From the IMG/VR virus record IMGVR_UViG_2579778634_000021: a stretch of 51,177 bases of DNA; one strand, given 5' to 3'. The DNA comes from a virus. Taxonomy: Duplodnaviria; Heunggongvirae; Uroviricota; Caudoviricetes. The notes beneath the pieces are model-generated. The model was not told where the DNA came from and made no database searches. It saw only the letters and a program-made list of their open reading frames with translations. The translations under genes were made by a program, and so were the position numbers. Positions 1-51,177 of this stretch are shown here, piece after piece. Numbering within the stretch: position 1 is the stretch's first letter; the number at the start of each line of letters is the position of its first letter.

Positions 1-171
1 TCAATAAATCCCATCATTGCGATCAACCTCATCCTTAACCATTGATGCGAGCAGTTCTTCCAGTTTCTGCGCTGATAGCTTTACCTGGTGATCTTCAGCA
101 TCTTCCCGGGCTATTGTGGTTCGCGCAGTGGCTGATTTTGCTGACATCACCATAGGGGGCAGACGGACCAT
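1..171 (-). CDS. hypothetical protein, partial (runs off the left edge of the window)
   Basis: Open frame continuing past position 1 on the minus strand, with candidate starts at 171, 153 or 147. No recognisable family. Confidence 0.2.
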   Translation of the reverse strand: MVRLPPMVMSAKSATARTTIAREDAEDHQVKLSAQKLEELLASMVKDEVDRNDGIY

Positions 172-234
172 TGAACCATGGCCTCCGGAACAAATAAGGG
201 CAAAAATAACAACCACTATCGAAAGCTCACAAAC

Positions 235-450
235 TAACCGCAGCACGTTCCTGCATACGACGTGTCTGCGGCATAATCCCAATGATTACTCCCTGACAGG
301 ATTTGCAGGCCACTCAATATCAGGTGCAGTTGATGTATCAACACGATTCAACAATACCCGATATTTATTCCATGCCTCCAGCAACGATCTTTCTTCCTCC
401 GTTGCGATTTCCAGATCTACAGCATCCTGCAGTGGCGCAATATACTCACT
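235..450. repeat. direct repeat copy A (about 215 bp, tfa 3' end plus downstream hairpin)
   Basis: Roughly 88% identical by eye to 1286..1495. Includes the inverted repeat ccgcagcacg...cgtg.ctgcgg. Confidence 0.7.
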
Positions 451-555
451 GAATTCCTGGATGTAGAACTGTGTGGTGACGGTCTTCCAGCCATTCGGCT
501 CCTGCTGTATCGAAGCATACCAGGCTATTTCAATATCGCTATGCTGCGGCAGCAT
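286..555 (-). CDS. Tfa-like C-terminal domain protein (truncated paralog or remnant)
   Basis: 89-aa ORF whose C-terminal 55 residues ([27 protein letters not shown]) closely match the C-terminus of the full Tfa at 1335..1919. The N-terminal part is unrelated. Confidence 0.5.
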
Positions 556-611
556 TTAACCCCTTGTAATTCATCGCCATAATTGATTTAATTCACAAAT
601 AAAACTATAAC

Positions 612-1280
612 ATGGTGAAATCAATGAAAAAAAACACAGATGATGGGGCTAAAATTTACACACCACTTACCCTAAAGCTTTATGACTGGTGGGTTTTGGG
701 AGTATCAAATCGGCTTGCATGGGGATGTCCTACAAAGGAACACCTTCTTCCACACTTTCTGGAACATGTAGGTAACAACCATCTGGATATTGGTGTTGGA
801 ACTGGGTTTTACCTTACTCACGTACCTGAGAGTAGTCTGATATCTTTAATGGATTTGAACGAAGCTAGCCTGAACGCGGCATCTACAAGGGCTGGGGAAT
901 CAAAAATTAAACATAAAATTAGCCATGATGTTTTTGAACCTTATCCCGCGGCGTTACATGGTCAATTTGATTCCATTTCCATGTTTTACCTTCTTCACTG
1001 CCTGCCTGGAAATATATCTACAAAAAGCTGTGTAATACGCAATGCGGCGCAGGCCTTAACTGACGATGGAACTCTATACGGAGCCACAATTCTTGGCGAT
1101 GGAGTTGTGCACAATAGCTTCGGTCAAAAACTGATGCGCATTTACAATCAGAAAGGCATCTTTTCAAACACAAAAGATTCCGAAGAAGGCTTAACACATA
1201 TACTCTCAGAGCATTTCGAGAATGTTAAAACCAAGGTTCAAGGTACTGTAGTAATGTTTTCCGCTTCAGGGAAAAAATAG
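612..1280 (+). CDS. class I SAM-dependent methyltransferase (cargo gene)
   Basis: 222-aa ORF with the Rossmann motif I DIGVGTGFY and an acidic post-I motif LMDLNE. AT-rich compared with its flanks and the only plus-strand gene in a minus-strand tail operon. Confidence 0.65.
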   Translation: MVKSMKKNTDDGAKIYTPLTLKLYDWWVLGVSNRLAWGCPTKEHLLPHFLEHVGNNHLDIGVGTGFYLTHVPESSLISLMDLNEASLNAASTRAGESKIKHKISHDVFEPYPAALHGQFDSISMFYLLHCLPGNISTKSCVIRNAAQALTDDGTLYGATILGDGVVHNSFGQKLMRIYNQKGIFSNTKDSEEGLTHILSEHFENVKTKVQGTVVMFSASGKK

Positions 1281-1285
1281 CATCC

Positions 1286-1495
1286 AACCGCAGCACGTTC
1301 TTGCTTAAGACGTGCTGCGGCATAATCCCAATGATTACTCCCTGACAGGGTTCGTAGGCCACTCAATATCAGGTGCAGTTGATGTATCAACACGGTTCAG
1401 CAACACCCGATACTTTTTCCAGGCTTCCAGCAACGAGATTTCTTCCTCTGTTGCAATTTCCAGATCTGCAGCATCCTGAAGCGGCGCAATATGCT
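1286..1495. repeat. direct repeat copy B (tfa 3' end plus terminator hairpin)
   Basis: Partner of 235..450. Contains the 11-bp-stem hairpin ccgcagcacgt/acgtgctgcgg immediately after the tfa stop. Confidence 0.7.
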
Positions 1496-1919
1496 CGCTG
1501 GCTACCTGCATCAGGCTGTTTTTTGTTTCTTCCGCCTCCCGGATCCGGAACAGTTTTTCTGCTTCCGTATCCTTCACCCAGGCTGTGCCGTTCCACTTCT
1601 GAAACTCCCCTTCCGGCGATAACCAGGTAACATTTTCCGGTAACGGACCGAGTTCAGAAATAAATAACTCGTCCCCTGACGCTACGTCATAAACCGTTTT
1701 ACCCCGATGGTCTTCAACGAGATGCCACGATGCCTCATCACTGTTGAAAACAGCCACAAAGCCAGCAGGAATATCTGGTGGTGCAATATCGGTACTGTTT
1801 GCTGGCAGACCTGTATGAGGCGGAATATATGCGTCACCTTCACCAATAAATTCATTAGTTCCGGCCAGCAGATTATAAATTTTTATGGTCCGTGCTTGTT
1901 CACTCATTCTGAATGCCAT
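1335..1919 (-). CDS. tfa: tail fibre assembly protein Tfa
   Basis: 194-aa ORF directly downstream of the side tail fibre gene, with the start overlapping the stf stop. Conserved Tfa C-terminal domain. Confidence 0.85.
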
Positions 1920-4900
1920 TATGCAAGCCTCACAATATAGTTAAATGCGATGTTTTTGACGGTGTTTTCCGCGTTACCCGCAGCGTTAACGGTGATGGTG
2001 TGTCCATGTGAACCAATCGCAACGGAGTGCGTATGCGCACCAATACCTACAGTATGTGCATGTGCGCCAGAACTTGCTGCAGTACCAGACAGCGAGTGGG
2101 TATGAGCACCTGCTGACTGTGTCTGAATACGTTGATAATACGATCTATAGGAAGAAGTCTCCGGCCTTACTTGATACTGTGAATCCTGGACATAAGTGAA
2201 CCCACCGCCATCATAAAATGCTAACGCAGAACCGCCGCCTCCTGGCCAACGAATACCATTACCATGAGTATGATCACCGGCAGACCCCGTAGAGCCACTC
2301 AGACTGTGCGTATGCGCCCCGGTGTTATTCGTGGATTTAGTGCCGTAATCAAACGACGATGTGGTTTTCGTCCCCAAATCCGTACTGGATGCGCTGGCGC
2401 TGTGGGTGTGCGATTTAATGCCGTCCTGTTCCTGAGACAATACGGCTCGATCACTGGCGGGCTTGCCCTTAATCGTCCAGCCACGCATATCAGGAATAAC
2501 GCCTGACGGATAAGCCACTGCAAGTTTCGGGTAAGCAGATTTGTCAAAAGTCTGCCCCTGCATCAGGGCATAACCAGACGGAACGGTATCTGATGGCCAC
2601 GGGATTGGTGCACCGACTGGGTAGCTTTCTGGTGGAAGATTTTTCGAGGTATAAACTTCTGCCCAGTCTTCCTCAAAACCATAACCGTCTCTTGAAGAAC
2701 GGTAGAACAGACCACCATTTCTGTAATGCGCCTTCATCTGCAGGGTCCGGCAACTTCCGACTCCGGTATAGAAGTTAACCAGAATATAGCTGTCGCCAGA
2801 GCGGGTGACATTGTAAGCGCCTGATTCGGCATTCCAGGGAACGGCTCCATCCGAATCCGCATAAGCCCCCGTCGAACGTCGGGCAAATGCACCAATATTT
2901 TCCGGCGTGAGGTTAATATCCGCCGAGCCATCAAACTTAACACCGTTAATTTTTGGGTCTGCCGCAAGTTTCGTCGCGGTATCGGCGTTCCCCTTCAGTG
3001 CCCCGGTGATCCCATCAGTAACAGACAACGGACCTGAAATAGTCCCTCCAGTTGTTGACAGCGCTCCAATATCTGATGGTGTAGGTTTCTGATGTGAGCT
3101 ATACATCGTATAAACAACACCATCGGTAACGCTGGAAGGCTTACTCGCTGAATATGTTAGCGAGGTATAAATAGAAACTGACGCATTTGTAGTACAATCC
3201 CAATGGATATTTACACTCGTCGCATAATTGCCAATCTCAACGTAAATATCATATATATCGCCGGATGTGTTGATCCAGGCGAAATTCGTTAATCCGACGG
3301 CTGTACGCTTCCACAAAGCTCCGGTAATCCCTTTGGGGTTTCCATTGCCTGCTCGTAGAACCAGTTCAGATATACCTGCCTGTTGAGGTGCCCCCACGTT
3401 AAATCCAGCGCCACCAATCAATGCGATGTAAACGATGGAACTCGCTTGTGGCATGGTAACCGTTGCCAGTTTGAACCACCCTGCCCCGCCAGAGAAAGAG
3501 ATCGTTACTGAATTTAAAGTGCCAATATCTTTCGGTGTTAATGTTATATCCGCAGTCAGTGCTTTCCCGTTAACTTTTCGGTTAGATGGTACCCTGCCAT
3601 TCGCATTGTCATTCGCTGCTTTAACTGCCTTCGGTGTCGCGGCAAGCGTTTCAGATGTGCTGTTGGTTGCACTGCTGAGCTGTACTATCCCCTTTTTCGT
3701 CGTGCTCGCATCCTCAAGCGCCACGGCGGATGCAATATCCTCTGCCCGTTTTGCCGCTGTCTCGGCGCGCGTTGCCGCGGATTCCGCCGTACTTTTGCTC
3801 TGAGCTGCCGCCGTCGCACTGCCAGCTGCCTCTGTCGCCTTCGTGGATGCCGTCGTGGCGCTGCCCTTTGCTGCTGACGCCTGTCTGGTCGCCTCATCTT
3901 TTGAAGCAGACGCAGATGATGCCGATGACGCCGCTGAACTGGCTGACGATGCGGCTGCCGCCTTAGAGGAAGCAGCATTGTCTGCTGAAGTCTTTGCATT
4001 TGTTTCAGAGGTTTTTGCTGCAGAAGCAGACCTCGCTGCTGCAGTGGCTTGCTCAGTGGCTTTGCCAGCCTTCGTTGTGGCTGTTGAAGCGGATGATGCG
4101 GCGCTTTCTGCCGATTTTCCGGCGGCGGTGGCACTGGCTGAGGCCTGCCCGGCACTTGTTGACGCGGCACTGGCAGATAATGCAGCCGCTGTTTTTGAAC
4201 CTGCCGCAGTTGAGGCGCTCTGTCCCGCTGCTGTTTCAGAAGACTTAGCGTTCGTCTCGGACGTTTTTGCCGCCTTCGCGGAATTTCCTGCCGCCGTTGC
4301 CGAGGAAGCTGCACTACTGGCACTTGATGATGCATTCGTTTCTGAAGATTTCGCTGCCTCTTTTGAGGCCGCCGCACCCCGTGCCGAGGTGGCAGCTTCT
4401 GACGCCTTCGTGGTCGCTGTGGATGCAGAAGTGGCTGCCGATTTTTGTGATGCTGCGGCATTCGTTTCTGACGTTTTCGCGGCACTGGCGCTGGTAGCTG
4501 CCGCGCTTTTTGATGACTCTGCAGCAGCAGCACTTTTTGATGCCTCAGAGGCTTTTGCTGATGCCGTTCCTGCGCTGGAAAAAGCCTCCTGAGCCGACGT
4601 CGCGGCCTGTCCGGCTGACGTGCTGGCTGCACGTGCTGAGCCTGCAGCATCAGTCGCATGGGTTGCCGCCTCACGGGCTGATGTGCTGGCATCGCCGGCT
4701 GACTTCTTCGCGGCTGCCGTGTTCTGTGCCACTGCGGACGCGTTACGCGCCACCTCTTCCACCATCTGCTCAAAGCGGCGCAGTGCCTCCGGTCGGACAT
4801 CATCCTCCGTCATGGCACCGAGAAAATCATTCAGCGTACCTGGTCTGGAACCTTCATAGACGGTAATGGTCCCGGCATGTGAAGGCGGAAAACCTTCAAC

Positions 4901-5089
4901 CAGCAGGGTGACGCTGTACTGACCATGCTCAACATCCATGCTGTAACGTCCGGCTTCATCCGGATTTTCAGAGGCCACCGTGTTCACCACCACCGTGCTG
5001 CTGGTTCGTCTGGCCTTCAGCACAATGGTGCAGTTCTGTACTGGTTTTCCTGTGCCATCTTTAAGCACGCCAGAAATTTTTACTGTCAT
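1919..5089 (-). CDS. stf: side tail fibre protein Stf
   Basis: 1056-aa ORF with a lambda Stf-like N-terminus ([17 protein letters not shown]...), a long Ala/Ser/Thr-rich low-complexity shaft, and a C-terminal region with repeated GAHTHS/HxH motifs. Confidence 0.9.
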
Positions 5090-5102
5090 ACTTTTCCACC
5101 AA

Positions 5103-5134
5103 TAAAAAAAGCCCGCAGCAGTGACGCCACGGGC
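5103..5134 (-). terminator. rho-independent terminator after lom
   Basis: GC stem gcccg...cgggc followed by a 7-nt U tract on the minus strand. Confidence 0.45.
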
Positions 5135-5240
5135 TTCAGGACAGTGTAACTTTACGTTTCCTCAAACGCAGTTCACCCCATAAGGTGGATGAACCTGCGT
5201 ATCATAACAATATTTACAGAAGATAAATCGGCGTCTGTTG

Positions 5241-5840
5241 TCAGAAACGGTATCCGATACCAACAATAAATGCATCCGTTCGCCAGTCGCCACTACCGGA
5301 ACCTTCATAAGCAAGGTCAATGGTCACGGATTCGGTCGGGTTAAACTGCACGCCAGCCCCCCACGCCAGAGACGTGTTGCTGTGGCGACCGTCATCACTT
5401 CCGGTCAGCACATCGTGCGTTTTCCCCTTGTTGTCAGTTACGCGGAGATAATCCCCGGAGAAAGTCGACACACGGCTGTAAGCCACACCCGCCATCGCAT
5501 ACGCGCTGAACCATTCATTCACGCGTACAGACGGCCCCGCCATCACGCTGAACCAGCGGTTACGCACGGAATCTTCATGCCAGCGGGTATCGCTGTAGCG
5601 CGTTTTTTGCTCATCCTCAGCATTGGCATAACTGAAGGACGTAATCAGCCCCAGCGCGTCCGTAAACTCATAACGGTATTTCACGTTAATCCCGTTCAGA
5701 TCATCACTACCGGGAACGTTCGTCGAGGCATGGAGATACCCCGCGCTCAGCGTGGACTGATGTTCTGCTGCACTCGCTGGCGTAGCAGCGGCGACCTGCC
5801 AGACTACTGCGGACAAAATAACAGCACATAATTTACGCAT
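5241..5840 (-). CDS. lom: Lom/Ail family outer membrane protein
   Basis: 199-aa ORF with a signal peptide and a beta-barrel ending in the aromatic residues GIGYRF. Sits between J and stf as in lambda. Confidence 0.9.
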   Translation of the reverse strand: MRKLCAVILSAVVWQVAAATPASAAEHQSTLSAGYLHASTNVPGSDDLNGINVKYRYEFTDALGLITSFSYANAEDEQKTRYSDTRWHEDSVRNRWFSVMAGPSVRVNEWFSAYAMAGVAYSRVSTFSGDYLRVTDNKGKTHDVLTGSDDGRHSNTSLAWGAGVQFNPTESVTIDLAYEGSGSGDWRTDAFIVGIGYRF

Positions 5841-5864
5841 AATTACCTCTCGCTTTTCTGCAAT

Positions 5865-5888
5865 AAAAAAGGCGCCATTTCTGGCGCC
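5865..5888 (-). terminator. rho-independent terminator after J
   Basis: Hairpin ggcgcc-agaaat-ggcgcc followed by a U tract on the minus strand. Confidence 0.5.
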
Positions 5889-5907
5889 CGTATCTGGGTT
5901 ATAAAAT

Positions 5908-8900
5908 TCAGCTAATCGTGATGCCTGCAGTGGCTTTCTTCATCACCACAACCAGCAAATCGCTGATACTTGCTGTGGGATACCAGTTATTTACCAGCCA
6001 TGCTGACACCGAAAACTCCAGTGTCATGTGACCGTGACCGGCAGGCATATCAATAACACCACTGTAAATCAGCGTATTATCCAGCGCGGTACGGTTATAA
6101 ATTTCAGCACCGTTTTTCCGCACTATCAGACGGCATGAGGAGTAAATATCAGTATGCTCTTTCTCATGTTTAGCGCCGCTGAATGCCACCGCCGGAATAA
6201 CAATCTGCCGGTCAAACGGCTGATCGTCATAAACCCTGACGGTAATGGTTCCTGATGGCCACCGCTCCGGTGCACGGGAGTCCCGGGGGAAAGCTTTGCC
6301 CACTGTTTTAACGAGATCGCCTTCAATCTGGTTCGCGGACAATTTTCCCAGAACCCGACAGTTCTCGTTAATCGTGACGTTGTTGAGCGTCCCGGAGTTC
6401 GCATTCACGTTACCGCTGATATCGGCATTTTTCGCCGTCAGCCGCCCGTCCGGTGTCAGGGAAAATGCCGGAGGATTACCGCCGCTGGTAATGGTGGGAG
6501 CCGTCAGATATTTCAGGAACACTTCATTCATAAATATCTGATCGCCCTGACCAACAAACATCGGCTTTGTGTTGCCATTCGCAGGATTAATCATCGCAAT
6601 CCTGTCTGCCGCCAGCAGCACCTGACTCTGCATTCCTGCTGGCGTATTCTCAATACCGGCACCGATACCCGCAATATAAAGGCGTCCGTCCTGCATCTGC
6701 TGCAGTTTCACGGCCCACATGCTGTTCAGGTTATTATTTGTATCAACCTGAACTTTCTGTATCTGCTGGATTGCCGCACTCTGATTTTCCAGTTTTTTAT
6801 TGACGGTCTGCGTGATTTCATTGCTGACATTCGTAATGGACGTCCTGATTTCAGCCAGGTCCGGCGCAAGCTGACCGTTATCAATCTGCGTCCACAGCTC
6901 CTGGGCCAGATGTGTTTTCCCGATTTCTCCTTTGAAAAAATCCAGGTAACCTTCCGCATCATCGCTCGCCCGACCGACAGCCTCCACGAATGCCGATTTG
7001 CCAACAGTATTCACACTGCGGATATAAAAATAATAATCATGGCCCGGTTTGATATTGATACTGGCAGCTATCCAGTACAGCGCCGAGCCAAGATAGCGGG
7101 CTGCGGTTTCAACCTGCCTGATATCCGCAATCCGCTTTTCCGAGAACCAGAACTCAAACTGTACCGTCGGGTCATAAACGGCAAGATGTGGCGTTGCGGT
7201 TATCTGAAAATAGCCCGGCGTCAGCTCAATCCGCGACGGTGCTGCCGGTGCGGCAATCCGGAAGGTGGTGGTGGCAGGTTCACCCTGCTGGCCATAGCTG
7301 TTTATCGCCCGCACCGTCAGGGTGTATTCCCCGAGCGGCAGGCCGCTGAAACGGTGCTCCGTGTCTGCGGTGATGGCGGTGGTCACCAGTCTGGCATCCG
7401 TTCCCTTACCACTGGTCAGGCGCAGACTGAAGCGCACACCCTTCACCACCCGCGGCGTGTCCCATTTCGCCTGCGCCAGATACTGGCCGTCAGCTGCGCT
7501 CACCTCCACCGTCAGGTGCTGCACTGCCGGTGGGATGACGCTGTTCAGGGAACCTGACTGCGGCTCAAAGCGGGCACCGTTATCCACGATGGCTTCTTTT
7601 TCCGGTACGTGCTGCACCGCCGTGATGGCAAAGGTGCCGTCCGTGTTTTCCCGGATGGAGACACAGCGGAACAGGCGACGGCGCAGTGACGGCAGGGAGA
7701 GTCCCCACACCCCGTATGTCTCCACACCATCAGGCAGGGTACTGACCTGTATCCGGTCCGGCGCGGGGTGTGCGGTGATGTCCACACTCACCGGCTTACC
7801 GCTGCCGTTAATCAGGTTCACCGTCGATGCACCTGTCCCCGGAAGTGTCACTTCACGGTCCAGCGTCAGGGTGCGGGTGGCAGCATCAATGGACAGGACA
7901 CGTCCGCCGGTCAGGGTCCCGGCATAGTCGTTATCACAGATTTCAATGATGTCACCGGGTGTGTGCCGCAGCCCCTGAGACCCGAGTGTGAAATCCACCG
8001 TCTGCGTTTCCAGCAGTTCGGTCTTTATCACCCACAGTCCGGCACGGTGGGCCTGACCGCGGCTGGTACAGCCGAACGCGTCCATCTTCAGCAGGTTGCG
8101 TCCGTAGCGCAGTATGGCTTCCGGGTCTTCCACCAGTTCCGTGGAGGTCTGCCAGCCGTTCTGCGGGTCGGTGTAATTCACCTCCACCGCCGTGTGCCGG
8201 TCCTTCAGGGCACTGAAGCTGTAGCGGAACCCCACGCCGTTATCATCCACCACCACATCGCTGTTCGTGTACGGCCACACCACATCCGACGGGCGGTCCT
8301 GAACGAACGTCAGCGTCTGGCCGTTCCATACCGGCATACAGCGCATCGCCGAGCAGAAATCACTGAGAACGTCCCACGCCTTACGCTGTTGTGCCAGGTA
8401 CGCATTAAAGGTCATCCGCGGCTCGGTCCCCCCGAAACCATCCGGGACCGTCTGGTCGCAGTACTGCCCGATGGCATACAGCGCCCACTTGTCCACATCC
8501 GCCGCCCCCAGACGTTTTCCCATGCCGTAGCGCGGGTGAGTCAGCATGTCCCACAGGCACCAGGCCGGGTTGTTGCTGTATGCCGGTTTCAGACTGCCGT
8601 CCCAGATACCACTGTACGTGCGTTTTTCCGGGTCATAGTTTGACGGCACCTGGATGATGCGACCGCGGATATGGTAGTTCACCGTCATCTGCTGGCCGCC
8701 GAACTGCTCCGCATCCACCTGCAGCCCCACAATGGCCGTGTTCGGGTAGCACTGTTTCACATCGATGATTTCGGTGTATGACGACCACAGCGTCTTATTC
8801 TGCAGCTGGTCCGTGGTGCTGTCCGCCGTCTCCCTGACCATCCGGATGTTAAAGGGCCGGGGAGGCAGATTATCCAGAATCACCGAGGCCAGGAACTGTG

Positions 8901-9381
8901 AGGTGGTCTTGCCGTTAATGGTGACGTCCTTTTCCGTCACCCAGCGGCCATTACGCTGTAACTGAATCAGAATCCGGACAGAGGAAGGATTACGGTCGCC
9001 CTTTGACGTGGTCTGCACCAGTGACTGCACCCCGAAGGTAACCCGCAGGCGGTCAATGTTCGCGGACGTAATGGTACGCGTCACCGGTTTTGCCTTCGTC
9101 ACTTCCACGCCTGGTCCGGTTTCAGCTCCGGAGGACTCAAAGCCTTCCGGTGGTGTCTGCTCCTGCTCCCCGGCGCGCCAGACCGCCGTCACACCGTGTA
9201 TCACGGGATTGCCGTCCGTGTCCGTCAGTGGGGTTTTGTTCACCAGAATACTCTGCAGTCCCTTCACCGGACCTTCTATCGGTCCCTCACCAATCGCATC
9301 AATCACACTCATCATCTGCGTGGATTTGAGATTATCCTTCGCCTCACGAGGCGTGTGTGCCTTACCGCCACCTTTTCCCAT
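5908..9381 (-). CDS. J: host specificity / central tail fibre protein J
   Basis: 1157-aa ORF. N-terminus and overall length match lambda J. Confidence 0.95.
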
Positions 9382-9487
9382 ACAGCCTTCCCCTGAATAA
9401 ATTAACCGCCACTTGCCATTCCGTACAGAAGTCGGATATCCTTCGCCCGAAAAGCATGAAACACATTTCTGCCATGCTAAAGAGAAA

Positions 9488-9520
9488 CCCCGGTATCAGC
9501 AGATACCGGGGTTTTCTTTC
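9488..9520. terminator. intrinsic-terminator-like hairpin (possibly bidirectional) in the I-J gap
   Basis: 10-bp stem ccccggtatc/gataccgggg with a 4-nt loop, followed by ttttctttc on the plus strand and a U-rich run on the minus strand. Confidence 0.4.
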
Positions 9521-9586
9521 ATGCCCACCGATAATCCTGTTGGTTAAAACCGGTAATGGCATAAAAATTCTGAATATCTTCACATT

Positions 9587-9614
9587 TTCACACACTGACT
9601 GTGGCGCTTATAAT
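9587..9614 (+). promoter_or_regulatory. candidate sigma70 promoter (TTCACA, 16-nt spacer, TATAAT)
   Basis: Perfect -10 hexamer and a 4/6 -35 match with 16-nt spacing, on the plus strand, antisense to the tail operon. Confidence 0.3.
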
Positions 9615-9693
9615 TTCGCTGCGTTAGTGTTTTTTTGCCCGAGTAACAAAAACAACTCCTTAACATTGATCTTCATTTGTCTGTCCCCACAGC

Positions 9694-9719
9694 TCCGCGA
9701 TCACTGCGGGATTTTTTTA
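9694..9719 (+). terminator. weak intrinsic terminator (plus strand)
   Basis: Stem ccgcg/tgcgg followed by a T7 run. Confidence 0.35.
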
Positions 9720-9723
9720 TGTT

Positions 9724-10404
9724 TTATCCCTGTCGCCCGATAACCACGACCGTTCCGCCCCCGCCTTCATCACGGGTGCTGATGTCCTGGGATATACGGC
9801 GGGAGCCAACCAGCATTTCCCCGTAAGGCACCGGCATCGGGTTCCCCTGGGCAATCATGTTATCCAGCGAGGAAAAGTACGTGTTCTGTTTACCGTTATC
9901 CGTGCTTTTGTACTCCGGTGTTTTTGCCTTCGGGGCCAGCATCTGGGCCACACCGCCCAGTATCATGCTGGCCCCCAGTGAAAACAGCATCGTGGTGGCA
10001 GAAAAACCGCCGGCTGCCAGGGCTGTACCCCATAACGCCATCGAGCCTCCGGCAGTGAAGAAAGAGCCCACGATGGCTGCCGCCCCCAGCACAATCTGCA
10101 GTCCACCCTTTCCGGCCCCGGCCAGTCGCGGCACAATGTGGATGACCGTTCCCTCACCCAGCTGTTCGTGAAGACGGGCGTACACCGCCTCCGGTGCCGT
10201 GTCATCACCGGCAATACGTATCTGGTACCAGCCTTCGTTCATCTGACGGCGAAAGCCCGGCATCTGCATCGACAGGGCGCGGATGGCTTCCGCTGCCGTG
10301 TTCACATACAGGCTGAGGCGGCGGCCAAATCGTTGCAAATCCCCGTGAAGGCAGATGCGTGCCAGTGGCGGTGACGCCAGACAGAATGCGTTCGTCGTTG
10401 CCAT
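9724..10404 (-). CDS. I: tail assembly protein I
   Basis: 226-aa ORF with a lambda I-like N-terminus (MATTNAFCLASPPLARICLHGDLQRF). Located between K and J. Confidence 0.9.
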   Translation of the reverse strand: MATTNAFCLASPPLARICLHGDLQRFGRRLSLYVNTAAEAIRALSMQMPGFRRQMNEGWYQIRIAGDDTAPEAVYARLHEQLGEGTVIHIVPRLAGAGKGGLQIVLGAAAIVGSFFTAGGSMALWGTALAAGGFSATTMLFSLGASMILGGVAQMLAPKAKTPEYKSTDNGKQNTYFSSLDNMIAQGNPMPVPYGEMLVGSRRISQDISTRDEGGGGTVVVIGRQG

Positions 10405-11045
10405 TTTTCGGAATACCTCTCCCGTTTACTCAGTTGTTCAGGCAGATGGTGAAGCAGCTCACCGTTGCCGCAGTAAATGGCGGCATGGTTCGGTACCGAA
10501 GCACCAAAGCAGCACAGCAGAATATCGCCCGCCTGTGCAGAGGACAGGGGCACCCGGTAAAAGCCCGTTCCCTCCATATTGTCCAGGTACAGGTTCTGGC
10601 CGTTGCGCCACCAGTCATCCTCGCGATGAAAATCCGGCATTTCAGTCCCCGCCAGATGATAAGCATCCCGGAACAGCGTGTAACAGTCCGTCACCCCGTG
10701 CTCAAAGCGCCGTCCTGTCAGATGTGGCACACAGCGGAATTTGTGAATGTCACCCCGGCAGACCAGCCACCAGGGCAGTGCGCTTTTTATCTGCAGCCGC
10801 CGGTCAGCCTCGCTCAGCCAGGGCAGCCCACCGGGATGACTGTGGACCAGTGCCACAATCTCCCCCTGCATCTCTGCCCGCAGCCAGTCTTCCGGTGCGA
10901 TACGAAAATACGCCTCCGGCTCTGCGGAAATATTCACACAAGGGATATACCGCTCCTCCTCCGGCGTGCTTATCACGAAGCCGCACGACTCCGCAGGCGC
11001 ACACCGCCGGGCATGTGCCAGAATCGCTGATTCAGTCTGTGTCAT
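10302..11045 (-). CDS. K: tail assembly protein K (NlpC/P60-MPN type)
   Basis: Start taken at the internal Met (MTQTESAILAHARRCAPAESCGFV), which matches lambda K. Its 3' end overlaps the I start. Confidence 0.9.
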   Translation of the reverse strand: MTQTESAILAHARRCAPAESCGFVISTPEEERYIPCVNISAEPEAYFRIAPEDWLRAEMQGEIVALVHSHPGGLPWLSEADRRLQIKSALPWWLVCRGDIHKFRCVPHLTGRRFEHGVTDCYTLFRDAYHLAGTEMPDFHREDDWWRNGQNLYLDNMEGTGFYRVPLSSAQAGDILLCCFGASVPNHAAIYCGNGELLHHLPEQLSKRERYSEKWQRRTHSVWRHRHWHASAFTGICNDLAAASACM

Positions 11046-11055
11046 AAACCGGGAT

Positions 11056-11755
11056 TTACTGCGAAAGTTTATTAATGGAAAGGAAACCGCCAAAATTGCC
11101 GACATTCCTGCGCAGTTCACACCCGCGCATGCACTTGCTGCATCTGTCCTTACGGATATCCGTGGTGGGGTTGTCGAACTCATCCGCCACAGCCCCGACC
11201 GTTATACCCGCATTCATCTCCCCGGTAATCCCACATACAGGTGTTCGCCAGCATGATGCGACCGGGAAACAGCGCCCCGTCCGTCTCGGTCGGTGTGGCC
11301 AGCACAAACGAGGCCGTCATGGCTGTCAGCTGCGACATCTGCTCCACCACCCAGCGGTCACTCAGCTCCTGCTCCGGGTCCGCTTCCGGATTGCCCGCAA
11401 CGAAATTCACCGCATCCAGAAAACGGGCATACACCCGGCGGCGGACCACCGTGGCCCCCACCAGGCTCTGCAAATCCTCCGCCATTCCGGTGACAAGACC
11501 AAACAGATTGGACACCGTCAGCAACGGTCTGGCACTGCTGCCCTTTCCGTTCATCTCAAAGCCGCTGCCCTCAATCGGGTACGCCTGATATTGCCGCCCC
11601 TGCCAGGTGACCGGCTCCCCTTTTTCATTCAGCTCATTGCAGAAAAAATACCGCTCACCGCCCTGTACCGTCAGGTCGATTTCCCAGAGCACCACCCGCG
11701 GTGACTGCTCTGATTTAACCGACTCGTTCAGACTTTCTTCGTGAATATCCTGCAT
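11056..11755 (-). pseudogene. L: minor tail protein L, apparently frameshifted
   Basis: The first 191 codons (11180..11755) match lambda L up to DECGYNG. The lambda-like C-terminus (AVADEFDNPTTDIRKDRCSKC...FLSINKLSQ) continues in another frame to 11056. The shift falls in a G/C homopolymer near 11193..11200. Confidence 0.7.
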
Positions 11756-12084
11756 CAGTTCACCACCTGCTTAAACTCCGCGCTGAACTCAACGCGCAAC
11801 ATCCCGACCCGCGCAGACCACCCGGCACAGGTCACCTTTATCTGCCGGTATGCATAGGGTGGCTTCCACAAAAATGCCTTCCAGCCACCGTGCTCTGCCA
11901 GGAACGCTTCCAGATGACGGGCCTCCTCCCGGGTCACGGAAAGCATCACCCGGTATGTTTTCAGGTCAGCATTCAGCCCTGCCGCCATACGCTGTGAGTA
12001 CCCGTCACCAAAACGCACTTCACGCACCGATGGCTGCGAGTTCACCTCCATATCCGGCTTCACTTTCCAGCGAAATGTTTTCAT
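11755..12084 (-). CDS. M: minor tail protein M
   Basis: 109-aa ORF, the same length as lambda M and similar in sequence. Confidence 0.9.
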   Translation of the reverse strand: MKTFRWKVKPDMEVNSQPSVREVRFGDGYSQRMAAGLNADLKTYRVMLSVTREEARHLEAFLAEHGGWKAFLWKPPYAYRQIKVTCAGWSARVGMLRVEFSAEFKQVVN

Positions 12085-14654
12085 CGCCCGCTCCCTGATA
12101 ACATACCGCCATCACGCAACTGCAGCCGGAGTTCATCCTGTGCCCCCTTGCGGGCCATGTCATACACCGCCTTCATCAGCTGCGGCCCCGCCTGTCCGTT
12201 GATACCGTCGTTCTGAATCACCACGTGATTGTTCTGATTAAAATTAATACCTTCCGCCCGCCGCATCTGCGCCGGACTTCCGGCAGCACCCACATACCCC
12301 CCTTCCGCATAGCCCCGCATCAGGCGGTACAGGTTCCCGACACCAATCCGGCTGGTTGCCTCCTTCGTGAAGACAAACTCCCCGCGGTGAACTATCCCCG
12401 CTGGCTCATATTTGCCACCGGTTCCCGTAAATCCCCCGGTCGCGAAATGGAAGTTCGCCGCCGCAGCCTGAATGGCCGTCCCCGTGGAAGCGGATGCGCC
12501 ACCACCGAAAGCACCACCAATGGCGCTGCCGATACGCCCGACAATCCCCACCATCGCCTGCTTCAGAAAAATCTCTGTCAGCATGGAGAGCACGGAACGG
12601 GTGAAACCACGCCAGTTCTGTTCGCTGCCGGTCAGCATCGCTGCCATATTCTGTGCAATACCGTCAAAGGTCTGCGTGGCCGCGCTTTTAACCTGCGAAA
12701 AACTGTCCGTCGCACTTTCCGCCCACTCGCCCCAGCCGGACTTCAGACCCGCCATCCAGCTTCCACGAAGCTGCTCCTCCGCAGACCAGGTGTTCTTCAG
12801 TGCAGATGTGGTCTTCGCCAGCGCATCCGGATTATCACCGTACACGTCACGAAGGCGCTGCTCTTCCGACTCCCGCTGCGCCTGACGGTCGGTGAGGCCG
12901 CGGGCTTTTGCGCTGATGGCGGCCTGCTTCGCGCTCTGCTGCTGTTCAAACCGCGCCGCCTGCTGTGCCAGCTCATTCAGCCGTTTCTGGTGTTCAACCT
13001 TGTCGCCCAGGTCAGCCAGCTGGCGTTTGTACTCCAGCGTCTCTTTCTCATGGGCCAGCAGGGATTTTTCCTGCTCAGATAACTGCCGTTTCGTGGCGGC
13101 CTCTTTCAGGACCACATACTGATTTTCCGCTTTCCATAAATCCCGGCGCTGCTGGCTGATTTTCTCATTCGCACCGGCATGCTTTTCCAGCGTCAGGAGC
13201 TCGGTTTCAAGCGCCAGCATGGCTGCATGCGCCCGGTCTTCCTGGCGCTCACCGGCAGACACCTTCACACCGGACGGCTTTTTCTGCGTCGACTCATAAT
13301 CCTTTTTTGCCGACGCCATCAGCGTGTTGTAATCCGCCTGCAGGATTTTCCCGTCTTTCAGGGCCTTATTCAGCTCTTCCTGCCGGGCGGTATATTTCTC
13401 CAGTGGTGTCAGCAGGCGCTCATACGCCTTCTGCGCCTCTCCGGTATACTTCAGCTGTGACGACTCACGCTCAGCCCTGTCCCTTGCCGCCAGTTCACCG
13501 GCTTTTTCCATATCCGACTGCAGCGTTGCCGCTGCCAGACCCAGACGGGCATTTTCCCGGTCATCCCATGCGCCCTGAAGGTTGGCCCGGAAAGAGGAGG
13601 TTTTACCGCGGCGCTGGCTCCGGCTCTGGTACCACTGCCATTTTTTATCCGCCTCATCAAATGCCTTCTGCGCACTGGCGAGCATATCCGCTGAGGATTC
13701 CGGACGACCGATATCCAGAATGGCATCCCACATCGATTTGAATGCCTTCCCTGTTTTATCCGCCCAGGTCTCCAGTGTTCCCATGTTTTCTTTCAGGCGA
13801 CGGGTCTGCTCATCAAAGCCTTTCGTGGCGATATCGTTCGCCGCCTGTAAGGCCCCGGCCTCGTCTCCGGAACGCTGCAGTTGTGCAACATACGCAATCT
13901 GCTCTGCCGTCACGTTACGGAACTGGCGCGCCATCGCCATCAGTCCCGACGTCGGGTCGGTGGTCAGTTTTCCGAAAGCCTCTGCAACCTTGTCCACTTC
14001 AACACCGGAGGCAGACGCAAAACGTGCCACACTCTGGTTAATGGCATCAAACTGTTCACCACCACGCACACCGGCACTGACCAGGGCTGCCAGTGACTCT
14101 CCCGCCTGGTTAAACGTCAGCCCTGCTGCCTGCCCGGCTCTTGAGAGCGTCAGCATACGATCGGCAGTCAGTCCGGCCTGATTGCCGGAAAGGACCAGCG
14201 TTTTATTAAATTCTGAAAGCGTGGCGTCGCCCTGATACCAGGCGTACGCCAGCGCACCTGTCGCCACCGCCAGCGAGGTGACCCCGACCATCGGCAGGGT
14301 GATCGCACCGGCAAGCCCCCGGAACATGGGGAGCATCCCGCCGAAGGAGTCCTTCACCTGACCGCCCTGTTGCAGCAGGATGAGCCAGGGATTCTGACCA
14401 CCGGCAAGCTGCGTGGCGATATCCGTAAACTGTGCGGGCAGGGTTCGCATGGCCGCTTTATACTGCCCGACGGAAATCCCGGCTTTTTGTGCAGCCAGCG
14501 CCTGGCGGCTCAGGCCCTGTTCAACAGCACTGGCGGTTTTTCTGGCGTCGGTATCCAGACCTGAAAAATGACGCCTTACCCGGCTCATCTGCTCATCGAA
14601 ACGGACAGCATCCAGACTAAGGTCAATAACAAGATCACCAACCGGCTGGGACAT
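12081..14654 (-). CDS. H: tail tape measure protein H
   Basis: 857-aa ORF. Lambda H-like sequence and position downstream of G/T. Confidence 0.95.
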   Translation of the reverse strand: MSQPVGDLVIDLSLDAVRFDEQMSRVRRHFSGLDTDARKTASAVEQGLSRQALAAQKAGISVGQYKAAMRTLPAQFTDIATQLAGGQNPWLILLQQGGQVKDSFGGMLPMFRGLAGAITLPMVGVTSLAVATGALAYAWYQGDATLSEFNKTLVLSGNQAGLTADRMLTLSRAGQAAGLTFNQAGESLAALVSAGVRGGEQFDAINQSVARFASASGVEVDKVAEAFGKLTTDPTSGLMAMARQFRNVTAEQIAYVAQLQRSGDEAGALQAANDIATKGFDEQTRRLKENMGTLETWADKTGKAFKSMWDAILDIGRPESSADMLASAQKAFDEADKKWQWYQSRSQRRGKTSSFRANLQGAWDDRENARLGLAAATLQSDMEKAGELAARDRAERESSQLKYTGEAQKAYERLLTPLEKYTARQEELNKALKDGKILQADYNTLMASAKKDYESTQKKPSGVKVSAGERQEDRAHAAMLALETELLTLEKHAGANEKISQQRRDLWKAENQYVVLKEAATKRQLSEQEKSLLAHEKETLEYKRQLADLGDKVEHQKRLNELAQQAARFEQQQSAKQAAISAKARGLTDRQAQRESEEQRLRDVYGDNPDALAKTTSALKNTWSAEEQLRGSWMAGLKSGWGEWAESATDSFSQVKSAATQTFDGIAQNMAAMLTGSEQNWRGFTRSVLSMLTEIFLKQAMVGIVGRIGSAIGGAFGGGASASTGTAIQAAAANFHFATGGFTGTGGKYEPAGIVHRGEFVFTKEATSRIGVGNLYRLMRGYAEGGYVGAAGSPAQMRRAEGINFNQNNHVVIQNDGINGQAGPQLMKAVYDMARKGAQDELRLQLRDGGMLSGSGR

Positions 14655-15048
14655 ATCTCACACCTCCCGGAATCCCCGCTGAAGCCATCATTAATGCGGC
14701 ATCATCCACCATGACATCCGCCACATCCGCAGACGATAAAATATCGCGCCCTCCGTCCCCACCGAACCGGACGCCTCCGGCAAGTCCTGCCGCTTTCTGC
14801 ATCAGCATTTTGTCCTCATCCGGCCTCTCCACCTGCTCTTCCTCATGCCGGGGGACAAGCAGACTGAAATCCGAGGGATGCATATCCGGATCGCAAAAAA
14901 ACAGGCTGAGTACAGCGTACGTCAGCCCGGAAAAATGCATATCCAGCTGGGTATCCTGAAAATAATGCGTGCGGTAAAAACGGTGCCAGTCGGCATATTC
15001 GGTGGATGTCATCCCGGCAAGCATGGCGCGCCAGTCGGGTCTCCCCAT
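14635..15048 (-). CDS. T: tail assembly chaperone T segment (expressed as the G-T fusion by -1 frameshift)
   Basis: Open frame in the -1 frame relative to G, with no convincing independent start. It continues from the slippery site. Confidence 0.8.
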   Translation of the reverse strand: MGRPDWRAMLAGMTSTEYADWHRFYRTHYFQDTQLDMHFSGLTYAVLSLFFCDPDMHPSDFSLLVPRHEEEQVERPDEDKMLMQKAAGLAGGVRFGGDGGRDILSSADVADVMVDDAALMMASAGIPGGVRYVPAGW

Positions 15049-15074
15049 CTCACGCGCCAGTCTGAGGGCAAAGT

Positions 15075-15506
15075 TCAGCTCGCCGTCGAAGACTTTCCCG
15101 CAGAAAAATCATCATCAGTCAGCGTGTTATTTTTCGCCACTTCAGTAATATCAGTATCCGGACGAACAACTTCGATCATCCCGGACAGGCACAACACCAC
15201 GTCTTCCGCCCGGGCAATGGCATCGGCAGGCCAGGTGGTGAGCACTTCCTGCTCTATCTTCATCACGGCCTCATTCATTGACGGTGACCCCGTTTTCTGC
15301 GGATGGTTATGCCACAGGGACATCGCCACCAGAAACGCGCCGGTTCTGACGAGATCTTCCACGCTTACCTGCAGGTTGCCGCTGGATTCTGCCTGTTCTG
15401 CACGCCGTTTCAGGAGGGCAAGATGCTCGATACGCTGCAGCGCAGACAATTCGGAAAGCGTGACAGACACACCGTTATATTCAAATTGTTCTGTTTTCAG
15501 AAACAT
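15075..15506 (-). CDS. G: tail assembly chaperone G
   Basis: 143-aa ORF, lambda G-like, ending 6 codons after the slippery heptamer. Confidence 0.9.
   Translation of the reverse strand: MFLKTEQFEYNGVSVTLSELSALQRIEHLALLKRRAEQAESSGNLQVSVEDLVRTGAFLVAMSLWHNHPQKTGSPSMNEAVMKIEQEVLTTWPADAIARAEDVVLCLSGMIEVVRPDTDITEVAKNNTLTDDDFSAGKSSTAS
15093..15099 (-). promoter_or_regulatory. programmed -1 ribosomal frameshift site G GGA AAG
   Basis: The heptamer GGGAAAG lies in the G zero frame as G-GGA-AAG. The -1 frame reads into the T ORF. Confidence 0.85.
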
Positions 15507-15519
15507 GTATTACCTCCGT

Positions 15520-16272
15520 TTACCCTGCAGCGCCCGCTTCAGTAACGGTGACTTCAGCCACTGCGGCGAACTGACCATTTCCGCTCACCACAGGGATCTG
15601 CACCTTACCTGTCGCCACGCCGTTTACCGTAATTGTCATATCTTTCACACTAATGGTGGCTTTCGACGGATCGGCGGAAACCGCTCTGAACGTCTTGTCG
15701 GTTGCACTTTCCGGCTCAAAAGAAACCGTCAGGGTGGTTATTTTCCCTTTTGCCACCGTACCGGATGTAGGCGTCACCTTAATCGCACTGACCGGCGTAA
15801 TTTTGCTGCGTTCTTCCGCTACAGAAGGTTTACCCACGTTAGTGACTTTCACCGTGCGGGTGATCACTTCTTTCGCCGTCACGGCCTTACCGATACTGCT
15901 GACCCAGCCACGAAACACATCCACCGTGCCATTCGGAAAACGGATTTTATAGGCCCGGACATCCCCGCTTTCAAACCAGCCTATAAGCCCTTTCTGACCT
16001 TCTTCTCCCGGTTTCCAGGCCAGCGTAAAACTGGTATCTCCTGCAGACTTCTGCCCCTGCCCGGTCGCGCTCCAGTCCGCGTCTTCATCATCCAGGTAGT
16101 TATCATCGTAGGGTTCTGCCGTCATCTCGCCCGGCGTCAGATCCTTCACCTTAGCCAGTCGCTGCCAGTCATCGTCTGACAACGGGTTTGCATAGGCGTC
16201 ACCCTGACCGTTATAAACCCACAGGGTGGTACCGGCACCTTTTACCGGCTCAAGGGGATTTGGTGTTGACAT
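15520..16272 (-). CDS. V: major tail protein V
   Basis: 250-aa ORF, lambda V-like, with a C-terminal Ig-like region. Confidence 0.9.
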
Positions 16273-16279
16273 ATCGTCC

Positions 16280-16675
16280 TCACATCTCGTATGTAATGGA
16301 ATAAGTCAGATCCGCAGAACTCCATAACGCCATATCGTCATCACGACGATACTCATAGCCCTGCGTAACCATCGTGGTAATCAGTCCTGCCAGTGCAGGG
16401 ATCGCAGTCATCGCCGGATAAATCCGGCTTTCCATCCACTGATCGAGCTCCGAATCAGGTACCTGTGCCGGTAAAAACACCTCAATATGCAGTGTGGCCC
16501 GCCAGGTATCTGCATCCAGCTCTTCACCGGTATACTCTGCATCCGTCAGATAAACCGCGATCGCAGGAAAATCCTCTTCGTCAAAAACAACGGGGCGACC
16601 ATCAAACAGCGTCGCCCCGTGTTCATGCTGCTCGAGTGCATCCAGCACTGCGGCACGAATGTCAGTGTGTTTCAT
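16280..16675 (-). CDS. U: tail terminator protein U
   Basis: 131-aa ORF matching lambda U in length and sequence. Confidence 0.9.
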
Positions 16676-17247
16676 CGTTTTATCGCAATCCTCAGTTGTT
16701 GTTTCAGCGCGTATGCCAGTTCTTTAGGCAGGCGTTCACGCCGGATACGGTCAACATTCTCATCAAATGCCTGTTTCAGTGGGGCCGCCATCGGGATTTT
16801 CACCACCTGAATGGGAAGGCGATTACGCTTTTTCCTTCCCTTGTCGTCATTGCCCTCCTCATATCTGGCCTGGGGAAGACGTTGCATGACATGCCAGCGA
16901 CCATTTTTTAATCGCTGAATAAATGCCCGCTGATACCGATGCTGACCGGCTTTAAGTATGCTGTTCGGGCGACGCCCCAGCATCCTGATCCCCAGCTTAA
17001 TCACAGGGAGATCACCGCGGTTAACGATAATTCTGGCATTCGGATTTCTGACCGTCGCCCGTTTCAGTCTGGACCGTTCCTTAACCAGTTTCCGTCTCAC
17101 CCTGGTTTCCCGGGCAACCTGTGACGAAGACTGATTAATCGCCGTTGTGGCCACGCGGTTAATCGTCATTGCTGAAGCCGCCGGAATGGCGTTTTTACGA
17201 ACCCGGCTCAGATTATCAATCGCCTGATCAAGCCCTTTTATCGCCAT
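16672..17247 (-). CDS. Z: tail completion protein Z
   Basis: 191-aa ORF, lambda Z-like. Confidence 0.9.
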   Translation of the reverse strand: MAIKGLDQAIDNLSRVRKNAIPAASAMTINRVATTAINQSSSQVARETRVRRKLVKERSRLKRATVRNPNARIIVNRGDLPVIKLGIRMLGRRPNSILKAGQHRYQRAFIQRLKNGRWHVMQRLPQARYEEGNDDKGRKKRNRLPIQVVKIPMAAPLKQAFDENVDRIRRERLPKELAYALKQQLRIAIKR

Positions 17248-17262
17248 AATTTCACCCTGCGT

Positions 17263-17616
17263 TTATCGTCGCCGGTTAACAGCGGGTGGTTGCCCACGGT
17301 TGAGCCAGAGATAACAGCTTCCCCCGTCATCCGGAGAAACACGATCCACCCAGAACATCTCGCCGTTAATGGTCAGCGTGTCACCACGCCGCACGGCACG
17401 CACCGTATCCGTCCGCACAAATAATGACGGGCTGCTTCCTTCAATACGGACCCCGCCACCGGCAAAACCCAGCGACTCCGGATCGTCAAAAACCCCCTGA
17501 ACTTCGCCGCCACGTTGTGCTCCGGAGGTGAACTGCGCACGGATCCCCATCACTTCAACGATCGTACTGTCCACCCCGGCGAGGGCAGCATCAAAGGCAT
17601 TCTGAAAATCACGCAT
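17263..17616 (-). CDS. FII: head-tail connector protein FII
   Basis: 117-aa ORF, the same length as lambda FII and similar in sequence. Confidence 0.9.
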   Translation of the reverse strand: MRDFQNAFDAALAGVDSTIVEVMGIRAQFTSGAQRGGEVQGVFDDPESLGFAGGGVRIEGSSPSLFVRTDTVRAVRRGDTLTINGEMFWVDRVSPDDGGSCYLWLNRGQPPAVNRRR

Positions 17617-17992
17617 ATTCAGCCGTTCCGTGCTGTATCATGGCCGTTGCCAGTGATGATGGCACCAGAACACGCATACCCCGTAACGCCAGCTCAACGG
17701 GACGACCTGTCTCCGGGCAATACCCCATTACTTGCAGGCACTTCCGTACCCGGACGGCTTTAACATCATCCGGAGCATCCGTGTTGTTCAACTGCTCACC
17801 ATCGTCTGTGTGATTTTGATCAGCCCCGCTCTCATCAGAGTGCATAATGCCCTCCGGGGAAACAGCAAGCTCCTCTTCCCACTCAGACACACGTTGAGCA
17901 ATATCCGCAGCACTCCCCGACATATCCGCCTCGCGCCCCAGCAGGCCAGCCAGTTGACGAAGACGATTCAGATTTTCTTCTTTTGTTGCCAT
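17609..17992 (-). CDS. FI: DNA packaging / head assembly protein FI-like
   Basis: Start taken at MATKEENL, which follows an AGGAGG ribosome-binding site. Acidic central region. Position matches lambda FI but the sequence has diverged. Confidence 0.7.
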   Translation of the reverse strand: MATKEENLNRLRQLAGLLGREADMSGSAADIAQRVSEWEEELAVSPEGIMHSDESGADQNHTDDGEQLNNTDAPDDVKAVRVRKCLQVMGYCPETGRPVELALRGMRVLVPSSLATAMIQHGTAEYA

Positions 17993-18004
17993 CTCAGCCT
18001 CCTG

Positions 18005-18034
18005 TGAAAAAAGACACGGGGGCATTTCGCCCCC
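18005..18034 (-). terminator. intrinsic terminator or attenuator between E and FI
   Basis: Hairpin gggggc-gaaat-gccccc followed by gtgtctttttt on the minus strand. Confidence 0.5.
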
Positions 18035-18043
18035 GCTCACGGA

Positions 18044-19072
18044 TTATTTCACCTGTACCACCACAAACTCATCCGGATCCGGCAGCACCATCAGCGGAGC
18101 GGACTGCGTCATGGTGAATTCACGGGCCGGATCGCCCACGGTCATCCAGTGTTTCGGATAACGGGAAGAGGCCACCACACCTTCGGACAACGCCTGCGCA
18201 TCCTGAATGGCACCATAGCAACGAATGCCCTCTGCTGCCGTATTCCCCAGGACCAGCGTGCCCTCCGGCAGATAACGTTTTTCGGTACCGTCCTCTGCCA
18301 CATAAGACGTTTTCGCCACCACAATGGCCAGATCGCCGTAATACCCCTTGAAGGACACCACCGCCCCCAGGTCTTTCACTGCCGTTTCGAGTTGTGAATT
18401 TGAGCCGCGACGGGTATCCAGTTTTTCGCGGAACAGCTTAAAGCCATTCAGCAGACGCCAGACCGTACCGTCCATAATGGCGATATTCACAAGGCCGCTG
18501 GCCTGATCGCAGTAGAGGTCAATATCATGCGTCGGATCAAACGTATCACGGTCCTGCTCAGACCATTTTTTACCGTCAGCCTGCTCAATGTTATTTCCTT
18601 CAGAGCGCCCGAAATCCACCTCGACAGTATCAAACTGATCCCCTTCCATGGTGTATTTGCCATACAGCACGGCATTCACCGCCTGCATTTCTTCCACCTG
18701 GACAATGGCGTGCTCTTCCTGTTTGAGGTTATCGGTAATGATACGCAGACGACGGTAGGCCGGGTCGTTCAGCTGAGCCGGATCTTCACCAGGAAGGCGC
18801 TCAACCGCCTGCTGGTAATTAAATTCGTGTTTGGGCTTGACGTAGCCCGGACGTAACACGCGGGTTTCACCACCGCGATGGCGAAGCACTTTTCCTTCAA
18901 CGATCGGGGAGACATAGGCCGCCACCGGCGTTTTTCCGGTAATTTTGTCCAGCATCACCTCTTCGGTGTGGAAATTCACCGTACGGCGGAAAAACAGCTC
19001 CAGAAACAGCGCACGGAATTTCACTTTTTGTTCGGTATAACCGAGTAACTGGCGGGTCGTAAACAATCCCAT
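18044..19072 (-). CDS. E: major capsid protein E
   Basis: 342-aa ORF, lambda E-like throughout. Confidence 0.95.
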   Translation of the reverse strand: MGLFTTRQLLGYTEQKVKFRALFLELFFRRTVNFHTEEVMLDKITGKTPVAAYVSPIVEGKVLRHRGGETRVLRPGYVKPKHEFNYQQAVERLPGEDPAQLNDPAYRRLRIITDNLKQEEHAIVQVEEMQAVNAVLYGKYTMEGDQFDTVEVDFGRSEGNNIEQADGKKWSEQDRDTFDPTHDIDLYCDQASGLVNIAIMDGTVWRLLNGFKLFREKLDTRRGSNSQLETAVKDLGAVVSFKGYYGDLAIVVAKTSYVAEDGTEKRYLPEGTLVLGNTAAEGIRCYGAIQDAQALSEGVVASSRYPKHWMTVGDPAREFTMTQSAPLMVLPDPDEFVVVQVK

Positions 19073-19129
19073 AAATCAGTTCCTTTCATTCAGAAATCAG
19101 TCAGGCCACCATGGTGGCCTGATAACGTG

Positions 19130-19477
19130 TTACGGCAGCGCCGCGTGACTCAGGGCTGTGCCGACAAAGGCGTTGGCCTTTTTGTGTTCATCCACACTGT
19201 CAGGCCAGCGGATTGCCTCCGTCGCAAAGGTCCCCGACTTGTAATACGTCAGCACCGTCTCTGTGCCTTCAAGCGGCAGTACCAGTATGCCAGCCGCACT
19301 ACCGGCTTTCTGTCCATCCCAGACCACCAGTTTCCCGGTGGCTTCATCCAGCATCAGGGGCGTCAGAGCCGGTGTTGCAGAAGAAATCCCGCTGCTGCCT
19401 GTGGCGGTATGAGCCGGATCATTACCAGCAAAAATACGTACTTCCGCACGCTGTTCAGTGATGGTTTTCGTCACCAT
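19130..19477 (-). CDS. D: head decoration protein D
   Basis: 115-aa ORF, lambda D-like, upstream of E. Confidence 0.9.
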   Translation of the reverse strand: MVTKTITEQRAEVRIFAGNDPAHTATGSSGISSATPALTPLMLDEATGKLVVWDGQKAGSAAGILVLPLEGTETVLTYYKSGTFATEAIRWPDSVDEHKKANAFVGTALSHAALP

Positions 19478-19513
19478 TTTGTTAAAACCTCATATTGATG
19501 GTCAGCACTGACT

Positions 19514-21019
19514 TCATGGCATGGCCATGAGCATTTTCACGTCCGCATCACCGTCTGCTGACGTCTGTGACACGCCACCCCGCACCGCTGCCGGTGAATG
19601 ATTCGCCATGAAATGTTCAAACAGGGCGGTTGTGGATGCAGAGACCGGTTCGGCCTTACCTGATCCCGCAGCCAGCACAGCCCGGGCGTTCTCCACGGTC
19701 ATTCCCGGGCAGGCCGCCAGTTTTTCAGCCTGCGCCTCAGCCCCTTTTGCCTCATCCAGGGCCATGATCTGATCACGAAGTGAGGGCCCGGCATCCGCCA
19801 GTGGTGCAGCCGCCAGGATCGGGCGGGCTTTTTCCACCGTCATCTCCGGCATCGCCGCCAGCGTTGCCGCCAGTTGTTCACGACCGTTCGCTTCTTCACA
19901 CGCCATAATGCGATCGGCTTCACTCTGCGCGGATGCCACCGGCTGCTGCGGTGCCGCCGCGGCCAGAATCGCCCGGGCCTGTTCAACGCTCATGCCCTGT
20001 TGTCCTGCCAGCATCGTGGCAAGCTGTTCACGTCCCTTCGCTTCCTGACACGTCAGGATCCCCATCACTCGCTGGTTCTCCTGCGCGGCAGCTTCCGTTG
20101 CAGTTAATTGCGGCATAGTGCCTCCTGTATCATGAGTGTTCAGCGCCGCAGCCATCACACTGATGGCATCCGACGCATTGATTAATTCATCCGCCAGCCC
20201 GGCCTCAATGCCGGACTGACCTTCAAAAACGGCGGCCTCTGTTCCCGTGACTGCATCAACAGACAGACCGGTATACATCGCCACTTTTTCGGCAAACATC
20301 CGGCGCGCCGCATCAATCCGCTGCTGCATGTCCTGGCGAACCTCTTCCGGCAACGCTTCAAACTGATTGCCATCCACCTTGTGCGCCCCTGAGTAAATCA
20401 GCGTGATATCCACACCGGCCTGCGCCAGATGACCGGCATAGCTGACATGGCTCATCATCACGCCAATGGAGCCGATACGGGATGTCTGGGTAACCAGCTG
20501 TCGGGAGCAGGCCGACGCCAGCAGCATGGCTGCAGAACAGGCCGTGTGATTGCACAGTGCCCAGACCGGCTTCTGCTGACGGAGGCGGTAAATCATGTCA
20601 GCACAGTCAAACGCACCGGCGGCCTGCCCGCCCGGACTGTCAATGTCCAGCAGTACACCCCGCACCTGGCTATCCGCCATTGCCTGCTGAAGACAGGCGA
20701 CAATGCCGTCATAGCCTGTCATTCCGGAAAATGGCCGCATACCCCCCAGCCGGTGCACCAGCGTGCCTGTCACCGGCAGTACAGCAATACCGTTCACCAC
20801 CCGGTAAACACGGGCCGGTCGTTTACCTCCGGCCATGTACTCGTCCGTTTCAGCCAGCATTCCGGGTGCATCAAGCTGTACCTGCTGTTGTGGTACCGAA
20901 AGACTTGCTGCCCCCATCTCGCGCCCGAGCGCGCAAAAGAAAACCCGCGCATAGGCGGGCTCCAGAAGCAGCGGTTCATTGAATGCTGCTGCAATAATGT
21001 GTGAAAGATTACGTCTCAC
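19514..21019 (-). CDS. C: head maturation protease C (S49 family) with a C-terminal Nu3-type scaffold region
   Basis: 501-aa ORF. N-terminal S49/ClpP-like peptidase region, and a C-terminal part with three tandem repeats of about 45 aa. Confidence 0.85.
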   Translation of the reverse strand: MRRNLSHIIAAAFNEPLLLEPAYARVFFCALGREMGAASLSVPQQQVQLDAPGMLAETDEYMAGGKRPARVYRVVNGIAVLPVTGTLVHRLGGMRPFSGMTGYDGIVACLQQAMADSQVRGVLLDIDSPGGQAAGAFDCADMIYRLRQQKPVWALCNHTACSAAMLLASACSRQLVTQTSRIGSIGVMMSHVSYAGHLAQAGVDITLIYSGAHKVDGNQFEALPEEVRQDMQQRIDAARRMFAEKVAMYTGLSVDAVTGTEAAVFEGQSGIEAGLADELINASDAISVMAAALNTHDTGGTMPQLTATEAAAQENQRVMGILTCQEAKGREQLATMLAGQQGMSVEQARAILAAAAPQQPVASAQSEADRIMACEEANGREQLAATLAAMPEMTVEKARPILAAAPLADAGPSLRDQIMALDEAKGAEAQAEKLAACPGMTVENARAVLAAGSGKAEPVSASTTALFEHFMANHSPAAVRGGVSQTSADGDADVKMLMAMP

Positions 21020-22601
21020 GTGGTGTTGTCTCCTCTTCCGGCCTGCGACTCTCCGCTATCTGCTGCTGATACGCCTGCGCTATCCACACCGGACGTGAGA
21101 GTCCGGCTTTTTCCCGCTCTGCAGATTCCCTGACCTGCTGGCGGAAAATGTCCTGATAATCCTCGCCCATCAGCGCCAGCTCTTTCTCATACGTGCTCAG
21201 TCCGGCCTCAATGCGCATCACTGATTCCTGAACCTCCTTGAGCCCGTCAATGGCCATTCTTCCGGCTCCAATCCACTCAGCCCGTGACCAGGCTGATCGC
21301 GCCTGATAAAAATCAAAACGTGCCCGTGGCGGACGAATAATCCCCCGAAGAAGTGCCTCTTCCAGCCAGCAGGAAAACATCTGCGTGGCCAGCCGGGACG
21401 CAATAAATTTTCGCCGCCCCATAAAATAGCGCCACGACTCATTGGCGGATGCGCGGGCACTTGAATAACTGACCTTCGAGTAATCACGGGACAACTGTTC
21501 GTAGGAAACGCCAAGACCGGCGGCGATATACCGCAGCAGCGCCTGTTCAAGCGCCGAAAATCCATTGTCTGAATCCTGCGCGGTCTGAAGTTTCAGATCA
21601 TCACCGGGGAAAAGGTGCGGAATTTTGACACCGCCCAGCGTCACGCTATTCGTGTCATACCAGGTGGAGAACTTATCCAGAATATTAATAAGCGGATTAT
21701 CCTTCTGCCCCTGCGGCGCACCGGCGATATATTCAAAGGCCTTTTCGGTATCAAGTTCACTTTCAATCGTCGCTGCATACATGGCTTTAACAATGGCCGA
21801 CTGAAGCTGTGTTGCCTGCAGGGAATCGAGCATCTTCAGCCGTTCCATGACGCTGTAAAACTGATTGGCCCCACGGGTCTGCCCGTCCTCCACCGGCTCG
21901 AAAATATGCAGCATGGCCGGACGCCCGGTGGGAAGTTCACGCGGGATCCGTTCCCATCGTCCACTCCCGGAGCGAGGAAAATCATCCTCACAGATATGGT
22001 ACGCAACGGCACGGCCATATCGATCAACCTCCACACCGGCCCGCAGAAAACGGTTCCCGATACCGTGTCCTGGCGTGTCCACCCGTTTCGGACTCACGGC
22101 TTTAAAACGCGTACGAAACAGTTGCGTGCTCTCCGTATCCCAGACCGGCTGCACAAAGATTTCGCCGTTAAACGCATGAACGCCCACACCTTCACGGATA
22201 AATTCCGTAAACGTGCGTTTCCCTTCCACGTCGATCTCACCAAACATCCCTTCTGCGTATTCTGACCAGGCCGCCTCCACCTCATCGACAAAACTTTTTG
22301 CCGCGGTCTCCCGCATCCCCAGCCAGCGCCAGTTCGGACGGTAGCTAATCAGAAACATATGCCCGACAATGTGATCCTTATGCAGGGCCACCGCATTGGC
22401 CGCTATTCCGTTATTGCGCACCAGATCATCTGCACGGGCATTCCCCAGACGCAACGCGGGCAGCAGGGCCGCATCGGCACTCTGCGAGGGTGGCAACCAC
22501 TCTGCCATTTGCCCGCCAAATCCTGCGCCGCCCCCGTTGTAGCTTAGGCTCTCCCGAAGCGGAACGCCGTTCACATCAATCAGGACAGGCGTTCGTTTCA
22601 T
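21009..22601 (-). CDS. B: portal protein B
   Basis: 530-aa ORF, lambda B-like. Confidence 0.95.
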   Translation of the reverse strand: MKRTPVLIDVNGVPLRESLSYNGGGAGFGGQMAEWLPPSQSADAALLPALRLGNARADDLVRNNGIAANAVALHKDHIVGHMFLISYRPNWRWLGMRETAAKSFVDEVEAAWSEYAEGMFGEIDVEGKRTFTEFIREGVGVHAFNGEIFVQPVWDTESTQLFRTRFKAVSPKRVDTPGHGIGNRFLRAGVEVDRYGRAVAYHICEDDFPRSGSGRWERIPRELPTGRPAMLHIFEPVEDGQTRGANQFYSVMERLKMLDSLQATQLQSAIVKAMYAATIESELDTEKAFEYIAGAPQGQKDNPLINILDKFSTWYDTNSVTLGGVKIPHLFPGDDLKLQTAQDSDNGFSALEQALLRYIAAGLGVSYEQLSRDYSKVSYSSARASANESWRYFMGRRKFIASRLATQMFSCWLEEALLRGIIRPPRARFDFYQARSAWSRAEWIGAGRMAIDGLKEVQESVMRIEAGLSTYEKELALMGEDYQDIFRQQVRESAEREKAGLSRPVWIAQAYQQQIAESRRPEEETTPRET

Positions 22602-22804
22602 AACCTCACTCCCAGCGGACGACGGCGACGGCGGGTTGTCCCCAGTACCGACTCCGCATCATTGATCGCCCGGTTAAGCTCATCCAGAGAAGCTGCCGTA
22701 TATTCAATTCTGCGACCATCTTTCTGGACAGACACCACCCGTTTACCGGTTAATAAATCAAGGCGCGCCTGACGCAGCGCCTGCAGTTCAGCGACTGTAA
22801 CCAT
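22598..22804 (-). CDS. W: head-tail joining protein W
   Basis: 68-aa ORF, the same size as lambda W, between A and B. Confidence 0.85.
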   Translation of the reverse strand: MVTVAELQALRQARLDLLTGKRVVSVQKDGRRIEYTAASLDELNRAINDAESVLGTTRRRRRPLGVRL

Positions 22805-24716
22805 TCACTCCTCCGGACAGCTTCGCTGCCAGTTCTTTAAGGGTTGGCCGGGTCGTCTCTTCTTCCCGGGATTTTGCCAGTACAGCCAGATCAAGCTGCC
22901 AGCGTTGCACGGACACACGTAATGCCGCGTAGGCATACACCAGGCAGTCCAGCGCTTCGTTACGCCGCTTTTTGTTATCCCACAGCAGACGCATCTTTCC
23001 TTTTTCCCACTTCTCCACAAGCTCTTCCGCGACCAGTTGCTGCGCCTCTGTCTGCGAAAAAATCTCCGGATCATCAGGAAAACGGATGGCATACGACGTG
23101 GCTTCATCCGCAGGCGTGGGCTCGGCTTTCATACGGGCATAGAGAATTTCTTTTGCGGTGTCCGTCCCCACTTCACACAGATAAACGCCCCGCTGATTGC
23201 GGGTTTTTGGCATGGTGATCACCGGCTTGCCATAAACAGATGCACCTTTTACCGGCAGCACCCGGAAAACACCGTGTTTTTTTGACCTCTGATAGACAAT
23301 TTCGCCATCGATCCCCCCGGTGTCCCAGCAGACACGGGAAATGGTCATTTCGGTTCCGTCTGCATGGCGGTATTTTTTGTTGATCGCCACATCCACACGT
23401 AACAGCGTCTCTTCCTCATCGGGACGCCCCATAATGATGATTTTATCCACCAGAAAGGCTTCCTCTCCCGGAGCCCATCCCCAGACATACATCTCAAAAC
23501 GGTTTCGCTGCGAGTCAATGCCCGCCGTCAGATAAACCACCCGGGAAGGCACCGCAGCCGTGTAACGCACAACCTTATCCATCAGCACCTGGTGATCGAG
23601 TTTTTCACCCACGGCCTCTTCCCAGGTCTCGCCCAGCGTGGTGTTCACAAAGGTTTTCAGCCCGTTGGGATCTTTCAGTGCATCCAGCCAGTCATAGACA
23701 ATCTGTACCCAGGTGGTGAACGGACTGTACGCCGTCCAGATATGGAATGTGATGGAGCGCGGCGGCGGAATTTCATTATCCGCGGCGCTGAAAAACGTCA
23801 GGCCGTCACGGGTCCACATGCCCGTGTTTTCACAGATCCACCGCCCGTTGCTCTGGTCAAGCTCAGACTGATGGATCACGCAGCCATGATGTTCACAGAG
23901 GTAGAAAACGCTTTCGGGGCTGTCCTTCTCCCATTTAAGGCCAAAAGGCGTGGACTCATCGCCAAATTTCAGATACTGCGCCTCCCCACAGTGCGGGCAG
24001 GGCACATAAAAACGCATGAAATGCGCCGACTCGTTGGCCGCTTTTTCGATCTGGCAGGAGCCTTTTATTTTAGGCGTCGAGCCGCGAATGGATTTTGGCC
24101 ATACCGAGCCCTCAATACGCTTATCCCCCAGCAGGGTTGGCGAGCCCTCTTTTTCGACATCCGGCTCGAACGAGGAAAGTTCGTCATAGCAGACCACGTC
24201 CACGGATTTTTCACGGTAGTTTTTGGCGGCAGCGCCGCCCAGGCACCAGAAGCCCACACCCGATGAAAAGCGTTTCAGCGTGATGGTATTATCACGATGT
24301 TTACGTCCCAGCCAGGGAGAAAGTTTTTTCAGGCAGGGAACATCGCGAATCGTCGCCTCCACGTGAGACTTCATAAAATCTTCAGCGGCAGAATCCGTGG
24401 GCTGAAAAAGCAGACTGTTTCGGGATTTATGCTCAATAAAATACCCGGCGACTCCCAGCAACATCTTTGTATAGCCAACACGGGCAGATTTAATCAGATT
24501 AACAGTCCGGATCTGATCATTCCCCATGCTGTTCATGATGGCGATCTGGAACGGCAGCGTTTTCCATTCTCCCTCACCATATGAAGATTCTTTAGGCAGA
24601 TAATAATTTTGATCAGCCCATTCAACTGGCGTCACCGGCAATGCCCTTATCAGGGGCTGTAATGCTGTTGTGACAGCACTCATCATATTATTCAGTTGTT
24701 GCTCTGATATATTCAT
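22788..24716 (-). CDS. A: terminase large subunit A
   Basis: Start taken at MNISEQQ. Strong lambda gpA-like similarity along the whole length. Confidence 0.95.
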   Translation of the reverse strand: MNISEQQLNNMMSAVTTALQPLIRALPVTPVEWADQNYYLPKESSYGEGEWKTLPFQIAIMNSMGNDQIRTVNLIKSARVGYTKMLLGVAGYFIEHKSRNSLLFQPTDSAAEDFMKSHVEATIRDVPCLKKLSPWLGRKHRDNTITLKRFSSGVGFWCLGGAAAKNYREKSVDVVCYDELSSFEPDVEKEGSPTLLGDKRIEGSVWPKSIRGSTPKIKGSCQIEKAANESAHFMRFYVPCPHCGEAQYLKFGDESTPFGLKWEKDSPESVFYLCEHHGCVIHQSELDQSNGRWICENTGMWTRDGLTFFSAADNEIPPPRSITFHIWTAYSPFTTWVQIVYDWLDALKDPNGLKTFVNTTLGETWEEAVGEKLDHQVLMDKVVRYTAAVPSRVVYLTAGIDSQRNRFEMYVWGWAPGEEAFLVDKIIIMGRPDEEETLLRVDVAINKKYRHADGTEMTISRVCWDTGGIDGEIVYQRSKKHGVFRVLPVKGASVYGKPVITMPKTRNQRGVYLCEVGTDTAKEILYARMKAEPTPADEATSYAIRFPDDPEIFSQTEAQQLVAEELVEKWEKGKMRLLWDNKKRRNEALDCLVYAYAALRVSVQRWQLDLAVLAKSREEETTRPTLKELAAKLSGGVNGYSR

Positions 24717-25197
24717 CGAGTAAATCCGGTAATTTATCCCCCGCCCGCGCACACTGATTTGCCCCCTTCGCAATAAGGGTTTTCAGATGGTCAAGATGGC
24801 GCGGTGTTAAATCAGGAAACTGTCGCTGCATGGATAAAGGGATGGAATCAAGCGTACTGGATAACGCCATTGCCAGCTTGCTGAGGGCAAAAATACAGAA
24901 CCCGGTGTCAATAAGTTTTCCTTTTGACACCTCATTTTTTAACTGCTGTGTAACAGCCTGTTCTGCTGTCAGTTCCCATCTGGCAATAAGCAATTTCTCC
25001 TCATAGTCGTCTTCGCTATCGCCATCAGGCACATCGTTTTTACTTCTTCTCAGATACGATATGTAAAAATCGCGCCAGGCATCCAGATCCAGTTGCCCTC
25101 GCTTATTCGATATCGGGGCACCCGGCAATTTCTGCAATCTGCGAAGCTGGCGATCGGTCAGACTTAAATGCCTGGCAACTTCAGTCTGCGTAGCCAC
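24688..25197 (-). CDS. Nu1: terminase small subunit Nu1-like
   Basis: 169-aa ORF. The N-terminal region is compatible with a helix-turn-helix. The C-terminal half matches lambda Nu1. Overlaps the A start as in lambda. Confidence 0.85.
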   Translation of the reverse strand: MATQTEVARHLSLTDRQLRRLQKLPGAPISNKRGQLDLDAWRDFYISYLRRSKNDVPDGDSEDDYEEKLLIARWELTAEQAVTQQLKNEVSKGKLIDTGFCIFALSKLAMALSSTLDSIPLSMQRQFPDLTPRHLDHLKTLIAKGANQCARAGDKLPDLLDEYIRATTE

Positions 25198-25339
25198 TCC
25201 TCACCTCGCAAAAACTCTCACCTCACAATCACAACAAAACCGGTCATGTCCGGTTTTAGTGTCTATTTTTTGCGCATGTCCGGTTCATGGAAAGCATGTT
25301 TTTATATTTTTCATATGGTTAACTTGCAGAGAAACCGGA

Positions 25340-25392
25340 CATGGATCCCGGAAAATTTTCATAAATAGTGAAAATCCGCGAGGTCGCCGCCC
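25340..25392 (-). other. cos site (cosN cohesive end GGGCGGCGACCT at 25381..25392 on the minus strand)
   Basis: Plus strand reads cccggaaaattttcataaatagtgaaaatccgcgaggtcgccgccc, a near match to the reverse complement of the lambda left end. It lies 184 bp upstream of the Nu1 start. Confidence 0.9.
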
Positions 25393-25651
25393 CGTAACGG
25401 CCCGGATCGCCGGAAAGGACCCGGCAAAATGATAATGATTGTCAGTTGCAACAAAATCCAGTTTCTTCCACCATCGCACCGGACCAGCGACCATGAGGGG
25501 ACAACGCCGCGCTCCGTTAACGCGGTAAACCCCGGTGTGTATCGTTTTTGATTATCCCCGCACACTCTCGCAGAGGAGTCTCCCTGTCGGGCTGCGGTCT
25601 CTGTTAATGCAGGAATACGGCGACAATACCGCGCATGGATAATAAGGTCGC

Positions 25652-25876
25652 TCAACACACTGGCTGTAATGCAGCGGATACCATGCGGCATTTAGCGGCA
25701 TTCATCGTACACTCAACGGTTAGCTCTTCATTCGTGGCATTCACCTGAAAGGTCCGGGAGTGTAATTGCGTACATTTACCACTGAACGAACCTTCAACAA
25801 GAACACGACCACGCTGCAAAATACGGAACGGAATTGTTCCCTGAAAAGGCTTTACGGTTACCAGTAATTTCTTCAT
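25652..25876 (-). CDS. hypothetical small protein between Rz and cos
   Basis: 74-aa ORF with MKK start; no family recognised. Confidence 0.4.
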   Translation of the reverse strand: MKKLLVTVKPFQGTIPFRILQRGRVLVEGSFSGKCTQLHSRTFQVNATNEELTVECTMNAAKCRMVSAALQPVC

Positions 25877-25899
25877 ACATCCTCCGGATAATAAAAAGA

Positions 25900-26373
25900 C
25901 TACTTAATGCACTGAGTACGGATATATTCCTGCGCCCCTTCCAGTTGCTTCTGCATCGTCATCAGCCGCTCTCTGAGGGTGAAATAATCCCGTGTAACGG
26001 TGTCTGCCAGTCGGGGGCCGGTTGCATTATCCACGCGGGCGGTGCCGGTGGCTTCACGCACGGGACCTGGACAGGTGGCGTTGATACGCAGGCGCTTACG
26101 ACCAGCGGCAACGTCAGCGCGAAAAGTTTCATTTTCAGCTCTCGCATCAGCTAATTCCCTCGAGTATTTTGCATCGAGCGCAGCAACATCGCGCTGGCGC
26201 ACCTGCATATCAGTAATGGTTGCGTTCGCCAGCTTCAGTTCACTGGCTTTGTTATCGCGCTGCGCTTTGTAGGTAATCGCGTTATCACGGTAATGGTCTG
26301 TTGCCATCCACAGCGCTCCACAGGCCACCAGCAGAATAACGATAAACGCGGAAAGCATTCGGTTTATGTTCAC
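25900..26373 (-). CDS. Rz: i-spanin Rz
   Basis: 157 aa. N-terminal transmembrane segment and a coiled coil that matches lambda Rz ([14 protein letters not shown]...). Uses a GTG start overlapping the upstream stop. Confidence 0.9.
25962..26147 (-). CDS. Rz1: o-spanin Rz1 (embedded in Rz, +1 frame)
   Basis: 61-aa ORF with a lipobox (VVSAC) and the proline-rich motif [21 protein letters not shown], as in lambda Rz1. Confidence 0.85.
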
Positions 26374-26501
26374 CCCAGCAGCCCCGACGAAGACAACATC
26401 ATCCAGGCCATGGAAAGAAAAAGAGCAACCAGCATTAGTGAAAATGAAATGCCGACAATTACACAGAGGATCTTCGCCAGCGTTATGAGTTTGTCTGACA
26501 T
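26370..26501 (-). CDS. small single-pass membrane protein (lysis-cassette ORF)
   Basis: 43-aa ORF ([29 protein letters not shown]...) after a GGGAGG ribosome-binding site. Its TGA stop overlaps the Rz GTG start. Confidence 0.45.
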
Positions 26502-26515
26502 GCTTAATCCTCCCT

Positions 26516-26698
26516 TCACGATTTCAACGCAATGACCAGTTTTGCCAGCCCATACAGCATCGGGGACACAGCAACACCGACCGCCACCCACTTAATGGCA
26601 AAAGCCAGTGCTCTGCTGATGTCATCAGTTACAGGCGCTTTCAGTTCAAGGCCGTTTTTCATAGTCAACCTCAACAGAATTCGTTTATACTTTTCCAT
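26516..26698 (-). CDS. small membrane protein (lysis-cassette ORF)
   Basis: 60-aa ORF ([11 protein letters not shown]...) after an AAGGGAG ribosome-binding site, with a hydrophobic C-terminal helix. Confidence 0.45.
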
Positions 26699-26736
26699 GT
26701 TCTCCCTTGCCTTATCCAAGGTCAGAAACACAAAAC

Positions 26737-26766
26737 CCCGCTTGCAGCCAACAAACGGGGTTTTTA
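26737..26766. terminator. intrinsic terminator hairpin downstream of the endolysin gene
   Basis: Stem ccccg/cgggg flanked by U-rich runs on both strands. Confidence 0.5.
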
Positions 26767-26854
26767 CTTTTATTCACTTAGTTTTTGTCAGTTCGCAGGA
26801 TTTCGTGTTATCCGCCCGTGTGAGCAAACCGCATTTTTCAGCAAAATATTCTGC

Positions 26855-27388
26855 TTATCTGTCAATTCCCCAGCACGCCAGCGCACTCTCCTGGTCACGA
26901 CGGGATACCTGACCGTAACAGTTATTTGAGCGAATACGGCAGTCTCTGCCACCGTCCTTAATCCACCAGCGAATTTCAGCACATGCACCTTTCCGGTCTC
27001 CGGCGTTCAGTTTCCGGTAAAACGTTGAGGTGAAGCATTTCGAAGGCCCGATGTTGTACGGACAGAATGACGCGATGCCCGCTTTCTGCGGTTCAGTCAG
27101 TGGCAATTTGATGTTTTTCTCCACCCATGCCAGCGCCTTATCACGTTCAATGGCATTAACCTGAGCGCATTTTTCCTTCGACAACTTCATGCCCGGGACG
27201 ACAGGTTTGCCATCCACCATGATGGCACCACGGCAGATGGTCCAGATCCCCGCACCATCACGGTATGCCGTGGTGTGGTTACCTTCTTTTTCGTCAAGAA
27301 ACTGGTCGAGGATTTCAGGCGCAGAAGCACCTGTGGCAATCATCGCCAGAACGGCTACCGATAAACCATAGTGGAGTTTCCTGCTCAT
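26855..27388 (-). CDS. R: endolysin, lysozyme type with an N-terminal signal-anchor-release (SAR) domain
   Basis: 177 aa. Weakly hydrophobic N-terminal segment followed by a lysozyme-like catalytic region (EGNHTTAYRDGAGIWTICRG). Confidence 0.85.
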   Translation of the reverse strand: MSRKLHYGLSVAVLAMIATGASAPEILDQFLDEKEGNHTTAYRDGAGIWTICRGAIMVDGKPVVPGMKLSKEKCAQVNAIERDKALAWVEKNIKLPLTEPQKAGIASFCPYNIGPSKCFTSTFYRKLNAGDRKGACAEIRWWIKDGGRDCRIRSNNCYGQVSRRDQESALACWGIDR

Positions 27389-27392
27389 CAGC

Positions 27393-27608
27393 TTACTCTC
27401 CCCGCGCAGCTTTGCGCCGGTCTTCTTTAATCTTGAAATACAGATTCGTCAGGTATGTCAGGAACCCCAGACACAGGCTCCCCAAAACCCCGATAGCAGC
27501 CCACTGTGACGGAGTAACCTGATCCAACCACTGTAGAAACCAGTAACCCGCACTGCCCGCAGAAGTACCATAGGCTATGCCCGTTGATATTTTTTCCATC
27601 TGATACAT
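27393..27608 (-). CDS. S: class II pinholin (phage 21 S-like)
   Basis: 71 aa, near-identical by recall to S21, with the dual-start motif MYQMEK and two transmembrane helices. Confidence 0.9.
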
Positions 27609-27684
27609 ATCCCCGCCCCGACAGACCTGTGCTACCGGAAATAAAAAAGGCCATCAGTGTTTTACTGATGGCCCTGCCCCGCCG

Positions 27685-27975
27685 TTACAGCATTGTGCCC
27701 GGTTCGGGTTGTGTGTCTGTCATATCCGTCACCGGTGACTCCGGCTGAATATCACCATTTTCCGTGGTGACATCTTCCGCCTGTGGTTCCGGAAGCAGTT
27801 CCGGGGATGGTTCCGGCTGTGCACCAAGCAATTCATCCAGAATTGAATCCACTTCTGCATCAAGACGCTCTTCCAGATTCTGGCGGAGTTTTTGTTTCAG
27901 GACGCTTCTGACTTCTTCAGAGCGAATGACTTCCTTCACTGCCTCAGCAGTGACCAGTTGTTTTATATCTGTCAT
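27685..27975 (-). CDS. hypothetical acidic protein
   Basis: 96-aa ORF from MTDIKQLV, with a Glu/Pro-rich C-terminus. Confidence 0.4.
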   Translation of the reverse strand: MTDIKQLVTAEAVKEVIRSEEVRSVLKQKLRQNLEERLDAEVDSILDELLGAQPEPSPELLPEPQAEDVTTENGDIQPESPVTDMTDTQPEPGTML

Positions 27976-28000
27976 GAGATTTTCTCGTTGAAAGGGGTTA

Positions 28001-28195
28001 TTAAGAAGGTTGTTCCGGAATGAGTGGGGCTTCTGTTTTTGCTCCGGCTGACTGAGTGGCGCTGATTTTCTCAGCGGCCCTTTTGTCAATCTGTCTGCGC
28101 CAGAAGTCGCGTACTGCCCTGTATCCACCTGAAAGAAGATACAACACACAGACCACCGTACAGAAGTACAGCATTAACTGGTTGATGAATGTCAT
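28001..28195 (-). CDS. hypothetical small membrane protein
   Basis: 64-aa ORF with one N-terminal transmembrane helix. Confidence 0.4.
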   Translation of the reverse strand: MTFINQLMLYFCTVVCVLYLLSGGYRAVRDFWRRQIDKRAAEKISATQSAGAKTEAPLIPEQPS

Positions 28196-28336
28196 GGTTT
28201 ATTACCGTTACTGTTGACAATGAGAACTGTTTTCATTTAGAAATGATTGATGTCGAAAGCATCCTTTCGTTAGATTCTCCATTGGGATTACCTCCGCCAG
28301 TCTCCATTCCTGTTGCTGGCGGTTTTTTTTCGTCTG

Positions 28337-30310
28337 TTATGCTGCTACGGCATTCACACCAACAGTAAGACTTTCAATCAGCACAGGGTAAGTTGCCGCA
28401 TTTCCGGTAATATCCGTAATTGCCAGCGCGTTGGCCTCAAAGGCTGCATTCGTCCATCTGGTCAGCGTAAACGGTTTTCCTGCTGCATTATCAAGCACCG
28501 GCGTGACGTTCAGCGAGCCACCACCCGGGAAGCGGAAAGTCAGCGTGTGCCAGTCGTGATCGAACGGACCATAACTACCAAGCCGCTGTGATGTGGTGTT
28601 TGCATGATACATCACATTGATGTTTGTTTTATCAGTCTGCAGATAGAAGGCCGCAATATAACCCTCCTCTGATTCCGCTCCCGGCCATCCACTACCGCGC
28701 CAGTAAATACCCGCAGAATATTGATTTGCAGAAGCATTGAGAGATACATCATCGGGGATTTTAAAGCGCAGCGTGATTTCACCGCCGTTATCGAACAGCT
28801 CCTTCCCCTTACCGGCATCAATTGCGTGCGATACTTTCCAGGTCTTTTTCTGTGCAAGACCATTTTCTGGTTTTTCAAGACGAAGGGCTTTTTTACCTGA
28901 ACCACTGTCACTGACCAGCGTGTTTTTGACATCTGTCAGCGTCCAGCCCTGCGAAGCCAGAGCGGCATTTTCCGCATTCACATCATAAGCCAGCACTGAC
29001 TGTATCTTTGTCGGGACAACGGCTTCAGGCTGAGTATCGCCACTCTCCTGTGCTGGTTGCGATACGCCTCCGCCTGAAGAAACCGCGGCTTTTGTCACTT
29101 TCCCGGAAACAAAATCTGCCACTCTGCCCACATGCAGAAGAATGGCTGTTGCCAGACGGTCGGAAATAATTCCGCGACGCGCCCATGAACCAAAGTGGGT
29201 TTTACGATCGGATGTTGTCCAGCTCTTCGCATCCGTTCGTCCACCGGAACCATAATACCCGATAGCCGGAATATCCGGGTCTTCTGACGGTTCATTGGTC
29301 CCGACTTTCTGACCATTGTCATCCATCATAAACGGCACAAAGAAGATATTTTTACCGGCTTTGGTTTTGTATGCGCCATAGACGGCATCGTATTGCGCTG
29401 AATACGTCTCCTTCCAGTAGTACGTCGTGTCACCACAAATCCAGGGCACCAGAGAAGGAGAAGCACCAGCGCACTGACCGGATACTCCCGCCAGGTCAGA
29501 ACGGTATTTTTCCACCATGGCATCAAACATGGCGGGCTGACTGGCGTACGCTCCCTGTTTTAAATCAAACTCGCCCTGCATCCAGACAACACAAAGCAGT
29601 ATGTTTTTGGGGTTTGCCTTCAGCGCGGCCTGAGTGCGTGTCAGCAGGTCTTTATACAACGGCTTATCAACGCCCCATCGTTCAGATTTATCCGACGCTC
29701 CTGAACTTTCACTGAACGTTCCGTCAGCACCGGCTGTAAACGCAGAGCCACCACGACAGCACGGCACTAACAAAATACCCGCATTTTCCGGCATAAAGGG
29801 CAACAGCTTTTTGGCAATATGCAATCCCTGTCCGACACACCCATACTGCTCTGCGCTGGCTTTCGGATGAGAAAAACGGCTCAAATCCTGCACATCATGC
29901 AGGCAGTGGTCCGCCGGAATGATGTCGTTATATGCACAGGCCGCACCACCCGGTGTCACCGTACTGCGACGCGCCAGCTGTTTAATACGCGGGTCCGGAC
30001 GGTCATATGTCTCCGGCAGCGGCAGGCCTTCACCATACGCCATGCCGTTTGACTGTCCGGCCAGCGCAATGACAAAGTAATATTCTGGTTCAACAACAAC
30101 AGTCCGGGTACCATCTCCCCCCGGTGAAACTACCGGAGAGGTCATATCCCCTTCAGCGACTATAGCCTGGATAAATTCAGCACCATAACCCGCGTTTGAG
30201 ATAATCGGACTACCATAGGGTTGCCAGCCTTCCTTCAGTTTTTGCGTCAGTTTTCCTGCGAGGTCTGACGGCGATGATGCCCTGACCACGTCATAGTGTT
30301 TAAATGCCAT
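28337..30310 (-). CDS. nanS: prophage sialate O-acetylesterase-like protein (NanS-p type)
   Basis: About 657 aa from MAFKHYDVV. N-terminal domain typical of prophage NanS-p, a GQSN esterase motif, and the usual position between the Q region and the lysis cassette. Confidence 0.75.
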   Translation of the reverse strand: MAFKHYDVVRASSPSDLAGKLTQKLKEGWQPYGSPIISNAGYGAEFIQAIVAEGDMTSPVVSPGGDGTRTVVVEPEYYFVIALAGQSNGMAYGEGLPLPETYDRPDPRIKQLARRSTVTPGGAACAYNDIIPADHCLHDVQDLSRFSHPKASAEQYGCVGQGLHIAKKLLPFMPENAGILLVPCCRGGSAFTAGADGTFSESSGASDKSERWGVDKPLYKDLLTRTQAALKANPKNILLCVVWMQGEFDLKQGAYASQPAMFDAMVEKYRSDLAGVSGQCAGASPSLVPWICGDTTYYWKETYSAQYDAVYGAYKTKAGKNIFFVPFMMDDNGQKVGTNEPSEDPDIPAIGYYGSGGRTDAKSWTTSDRKTHFGSWARRGIISDRLATAILLHVGRVADFVSGKVTKAAVSSGGGVSQPAQESGDTQPEAVVPTKIQSVLAYDVNAENAALASQGWTLTDVKNTLVSDSGSGKKALRLEKPENGLAQKKTWKVSHAIDAGKGKELFDNGGEITLRFKIPDDVSLNASANQYSAGIYWRGSGWPGAESEEGYIAAFYLQTDKTNINVMYHANTTSQRLGSYGPFDHDWHTLTFRFPGGGSLNVTPVLDNAAGKPFTLTRWTNAAFEANALAITDITGNAATYPVLIESLTVGVNAVAA

Positions 30311-30513
30311 TATTCCTCCCGGCAGGGATAGTGTATGCAATCAAGATAAGGTGCGGGCTGACGTCAGTCATGGACAAGGGTTCAGAAACAGGAGGATGAC
30401 TACAGCCCGCAATACGAAAAAGACCATACAGTTGCGCAGAGTGATTACTGTCGGGTATTATTCGCCAGCTGAAAATTGATCACTTCACGTTTTGTTGTTT
30501 ATTCCTTGCCACC

Positions 30514-30570
30514 CGCGCTTCCCGGCGCGGGCTTTTTTTTATCCAACAAGAAAGCCCCTCCGGAGAGGGG
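30514..30570. terminator. two back-to-back terminator hairpins
   Basis: cccgcgc..gcgcggg followed by T8 (plus strand), then gcccctccggagaggggc with a U-rich run on the minus strand. Confidence 0.5.
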
Positions 30571-30800
30571 CTGGAGAGTAGCGCTATGTACCGTTCATGC
30601 ATGGTGCAGGGTGCCTCCCGGTGAGTTCAGTATCAGCACCTGAACCCGCACCAGAAAGGATAAGGGGTGTGACCAAACACCTGTCGCTGATATGCCCCTC
30701 CGCACAGGGGGATTCACCATGCCATATTTTTTTAACAAACTTCCCGCTGGCCAGACAATAATCGCCAGCCTGAATTGTGAGTAACGTGGCATTTTACGGG
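30545..30800 (-). repeat. repeat unit 1 (about 250 bp, begins with the hairpin aaagcccctccggagaggggct)
   Basis: Shares several long blocks with 31025..31285, for example catggtgc.gggtgcctcccggt and gggggattcacc...tttttaacaaa...gccagacaat. Confidence 0.6.
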
Positions 30801-31024
30801 AAAACTGTTTTCTGCAGTAAAAAGGCCCGCCGGAGCGAGCCTGGAAGGATAGCGGTCATGTGATGCCGGTTTCCCGGTAACTCAGCATCGGTATCTGAGT
30901 CAACGTTTTCTCTACTGGGTCATTTCCGATACGTTCCGCCTTCCGGCAGACTTTCATCACGTCAGAAAATATAGCACCCTGAGTAACAGGACAGTACTCA
31001 GAATTCAGGAAACTGTGACACATC

Positions 31025-31285
31025 CTGCACAGAAAAGCCCCTCCGGAGAGGGGCTGAAGTATAGCCTAATTTCTGTCTGTCGCATGGTGCCAGGTGCCTC
31101 CCGGTAAATTCAGCCTGGCTACTGAATTTGCATGTTCGCTGGATCATACACTTTGCCAGATGCCCCGCCGCTGAGGGGGATTCACCACGCGATGCAATTT
31201 TTAACAAATTCTCCGGCAGCCAGACAATCATCAAGCTGTGGAATTGTGAGGTATTTAAAAATTTCGCAGCCTCTTGCCACCCGCT
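31025..31285 (-). repeat. repeat unit 2
   Basis: Same block order as unit 1. A degenerate third copy lies between them at about 30821..30960. Confidence 0.6.
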
Positions 31286-31369
31286 TTTCACAAAAATCGT
31301 ATGTAGAAGGCCGCAGCGTAACTATCACTGATGAATTCAGGACACCCAGAGGCTACGGCTCAGTTTGGA

Positions 31370-31441
31370 TTGTGGCGGCCGGAATCGAACCAGCTCCCAT
31401 CGGTGCGCTGCCGATTACAATACGCGCGGCGATCCGCTACA
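31370..31441 (-). other. tRNA-like element (degenerate; possible tRNA remnant)
   Basis: Canonical T arm (GCUGG-UUCGAUU-CCGGC), a 5-bp anticodon stem and a 6/7-bp acceptor stem. There is no recognisable D arm, the anticodon loop is atypical (cagcgca), and no CCA is encoded. Confidence 0.3.
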
Positions 31442-31760
31442 TGACTAGTATTTTCACAGTCGCCTGTCTGCTAGCTCGCCATTGAGCTTCACCACAACGA
31501 TAAGAGCACTGCGCACACCTTTCACCAATTCCACGAGGTCTGCGGGTTCAATGCTCTTACCTGTTGTGCAAACAAAAAGCCCCGACATTTCTGCCGAGGC
31601 CTTTACCTAATCTAGCCAGTATGCCGATCCTAAATATTATCGACGACCGAGGTAAATCAGGATTTCTCTTTCGCTTCTCAGTGCGCTTTTGCTCCGAGCA
31701 TACACAAAACATACTACTTTCATTTCTCGAAAGCAACGCATTTACAAAAAATATTTTGCA

Positions 31761-32387
31761 TCATCTAGCAATCACTAGAAGTTCTTTCTCCAATTCTCGC
31801 TTCATTGCATAAAACATTTCTGAATCAAGGACCCTCTCGCACCACACGACCCGCCTCCGGCAATACTGAATATCAACTCCTGTTATCTGAGAAATCATCC
31901 TGGCGATATCTTGCGTGCTGTCGCGATTGCAATATCGCCTAATAGCTACATCACGGACAGGGCTTTCACGATGAAAGGTCTCAACCATCACACGTTCAAC
32001 GAAAGCAGCATCATCGGATTCTTTGGCGAGAGCAATGATATTACCTGCCGATGACTGAGGGATGACCAGTTCTCGGGCTTTCTGATGGAGTTCATCTCCA
32101 CGTAGTCCGTCTTCTTCATACAGACGCATGACAACAGACTCAATCTGCTTAGCTTTGTCATCGCTCCACTGACTGCGAATCATCAGTCGCCCAATAACGT
32201 TAATTGCACCACAAGGAGAATCATCACCAGCGTTAACATTTCCCCATACCTGTAGCATGTAGTGAACCCATGCTTTCTGACGAGAGTTAATGATTTTCTT
32301 CGGATGCCTCCATATGCGGCGGAAATGAGCATCATTAATAAAGTTAACCATGCCGAATACTGGGGTTAGCCGCATCACAGCCCCCAT
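31761..32387 (-). CDS. putative late-gene regulator in the Q position (Q-like by position only)
   Basis: 208-aa ORF immediately upstream of the terminator-rich region and the late genes. I could not match it to lambda Q. Confidence 0.4.
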   Translation of the reverse strand: MGAVMRLTPVFGMVNFINDAHFRRIWRHPKKIINSRQKAWVHYMLQVWGNVNAGDDSPCGAINVIGRLMIRSQWSDDKAKQIESVVMRLYEEDGLRGDELHQKARELVIPQSSAGNIIALAKESDDAAFVERVMVETFHRESPVRDVAIRRYCNRDSTQDIARMISQITGVDIQYCRRRVVWCERVLDSEMFYAMKRELEKELLVIAR

Positions 32388-32518
32388 CCTTTACAATGAC
32401 ACCACACTTCAAACATTCGTTTCACAACTTCACGGCAGTAGAAACCGTCAGCATCACATGTCAGGTCATAGCGATCTCCGTGCTTCAGTCTCATATAGCA
32501 TTCGAATAATCTGTTCAT
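32375..32518 (-). CDS. small Cys-containing protein (paralog of 49447..49584)
   Basis: 47-aa ORF MNRLFECYMRLKHGDRYDLTCDADGFYCREVVKRMFEVWCHCKGWGL, about 65% identical to the small ORF near xis. Confidence 0.45.
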   Translation of the reverse strand: MNRLFECYMRLKHGDRYDLTCDADGFYCREVVKRMFEVWCHCKGWGL

Positions 32519-32609
32519 ATACTCTTCGCCATGAACTCCGCTATTACGCTGCTCATGCGCTTTTCCAGACGACCTGAATAAAGCCATGCGTTCAGGCACC
32601 TGCTGAATA

Positions 32610-32810
32610 TCACGCATCAGTAGCTTTCCCCTTATCCCATCCACGATGAACCATAAGGACACCGTTGACGACGGCGTGCCGTTTGCCTTCTTTATCACCG
32701 ACATATTTTCTGACCGTAGCACGATTACAGTTCAGTTTTCGTGAAACTTCAGTCATATTGCCTCGTGCCTGGATAAGCAATTCCGGTATTGTTTGAATTG
32801 TGGCGTTCAT
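32610..32810 (-). CDS. ninH: NinH
   Basis: 66 aa, close to lambda NinH (TIPELLIQARGNMTEVSRKLNCNRATVRKYV). Confidence 0.85.
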   Translation of the reverse strand: MNATIQTIPELLIQARGNMTEVSRKLNCNRATVRKYVGDKEGKRHAVVNGVLMVHRGWDKGKATDA

Positions 32811-33169
32811 ATGTTCTCCAGTTCGGTGATTTTTATCCCCACTCTACCGCCAGGCACTTTCACGCCGCGAATTACGCGAATGTCATCGAATTGCTCGTCG
32901 TCTTCCGCAAATCCGGCGTGGATAAGAGAGTCGAGTAAACCTTTCAGGATGTTATCGAGGTCGCGACGGCGGGAATCTGGTGGTTCAGCAATAATTGTGA
33001 TGCGAAGTCGTGATTTAGTGAAAATGTCTAATCTGAGTTGCCGGATGATTTGCTGTACGTCTTTTCGGTATTTCTGGCCTTTATCGCTGATGTAGTACTG
33101 GCTTCCCCGTCTTCGCCAGTAGGTATTCACCGTCGGCGGCCAGGGAAGCACAAACTCATATTCATTCAT
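32807..33169 (-). CDS. rusA: Holliday junction resolvase RusA
   Basis: 120 aa with the RusA signature LPWPP...DxDN. Confidence 0.9.
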   Translation of the reverse strand: MNEYEFVLPWPPTVNTYWRRRGSQYYISDKGQKYRKDVQQIIRQLRLDIFTKSRLRITIIAEPPDSRRRDLDNILKGLLDSLIHAGFAEDDEQFDDIRVIRGVKVPGGRVGIKITELENI

Positions 33170-33459
33170 GACTTAATCTTCCCCTCCTTCAGCAATATCG
33201 CCAGCGTCCTGATCACGCCTTCCAGGTGGTAAAGTCTGGCGTCGTTGTTGTCGAGAATGCGAGTACGGCGATCGATTTCATTATGGCAGTCACTACAGGC
33301 CCATGCAGCCAACAGATCATCTGGCTTTGTTCCCGTTCCGCAAATTCCAGCCATTCGGTAATGCGCCAGAACTGTAGTTTCAGGGTTGCCATTGCATACG
33401 CCATAAATCCGTACCTGGCATTCTCTGCCGCGCGCTTCTTTGCGTAGGTTTGTCATCAT
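33166..33459 (-). CDS. YbcO-like phage protein (putative zinc-binding nuclease family)
   Basis: Matches my recollection of DLP12 YbcO (RKEARGRECQVRIYGVCNGNPETTVLAHYR...CSDCHNEIDRR). Start chosen at the internal Met. Confidence 0.7.
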   Translation of the reverse strand: MMTNLRKEARGRECQVRIYGVCNGNPETTVLAHYRMAGICGTGTKPDDLLAAWACSDCHNEIDRRTRILDNNDARLYHLEGVIRTLAILLKEGKIKS

Positions 33460-33479
33460 CTTATTCCTCATGCAGTAGG

Positions 33480-33671
33480 CTATCCGGAGTGACAATTAAA
33501 TCTTGCTCGACGCCTTAGCCACCGGATATCCCACAGGTGAGCCGTATAGTTGAAGGTTTTAACATCAGATTCTTTGGGGACTGGCCTGGGTTTATTTCGG
33601 GAGCGTTTGGTTGGAAGGTAATTGCAGTTTTCACAGACGATATCGGTGATGCTTCGTCGCTGTCGTCTCAT
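33480..33671 (-). CDS. ninE: NinE (copy 1)
   Basis: 63 aa, [30 protein letters not shown]..., near-identical to lambda NinE. Confidence 0.85.
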
Positions 33672-34078
33672 TCGTACCTCCTGTCGGTAAATCTGACACC
33701 CTGATCCACGGCCCAGGATGTTGTGTACTCAATCAGGCTTGCCATACGCTTCACGCTCATTTGCGCACTGCTTTCGCGGATATTGACGTATTCACCTTCA
33801 AGACCTGGCAAAACATCAGCTTCCTGTTTTGTCGCCACGGCATGACCGCTGATTAACAAAACTTTCCACTGTTCTGGTTTTAGCCACCTGCCGCACCACT
33901 TAACCTGGCGGGATATATCAGCGACCATCGCGTGAAATTTTGCATTTTGAGCGAGATTACGCTTGTAATCGGTGATACGGATCGTAACGGGTTTGTCTTT
34001 ATCGAGAGTTGTTGCAAGGATGGCGTTAATGGCGAATTGTTGCTGCTGCTTACTTCGGAGGAAGATAGTCTGGTTCAT
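33668..34078 (-). CDS. ninB: NinB recombination protein (copy 1)
   Basis: 136 aa, NinB/Orf family. Confidence 0.8.
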
Positions 34079-34132
34079 TATTCCCTCTCACTGGATTTTC
34101 CCAACAAAAAAGGAGCCGAAGCTCCTTTAGTT

Positions 34133-34834
34133 TCAGAATTCAAATTGTCTTGCCCGCAGGCTTTTCAGCATTGGCATGGCCCACTGGATAACGGAACTTG
34201 ACATGTCGAGACGTGTTACCTCCCTTAGTAGCGCGTCTCTGTTCTTCGTCACCATGTAGATAGTCTCAAACGCAATGTCATACAGCTTGTTCGTGTATGA
34301 GGAGTTCAGCTCTTTCATTATGGGGTACAGCTGCTTGCTAAGGTCCTGGGCTTTTTCCATCCAGAGTTGCATGTAGCAAAGGAGGATGATTTCCTCGGCT
34401 GTGAATTGTGGCTGAATCTGCGGCTGCTGTTCGGTTGGTGCTGTTTTTCCCTGGCTGAAATAGCAGTCTTCCAGTTTTTCGAACACTTCCCACGCCTGAT
34501 CGGTTTCGAGCATTTTTGCGTGACGGGCTGCGCCGCGTTCTGTCCAGAGGATGAGGGAGCGAACATTGCGGGCGATTTTCACAGAGTAACTTTCTGTTAC
34601 CTCGCGGCTAACAGACTCGCTTAAAGATAGTCTGTGCTTGAACTCACGTAGTTCATTCCCTTCCAACTTAAAGAAATGTTTTCCCTGTACAAATCGCGCA
34701 GAGTTACGGGAAAAATTCATTTTTATATTGACTGTTTCAGTGCCATACAATTGCGCCAATAATTCTGTAGTAATTACGGGGATCTGGTTGTAGGCAATTG
34801 GGGAAAGAGTTTCAACGGAAATTTGAGTCGCCAT
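34133..34834 (-). CDS. ORF6N-domain protein (antirepressor-like, putative DNA-binding)
   Basis: 233 aa. The N-terminal block VITTELLAQLYGTETVNIKMNFSRNSARFVQGKHFFKLEG fits the ORF6N pattern. Inserted between the two ninB-ninE copies. Confidence 0.6.
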   Translation of the reverse strand: MATQISVETLSPIAYNQIPVITTELLAQLYGTETVNIKMNFSRNSARFVQGKHFFKLEGNELREFKHRLSLSESVSREVTESYSVKIARNVRSLILWTERGAARHAKMLETDQAWEVFEKLEDCYFSQGKTAPTEQQPQIQPQFTAEEIILLCYMQLWMEKAQDLSKQLYPIMKELNSSYTNKLYDIAFETIYMVTKNRDALLREVTRLDMSSSVIQWAMPMLKSLRARQFEF

Positions 34835-35112
34835 GACAACGCCCTCTGGTTGATGAATTTAACTATCACCACCGTCAGGTGCAAATCTTTGGGTGGTGAG
34901 ACGTACAGGGTTTGCACTACCGGATCAACCAACCGGCGAGCCTTTCGGCTCCCCCATACGCCCCACCATAATTCAGATGTGCGTGTGCTTACGACAACAA
35001 AAAACACGCTCGCGGCGTGTGTCTGTCGCGGTTGAATATCCGGGGTGCAAATCCCGACGCCAGATTTTGCTGGCGCGTGAGGAATATAGCCCCGAATAAA
35101 TCATCACGTCAA

Positions 35113-35295
35113 TCACCTTGTTTTCCTCGCACGATGTCTTAGCCACCGGATATCCCACAGGTGAGCCGTGTAATTGAAGGTTTTAACGTCAGATTCTTTT
35201 GGGATTGGCCTGGGTTTATTTCTGGAGCGTTTCGTTGGAAGGTATTTGCAGTTTTCGCAGATGATGTCGGTGATACTTCGTCGCTGTCGCCTCAT
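35113..35295 (-). CDS. ninE: NinE (copy 2)
   Basis: 60 aa, [64 protein letters not shown] overlap with the upstream methylase stop. Confidence 0.85.
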
Positions 35296-35819
35296 GCCGC
35301 CCTCCTGACGCCCTGCCCGATCGCCATCAATGCCGCTTTGGATACGGTAGTAAACATCCGTCGAGGACTGATGAACGGTCGCCAAATCAGCAGCATGGAA
35401 CCTTTGCTGTTTCCCTTCTTCTCCAGCCCTGTCGATGGTTCGATAAAATTAATCCGTCCATCAGTGATGATGCGAACTTCGTCAACACTCTCCAGAGCCT
35501 TACTGAACCATCCGACAGACATATCCTCTGGCACAAGCATCACTACCGTCTGTCGTTGTTGTATGCACTGCTCAGCGGCTTTTTCCACCCACGGCCTGAT
35601 ATTGCTGTACGGTGGGTTATTCCAGATTGCACCGTGGCTTACCCACTCAGAATTGAGCGCGTCGTCGGCCTCAGTTAGCCAGTGAGCACACAGAGCATTT
35701 TTGTCGCTCGCTGCCGAATCCAGCCAGAATCCAAACTCAATATCCAGTGCATCAAAAAGCCAAAGCGGCGTTTGCCAGCAGTCCTTGTCGTGTGCTGGCG
35801 TATTTGATTTGATAGTCAT
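35292..35819 (-). CDS. phage DNA N6-adenine methyltransferase (Dam type)
   Basis: 175 aa with the NPPY catalytic motif (IWNNPPYSN) and an N-terminal CWQTP motif. ATGA-coupled to ninB copy 2. Confidence 0.8.
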
Positions 35820-36262
35820 GCAGCCTTCCCTTTTCGTTGTGACCATTCATACTCTCGCCAGGAGTCATCACTCCACCGCACGTTGCGCTCTGAGCCGAAC
35901 CAGAACATGATTTCGATAAGCTCAGTCATGTTGGCCTTTCGCATTTTGCTGGTACGCACACCAAGCATGACAACGCCACCGTCGATACCAGGCACACTTC
36001 GTTGCTCCAGTTTTTTGGTCTTAAGCCACAGGGCAGTGAACAGGTCTTTCCAGTCTTCCGGCGCCAGCCGTTGACCATGCCATAGCACCTGACGCGAAAC
36101 ATCGTTCAGCATCGGCCACATACGGTCATTCTGCGCTTTGCTGCGCTTGGGTTCTTTAACGTGGACTTCGTGGGGTGACTTGTCGTCGATGGGTAGTGAG
36201 AGAATGGCGTCTATGGCGTTATTTCTGATTGCTTCGTTGCGAAGCAGAAAGGTTTGCTTCAT
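35816..36262 (-). CDS. ninB: NinB recombination protein (copy 2)
   Basis: Start taken at MKQTFLLRNEAIRNNAIDAIL. Paralog of 33668..34078. Confidence 0.8.
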   Translation of the reverse strand: MKQTFLLRNEAIRNNAIDAILSLPIDDKSPHEVHVKEPKRSKAQNDRMWPMLNDVSRQVLWHGQRLAPEDWKDLFTALWLKTKKLEQRSVPGIDGGVVMLGVRTSKMRKANMTELIEIMFWFGSERNVRWSDDSWREYEWSQRKGKAA

Positions 36263-36461
36263 CTCCTGCTCTCCGGTTCCATTTTTCAGCCGCCGCAGCA
36301 ACTGATGGTGCCCATGCCCCCCTGGCTTCACAGAGGTCACATTCTGCATAGCCCCACACATCAATATTTATTCCGGCCTCAACCCACAGACGAGCATTAC
36401 CGCCGCAAAACGGACATTCTTTTAGCTTTGGCTGGGTTAATGATAGGTCGCTCATGCTCAC
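36219..36461 (-). CDS. Lar-family restriction alleviation protein (zinc ribbon)
   Basis: 80 aa with CPFCGG ... CDLC ... WNRRA, the pattern of the Lar family. Its 3' end overlaps the ninB copy 2 start. Confidence 0.55.
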   Translation of the reverse strand: MSMSDLSLTQPKLKECPFCGGNARLWVEAGINIDVWGYAECDLCEARGAWAPSVAAAAEKWNRRAGDEANLSASQRSNQK

Positions 36462-36465
36462 TCCT

Positions 36466-36681
36466 TCACTTTAAATCCAGACTCCGGATAATTCTGTTGC
36501 GCTGAAACTCATTGTTGAGTTTGAACAACCGTCGAAGAACACGGTCACGCGGATAGCGTCGTGCGGCAGGTGAATGCTCATACAACTCATCAAGCGGCAA
36601 ACTGGACGATGAACGATACCGATACCAACGCACCAACTCTTCACGAAAATTAGCCCTGACAAGCTCAGCTATCGTACTCAT
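36466..36681 (-). CDS. hypothetical protein
   Basis: 71-aa basic ORF between ren and the Lar-like gene. Confidence 0.4.
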   Translation of the reverse strand: MSTIAELVRANFREELVRWYRYRSSSSLPLDELYEHSPAARRYPRDRVLRRLFKLNNEFQRNRIIRSLDLK

Positions 36682-36766
36682 TTCTTAAAGCCTCCAATTA
36701 CTCTTCCCCAAATAAAAAGGCCTGCGATTACCAGCAGGCCTGTTACAAGCTCAGTGATGTAGATGG

Positions 36767-37057
36767 TCATCTTTTAACTCCATATACCGCCAATACCCGT
36801 TTCATCACTGCACTCTGGCGACACTCCTTAAAAATCAGGTTCGTGCTCACCTTTCCTTCCCGTTCTTCCCTGGTAGCAAACCGGTAATACACCGTTCGCC
36901 AGACCTTACCATCAATGACAAGGATTCCTGCCCGCGCCATTTTAGCCGCAGCCTGATTTATACTGGTTACGGTTGCGCCTGTTACCGCGGAAACGTCCTG
37001 TGCACAGAAGTTCTTATGCGCCCCGAGGTAATGAATAATTGCCTCTTTGCCCGTCAT
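36767..37057 (-). CDS. ren: Ren (Rex-exclusion escape protein)
   Basis: 96 aa, near-identical to lambda Ren (MTGKEAIIHYLG...VLAVYGVKR). Confidence 0.9.
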   Translation of the reverse strand: MTGKEAIIHYLGAHKNFCAQDVSAVTGATVTSINQAAAKMARAGILVIDGKVWRTVYYRFATREEREGKVSTNLIFKECRQSAVMKRVLAVYGVKR

Positions 37058-37755
37058 ATACTTGCTCCTTTCAGTCCGAACTTAGCTTTAATTTCTGCGA
37101 TCTTCGCCAGAGCCTGTGCTCGATTTAGAGGTCTGCCGCCCATGACAGGAAGTTGTTTTACTGGTTCAGGTATCGTCTCACCACGGTTAATTCTCGCAGT
37201 CATATGGACAAGCTCATCTGCGGCCTTACGGCGTAATTCCGCATCAGTAAGCGCATTGGCCCGCATGTTCTGATACAGGTTGGTAACCAGCCAGTAGTGC
37301 GCGTTTGATTTCCACGGATAAGACTCTGCATCCGGATACAGGCCTCGCTTCCGGCAATACTCGTAAACCATATCAACCAGCTCGCTGACGTTTGGCAGTC
37401 CGGCGATAACGGATGCTTCTTCCCGGCACCATGCAACAAACTGCCCGGGTGATGGAAGAAATGGTCGATTCTGCCGACGGGCTACGCGCATTCCTGCGTT
37501 AACCTGTTCCATCGAGGTGATCCCGTTTTCCCGGAAAGCCAGAACCCACTGGCGGCGGATTTCATTCAGTTCGTTCTGGTCCCGGTTAGCCAGACTCGCC
37601 GGGAAAGTTGCCAGTAACTGGCTGAACACACCGTTGATGATCTGCGCTACCTGTTGTACCTGCGGCTTTTCGTCGTACTGTTCCGGCATGTTGTTGGCGA
37701 TCCGACGCATCTGCTCACGGTCAAAGTTAACCATCTGTGCGGCGATGTTTTTCAT
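37054..37755 (-). CDS. P: replication protein P (DnaB helicase loader)
   Basis: 233 aa, near-identical to lambda P. Confidence 0.95.
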   Translation of the reverse strand: MKNIAAQMVNFDREQMRRIANNMPEQYDEKPQVQQVAQIINGVFSQLLATFPASLANRDQNELNEIRRQWVLAFRENGITSMEQVNAGMRVARRQNRPFLPSPGQFVAWCREEASVIAGLPNVSELVDMVYEYCRKRGLYPDAESYPWKSNAHYWLVTNLYQNMRANALTDAELRRKAADELVHMTARINRGETIPEPVKQLPVMGGRPLNRAQALAKIAEIKAKFGLKGASI

Positions 37756-38690
37756 AAATCCACCCCGTAAATCCAGTCAGTGTTTGTCAGGTCGAGTTTT
37801 GGTTTGCTGGCTGTCACGCCTGCCTGTTGCTTGTTACGGTTGATTTCGAGCTGGGTCCACTTGTCGCGGAGTTTGGCCGGACTTAGCACGTTACCGGACC
37901 AGAAGTTGTCCTGGCATGCCCAGCGGAACAGCACGCACATGTCGCGGTGGTTACGTCCGTCACGTTCACGCATCAGGCGGATATCGTTAGCCCACCCTGC
38001 AAAATTCGGTTTTCTGGCTGATGGTGCGATGGTCTTCACCATGTCAAACATCCACTCTGCGGCGGTCAGGTCTTCTGCTGTTCCCCACTTGCTGCCGCTC
38101 TGAATTGCAGCATCCGGTTTAACCACAGAAAGATCGTTTTCTGGCTGGTCAGAGGATTCGCCAGAATTCTCGGACGAATAATCTTTTCTTTTTTCTTTTG
38201 TAATAGTGTCTTTTGTGTCCCCCTGTTTTGAGGGATAGCAATCCCCTAATTTGAGGGATGTTTTATCCCTCGTTTTAGGGGGGGTTCCCTCGTTTTGAGG
38301 GATGTCCCTCATTTTAGGGGAACCTCCCTCGTTTTGAGGGATGCACCATTCTGAGATGTTTTTATTTGGTCCAAACATGCCGCCTTGCTGCTTGATAATA
38401 TTCATTCTGACGAGTTCTAACTTGGCTTCATTGCACCGTTTGACAGGTAACTTTGTAATCTCGCTAAGTTGAGAATCGGTGATTCTGTCCATTGGTTTAT
38501 TCCACCCATAGGTTTTACGCAGAATGGCAAGCAGCACTTTAAACTGTCGCTTGGTCAGATCTGCGCCTGAATAAGCCTCAATCAGCATATTTGATAGTCT
38601 GGCGTAACCATCATCGAGATCTGCCACATTACGCTCCTGTCCGGCAAAGTTACTTCTGCCGAAGTTGAGTATTTTTGCTGTATTTGTCAT
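37752..38690 (-). CDS. O: replication initiator O
   Basis: 312 aa with a lambda O-like N-terminus. The origin iterons lie inside the gene. Confidence 0.9.
   Translation of the reverse strand: MTNTAKILNFGRSNFAGQERNVADLDDGYARLSNMLIEAYSGADLTKRQFKVLLAILRKTYGWNKPMDRITDSQLSEITKLPVKRCNEAKLELVRMNIIKQQGGMFGPNKNISEWCIPQNEGGSPKMRDIPQNEGTPPKTRDKTSLKLGDCYPSKQGDTKDTITKEKRKDYSSENSGESSDQPENDLSVVKPDAAIQSGSKWGTAEDLTAAEWMFDMVKTIAPSARKPNFAGWANDIRLMRERDGRNHRDMCVLFRWACQDNFWSGNVLSPAKLRDKWTQLEINRNKQQAGVTASKPKLDLTNTDWIYGVDL
38160..38345. repeat. replication origin: five to six iterons (ccctcgttttgagggat-like) plus an adjacent AT-rich region
   Basis: Iterons at 38218..38340, followed by the AT-rich run ttttcttttttcttttgtaatag. 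Confidence 0.85.
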
Positions 38691-38722
38691 AATGACTCCT
38701 GTTGATAGATCCAGTAATGACC

Positions 38723-39022
38723 TCAGAATTCCATCTGGATTTGTTCAGAACGCTCGGTCTTGCACACCGGGCGTTTTTTATTGGTGAGTTCATCAAGCGC
38801 ATACTTAAAAGCCCTGCTAATCGGACTGATGTCTGATGCCATTCCGAAAGCACACAAGACCGAAGCAATAAATCTCCAGTCCGTTCTGCTTATCTTCGAT
38901 TCATGACAGCCAATCATCTTTGCCAGACCGCGCTGGGTAAGCGTTGACAGGTTGATAAGTAAATCTGTTTCTGCGCGATCAACGTCGCGCTGTGATAGTT
39001 TGCTGTAACTTGTTTGTTCCAT
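38723..39022 (-). CDS. cII: transcriptional activator cII
   Basis: 99 aa. The C-terminus TNKKRPVCKTERSEQIQMEF matches lambda cII. Confidence 0.85.
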   Translation of the reverse strand: MEQTSYSKLSQRDVDRAETDLLINLSTLTQRGLAKMIGCHESKISRTDWRFIASVLCAFGMASDISPISRAFKYALDELTNKKRPVCKTERSEQIQMEF

Positions 39023-39125
39023 TTCTTAAGATTTCCAATAGTGAATAGTTAGTTGAAAGGTATGCGTGGAAACGCATATGGCCTTAGTTGGTCAGATATC
39101 TTGGGACTCGCTTTTCAGCGACGTA

Positions 39126-39153
39126 GGACGAATGTCCGTTGTTACAAAGAGCG
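39126..39153 (-). promoter_or_regulatory. nutR-like site (boxA cgctctttgtaacaa plus a boxB-like hairpin)
   Basis: The minus strand reads CGCTCTTTGTAACAA followed by ggacattcgtcc, between cro and cII. Confidence 0.5.
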
Positions 39154-39161
39154 GGTACTGC

Positions 39162-39380
39162 TTAGGCGGCTTTGTTACTGGATGGAGGGAAAACATCATC
39201 CAAAGAACATTGGCACCCTAACTTCCTGAGGCCTTCTACGATCTTTCGGCAATCGTTAAGTCTAGGAGTACGGATATTCAGCTCATAGTTGGCGATGCGG
39301 GATTGCCCCCAACCAATTGCCGAAGCCAGTACAGCTTGCGAAACTCCGATTTTTTTTCGCTGCTGGGCAATTTTGTTCAT
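39162..39380 (-). CDS. cro: Cro-like repressor (XRE-type helix-turn-helix)
   Basis: 72 aa from MNKIAQQRKKIGVSQAVLASAIGWGQSRIANYE. Divergent from cI. Confidence 0.75.
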   Translation of the reverse strand: MNKIAQQRKKIGVSQAVLASAIGWGQSRIANYELNIRTPRLNDCRKIVEGLRKLGCQCSLDDVFPPSSNKAA

Positions 39381-39488
39381 TGCGGTCTCCCTAGTATTAA
39401 TCACACACCCATTACACACAATTTGTGATTAACAGTCAACCTCAATTCGTGTACAGAGTTCAATCACGTTGCGTGTTACATTTAAAGG
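39381..39488. promoter_or_regulatory. OR region with the divergent pR and pRM promoters
   Basis: Intergenic region with AATCACA / TGTGATT half-site-like repeats. Confidence 0.6.
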
Positions 39489-40136
39489 ATGAAAACGATG
39501 CATGAAATTATCGGGGAAAGGATCAAGTCCCTTAGAGAAGCTAAAGGACTTAGCCAGGCTCAATTGGCCAAGCTTTGCGGCTGGGCTGCGCCTTCACGCC
39601 TGGGGAACTACGAGTTAGGAACAAGAAAGGTTAGCGCGGATGACGCGCTGGTTCTTGGGGCGGCACTCGGCGTATCTCCGGCAAAAATAATGTTTGGCGA
39701 GGATTCAGACGCTGTATTTCGCCAATATGAGTACCCGTTATTTTCTTCAGTGCAGGCCGGGCCGTTTTCGGAGGTTGGAAGCTACACAGCAAGCGATGCA
39801 AAGGCATGGGTCCCAACGACCACAAAAGCCAGCGAAAAAGCTTTCTGGCTTGAGGTGAAAGGCCATTCTATGACTGCGCCACAGGGCGTAAGGCCGAGTT
39901 TTCCTGAGGGTATGCTGATACTCGTTGATCCGGCCGAGCCGGTAGAGTCTGGGGATTTCTGCGTGGCTTCTGCAAATGGTGATTCAGAGGCAACGTTCAA
40001 GAAGTATGAGAAGGATGCAGGGGTTAGTTACTTGGTTCCATTGAATCCGGCATACAGAACCCTGGACTGCGATCACACATGCCGCATCATAGGCAAGGTA
40101 GTTAAGGCTCAGTGGCCTGAAGAGACGTTTGGATGA
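39489..40136 (+). CDS. cI: CI repressor (helix-turn-helix plus S24 LexA-like autopeptidase domain)
   Basis: 215 aa. N-terminal helix-turn-helix and a C-terminal S24 region (GHSM ... K). Confidence 0.9.
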
Positions 40137-40186
40137 TGGATGGTCGCAGAGATGCTCGTAGAGCATACAGCGATGCAGGAGAATTT

Positions 40187-40621
40187 ATGGCACTTAATTT
40201 AGAAAGAATATCTTTTATAACCCCATTTGATAGCAGCGAAGAACCCAACCAACCGACGCTTAATTTTACATGCAATGAATTTCCTGCGCGGCTATCGATT
40301 GATTTCAGGGTTGGTATGATCGGGTTGAAACCAAATTCAAGATATAATTTGGGTATTATGGTAATCCCCGCGCACCTAATTATAAAAAAAGGTGAGGAAA
40401 TTCAATTCCCTGACGGCTCTTCGGAATCAGTTTCACTTTTCATCGATACGAAAGATAGCCATTTTGAAACAGGGGTTGGCGGACAGGTAATAGTAACATT
40501 GAAAGAAATTAGGGTCCCAGCTAAAGGGCTGTATAGTGTTATAGGGATATTGCAAGATAATGAAGACCCTAAAAATGAACTTCATAAAAATGAATCATTT
40601 TTCACCGTAGAGCTATTATGA
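40187..40621 (+). CDS. hypothetical protein A of the cI-linked cassette (rexA position)
   Basis: 144 aa from MALNLERISF, after an AGGAG ribosome-binding site. A frame-compatible ATGA start at 40133 is also possible. AT-rich; no recognisable domain. Confidence 0.5.
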   Translation: MALNLERISFITPFDSSEEPNQPTLNFTCNEFPARLSIDFRVGMIGLKPNSRYNLGIMVIPAHLIIKKGEEIQFPDGSSESVSLFIDTKDSHFETGVGGQVIVTLKEIRVPAKGLYSVIGILQDNEDPKNELHKNESFFTVELL

Positions 40622-41238
40622 GTGACGACAGTAATTTAAATAATCATGGAAAGCAAGACACCAACATATCTGAAAGCCGGAGGTTGAAGGTTGTTGGCGG
40701 TTCCGATTTTGAGGCTGAATTTGATAATTCTCCCACCAAGGTGCAAAATAATTACATAAAACCGCCACAAACGGAGGAAGAAGTGGGAACGATCAGCAGA
40801 GAGGAACTTGATGCTCGCTTAGCTGCTAATAAAGCAGAGATGGAGTCTATTGCTTCTTCCATTAGGACTGACATGGCTCTATCTCGTGAAAGCGTTAATG
40901 TCCAATTTGCATCACTTAATGCAGCCATAAGCTCTCTATCGTCCAAGATCGATGGAAAGATGGATAGCGCTGCTGGCGATATAAAAGCAATTAATGGGAG
41001 ATTCGAAGGAATTCAAGGACAAATAACAGGGGTTAATACCGCAATTAGTGGTGTTCAGTCGGGTATTTCTATACGATTAGCCATTTTTAGTGTCATTATC
41101 GCTGTAATAGTTGCGATTCCCGGGCTGGTATCAGCTTTAAAGTCAGACCACGCACCTTTGCAACAGCCTTCCACTTTGCAAGCGCCGCCACAAAATACCC
41201 AGCCAACAGACAACAAAAAAATCACTCCCCAGCATTAA
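40618..41238 (+). CDS. hypothetical coiled-coil membrane protein B of the cI-linked cassette (rexB position)
   Basis: 206 aa. ATGA-coupled to protein A. Ser/Ala-rich coiled-coil-like middle, one C-terminal transmembrane helix (LAIFSVIIAVIVAIPGLVSAL), and a Pro/Gln-rich tail. Confidence 0.5.
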   Translation: MSDDSNLNNHGKQDTNISESRRLKVVGGSDFEAEFDNSPTKVQNNYIKPPQTEEEVGTISREELDARLAANKAEMESIASSIRTDMALSRESVNVQFASLNAAISSLSSKIDGKMDSAAGDIKAINGRFEGIQGQITGVNTAISGVQSGISIRLAIFSVIIAVIVAIPGLVSALKSDHAPLQQPSTLQAPPQNTQPTDNKKITPQH

Positions 41239-41246
41239 CGCATTAA

Positions 41247-41272
41247 CCCGGCCTCAGCGCCGGGTTTTTTGT
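41247..41272 (+). terminator. intrinsic terminator closing the immunity operon (t-imm-like)
   Basis: cccggc-ctcagc-gccggg followed by TTTTTT. Confidence 0.7.
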
Positions 41273-41518
41273 TGCCTGCACATAACTATCAGGACAGCAC
41301 CTGCCAGCCAGCCCAAGCCTCTGATTAAATTACTATAATTCTTAATACAACTCCCATATCCCGCCATCTCGTCACCACCTACTTCGCTCGTTTTTCGAAC
41401 TTTTCAGCACACCATCCTGCTGTTTCCCCCGCCTTAAGTAAGCAAACCCATCGCGGGGAAAACTATTTACACAAAAAAATCATACACATAACGTGTCACA
41501 CCCTTATTTTACACATTT

Positions 41519-41552
41519 TGTGATTGACCATTAAATCACAATATGTGACTAT
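41519..41552 (+). promoter_or_regulatory. OL operator and pL promoter region
   Basis: Palindrome TGTGATT-N8-AATCACA overlapping TTGACC, 17 nt, GACTAT. Confidence 0.55.
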
Positions 41553-41597
41553 TATTTCCATCAGCAGGACGCTGGTAGCCAAACGGAAAAGATTGGC

Positions 41598-41626
41598 AGG
41601 CTCTTTAAACAACGTCGAACACTCGA
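41598..41626 (+). promoter_or_regulatory. nutL-like site (boxA ggctctttaaacaa plus boxB hairpin gtcgaacactcgac)
   Basis: BoxA consensus-like sequence followed by a short stem-loop, upstream of N. Confidence 0.55.
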
Positions 41627-41743
41627 CTACGTGGCTGAAAAGCCAGATCACCCAACCACATAAGCTGTGGGATGCAATGCCGAAGCAACCGTCTCAGGAG
41701 GAGCTTCGAGATTGCATCGCCAAAGTTTATTCGGGAGGAATCT

Positions 41744-42016
41744 ATGTCCAGAAAAACAGAATTTAAAGGCACCGCAGCTTCTCGCCGTAGAGCTCGTCGC
41801 GCAAACCTGCAAAGTCAGGAGTCGATTAGCTCCGACAAGCTACACAGGCCAACCCCTTCACGAGTGGTCTTGCAATGCAAGCGCAAACCAGCAATGAGAG
41901 CAGAAGTTATAACTCTGACAACGTTGACCAGAAAATATGAAGGTTCAACTTGTCTTCCAAACGTAGCCATTTACGCTGCAGGCTACCGTAAATCCAAACA
42001 ACTGACAGCAAGATGA
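41744..42016 (+). CDS. N: N-like antitermination protein
   Basis: 90 aa with an N-terminal arginine-rich motif (SRRRARRANLQ). GGAGG ribosome-binding site. First gene after pL and nutL. Confidence 0.7.
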   Translation: MSRKTEFKGTAASRRRARRANLQSQESISSDKLHRPTPSRVVLQCKRKPAMRAEVITLTTLTRKYEGSTCLPNVAIYAAGYRKSKQLTAR

Positions 42017-42077
42017 CTTGTGTTGGTCGCCAGAAAATGAAATTAGGCAGCAAACCACTTATTTGAGAGGAATTAAT

Positions 42078-42701
42078 ATGTCATCAATCCGCTTAACTAC
42101 GAGAATGAAAGAGGAAATCGCTCGTAACGCTTTAATTAAGTCCGGGGTGTTCACTGAACTTGAAGAAGTAACAAAGTTAAAGAACCAGCTTGCACTTGAC
42201 GCCAGAGTTATTGCGTTTGGCGGGAAAAAGAAAACCGAAGAAGTGGACCAGCTGGCATCAAAGTTAATGGCTGCAAGTGAGGAACTTCAAAAGCTGGGAT
42301 GTTCATTTTACTCATGCGATGTCAGTTCATGTTCGATTTATCTGACTGTATCTGGAAGAAGGGTTGGCTGGCATTCATACGGAAAAGACGGCAACGGTGA
42401 AGATATATTGCTCCCTACCCCCGACAAAGATAAATGCATGTTTGACGCAGAACACAAAATAACAAAAAGGTTTGATGAAATCTGCGCATTGCAACAAAAA
42501 CTTGAAGCCAGGAAAAAGGATATAGAATCAAACGTATGGGCTGCTTTGAACTCAGTCACAACAGTTAAGCGACTTATTGAAGTTTGGCCTGAAAGCAAAG
42601 AGTTGCTACCAAAAGAAGCAGATAAAGCAAGTGCAGCACTTCCTGCTTTACGGGTAGAAGATTTGAATAAGATGATTGGACTTCCTTCCGAGGCCGCATA
42701 A
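42078..42701 (+). CDS. hypothetical protein (early-left operon, ral/sieB slot)
   Basis: 207 aa from MSSIRLTT with a GAGAGG ribosome-binding site. AT-rich; no known domain recognised. Confidence 0.5.
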   Translation: MSSIRLTTRMKEEIARNALIKSGVFTELEEVTKLKNQLALDARVIAFGGKKKTEEVDQLASKLMAASEELQKLGCSFYSCDVSSCSIYLTVSGRRVGWHSYGKDGNGEDILLPTPDKDKCMFDAEHKITKRFDEICALQQKLEARKKDIESNVWAALNSVTTVKRLIEVWPESKELLPKEADKASAALPALRVEDLNKMIGLPSEAA

Positions 42702-42835
42702 TCGGCCTTTATTTTTGGCATAAACAACAGAATAAACACTGCACTGTGTATTCATTCCAACGAGTGAATACACGGAGCAATGTCGCTCGTAACTAAACAG
42801 GAGCCGACTTGTTCTGATTATTGGAAATCTTCTTT

Positions 42836-42861
42836 GCCCTCCAATGTGAGGGCTTTTTTAT
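42836..42861 (+). terminator. intrinsic terminator (tL-like)
   Basis: gccctc-caatgt-gagggc followed by TTTTTT. Confidence 0.65.
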
Positions 42862-42925
42862 ATGCATACCAATAACGCTTCACTAGAGGCGTTTTCGTTA
42901 TGTGTAAATAAATAAGGAGCACACC

Positions 42926-43066
42926 ATGCAATATGCCATTGCAGGGTGGCCTGTTGCTGGCTGCCCTTCCGAATCTTTACTTGAACGAATCACCCGTAAA
43001 TTACGTGACGGATGGAAACGCCTTATCGACATACTTAATCAGCCAGGAGTTCCCAAAAATGGATAA
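42926..43066 (+). CDS. cIII: cIII (FtsH inhibitor)
   Basis: 46-aa [49 protein letters not shown], which matches lambda cIII. Not in the supplied ORF track because it is under 60 aa. Confidence 0.85.
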   Translation: MQYAIAGWPVAGCPSESLLERITRKLRDGWKRLIDILNQPGVPKNG

Positions 43067-43202
43067 AACACTTATGGCTATCCAGACTAAATTCACTATC
43101 GCCACTTTTATTGGTGATGAAAAGATGTTTCGTGAAGCCGTCGACGCTTATAAAAAATGGATATTAATACTGAAACTGAGATCAAGCAAAAGCATTCACT
43201 AA
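43059..43202 (+). CDS. kil: Kil (host division inhibitor)
   Basis: 47-aa [50 protein letters not shown] overlapping the cIII 3' end, as in lambda. Confidence 0.8.
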
Positions 43203-43275
43203 CCCCTTTCCTGTTTTCCTAATCAGCCCGGCATTTCGCGGGCGATATTTTCACAGCTATTTCAGGAGTTCAGCC

Positions 43276-43572
43276 ATGAACGCTTATTACATTCAGGATC
43301 GTCTTGAGGCTCAGAGCTGGGCGCGTCACTACCAGCAGATCGCCCGTGAAGAGAAAGAGGCAGAACTGGCAGACGACATGGAAAAAGGCCTGCCCCAGCA
43401 CCTGTTTGAATCGCTATGCATCGATCATTTGCAACGCCACGGGGCCAGCAAAAAAGCCATTATCCGTGCGTTTGATGACGATGTTGAGTTTCAGGAGCGC
43501 ATGGCAGAACACATCCGGTACATGGTTGAAACCATTGCTCACCATCAGGTTGATATTGATTCAGAGGTATAA
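43276..43572 (+). CDS. gam: Gam (RecBCD inhibitor), short form
   Basis: 98 aa, near-identical to lambda GamS. Confidence 0.9.
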
Positions 43573-43577
43573 AACGG

Positions 43578-44363
43578 ATGAGTACAGCACTCGCAACGCT
43601 GGCAGGGAAGCTGGCTGAACGTGTCGGCATGGATTCTGTCGACCCACAGGAACTGATCACCACTCTTCGCCAGACGGCATTTAAAGGCGATGCCAGCGAT
43701 GCGCAGTTCATCGCATTGTTGATCGTCGCCAACCAGTACGGCCTTAATCCGTGGACGAAAGAAATTTACGCCTTCCCTGATAAGCAGAACGGCATCGTTC
43801 CGGTGGTGGGCGTTGATGGCTGGTCCCGCATCATCAATGAAAACCAGCAGTTTGATGGCATGGACTTTGAGCAGGACAATGAATCCTGTACATGCCGGAT
43901 TTACCGCAAGGACCGTAATCATCCGATCTGCGTTACCGAATGGATGGATGAATGCCGCCGCGAACCATTCAAAACCCGCGAAGGCAGAGAAATCACCGGA
44001 CCGTGGCAGTCGCATCCCAAACGGATGTTACGGCATAAAGCCATGATTCAGTGTGCCCGTCTGGCCTTCGGATTTGCTGGTATCTATGACAAGGATGAAG
44101 CCGAGCGCATTGTCGAAAATACTGCATACACTGCAGAACGTCAGCCAGAACGCGACATCACTCCGGTTAACGATGAAACCATGCAGGAGATTAACACTCT
44201 GCTGATCGCCCTGGATAAAACATGGGATGACGACTTATTGCCGCTCTGTTCCCAGATATTTCGCCGCGACATTCGCGCATCGTCAGAACTGACACAGGCC
44301 GAAGCAGTGAAAGCTCTTGGATTCCTGAAACAGAAAGCCACTGAGCAGAAGGTGGCAGCATGA
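43578..44363 (+). CDS. bet: Bet single-strand annealing protein
   Basis: 261 aa, near-identical to lambda Bet. Confidence 0.95.
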
Positions 44364-45040
44364 CACCGGACATTATCCTGCAGCGTACCGGGATCGACGT
44401 GAGAGCTGTCGAACAGGGGGATGATGCATGGCACAAATTACGGCTCGGCGTCATCACCGCTTCAGAAGTTCACAACGTGATAGCAAAGCCCCGCTCAGGA
44501 AAGAAGTGGCCTGACATGAAAATGTCCTACTTCCACACCCTGCTGGCTGAGGTTTGCACCGGTGTGGCTCCGGAAGTTAATGCTAAGGCGCTGGCCTGGG
44601 GAAAACAGTACGAGAACGACGCCAGAACCCTGTTTGAATTCACTTCCGGCGTGAATGTTACTGAATCCCCGATCATCTATCGCGACGAAAGTATGCGCAC
44701 AGCCTGCTCTCCCGATGGTTTATGCAGTGACGGCAATGGCCTTGAGCTGAAATGCCCGTTTACCTCCAGGGATTTCATGAAGTTCCGGCTCGGTGGTTTC
44801 GAGGCCATAAAGTCGGCTTACATGGCCCAGGTGCAGTACAGCATGTGGGTGACGCGAAAAGATGCCTGGTACTTTGCCAACTATGACCCGCGTATGAAGC
44901 GTGAAGGCCTGCATTATGTCGTGATTGAGCGGAATGAAAAGTACATGGCGAATTTTGACGAGATGGTGCCGGAGTTCATCGAAAAAATGGACGAGGCACT
45001 GGCTGAAATTGGTTTTGTATATGGGGAGCAATGGCAATGA
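44360..45040 (+). CDS. exo: lambda-type 5'-3' exonuclease Exo
   Basis: 226 aa, near-identical to lambda Exo. Confidence 0.95.
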
Positions 45041-45195
45041 AGCATCCTCACGATAATATCCGGGTAGGCGCGATCACTTTCGTCTACTCCGTTACAAAGC
45101 GAGGCTGGGTATTTCCCGGCCTTTCTGTTATCCGAAATCCGCTGAAAGCACAGCGGCTGGCTGAGGAGATAAATAATAAACGGGAGAGTGTATGA
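45037..45195 (+). CDS. small hypothetical protein, translationally coupled
   Basis: 52-aa ORF ([19 protein letters not shown]...) with ATGA overlaps at both ends. Confidence 0.35.
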
Positions 45196-45944
45196 TTCAT
45201 TTTCACGGTGGTCCAATAACTCCCGATACCTGTGCGTTGAAAGCCTGGAAAGGCAGACACGCATTCATCAGTTTTGCTAATCCAGCTCAGATTGATCTGG
45301 CTTCCGAAGTCACCCAATCATTTGCTCTTGATAATGGTGCATTCACATTCTGGACAAAAAACAAGGCCATAGACTGGAATGAATATTACAGATTTGTTGA
45401 ACGCTGGGGTAATCACCCTCGTTTCTCATTCGCGGTTATCCCGGATGTTATCGGCGGAACCAGTGAAGAGAATGACGCCCTGATTGCGGCATGGCCTCAC
45501 GGTAAATTTATTGGTGCTCCGGTGTGGCACATGAACGAACCAGATGAGCGATTTATTCGTCTGTGCCATGAGTTTCCCCGCGTCTGCATCGGCTCGATGG
45601 GGGAATACGATGCAAAACGACCGAGAGCGTGTCGGGCTAAACTACGCGATCTTATACGTCATGTTGTAGATCAGTACGGCTACCCAATCACCAAGATTCA
45701 TGGGTTACGGATGTTAAATAAAGACATTTTTACTCATGTACCGCTTTCGTCTGCAGACAGCACGAACGTCGCAAGAAATATAGGCATCGACAAATCCTGG
45801 GTAGGTTCGCCATATGCTCCCGCAAGTAAAGAAACCCGTACGCAAGTTCTTGTGGAACGCATTGAATCATTCAACAGTGCCAGTTCACTTAATTACAACG
45901 CTGAACGGGACGTCTTTACCCCTCAACTGGCATTCGAAGTGTGA
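45192..45944 (+). CDS. hypothetical protein; candidate TGT-fold (DpdA-like) DNA-modifying enzyme
   Basis: 250 aa. Motifs LDNGAFTFW (compare TGT DSGGFQ), VIPDVIGG and HGLRM...LSSADSTN (compare the TGT MGVG...FDCV region). Assignment is tentative. Confidence 0.35.
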   Translation: MIHFHGGPITPDTCALKAWKGRHAFISFANPAQIDLASEVTQSFALDNGAFTFWTKNKAIDWNEYYRFVERWGNHPRFSFAVIPDVIGGTSEENDALIAAWPHGKFIGAPVWHMNEPDERFIRLCHEFPRVCIGSMGEYDAKRPRACRAKLRDLIRHVVDQYGYPITKIHGLRMLNKDIFTHVPLSSADSTNVARNIGIDKSWVGSPYAPASKETRTQVLVERIESFNSASSLNYNAERDVFTPQLAFEV

Positions 45945-45951
45945 GGCCAAT

Positions 45952-46167
45952 ATGACAATAGAACATAATAACGCCCTTCGCAGCATTGCCCGTCAGGCTA
46001 ATTCTGAAATCAAAAAAGCCAGACAGCAGTTTCCGGATAAAAACGTCGATGACATTTGCCGTAGCGTACTGAAGAAGCACCGCGAAACGGTAACGCTGAT
46101 GGGATTCACACCGACTCACTTAAGTCTGGCAATCGGTATGTTAAACGGCGTCTTTAAGGAACGGTGA
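45952..46167 (+). CDS. hypothetical protein
   Basis: 71 aa from MTIEHNNALRS. Confidence 0.4.
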   Translation: MTIEHNNALRSIARQANSEIKKARQQFPDKNVDDICRSVLKKHRETVTLMGFTPTHLSLAIGMLNGVFKER

Positions 46168-46265
46168 ACATGAAAAGCAAAATCATCAGGGAGCTACAGG
46201 CTCCTTTTTTATTATTCGCATTCACCCTCAAGCGTATTAACCAACAATTCAGGGATTAATGGAAG

Positions 46266-46487
46266 ATGGCAGACCTCATTGATTCAGCATCAGAAATTGA
46301 AGAATTACAGCGCAACACAGCAATAAAAATGCGCCGCCTGAACCACCAGGCTATATCTGCCACTCATTGTTGTGAGTGTGGCGATCCCATAGATGAGCGA
46401 AGACGCCTGGCCGTTCAGGGTTGTCGGACTTGTGCAAGTTGCCAGGAGGATCTGGAGCTTATCAGTAAACAGAGAGGTTCGAAGTGA
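46266..46487 (+). CDS. TraR/DksA-family C4 zinc-finger protein (lambda Orf73-like)
   Basis: 73 aa with CCECG...(17)...CRTCASC, the pattern of TraR-type RNA polymerase-binding zinc fingers. Confidence 0.7.
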   Translation: MADLIDSASEIEELQRNTAIKMRRLNHQAISATHCCECGDPIDERRRLAVQGCRTCASCQEDLELISKQRGSK

Positions 46488-47098
46488 GCGAAATTAACTA
46501 TCAGGAACTGCGTGAAAAGGCAGAGAAAGCAACTAAAGGAAGCTACATCGTAGGGCATACATCTGTTAACCAGCACGGCAATTTAACAGGAGTTTTTGTT
46601 TGTCAAAAATGGAAAGGAGAACCCGGTGGCGTGATTGCCGAATGTCATGTTAACTGCCTGATTGAATCAGATGCTCAGGCTTATGCAAACGCTGAATTTA
46701 TAGCAGATGCTAACCCAGCTACCGTACTGGCGCTACTGGATGAACGGGAAAGAAACCAGCAATACATCAAACGCCGCGACCAGGAGAACGAGGATATTGC
46801 GCTTACGGTTGGGAAGCTGAGAGTTGAGCTTGAGGAGACAAAATCAAAACTCAACGAGCAGCGTGAGTATTACGAAGGTGTTATCTCGGATGGGAGTAAG
46901 CGCATAGCAGAGTTAGAAAGTGATTCTCAGGCACAAAAGTTAGTTGAAGCAATCATTGTTGCGATAGAAAACGAACAGGAACGTCTTTTTGATGAAGATT
47001 ACCTAATGGATTCGAAAGAATGCATTGACGTAATTCGTGAAGAAGTAAAGCGATGGAATGATTCCCGCGCCGCTGGCATTCGCATCAAAGGAGAGTGA
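46484..47098 (+). CDS. ea22: Ea22-like protein
   Basis: 204 aa. The central block [63 protein letters not shown] and the C-terminus GIRIKGE match lambda Ea22. Confidence 0.7.
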
Positions 47099-47099
47099 G

Positions 47100-47423
47100 A
47101 TGACCACATCGCATTCTGCAATTACCCAGAAAAAAGCCTTCCACATACTCGAACGATTAGAGGCGCTTGCTACGGAGGAGGAGATATCCCCGGAGAAACT
47201 GGTTGAGTTCAGCCGTGTGATATTGCGTCGCAAGAACGATATGGAGCGGCTGACATCTGGCGCTCCATCCTTATCAGTCAGGCGAACACTTTGTTGCAGC
47301 TTCTGCAACAAATCCCAGTACGCCGTCAAAAAGTTAATTGCTGGGGACGCCGTTTTCATCTGCGACGAGTGTGTGGATGTGTGCAACAGAATTATCCGGG
47401 GAGAGAAAGAGGGATCAGCATGA
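47100..47423 (+). CDS. ClpX N-terminal zinc-binding-domain-like protein
   Basis: 107 aa. The C-terminal half [35 protein letters not shown] closely resembles the ClpX C4 zinc-binding domain. Confidence 0.6.
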
Positions 47424-47941
47424 AATTTTCCAAATTTTCTGAGTTGGTGAATCGTATTTTGTCCAACAACCACAGCCATCGTCGCGATATGGATGTAACG
47501 ATCGTTGTTCATTCGCCTGGTCGCATCGGTTCAACACCATCAGTTGAGGTTCAGTCAATTAAGGCGGGTTTTGATTGGGATGCCGGGCAAGTGATGATTT
47601 TTCCAGCACAGCCACTGACCACGCTAACACCGGAGCAGGTTGCTGATATCACTGATAGTGTGCGCAAAGGTCAGTCTTGGCACGCGTATCAGGAATACAA
47701 GAAGCATAAAGAGCAGTTGGAAAAATTGTCGATGGAGTTGGAAGCCGCTAAACAGCGGGAAAAAGATCTGTTTATGGAAAATGTTCGACTTAAGTCAGGC
47801 ATAGCCGGTCTGATACACCTCGGTATTCGATATGCAGATGTTGAGGTCATGAAAATTGCTGGAGATGCCCAGCTTTCTACCCCATGCACTGACAGCATCA
47901 TAAACAGCATTGCAACAGGCATTCGCATCAAAGGAGAGTGA
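47420..47941 (+). CDS. hypothetical protein with an Ea22-type C-terminal tail
   Basis: 173 aa ending in TGIRIKGE like the Ea22-like protein, with a coiled-coil segment. Confidence 0.45.
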
Positions 47942-47942
47942 T

Positions 47943-48206
47943 ATGGCAACTTTAACAAAAAAAGAACGGGCATGGTTGAACGAATTACAGGACGTTCTTG
48001 ATCGCTGTCCATCACCGAAAAAAATTGGTTTTTACACCATTGGCGATAAAAGCATTTACCTTTATGACCTGCGCCGCATGGATGAAATCATGGAGGCTCT
48101 TGATAATCGTTCGTCGATGGATTGGTGTGTTGCTGTTCATGATATGAATGCAGGGTTTGATGAAAAGATTTTGTTCCCCTCGTCAGTTGAAAGCACAGCG
48201 GGTTAA
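47943..48206 (+). CDS. hypothetical protein
   Basis: 87 aa from MATLTKKERAWLNELQ. Confidence 0.4.
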   Translation: MATLTKKERAWLNELQDVLDRCPSPKKIGFYTIGDKSIYLYDLRRMDEIMEALDNRSSMDWCVAVHDMNAGFDEKILFPSSVESTAG

Positions 48207-48216
48207 GGAGTAACAC

Positions 48217-49119
48217 ATGACCACTATTACCAAAGAACGTATCGAATTATTCATTAAAAATCCGCTTGATAACGGGCTTACCCGTGGCGAACAAATGGAA
48301 GTGGCACGGATTGCGCTGGCATCGCTGGAAGCAGATCCAGTTAAACGAGTTAACTCAGATCAGATGCGCCGAGTCTGCTTAGAAGCTAATCGCCATTTAG
48401 ATAAATATGACGCGATGGCGAAAGAGGTAAATAAGTTGCTTGGACGCATCGCCCCGCCAGCACCGGTAGTGCCTGAAGAAGCAACTCCGGAAAACGTAGA
48501 AATGCTCTCTGGCTATGTTTCAACGTACAAATTAACCGATAGCGAGCGCGATATTGCTGCCGAAATATGGAACGCCTGCCGCGCCGCCATGCTTCAGTCC
48601 GGAAACTTTCGGGAAAACAAGAATTCGTCAACCAATAATTTTCGGGAAATCGCGGAAACGTCAACCAACTATCCGGCAATTCCTAGTGAGGTGTTGTCCG
48701 CAATCCTGAAGGTTGCCAGGATTCGTGCCGATTTCGATGATTTTGACGGTGACAGGCGAGGTATCGGTGATTGTCTGGATGAGGCTGAGCAAGAGCTTAT
48801 CGTTACCATTAACAAATATGCCAGTCAGTTGGCAGCAGAACCTATAGCGCCTAATGACGTTCGAGAGCAGACAGCCATTCCACAAGTTCCGGTAACTCCG
48901 GATGGTTGGATAAGCTGTAGTGAGCGAATGCCGAACGATAAACAGTATGTTTGGTGTTGGGGTAAGTCTTACGGCTGGACTGAGTGCGATACCTTCGAAG
49001 GGTATTACGATTGTTCGAGAAACAAATGGTGGGCAGTTACTGACAATGGGGAAGAACCGGCATCGAAAGTAACCCACTGGATGCCGCTACCGGAGCCGCC
49101 GCAGGAGGTGAATCAATGA
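48217..49119 (+). CDS. DUF551-domain phage protein
   Basis: 300 aa. The C-terminal motif WISCSERMPNDKQYVWCWG...THWMPLPEPP is typical of the DUF551 family. Confidence 0.55.
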   Translation: MTTITKERIELFIKNPLDNGLTRGEQMEVARIALASLEADPVKRVNSDQMRRVCLEANRHLDKYDAMAKEVNKLLGRIAPPAPVVPEEATPENVEMLSGYVSTYKLTDSERDIAAEIWNACRAAMLQSGNFRENKNSSTNNFREIAETSTNYPAIPSEVLSAILKVARIRADFDDFDGDRRGIGDCLDEAEQELIVTINKYASQLAAEPIAPNDVREQTAIPQVPVTPDGWISCSERMPNDKQYVWCWGKSYGWTECDTFEGYYDCSRNKWWAVTDNGEEPASKVTHWMPLPEPPQEVNQ

Positions 49120-49199
49120 GCTGGCCTGATGCAATCGTAACTCTGGGGATGGTATTCGCAGCAGCGTTTGTTGTGTACTCGATTTGTCGATGGGGATAA
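49116..49199 (+). CDS. small hydrophobic peptide (27 aa)
   Basis: MSWPDAIVTLGMVFAAAFVVYSICRWG. ATGA overlap with the upstream stop; one predicted transmembrane helix. Confidence 0.3.
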   Translation: MSWPDAIVTLGMVFAAAFVVYSICRWG

Positions 49200-49203
49200 C
49201 CAC

Positions 49204-49446
49204 ATGTTCGCTTTGATTCAACGCGGGCAGATATACACGGACAGAGCCGGATACCCCGTGGTGATTACTCGCATCACTGAGCACTCAGTGTTCTTTCGAC
49301 GGATGGACGGACGATCCGGGCGGGTACGCATCACTGAGTTCAACAGCCTGTTCGAACATATTGACCACCAGGAGTACCGCAAAATTCTCGCGGACACTGA
49401 GCAGGAAAAGCACCTGAAAAAATTACGAGCCATAAAAAGGAAGTAA
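49204..49446 (+). CDS. hypothetical protein
   Basis: 80 aa from MFALIQRGQIY. Confidence 0.4.
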   Translation: MFALIQRGQIYTDRAGYPVVITRITEHSVFFRRMDGRSGRVRITEFNSLFEHIDHQEYRKILADTEQEKHLKKLRAIKRK

Positions 49447-49584
49447 AGAATGAATAAAGCATTTGAACGATGGGTCCACCAGCGTTACGGCAATCGCTAT
49501 GACCTGACGCGAGATGTTGACGGCTTCTACTGTCGTGAAGTTGTGAAGCGAATGTTTGACGTGTGGTGCCACTGCCGTGGATGA
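49447..49584 (+). CDS. small Cys-containing protein (paralog of 32375..32518)
   Basis: 45 aa, MNKAFERWVHQRYGNRYDLTRDVDGFYCREVVKRMFDVWCHCRG. Confidence 0.45.
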   Translation, partial: RMNKAFERWVHQRYGNRYDLTRDVDGFYCREVVKRMFDVWCHCRG

Positions 49585-49602
49585 AAGTTTTATGAGGTTG
49601 GC

Positions 49603-49857
49603 ATGCAGACAATCATCTATCAGATAACCCCCAGCAAATGGTGTACGGAGAGAGTCCTTATTGCATCAACAGGGCTAAAGCCCGGCACCATCGAGCGGGC
49701 CAGAAGAAAGTCATGGATGCAGGGAAAAGAATACCGCCATTACGCTGTAGAAGGTGATCCTGGGCATTACAGTGAATGCCTGTACAACATCGAAGAAATT
49801 ATGCGATGGATCGAAAACCAGAAACAACCAGGTGCCAAAAATGCAAGTTCCGGTTAA
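49603..49857 (+). CDS. xis: putative excisionase
   Basis: 84-aa basic protein immediately upstream of int. Confidence 0.5.
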   Translation: MQTIIYQITPSKWCTERVLIASTGLKPGTIERARRKSWMQGKEYRHYAVEGDPGHYSECLYNIEEIMRWIENQKQPGAKNASSG

Positions 49858-49890
49858 CCTGTTAATGCTCCTGGACGTCTGGGAGGTTTA

Positions 49891-51177
49891 ATGAGTAACG
49901 TATCATACCCGACAGGCGTTGAAAACCATGGAGGATCACTCCGTATATGGTTTCACTATAATGGCAAACGTGTCAGAGAAAACCTCGGTGTTCCTGACAC
50001 CGCCAAAAACCGGAAGATCGCAGGTGAACTTCGCACTTCCGTTTGTTTTGCAATCAGAATGGGGAGTTTCGACTACGCTACACAGTTCCCTAATTCCCCT
50101 AACCTGAAACACTTTGGTCTGGGAAAAAGAGAGATAACCGTTAAGGCACTTTCGGAAAAATGGTTGGACCTTAAGAAAATTGAGATTTGTGCGAATGCAC
50201 TTAATCGTTACCAGTCAGTAATTAAAAACATGTTGCCTATGTTGGGTGAGAAAAAACTGGTTTCATCCATAACAAAAGAGGATTTACTTTTCGCAAGGAG
50301 AGATTTGTTGACCGGTTACCAAAAGCTTTCTAATGGAAAGATTTCTTCCATAAAAGGGCGCTCAGTGGTCACAGTAAACTACTATATGACAACCATAGCT
50401 GGAATGTTTCAATTTGCAACAGATAATGGTTATACCTCAGGAAACCCATTTAACGGTCTGGCCCCCTTAAAAAAGTCCAAGGTAAAACCAGATCCTCTCA
50501 CCCGTGACGAATTTATTCGTTTTATTGAGGCTTGCCGTCATCAACAAACAAAAAACCTGTGGATTCTCGCTGTATACACGGGTATTCGTCACGGGGAGCT
50601 GGTATCGCTGGCATGGGAAGATATAGATCTTAAAGCAAGGACTATAACCATCCGTAGGAATTATACAAAACTTGGCGAATTCACTCCACCAAAAACCGAT
50701 GCTGGCACCGGAAGGACAATTCATCTGGTTCAACCAGCTATTGATGCTCTTAAAAGTCAGGCGGAAATGACCATGCTTGGAAAGCAACATTCTGTAGAGG
50801 TAAAGCAGAGGGAATATGGGAGAAGTACTGTGCATAAATGCACTTTTGTTTTTAGTCCTCAGGTAATAAAACAGCGGCAGTTTTCCGGACCGCACTATAA
50901 GGTTGACTCCATCAGGGAGTCATGGACAAGTATCTTAAAACGCGCAGGTCTGAGACACAGAAAATCGTACCAATCCAGGCATACTTATGCATGCTGGTCA
51001 CTTGCCGCTGGAGCTAATCCTAGTTTTATCGCAAGCCAGATGGGCCACACAAACGCACAAATGGTATTCAATGTTTACGGAGCATGGATGAAAGACAACA
51101 ATCACGAACAGATAGAACTCCTTAACAAAAGACTATCTGAAAGTGTCCCATGTATGCCCCATAAGAAAGCTGGGTAA
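49891..51177 (+). CDS. int: tyrosine-type site-specific integrase
   Basis: 428 aa. The C-terminal catalytic region (RHTYACWSLAAGANPSFIASQMGHTNAQMVFNVYGAW) has the R..H.R..Y arrangement. Last gene of the prophage at the window edge. Confidence 0.9.
   Translation: MSNVSYPTGVENHGGSLRIWFHYNGKRVRENLGVPDTAKNRKIAGELRTSVCFAIRMGSFDYATQFPNSPNLKHFGLGKREITVKALSEKWLDLKKIEICANALNRYQSVIKNMLPMLGEKKLVSSITKEDLLFARRDLLTGYQKLSNGKISSIKGRSVVTVNYYMTTIAGMFQFATDNGYTSGNPFNGLAPLKKSKVKPDPLTRDEFIRFIEACRHQQTKNLWILAVYTGIRHGELVSLAWEDIDLKARTITIRRNYTKLGEFTPPKTDAGTGRTIHLVQPAIDALKSQAEMTMLGKQHSVEVKQREYGRSTVHKCTFVFSPQVIKQRQFSGPHYKVDSIRESWTSILKRAGLRHRKSYQSRHTYACWSLAAGANPSFIASQMGHTNAQMVFNVYGAWMKDNNHEQIELLNKRLSESVPCMPHKKAG

What the first reader, a model, noticed from the sequence alone, without database searches (positions are those of the whole stretch)
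47100..47423. Phage-encoded mimic of the ClpX zinc-binding domain
The C-terminal part of this 107-aa protein ([35 protein letters not shown]) closely resembles the N-terminal C4 zinc-binding domain of the host ClpX unfoldase. That domain dimerises and binds adaptors and substrates, including lambda O. A free-standing copy could act as a decoy or dominant-negative partner that tunes ClpXP proteolysis of phage or host proteins. It is flanked by two proteins with Ea22-type C-terminal tails.
Basis: partly seen in the sequence, partly recalled or inferred. Interest (0 to 1): 0.55.

Follow-up and report, generated by a model that had tools for sequence, protein, structure and literature searches.

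The report
Phage protein carrying a ClpX-type zinc domain
A small gene of temperate E. coli and Salmonella phages encodes a free-standing copy of the zinc-binding docking domain of the host ClpX unfoldase joined to a conserved helical domain found nowhere else; it probably interferes with how the host ClpXP protease selects its targets, but nobody has tested this.

Summary
Window 47100-47423 (+) encodes a 107-aa protein. Residues 64-100 are a ClpX-type C4 zinc-binding domain (ZBD): Pfam PF06689 scores 57 bits (E 1e-15), identity to E. coli ClpX 12-51 is 70% with the same CxxC-x18-CxxC spacing, and the predicted fold lies 0.5-0.7 Å from solved ZBD structures.

RefSeq already names the gene "ClpX C4-type zinc finger protein". 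PHROGs lists it as function unknown, and I found no functional study.

- The ZBD is always fused to a conserved two-helix N-terminal domain that occurs in no other architecture.
- The family is confined to Escherichia and Salmonella. It sits in accessory regions of four temperate phage types (lambdoid, about 110-kb phage-plasmids, P1-like D6, P2-like P88) and has no conserved neighbour.
- It is not a recent copy of host clpX (64% nucleotide identity).
- The ClpX adaptor-docking loop (AGPS) reads AGDA here. It is the most variable part of the domain in this subfamily, while the P88-like subfamily keeps AGPS.

A role in ClpXP substrate selection is the most economical reading, and isolated ZBD inhibits ClpXP in vitro. 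A plain copy-of-host decoy is weakened, and ClpX-independent roles remain open. The gene lies in an 893-bp mosaic segment inside an Ea22 gene.

The parts
47100..47423 (+). CDS of the 107-aa two-domain protein (RefSeq WP_000213528.1, 'ClpX C4-type zinc finger protein'; PHROG 6797)
47087..47095 (+). Shine-Dalgarno-like AAAGGAGAG. It lies inside the last codons of the upstream Ea22-like gene, whose TGA is at 47096-47098
   Evidence: read directly from the sequence
47124..47258 (+). N-terminal domain, residues 9-53: predicted helical hairpin (H10-26, H31-52). Invariant residues are R19 L20 E21 L23 T25 E26 E27 I29 L34 R44 K45 D47 L51. It is found only fused to this ZBD.
47259..47288 (+). Low-confidence linker, residues 54-63 (pLDDT below 50 for residues 56-61)
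47289..47399 (+). ClpX-type C4 zinc-binding domain, residues 64-100. Cys codons: 47295-97 (C66), 47304-06 (C69), 47361-63 (C88), 47370-72 (C91).
47340..47351 (+). Loop A81-G82-D83-A84, equivalent to the ClpX adaptor-docking loop A29-G30-P31-S32. It differs from the host at 2 of 4 positions and is the most variable ZBD segment in this subfamily.
46484..47098 (+). Upstream Ead/Ea22-like gene (204 aa), translationally abutting the ZBD gene
47420..47941 (+). Downstream 173-aa gene, with an ATGA start/stop overlap. It is a chimera of an N-terminal part (PHROG 6026) and an Ea22 C-terminal part from about 47735.
47075..47107 (+). Copy 1 of a 33-nt direct repeat (…GIRIKGE stop, SD, ATG): the gene-boundary sequence
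47918..47950 (+). Copy 2 of the 33-nt direct repeat (91% identical)
46843..47734 (+). About 893-bp mosaic segment absent from phage PhiR5_1, where a single Ea22 gene joins window 46484-46842 directly to 47735-47941. The segment carries an alternative Ea22 C-terminus, the ZBD gene and the 5' part of the 173-aa gene.

Best explanation
The gene encodes a small accessory protein of temperate enterobacterial phages. It is co-transcribed with the early-left (exo-to-int) genes of this lambdoid prophage. The protein has two parts: an orphan N-terminal helical hairpin and a genuine ClpX-type zinc-binding domain.

Most likely it acts on the ZBD-dependent branch of host ClpXP substrate selection. Its ZBD, probably a dimer like the ClpX ZBD, would occupy ligands that normally dock on the ClpX N-domain: adaptors such as SspB and RssB, or N-domain-dependent substrates. 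That would slow their degradation while leaving ZBD-independent substrates untouched. The conserved N-domain would supply a second function, either binding a specific partner or raising avidity through oligomerisation.

Shown here: the domain identity, the predicted fold, the conservation pattern, the distribution and the genomic setting. Inferred: dimerisation, zinc binding, any contact with ClpX ligands, and the biological outcome.
For: - **Genuine ZBD.** It has all four zinc ligands, the same spacing as ClpX and a superposable predicted fold.
- **Binding pocket kept.** The equivalents of ClpX F16 and I46 form the hydrophobic pocket that overlaps the lambda O, trigger factor, SspB and RssB site. 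They are conserved: F68 in 26/26 members, position 98 I or V in 23/26.
- **Mechanistic precedent.** Free ClpX ZBD at 5-20 µM inhibits RssB-mediated sigma-S turnover by ClpXP in vitro (PMC7226468 Fig 1d).
- **Similarity kept by selection, not recency.** Amino-acid identity to the host ZBD is 70-78%, while nucleotide identity is 64-65% and only 12-13 of 28-31 conserved residues share a codon.
- **A host target is implied.** The family occurs in lambdoid prophages, about 110-kb phage-plasmids, P1-like D6 and P2-like P88, always without a conserved partner gene and only in Escherichia and Salmonella.
- **Both domains are constrained.** Between distant pairs, dN/dS is 0.1-0.4 for the N-domain and 0.2-0.5 for the ZBD.
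Against: - No experiment exists, and no literature on this family was found.
- The adaptor-docking loop AGPS is replaced: AGDA here, and Pro is never retained in 26 subfamily members. It is the most variable ZBD segment. Binding of SspB-type tails as in ClpX therefore cannot be assumed for this subfamily.
- Close family members show ZBD dN/dS of 1 or more. The sequences are short and the estimate is noisy.
- A pure decoy would not need the strictly conserved N-domain.
- In vitro inhibition by free ZBD needed a roughly 10- to 30-fold molar excess over ClpX.
Confidence: 0.4

Rival explanations
1. ClpX-independent small regulator. The ZBD is only a zinc-stabilised dimerisation and binding platform, as in other non-ClpX proteins with this fold. 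The specific function lies in the conserved N-terminal hairpin, which binds some other host or phage protein such as a transcription or replication factor. ClpXP is not involved.
For: - The N-domain is at least as conserved as the ZBD and has lower dN/dS.
- The docking loop diverges from the host's and varies within the subfamily.
- zf-C4_ClpX is an accessory domain of cyanobacterial sigma-70 factors.
- Many small non-AAA+ proteins carry the domain.
Against: - The ZBD stays unusually ClpX-like, at 70-78% identity to the host domain, despite saturated synonymous sites. This includes the surface pocket residues F16 and I46.
- The P88-like subfamily keeps the host-type docking loop AGPS exactly.
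- No DNA-binding or other known motif is detected in the N-domain.
Confidence: 0.3
2. ClpX-docking modulator or adaptor. The phage ZBD pairs with a ClpX ZBD to form mixed dimers, or the protein otherwise docks on ClpX. This places the N-domain on the unfoldase, where it either blocks the N-domain layer (dominant-negative) or recruits a new target for degradation (re-targeting).
For: - The ClpX ZBD is a constitutive dimer, and ClpX hexamers carry three ZBD dimers.
- The core and helix residues of the phage ZBD are highly similar to the host's.
- The two-domain layout (docking module, flexible linker, second module) resembles adaptor architecture.
- Phages are known to encode Clp adaptors, for example ClpS in jumbo phages (PMC7824862).
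Against: - Dimer-interface compatibility could not be assessed, because no multimer prediction or coordinates were available.
- Helix positions 42, 45 and 46 vary within the family.
- Exchange into the stable pre-formed ClpX ZBD dimers may be slow (inference).
Confidence: 0.15
3. Prophage-encoded exclusion or counter-defence factor. This is a biological role that could use either mechanism above. By disturbing ClpX N-domain functions in the lysogen or early in infection, it would block competitors that need ClpX, such as Mu-type transposable phages. Alternatively it would prevent ClpXP-dependent triggering of host systems through antitoxin or HsdR turnover.
For: - In P2-like prophages the gene lies between gpA and the portal gene gpQ. 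That locus is the published hotspot of anti-phage systems (PMC9122126).
- In the other phages it sits in accessory arrays.
- The fast-evolving ZBD surface is compatible with an arms race.
- ClpXP drives EcoKI restriction alleviation (abstract of PMC11109961).
- Mu's dependence on ClpX is established knowledge, not tested here.
Against: - No match to any PADLOC defence model.
- No excess of promoter-like sites that would suggest expression in the lysogen.
- In the lambdoid window the gene lies in the repressed early-left operon.
- The family is not mentioned in the two P2-hotspot papers searched.
Confidence: 0.1

Closest known systems
[quoted passage not shown]
   Same: - Same Pfam family.
- Same C4 ligand pattern and spacing.
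- 70% identity over 40 residues.
- Predicted fold within 0.5-0.7 Å.
- The F16 and I46 pocket residues are kept.
   Different: - Free-standing and C-terminal rather than N-terminal to an AAA+ module.
- The adaptor-docking loop is AGDA instead of AGPS.
- Y34 is replaced by F.
- Preceded by an unrelated helical domain.
- Nucleotide identity is only 64%, so it is not a recent copy.
Phage homologues: P88 gp19 (P2-like), D6 orf93 (P1-like), and the gene in Escherichia phages PhiR41_1 and CMS-2020a and in plasmid p09EL50
   Same: Same two-domain architecture. Identity is 50-100%. All lie in accessory regions near Ea22-like genes.
   Different: - P88-type members keep the host-like AGPS loop and are closer to the E. 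coli ZBD (78%).
- None has a described function.
- Older records call them 'carboxylate--amine ligase', which nothing in the sequence supports.
Purified ClpX ZBD used in trans as a competitor in vitro (Micevski et al. 2020, PMC7226468)
   Same: A free ZBD competing with ClpX for RssB and so slowing sigma-S degradation is exactly the proposed mechanism.
   Different: It is a laboratory construct of the host's own domain used at large molar excess. The phage protein has an altered docking loop and an extra domain.
RssB anti-adaptors IraD, IraM and IraP, and phage-encoded modulators of host AAA+ proteases (lambda CIII on FtsH, T4 PinA and T7 Gp4.5 on Lon, SPO1 Gp53 on ClpC, jumbo-phage ClpS)
   Same: All are small proteins that change what a host AAA+ protease degrades. 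IraD shares a docking site on RssB with the ZBD. Jumbo-phage ClpS is noted.
   Different: None uses a copy of the protease's own substrate-docking domain. The listed phage examples other than ClpS come from my own knowledge and were not checked here. No functional link is shown for the present protein.
B. subtilis CsfB (Gin), PDB 5N7Y, and zf-C4_ClpX accessory domains of cyanobacterial sigma factors
   Same: Small zinc domains of the same or a similar fold used outside ClpX for protein-protein regulation.

Membership tests
Pfam PF06689 zf-C4_ClpX (ClpX-type zinc-binding domain) | Scores above the curated gathering threshold | tested here: met
   57.4 bits against a cut-off of 27, E 1.3e-15, profile positions 2-38 of 39
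Pfam PF06689 zf-C4_ClpX (ClpX-type zinc-binding domain) | Four Cys ligands as CxxC-x18-CxxC, aligned to ClpX C14, C17, C36 and C39 | tested here: met
   C66, C69, C88 and C91 in a gapless alignment to ClpX 10-50. All four are invariant in 26 family members.
Pfam PF06689 zf-C4_ClpX (ClpX-type zinc-binding domain) | Treble-clef fold superposable on solved ZBD structures | tested here: met
Pfam PF06689 zf-C4_ClpX (ClpX-type zinc-binding domain) | Zinc binding and constitutive homodimerisation | not testable with these tools
   Needs metal analysis and SEC-MALS or cross-linking. No multimer prediction was available.
ClpX unfoldase (AAA+) | AAA+ ATPase module following the ZBD | tested here: not met
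   The protein is 107 aa and the ZBD is at its C-terminus. There is no AAA+ Pfam hit. It is not a ClpX fragment, since the ORF is intact and conserved as such in 68 of 80 viral loci.
Functional mimic (decoy) of the host ClpX ZBD | Adaptor-docking loop identical or similar to host A29-G30-P31-S32 | tested here: not met
   The window has AGDA. In the main subfamily Pro31 is kept in 0/26 (D 17, E 8, Q 1) and Ser32 in 1/26. The P88-like and Salmonella subfamilies do keep AGPS.
Functional mimic (decoy) of the host ClpX ZBD | Hydrophobic pocket residues F16 and I46 (site overlapping lambda O, trigger factor, SspB and RssB) | tested here: met
   F68 is invariant. Position 98 is V in 14, I in 9 and L, A or G in one each of 26 members. 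The window has I98.
Functional mimic (decoy) of the host ClpX ZBD | Physical binding of ClpX N-domain ligands, and inhibition of their ClpXP-dependent degradation | not testable with these tools
   Only the in vitro precedent with the host's own ZBD exists.
Recently captured host gene fragment | Nucleotide-level similarity to E. coli clpX | tested here: not met
   64-65% nucleotide identity over 120 nt. Identical codons at only 12-13 of 28-31 conserved residues. blastn of the ZBD-coding DNA of P88 gp19, a family member, finds no clpX in 5426 genomes.
Known anti-phage defence systems (PADLOC-DB 2.0) | Match to any defence-protein model, for the gene or its neighbours | tested here: not met
   0 families at E up to 0.01 for 8 proteins
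BAG domain (considered for the N-terminal hairpin) | Profile-level similarity to BAG domains | tested here: not met
   A single phmmer hit (E 5.8e-5) to one multi-BAG protein. No Pfam BAG hit for the N-domain at E up to 1. The family profile finds no BAG structure in PDB sequences at E up to 10.

The most novel reading that the evidence does not exclude
The protein is a weapon of phage conflict built from the host protease's own docking domain. By occupying or re-wiring the ClpX N-domain layer it would do one of two things. It could exclude competitors that need ClpX, such as Mu-type transposable phages. Or it could disarm ClpXP-dependent host responses, such as antitoxin turnover, EcoKI HsdR alleviation or sigma-S control. 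The orphan N-domain would choose the victim, and the rapidly varying ZBD surface would record an arms race. This would be the first natural 'domain-decoy' regulator of a bacterial AAA+ protease.
Probability: 0.12. Interest if true: 0.8.

Novelty: new variant of a known kind. Interest (0 to 1): 0.5.

Why it matters
ClpXP controls phage-relevant proteins (lambda O, MuA and Mu repressor, the P1 antitoxin Phd, LexA fragments, UmuD) as well as sigma-S. These examples come from established knowledge. Several of them are selected through the ClpX N-domain.

If confirmed, this would be a natural, mobile, free-standing copy of that domain spread over four temperate phage lineages. It would show that phages tune host proteolysis by copying the protease's docking module. 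It would also give a simple genetic tool to switch off only the adaptor-dependent branch of ClpXP.

If instead the domain acts independently of ClpX, the family would define a new small two-domain phage regulator. Either outcome can be tested with standard assays. At present the finding is a correctly recognised and already annotated domain, with an untested functional idea attached.

Tried and rejected
1. **Conserved partner gene.** The downstream 173-aa protein of the window and the 169-aa protein of a P2-like locus are unrelated. Neighbours differ in every context. So this is not a two-gene system.
2. **Known defence system.** No PADLOC match.
3. **Recent capture from host clpX.** Rejected on nucleotide and codon comparison.
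4. **N-domain as a BAG-like Hsp70-binding domain.** One formally significant hit to a multi-BAG protein was not reproduced by Pfam or by a family profile against PDB sequences. Treated as a compositional match.
5. **N-domain carrying an SspB-like ZBD-docking motif.** The published consensus is LKxh. The conserved L42-R43-R44-K45 does not fit, so the idea was dropped.
7. **Own promoter or terminator.** Consensus sites are no more frequent than in shuffled sequence.
8. **Literature.** Searches for the domain name, phage ClpX inhibitors, exo-xis region plus ClpX, and P2 hotspot plus ClpX found no study of this family. The primary ZBD papers (Wojtyra 2003, Donaldson 2003, Thibault 2006, Park 2007) are not held. 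Contact and dimer-interface residues could therefore not be checked residue by residue.

Full report
**1. What is in the sequence**

Window 47100-47423 (+) is an intact 107-aa ORF. The start codon is preceded by AAAGGAGAG and lies one base after the TGA of the upstream gene. Its own stop overlaps the ATG of the next gene (ATGA). The gene is therefore one link in a tightly packed, co-directional array.

The array runs from the recombination genes to the integrase: gam 43276, bet 43578, exo 44360, integrase 49891-51177. That is the exo-to-int accessory region of a lambdoid prophage. Promoter- and terminator-like sites around the gene are no more frequent than in shuffled sequence. I infer expression as part of the early-left transcript.

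**2. The zinc domain is real**

- Residues 65-100 match Pfam zf-C4_ClpX at 57.4 bits against a cut-off of 27, E 1.3e-15.
- Against all PDB sequences the best hits are the E. coli ClpX ZBD entries 2DS5 and 1OVX (E 1e-14). The alignment is gapless, residues 62-102 to ClpX 10-50.
- Identity to ClpX 12-51 is 28 of 40.
- C66, C69, C88 and C91 fall on the four zinc ligands with identical spacing.

Its first refutation criterion, that the cysteines would not align, is not met.

**3. What was already known**

RefSeq/PGAP annotates this exact protein (WP_000213528.1) as "ClpX C4-type zinc finger protein". Older GenBank records call relatives "carboxylate--amine ligase", a name that nothing in the sequence supports. 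PHROGs holds the family as phrog_6797, function unknown.

Full-text searches gave no study of the family. I searched for the domain name, for phage inhibitors of ClpX, for the exo-xis region with ClpX, and for P2 hotspots with ClpX. The domain identification is thus not new, but the function is open.

**4.

The protein has two domains. Residues 9-53 form a predicted helical hairpin (helices 10-26 and 31-52). Residues 54-63 are a low-confidence linker, and the ZBD follows.

In the family alignment the hairpin is at least as conserved as the ZBD. Its invariant residues are R19, L20, E21, L23, T25, E26, E27, I29, L34, R44, K45, D47 and L51.

An exhaustive HMMER scan of 1.84 billion representative proteins with the N-domain alone found nine proteins. 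Eight are members, truncated copies or frameshifted copies of this same two-domain family. The ninth is a eukaryote-type multi-BAG protein (E 5.8e-5). That lead failed two follow-up tests. The N-domain has no Pfam BAG hit at E up to 1. A family profile finds no BAG structure in PDB sequences at E up to 10.

The N-domain is therefore an orphan that exists only in fusion with this ZBD.

**5. Distribution**

*Complete E. coli genomes.* The gene is found at 80% nucleotide identity or more in 108 of 5426 genomes. Of these, 103 copies are on plasmids and 5 on chromosomes. The listed plasmid records are 106-111 kb. They include O104:H4 p09EL50, and the same element type is deposited as Escherichia phages CMS-2020a and PhiR41_1. 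That these are SSU5-type phage-plasmids is my own inference.

*More divergent members.*
- P1-like phage D6: orf93, between ref and ppp.
- P2-like phage P88: gp19, 50% identical overall.
- Many P2-like prophages, where the order is gpA, ParM, StbB, (small ORF), ZBD gene, variable genes, portal gpQ. The gpA-gpQ interval is the published hotspot of anti-phage systems in P2-like phages (PMC9122126).

*Viral contigs.* An IMG/VR scan found 251 viral contigs encoding a relative. Of the best 80:
- 67 carry the intact two-domain protein (107-128 aa);
- 11 are full-length ClpX;
- 2 are frameshift fusions with the downstream gene.

*Host range and neighbours.* Named members come only from Escherichia and Salmonella. 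Neighbouring genes differ in every context. The proteins immediately downstream in the window and in a P2-like locus are unrelated. None of eight proteins tested (five from the window locus, three from a P2-like locus) matches a PADLOC model. The only recurrent companions are Ea22-like genes.

Four phage types with unrelated replication modules share the gene, and there is no conserved partner. I infer that the target is a host component or a generic competitor. Lambda O cannot be the general target.

**6. How the gene sits in this window**

Both flanking genes end in …GIRIKGE, within a 33-nt direct repeat at 47075-47107 and 47918-47950.

Phage PhiR5_1 has a single 182-aa Ea22 gene. It equals window 46484-46842 (98.8% nucleotide identity) joined directly to window 47735-47941 (95.3%). 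Relative to that arrangement, the window carries an 893-bp mosaic segment (46843-47734) inside the Ea22 coiled-coil region. The segment contributes three things:
- an alternative Ea22 C-terminus;
- the ZBD gene;
- the N-terminal 105 residues of the 173-aa protein, which is therefore a chimera with an Ea22 tail.

It also shows that the gene travels by recombination between Ea22 paralogues.

**7. Is it a copy of the host domain?**

Not a recent one. Over the 40-codon ZBD, the window gene is 64% identical in nucleotides to E. coli K-12 clpX, and the P88 gene is 65% identical. Only 12-13 of the 28-31 conserved amino acids use the same codon. blastn with the P88 ZBD-coding DNA finds only phage-type genes and no clpX in 5426 genomes.

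The 70-78% protein identity is therefore maintained by selection, not by recency.

**8. Does it keep the ClpX binding surfaces?**

Two published landmarks could be mapped.

[quoted passage not shown] That pocket is needed for the trigger-factor effect. It overlaps the lambda O site, and SspB and RssB bind the same region (PMC7804408). The equivalents are:
- F68, invariant in the family;
- position 98, which is V in 14, I in 9 and other residues in 3 of 26 members, and I in the window.

*(b) The adaptor-docking loop.* It was defined by the SSTR(120-123)-to-AAAA mutant of human CLPX and boxed in the prokaryotic alignment (PMC7647994). I verified the human sequence and numbering against PDB 9YKX. 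By gapless alignment the loop corresponds to E. coli A29-G30-P31-S32.
- The window protein has A81-G82-D83-A84.
- In the 26-member main subfamily Pro is never kept (D 17, E 8, Q 1) and Ser is kept once.
- Positions 31-32 of this loop are among the most variable ZBD columns, together with positions 18, 22, 23, 41, 42, 45 and 46.
- The P88-like and Salmonella subfamilies keep AGPS exactly and are 75-78% identical to the host ZBD.

*Selection.* Nei-Gojobori estimates on six genes give dN/dS of 0.1-0.4 for the N-domain. For the ZBD they give 0.2-0.5 between distant pairs but 1 or more between close pairs (window against P0010 1.24; window against D6 2.05). With 38 codons this is noisy.

For the same pair of genes the two domains can have very different dS. 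For example, P0010 against P0020 gives 0.03 in the N-domain and 0.42 in the ZBD. This indicates recombination between the domains.

In short, the fold core and the pocket are kept. The adaptor loop and nearby surface evolve quickly in the subfamily to which the window gene belongs.

**9. Most likely mechanism**

Every documented activity of this domain type in enterobacteria is as the dimeric docking platform of ClpX for adaptors and N-domain-dependent substrates.

Purified ZBD added in trans at 5-20 µM inhibits RssB-dependent sigma-S degradation by 0.6 µM ClpXP. Deleting the ZBD abolishes that reaction while sparing ssrA substrates (PMC7226468).

My preferred reading (confidence 0.4) combines this with the host-directed distribution and the selective maintenance of a ClpX-like sequence. 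The protein would interfere with the ZBD-dependent branch of ClpXP substrate selection by competing for ZBD ligands. The conserved N-domain would add partner specificity or avidity.

- Shown: domain identity, predicted fold, conservation pattern, distribution.
- Inferred: zinc binding, dimerisation, any ligand, and the outcome for the phage.

**10. Rivals**

- **(i) ClpX-independent regulator (0.3).** The ZBD would be only a dimerising zinc module. In favour: the dominant conservation of the N-domain, the divergent loop, and the use of the same Pfam domain in cyanobacterial sigma factors and in many small non-AAA+ proteins. A weak structural echo of the anti-sigma factor CsfB also fits.
- **(ii) Docking on ClpX itself through mixed ZBD dimers (0.15).** The protein would act as a poison or as an adaptor.
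- **(iii) A role in phage-phage or phage-defence conflict (0.1).** This is a biological role and overlaps the mechanisms above. It is suggested by the P2 hotspot location and the fast-evolving surface. It has no PADLOC support and no sign of lysogenic expression.

**11. Verdict**

The decoy interpretation is reasonable and has an in vitro precedent, but it is untested. For this subfamily it is weakened as a plain host mimic by the altered docking loop and the obligatory extra domain.

The family is a distinctive, mobile, uncharacterised two-domain architecture shared by four temperate phage lineages. I rate it a new variant of a known kind, of moderate interest (0.5), with clear and inexpensive experiments available.

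Noticed in passing
L003 3439-4714; L007 3439-4714; L012 2665-3940 (phage P88 gp17-gp18): P2-like prophages and phage P88 carry a ParM/StbA-type segregation ATPase and a StbB-type partner directly after the replication gene gpA. These are plasmid-partition genes in an integrating phage, upstream of the hotspot that holds the ZBD gene.
   Followed up: no
L015 1522-1761 (Caulobacter phage Cr30, NC_025422 about 81470-81709): A virulent T4-like Caulobacter phage encodes a small free-standing ClpX-type ZBD (…[40 protein letters not shown]…). The annotated CDS gp170 starts at 1636, which would cut off the first CxxC, so the start is probably mis-called. Free-standing phage ZBDs therefore occur outside enterobacterial phages and without the N-domain.
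   Followed up: partly
L034 and L035 (IMG/VR contigs 2695420412_000010 and 2648501466_000020): In two viral contigs the ZBD gene is frameshifted after …FICDEC and fused to the downstream 173-aa gene. The resulting ORFs are 282 and 235 aa and lose the fourth Cys and the helix. They are probably pseudogenes or assembly errors.
   Followed up: no
window 46266-46487 (+): A 73-aa TraR/DksA-type C4 zinc-finger protein (Pfam PF01258, E 8e-9) sits two genes upstream and overlaps the Ea22-like start. It is a second small mimic-like copy of a host regulator domain in the same accessory array.
   Followed up: no
window 46188-46206 (+): A terminator-like hairpin (8 pairs plus a T-run) lies between the 117-aa ORF and the TraR-like gene, inside the co-directional early array. 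It could be an N-antiterminated site.
   Followed up: no
window 45192-45944 (+): A 250-aa ORF right after exo has no Pfam hit. Related E. coli prophages annotate an 'Nmad5 family putative nucleotide modification protein' somewhere in this 11-kb region. I did not establish whether that is this ORF.
   Followed up: no
window 48217-49119 (+): A 300-aa protein has a C-terminal DUF551 domain (E 8e-18) and an internal near-tandem 32-nt repeat at 48604-48668. DUF551 genes also accompany the ZBD gene on plasmid p09EL50.
   Followed up: no
P0122 (650-aa protein from the representative library): The only non-family hit of the N-domain is a eukaryote-type protein with five BAG-domain repeats and a weak, sub-threshold Pfam ubiquitin match (E 0.17). 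The phmmer E-value is 5.8e-5 and the match covers BAG helices 2-3. Profile tests did not support it, but it is the only outside similarity the orphan domain has.
   Followed up: yes
Database names for P0004-P0030, P88 gp19 and D6 orf93: Many GenBank and nr records name this family 'carboxylate--amine ligase', and one names it 'ATP-dependent clp protease ATP-binding subunit ClpX'. Both are propagated misnomers for a 107-120-aa protein.
   Followed up: partly
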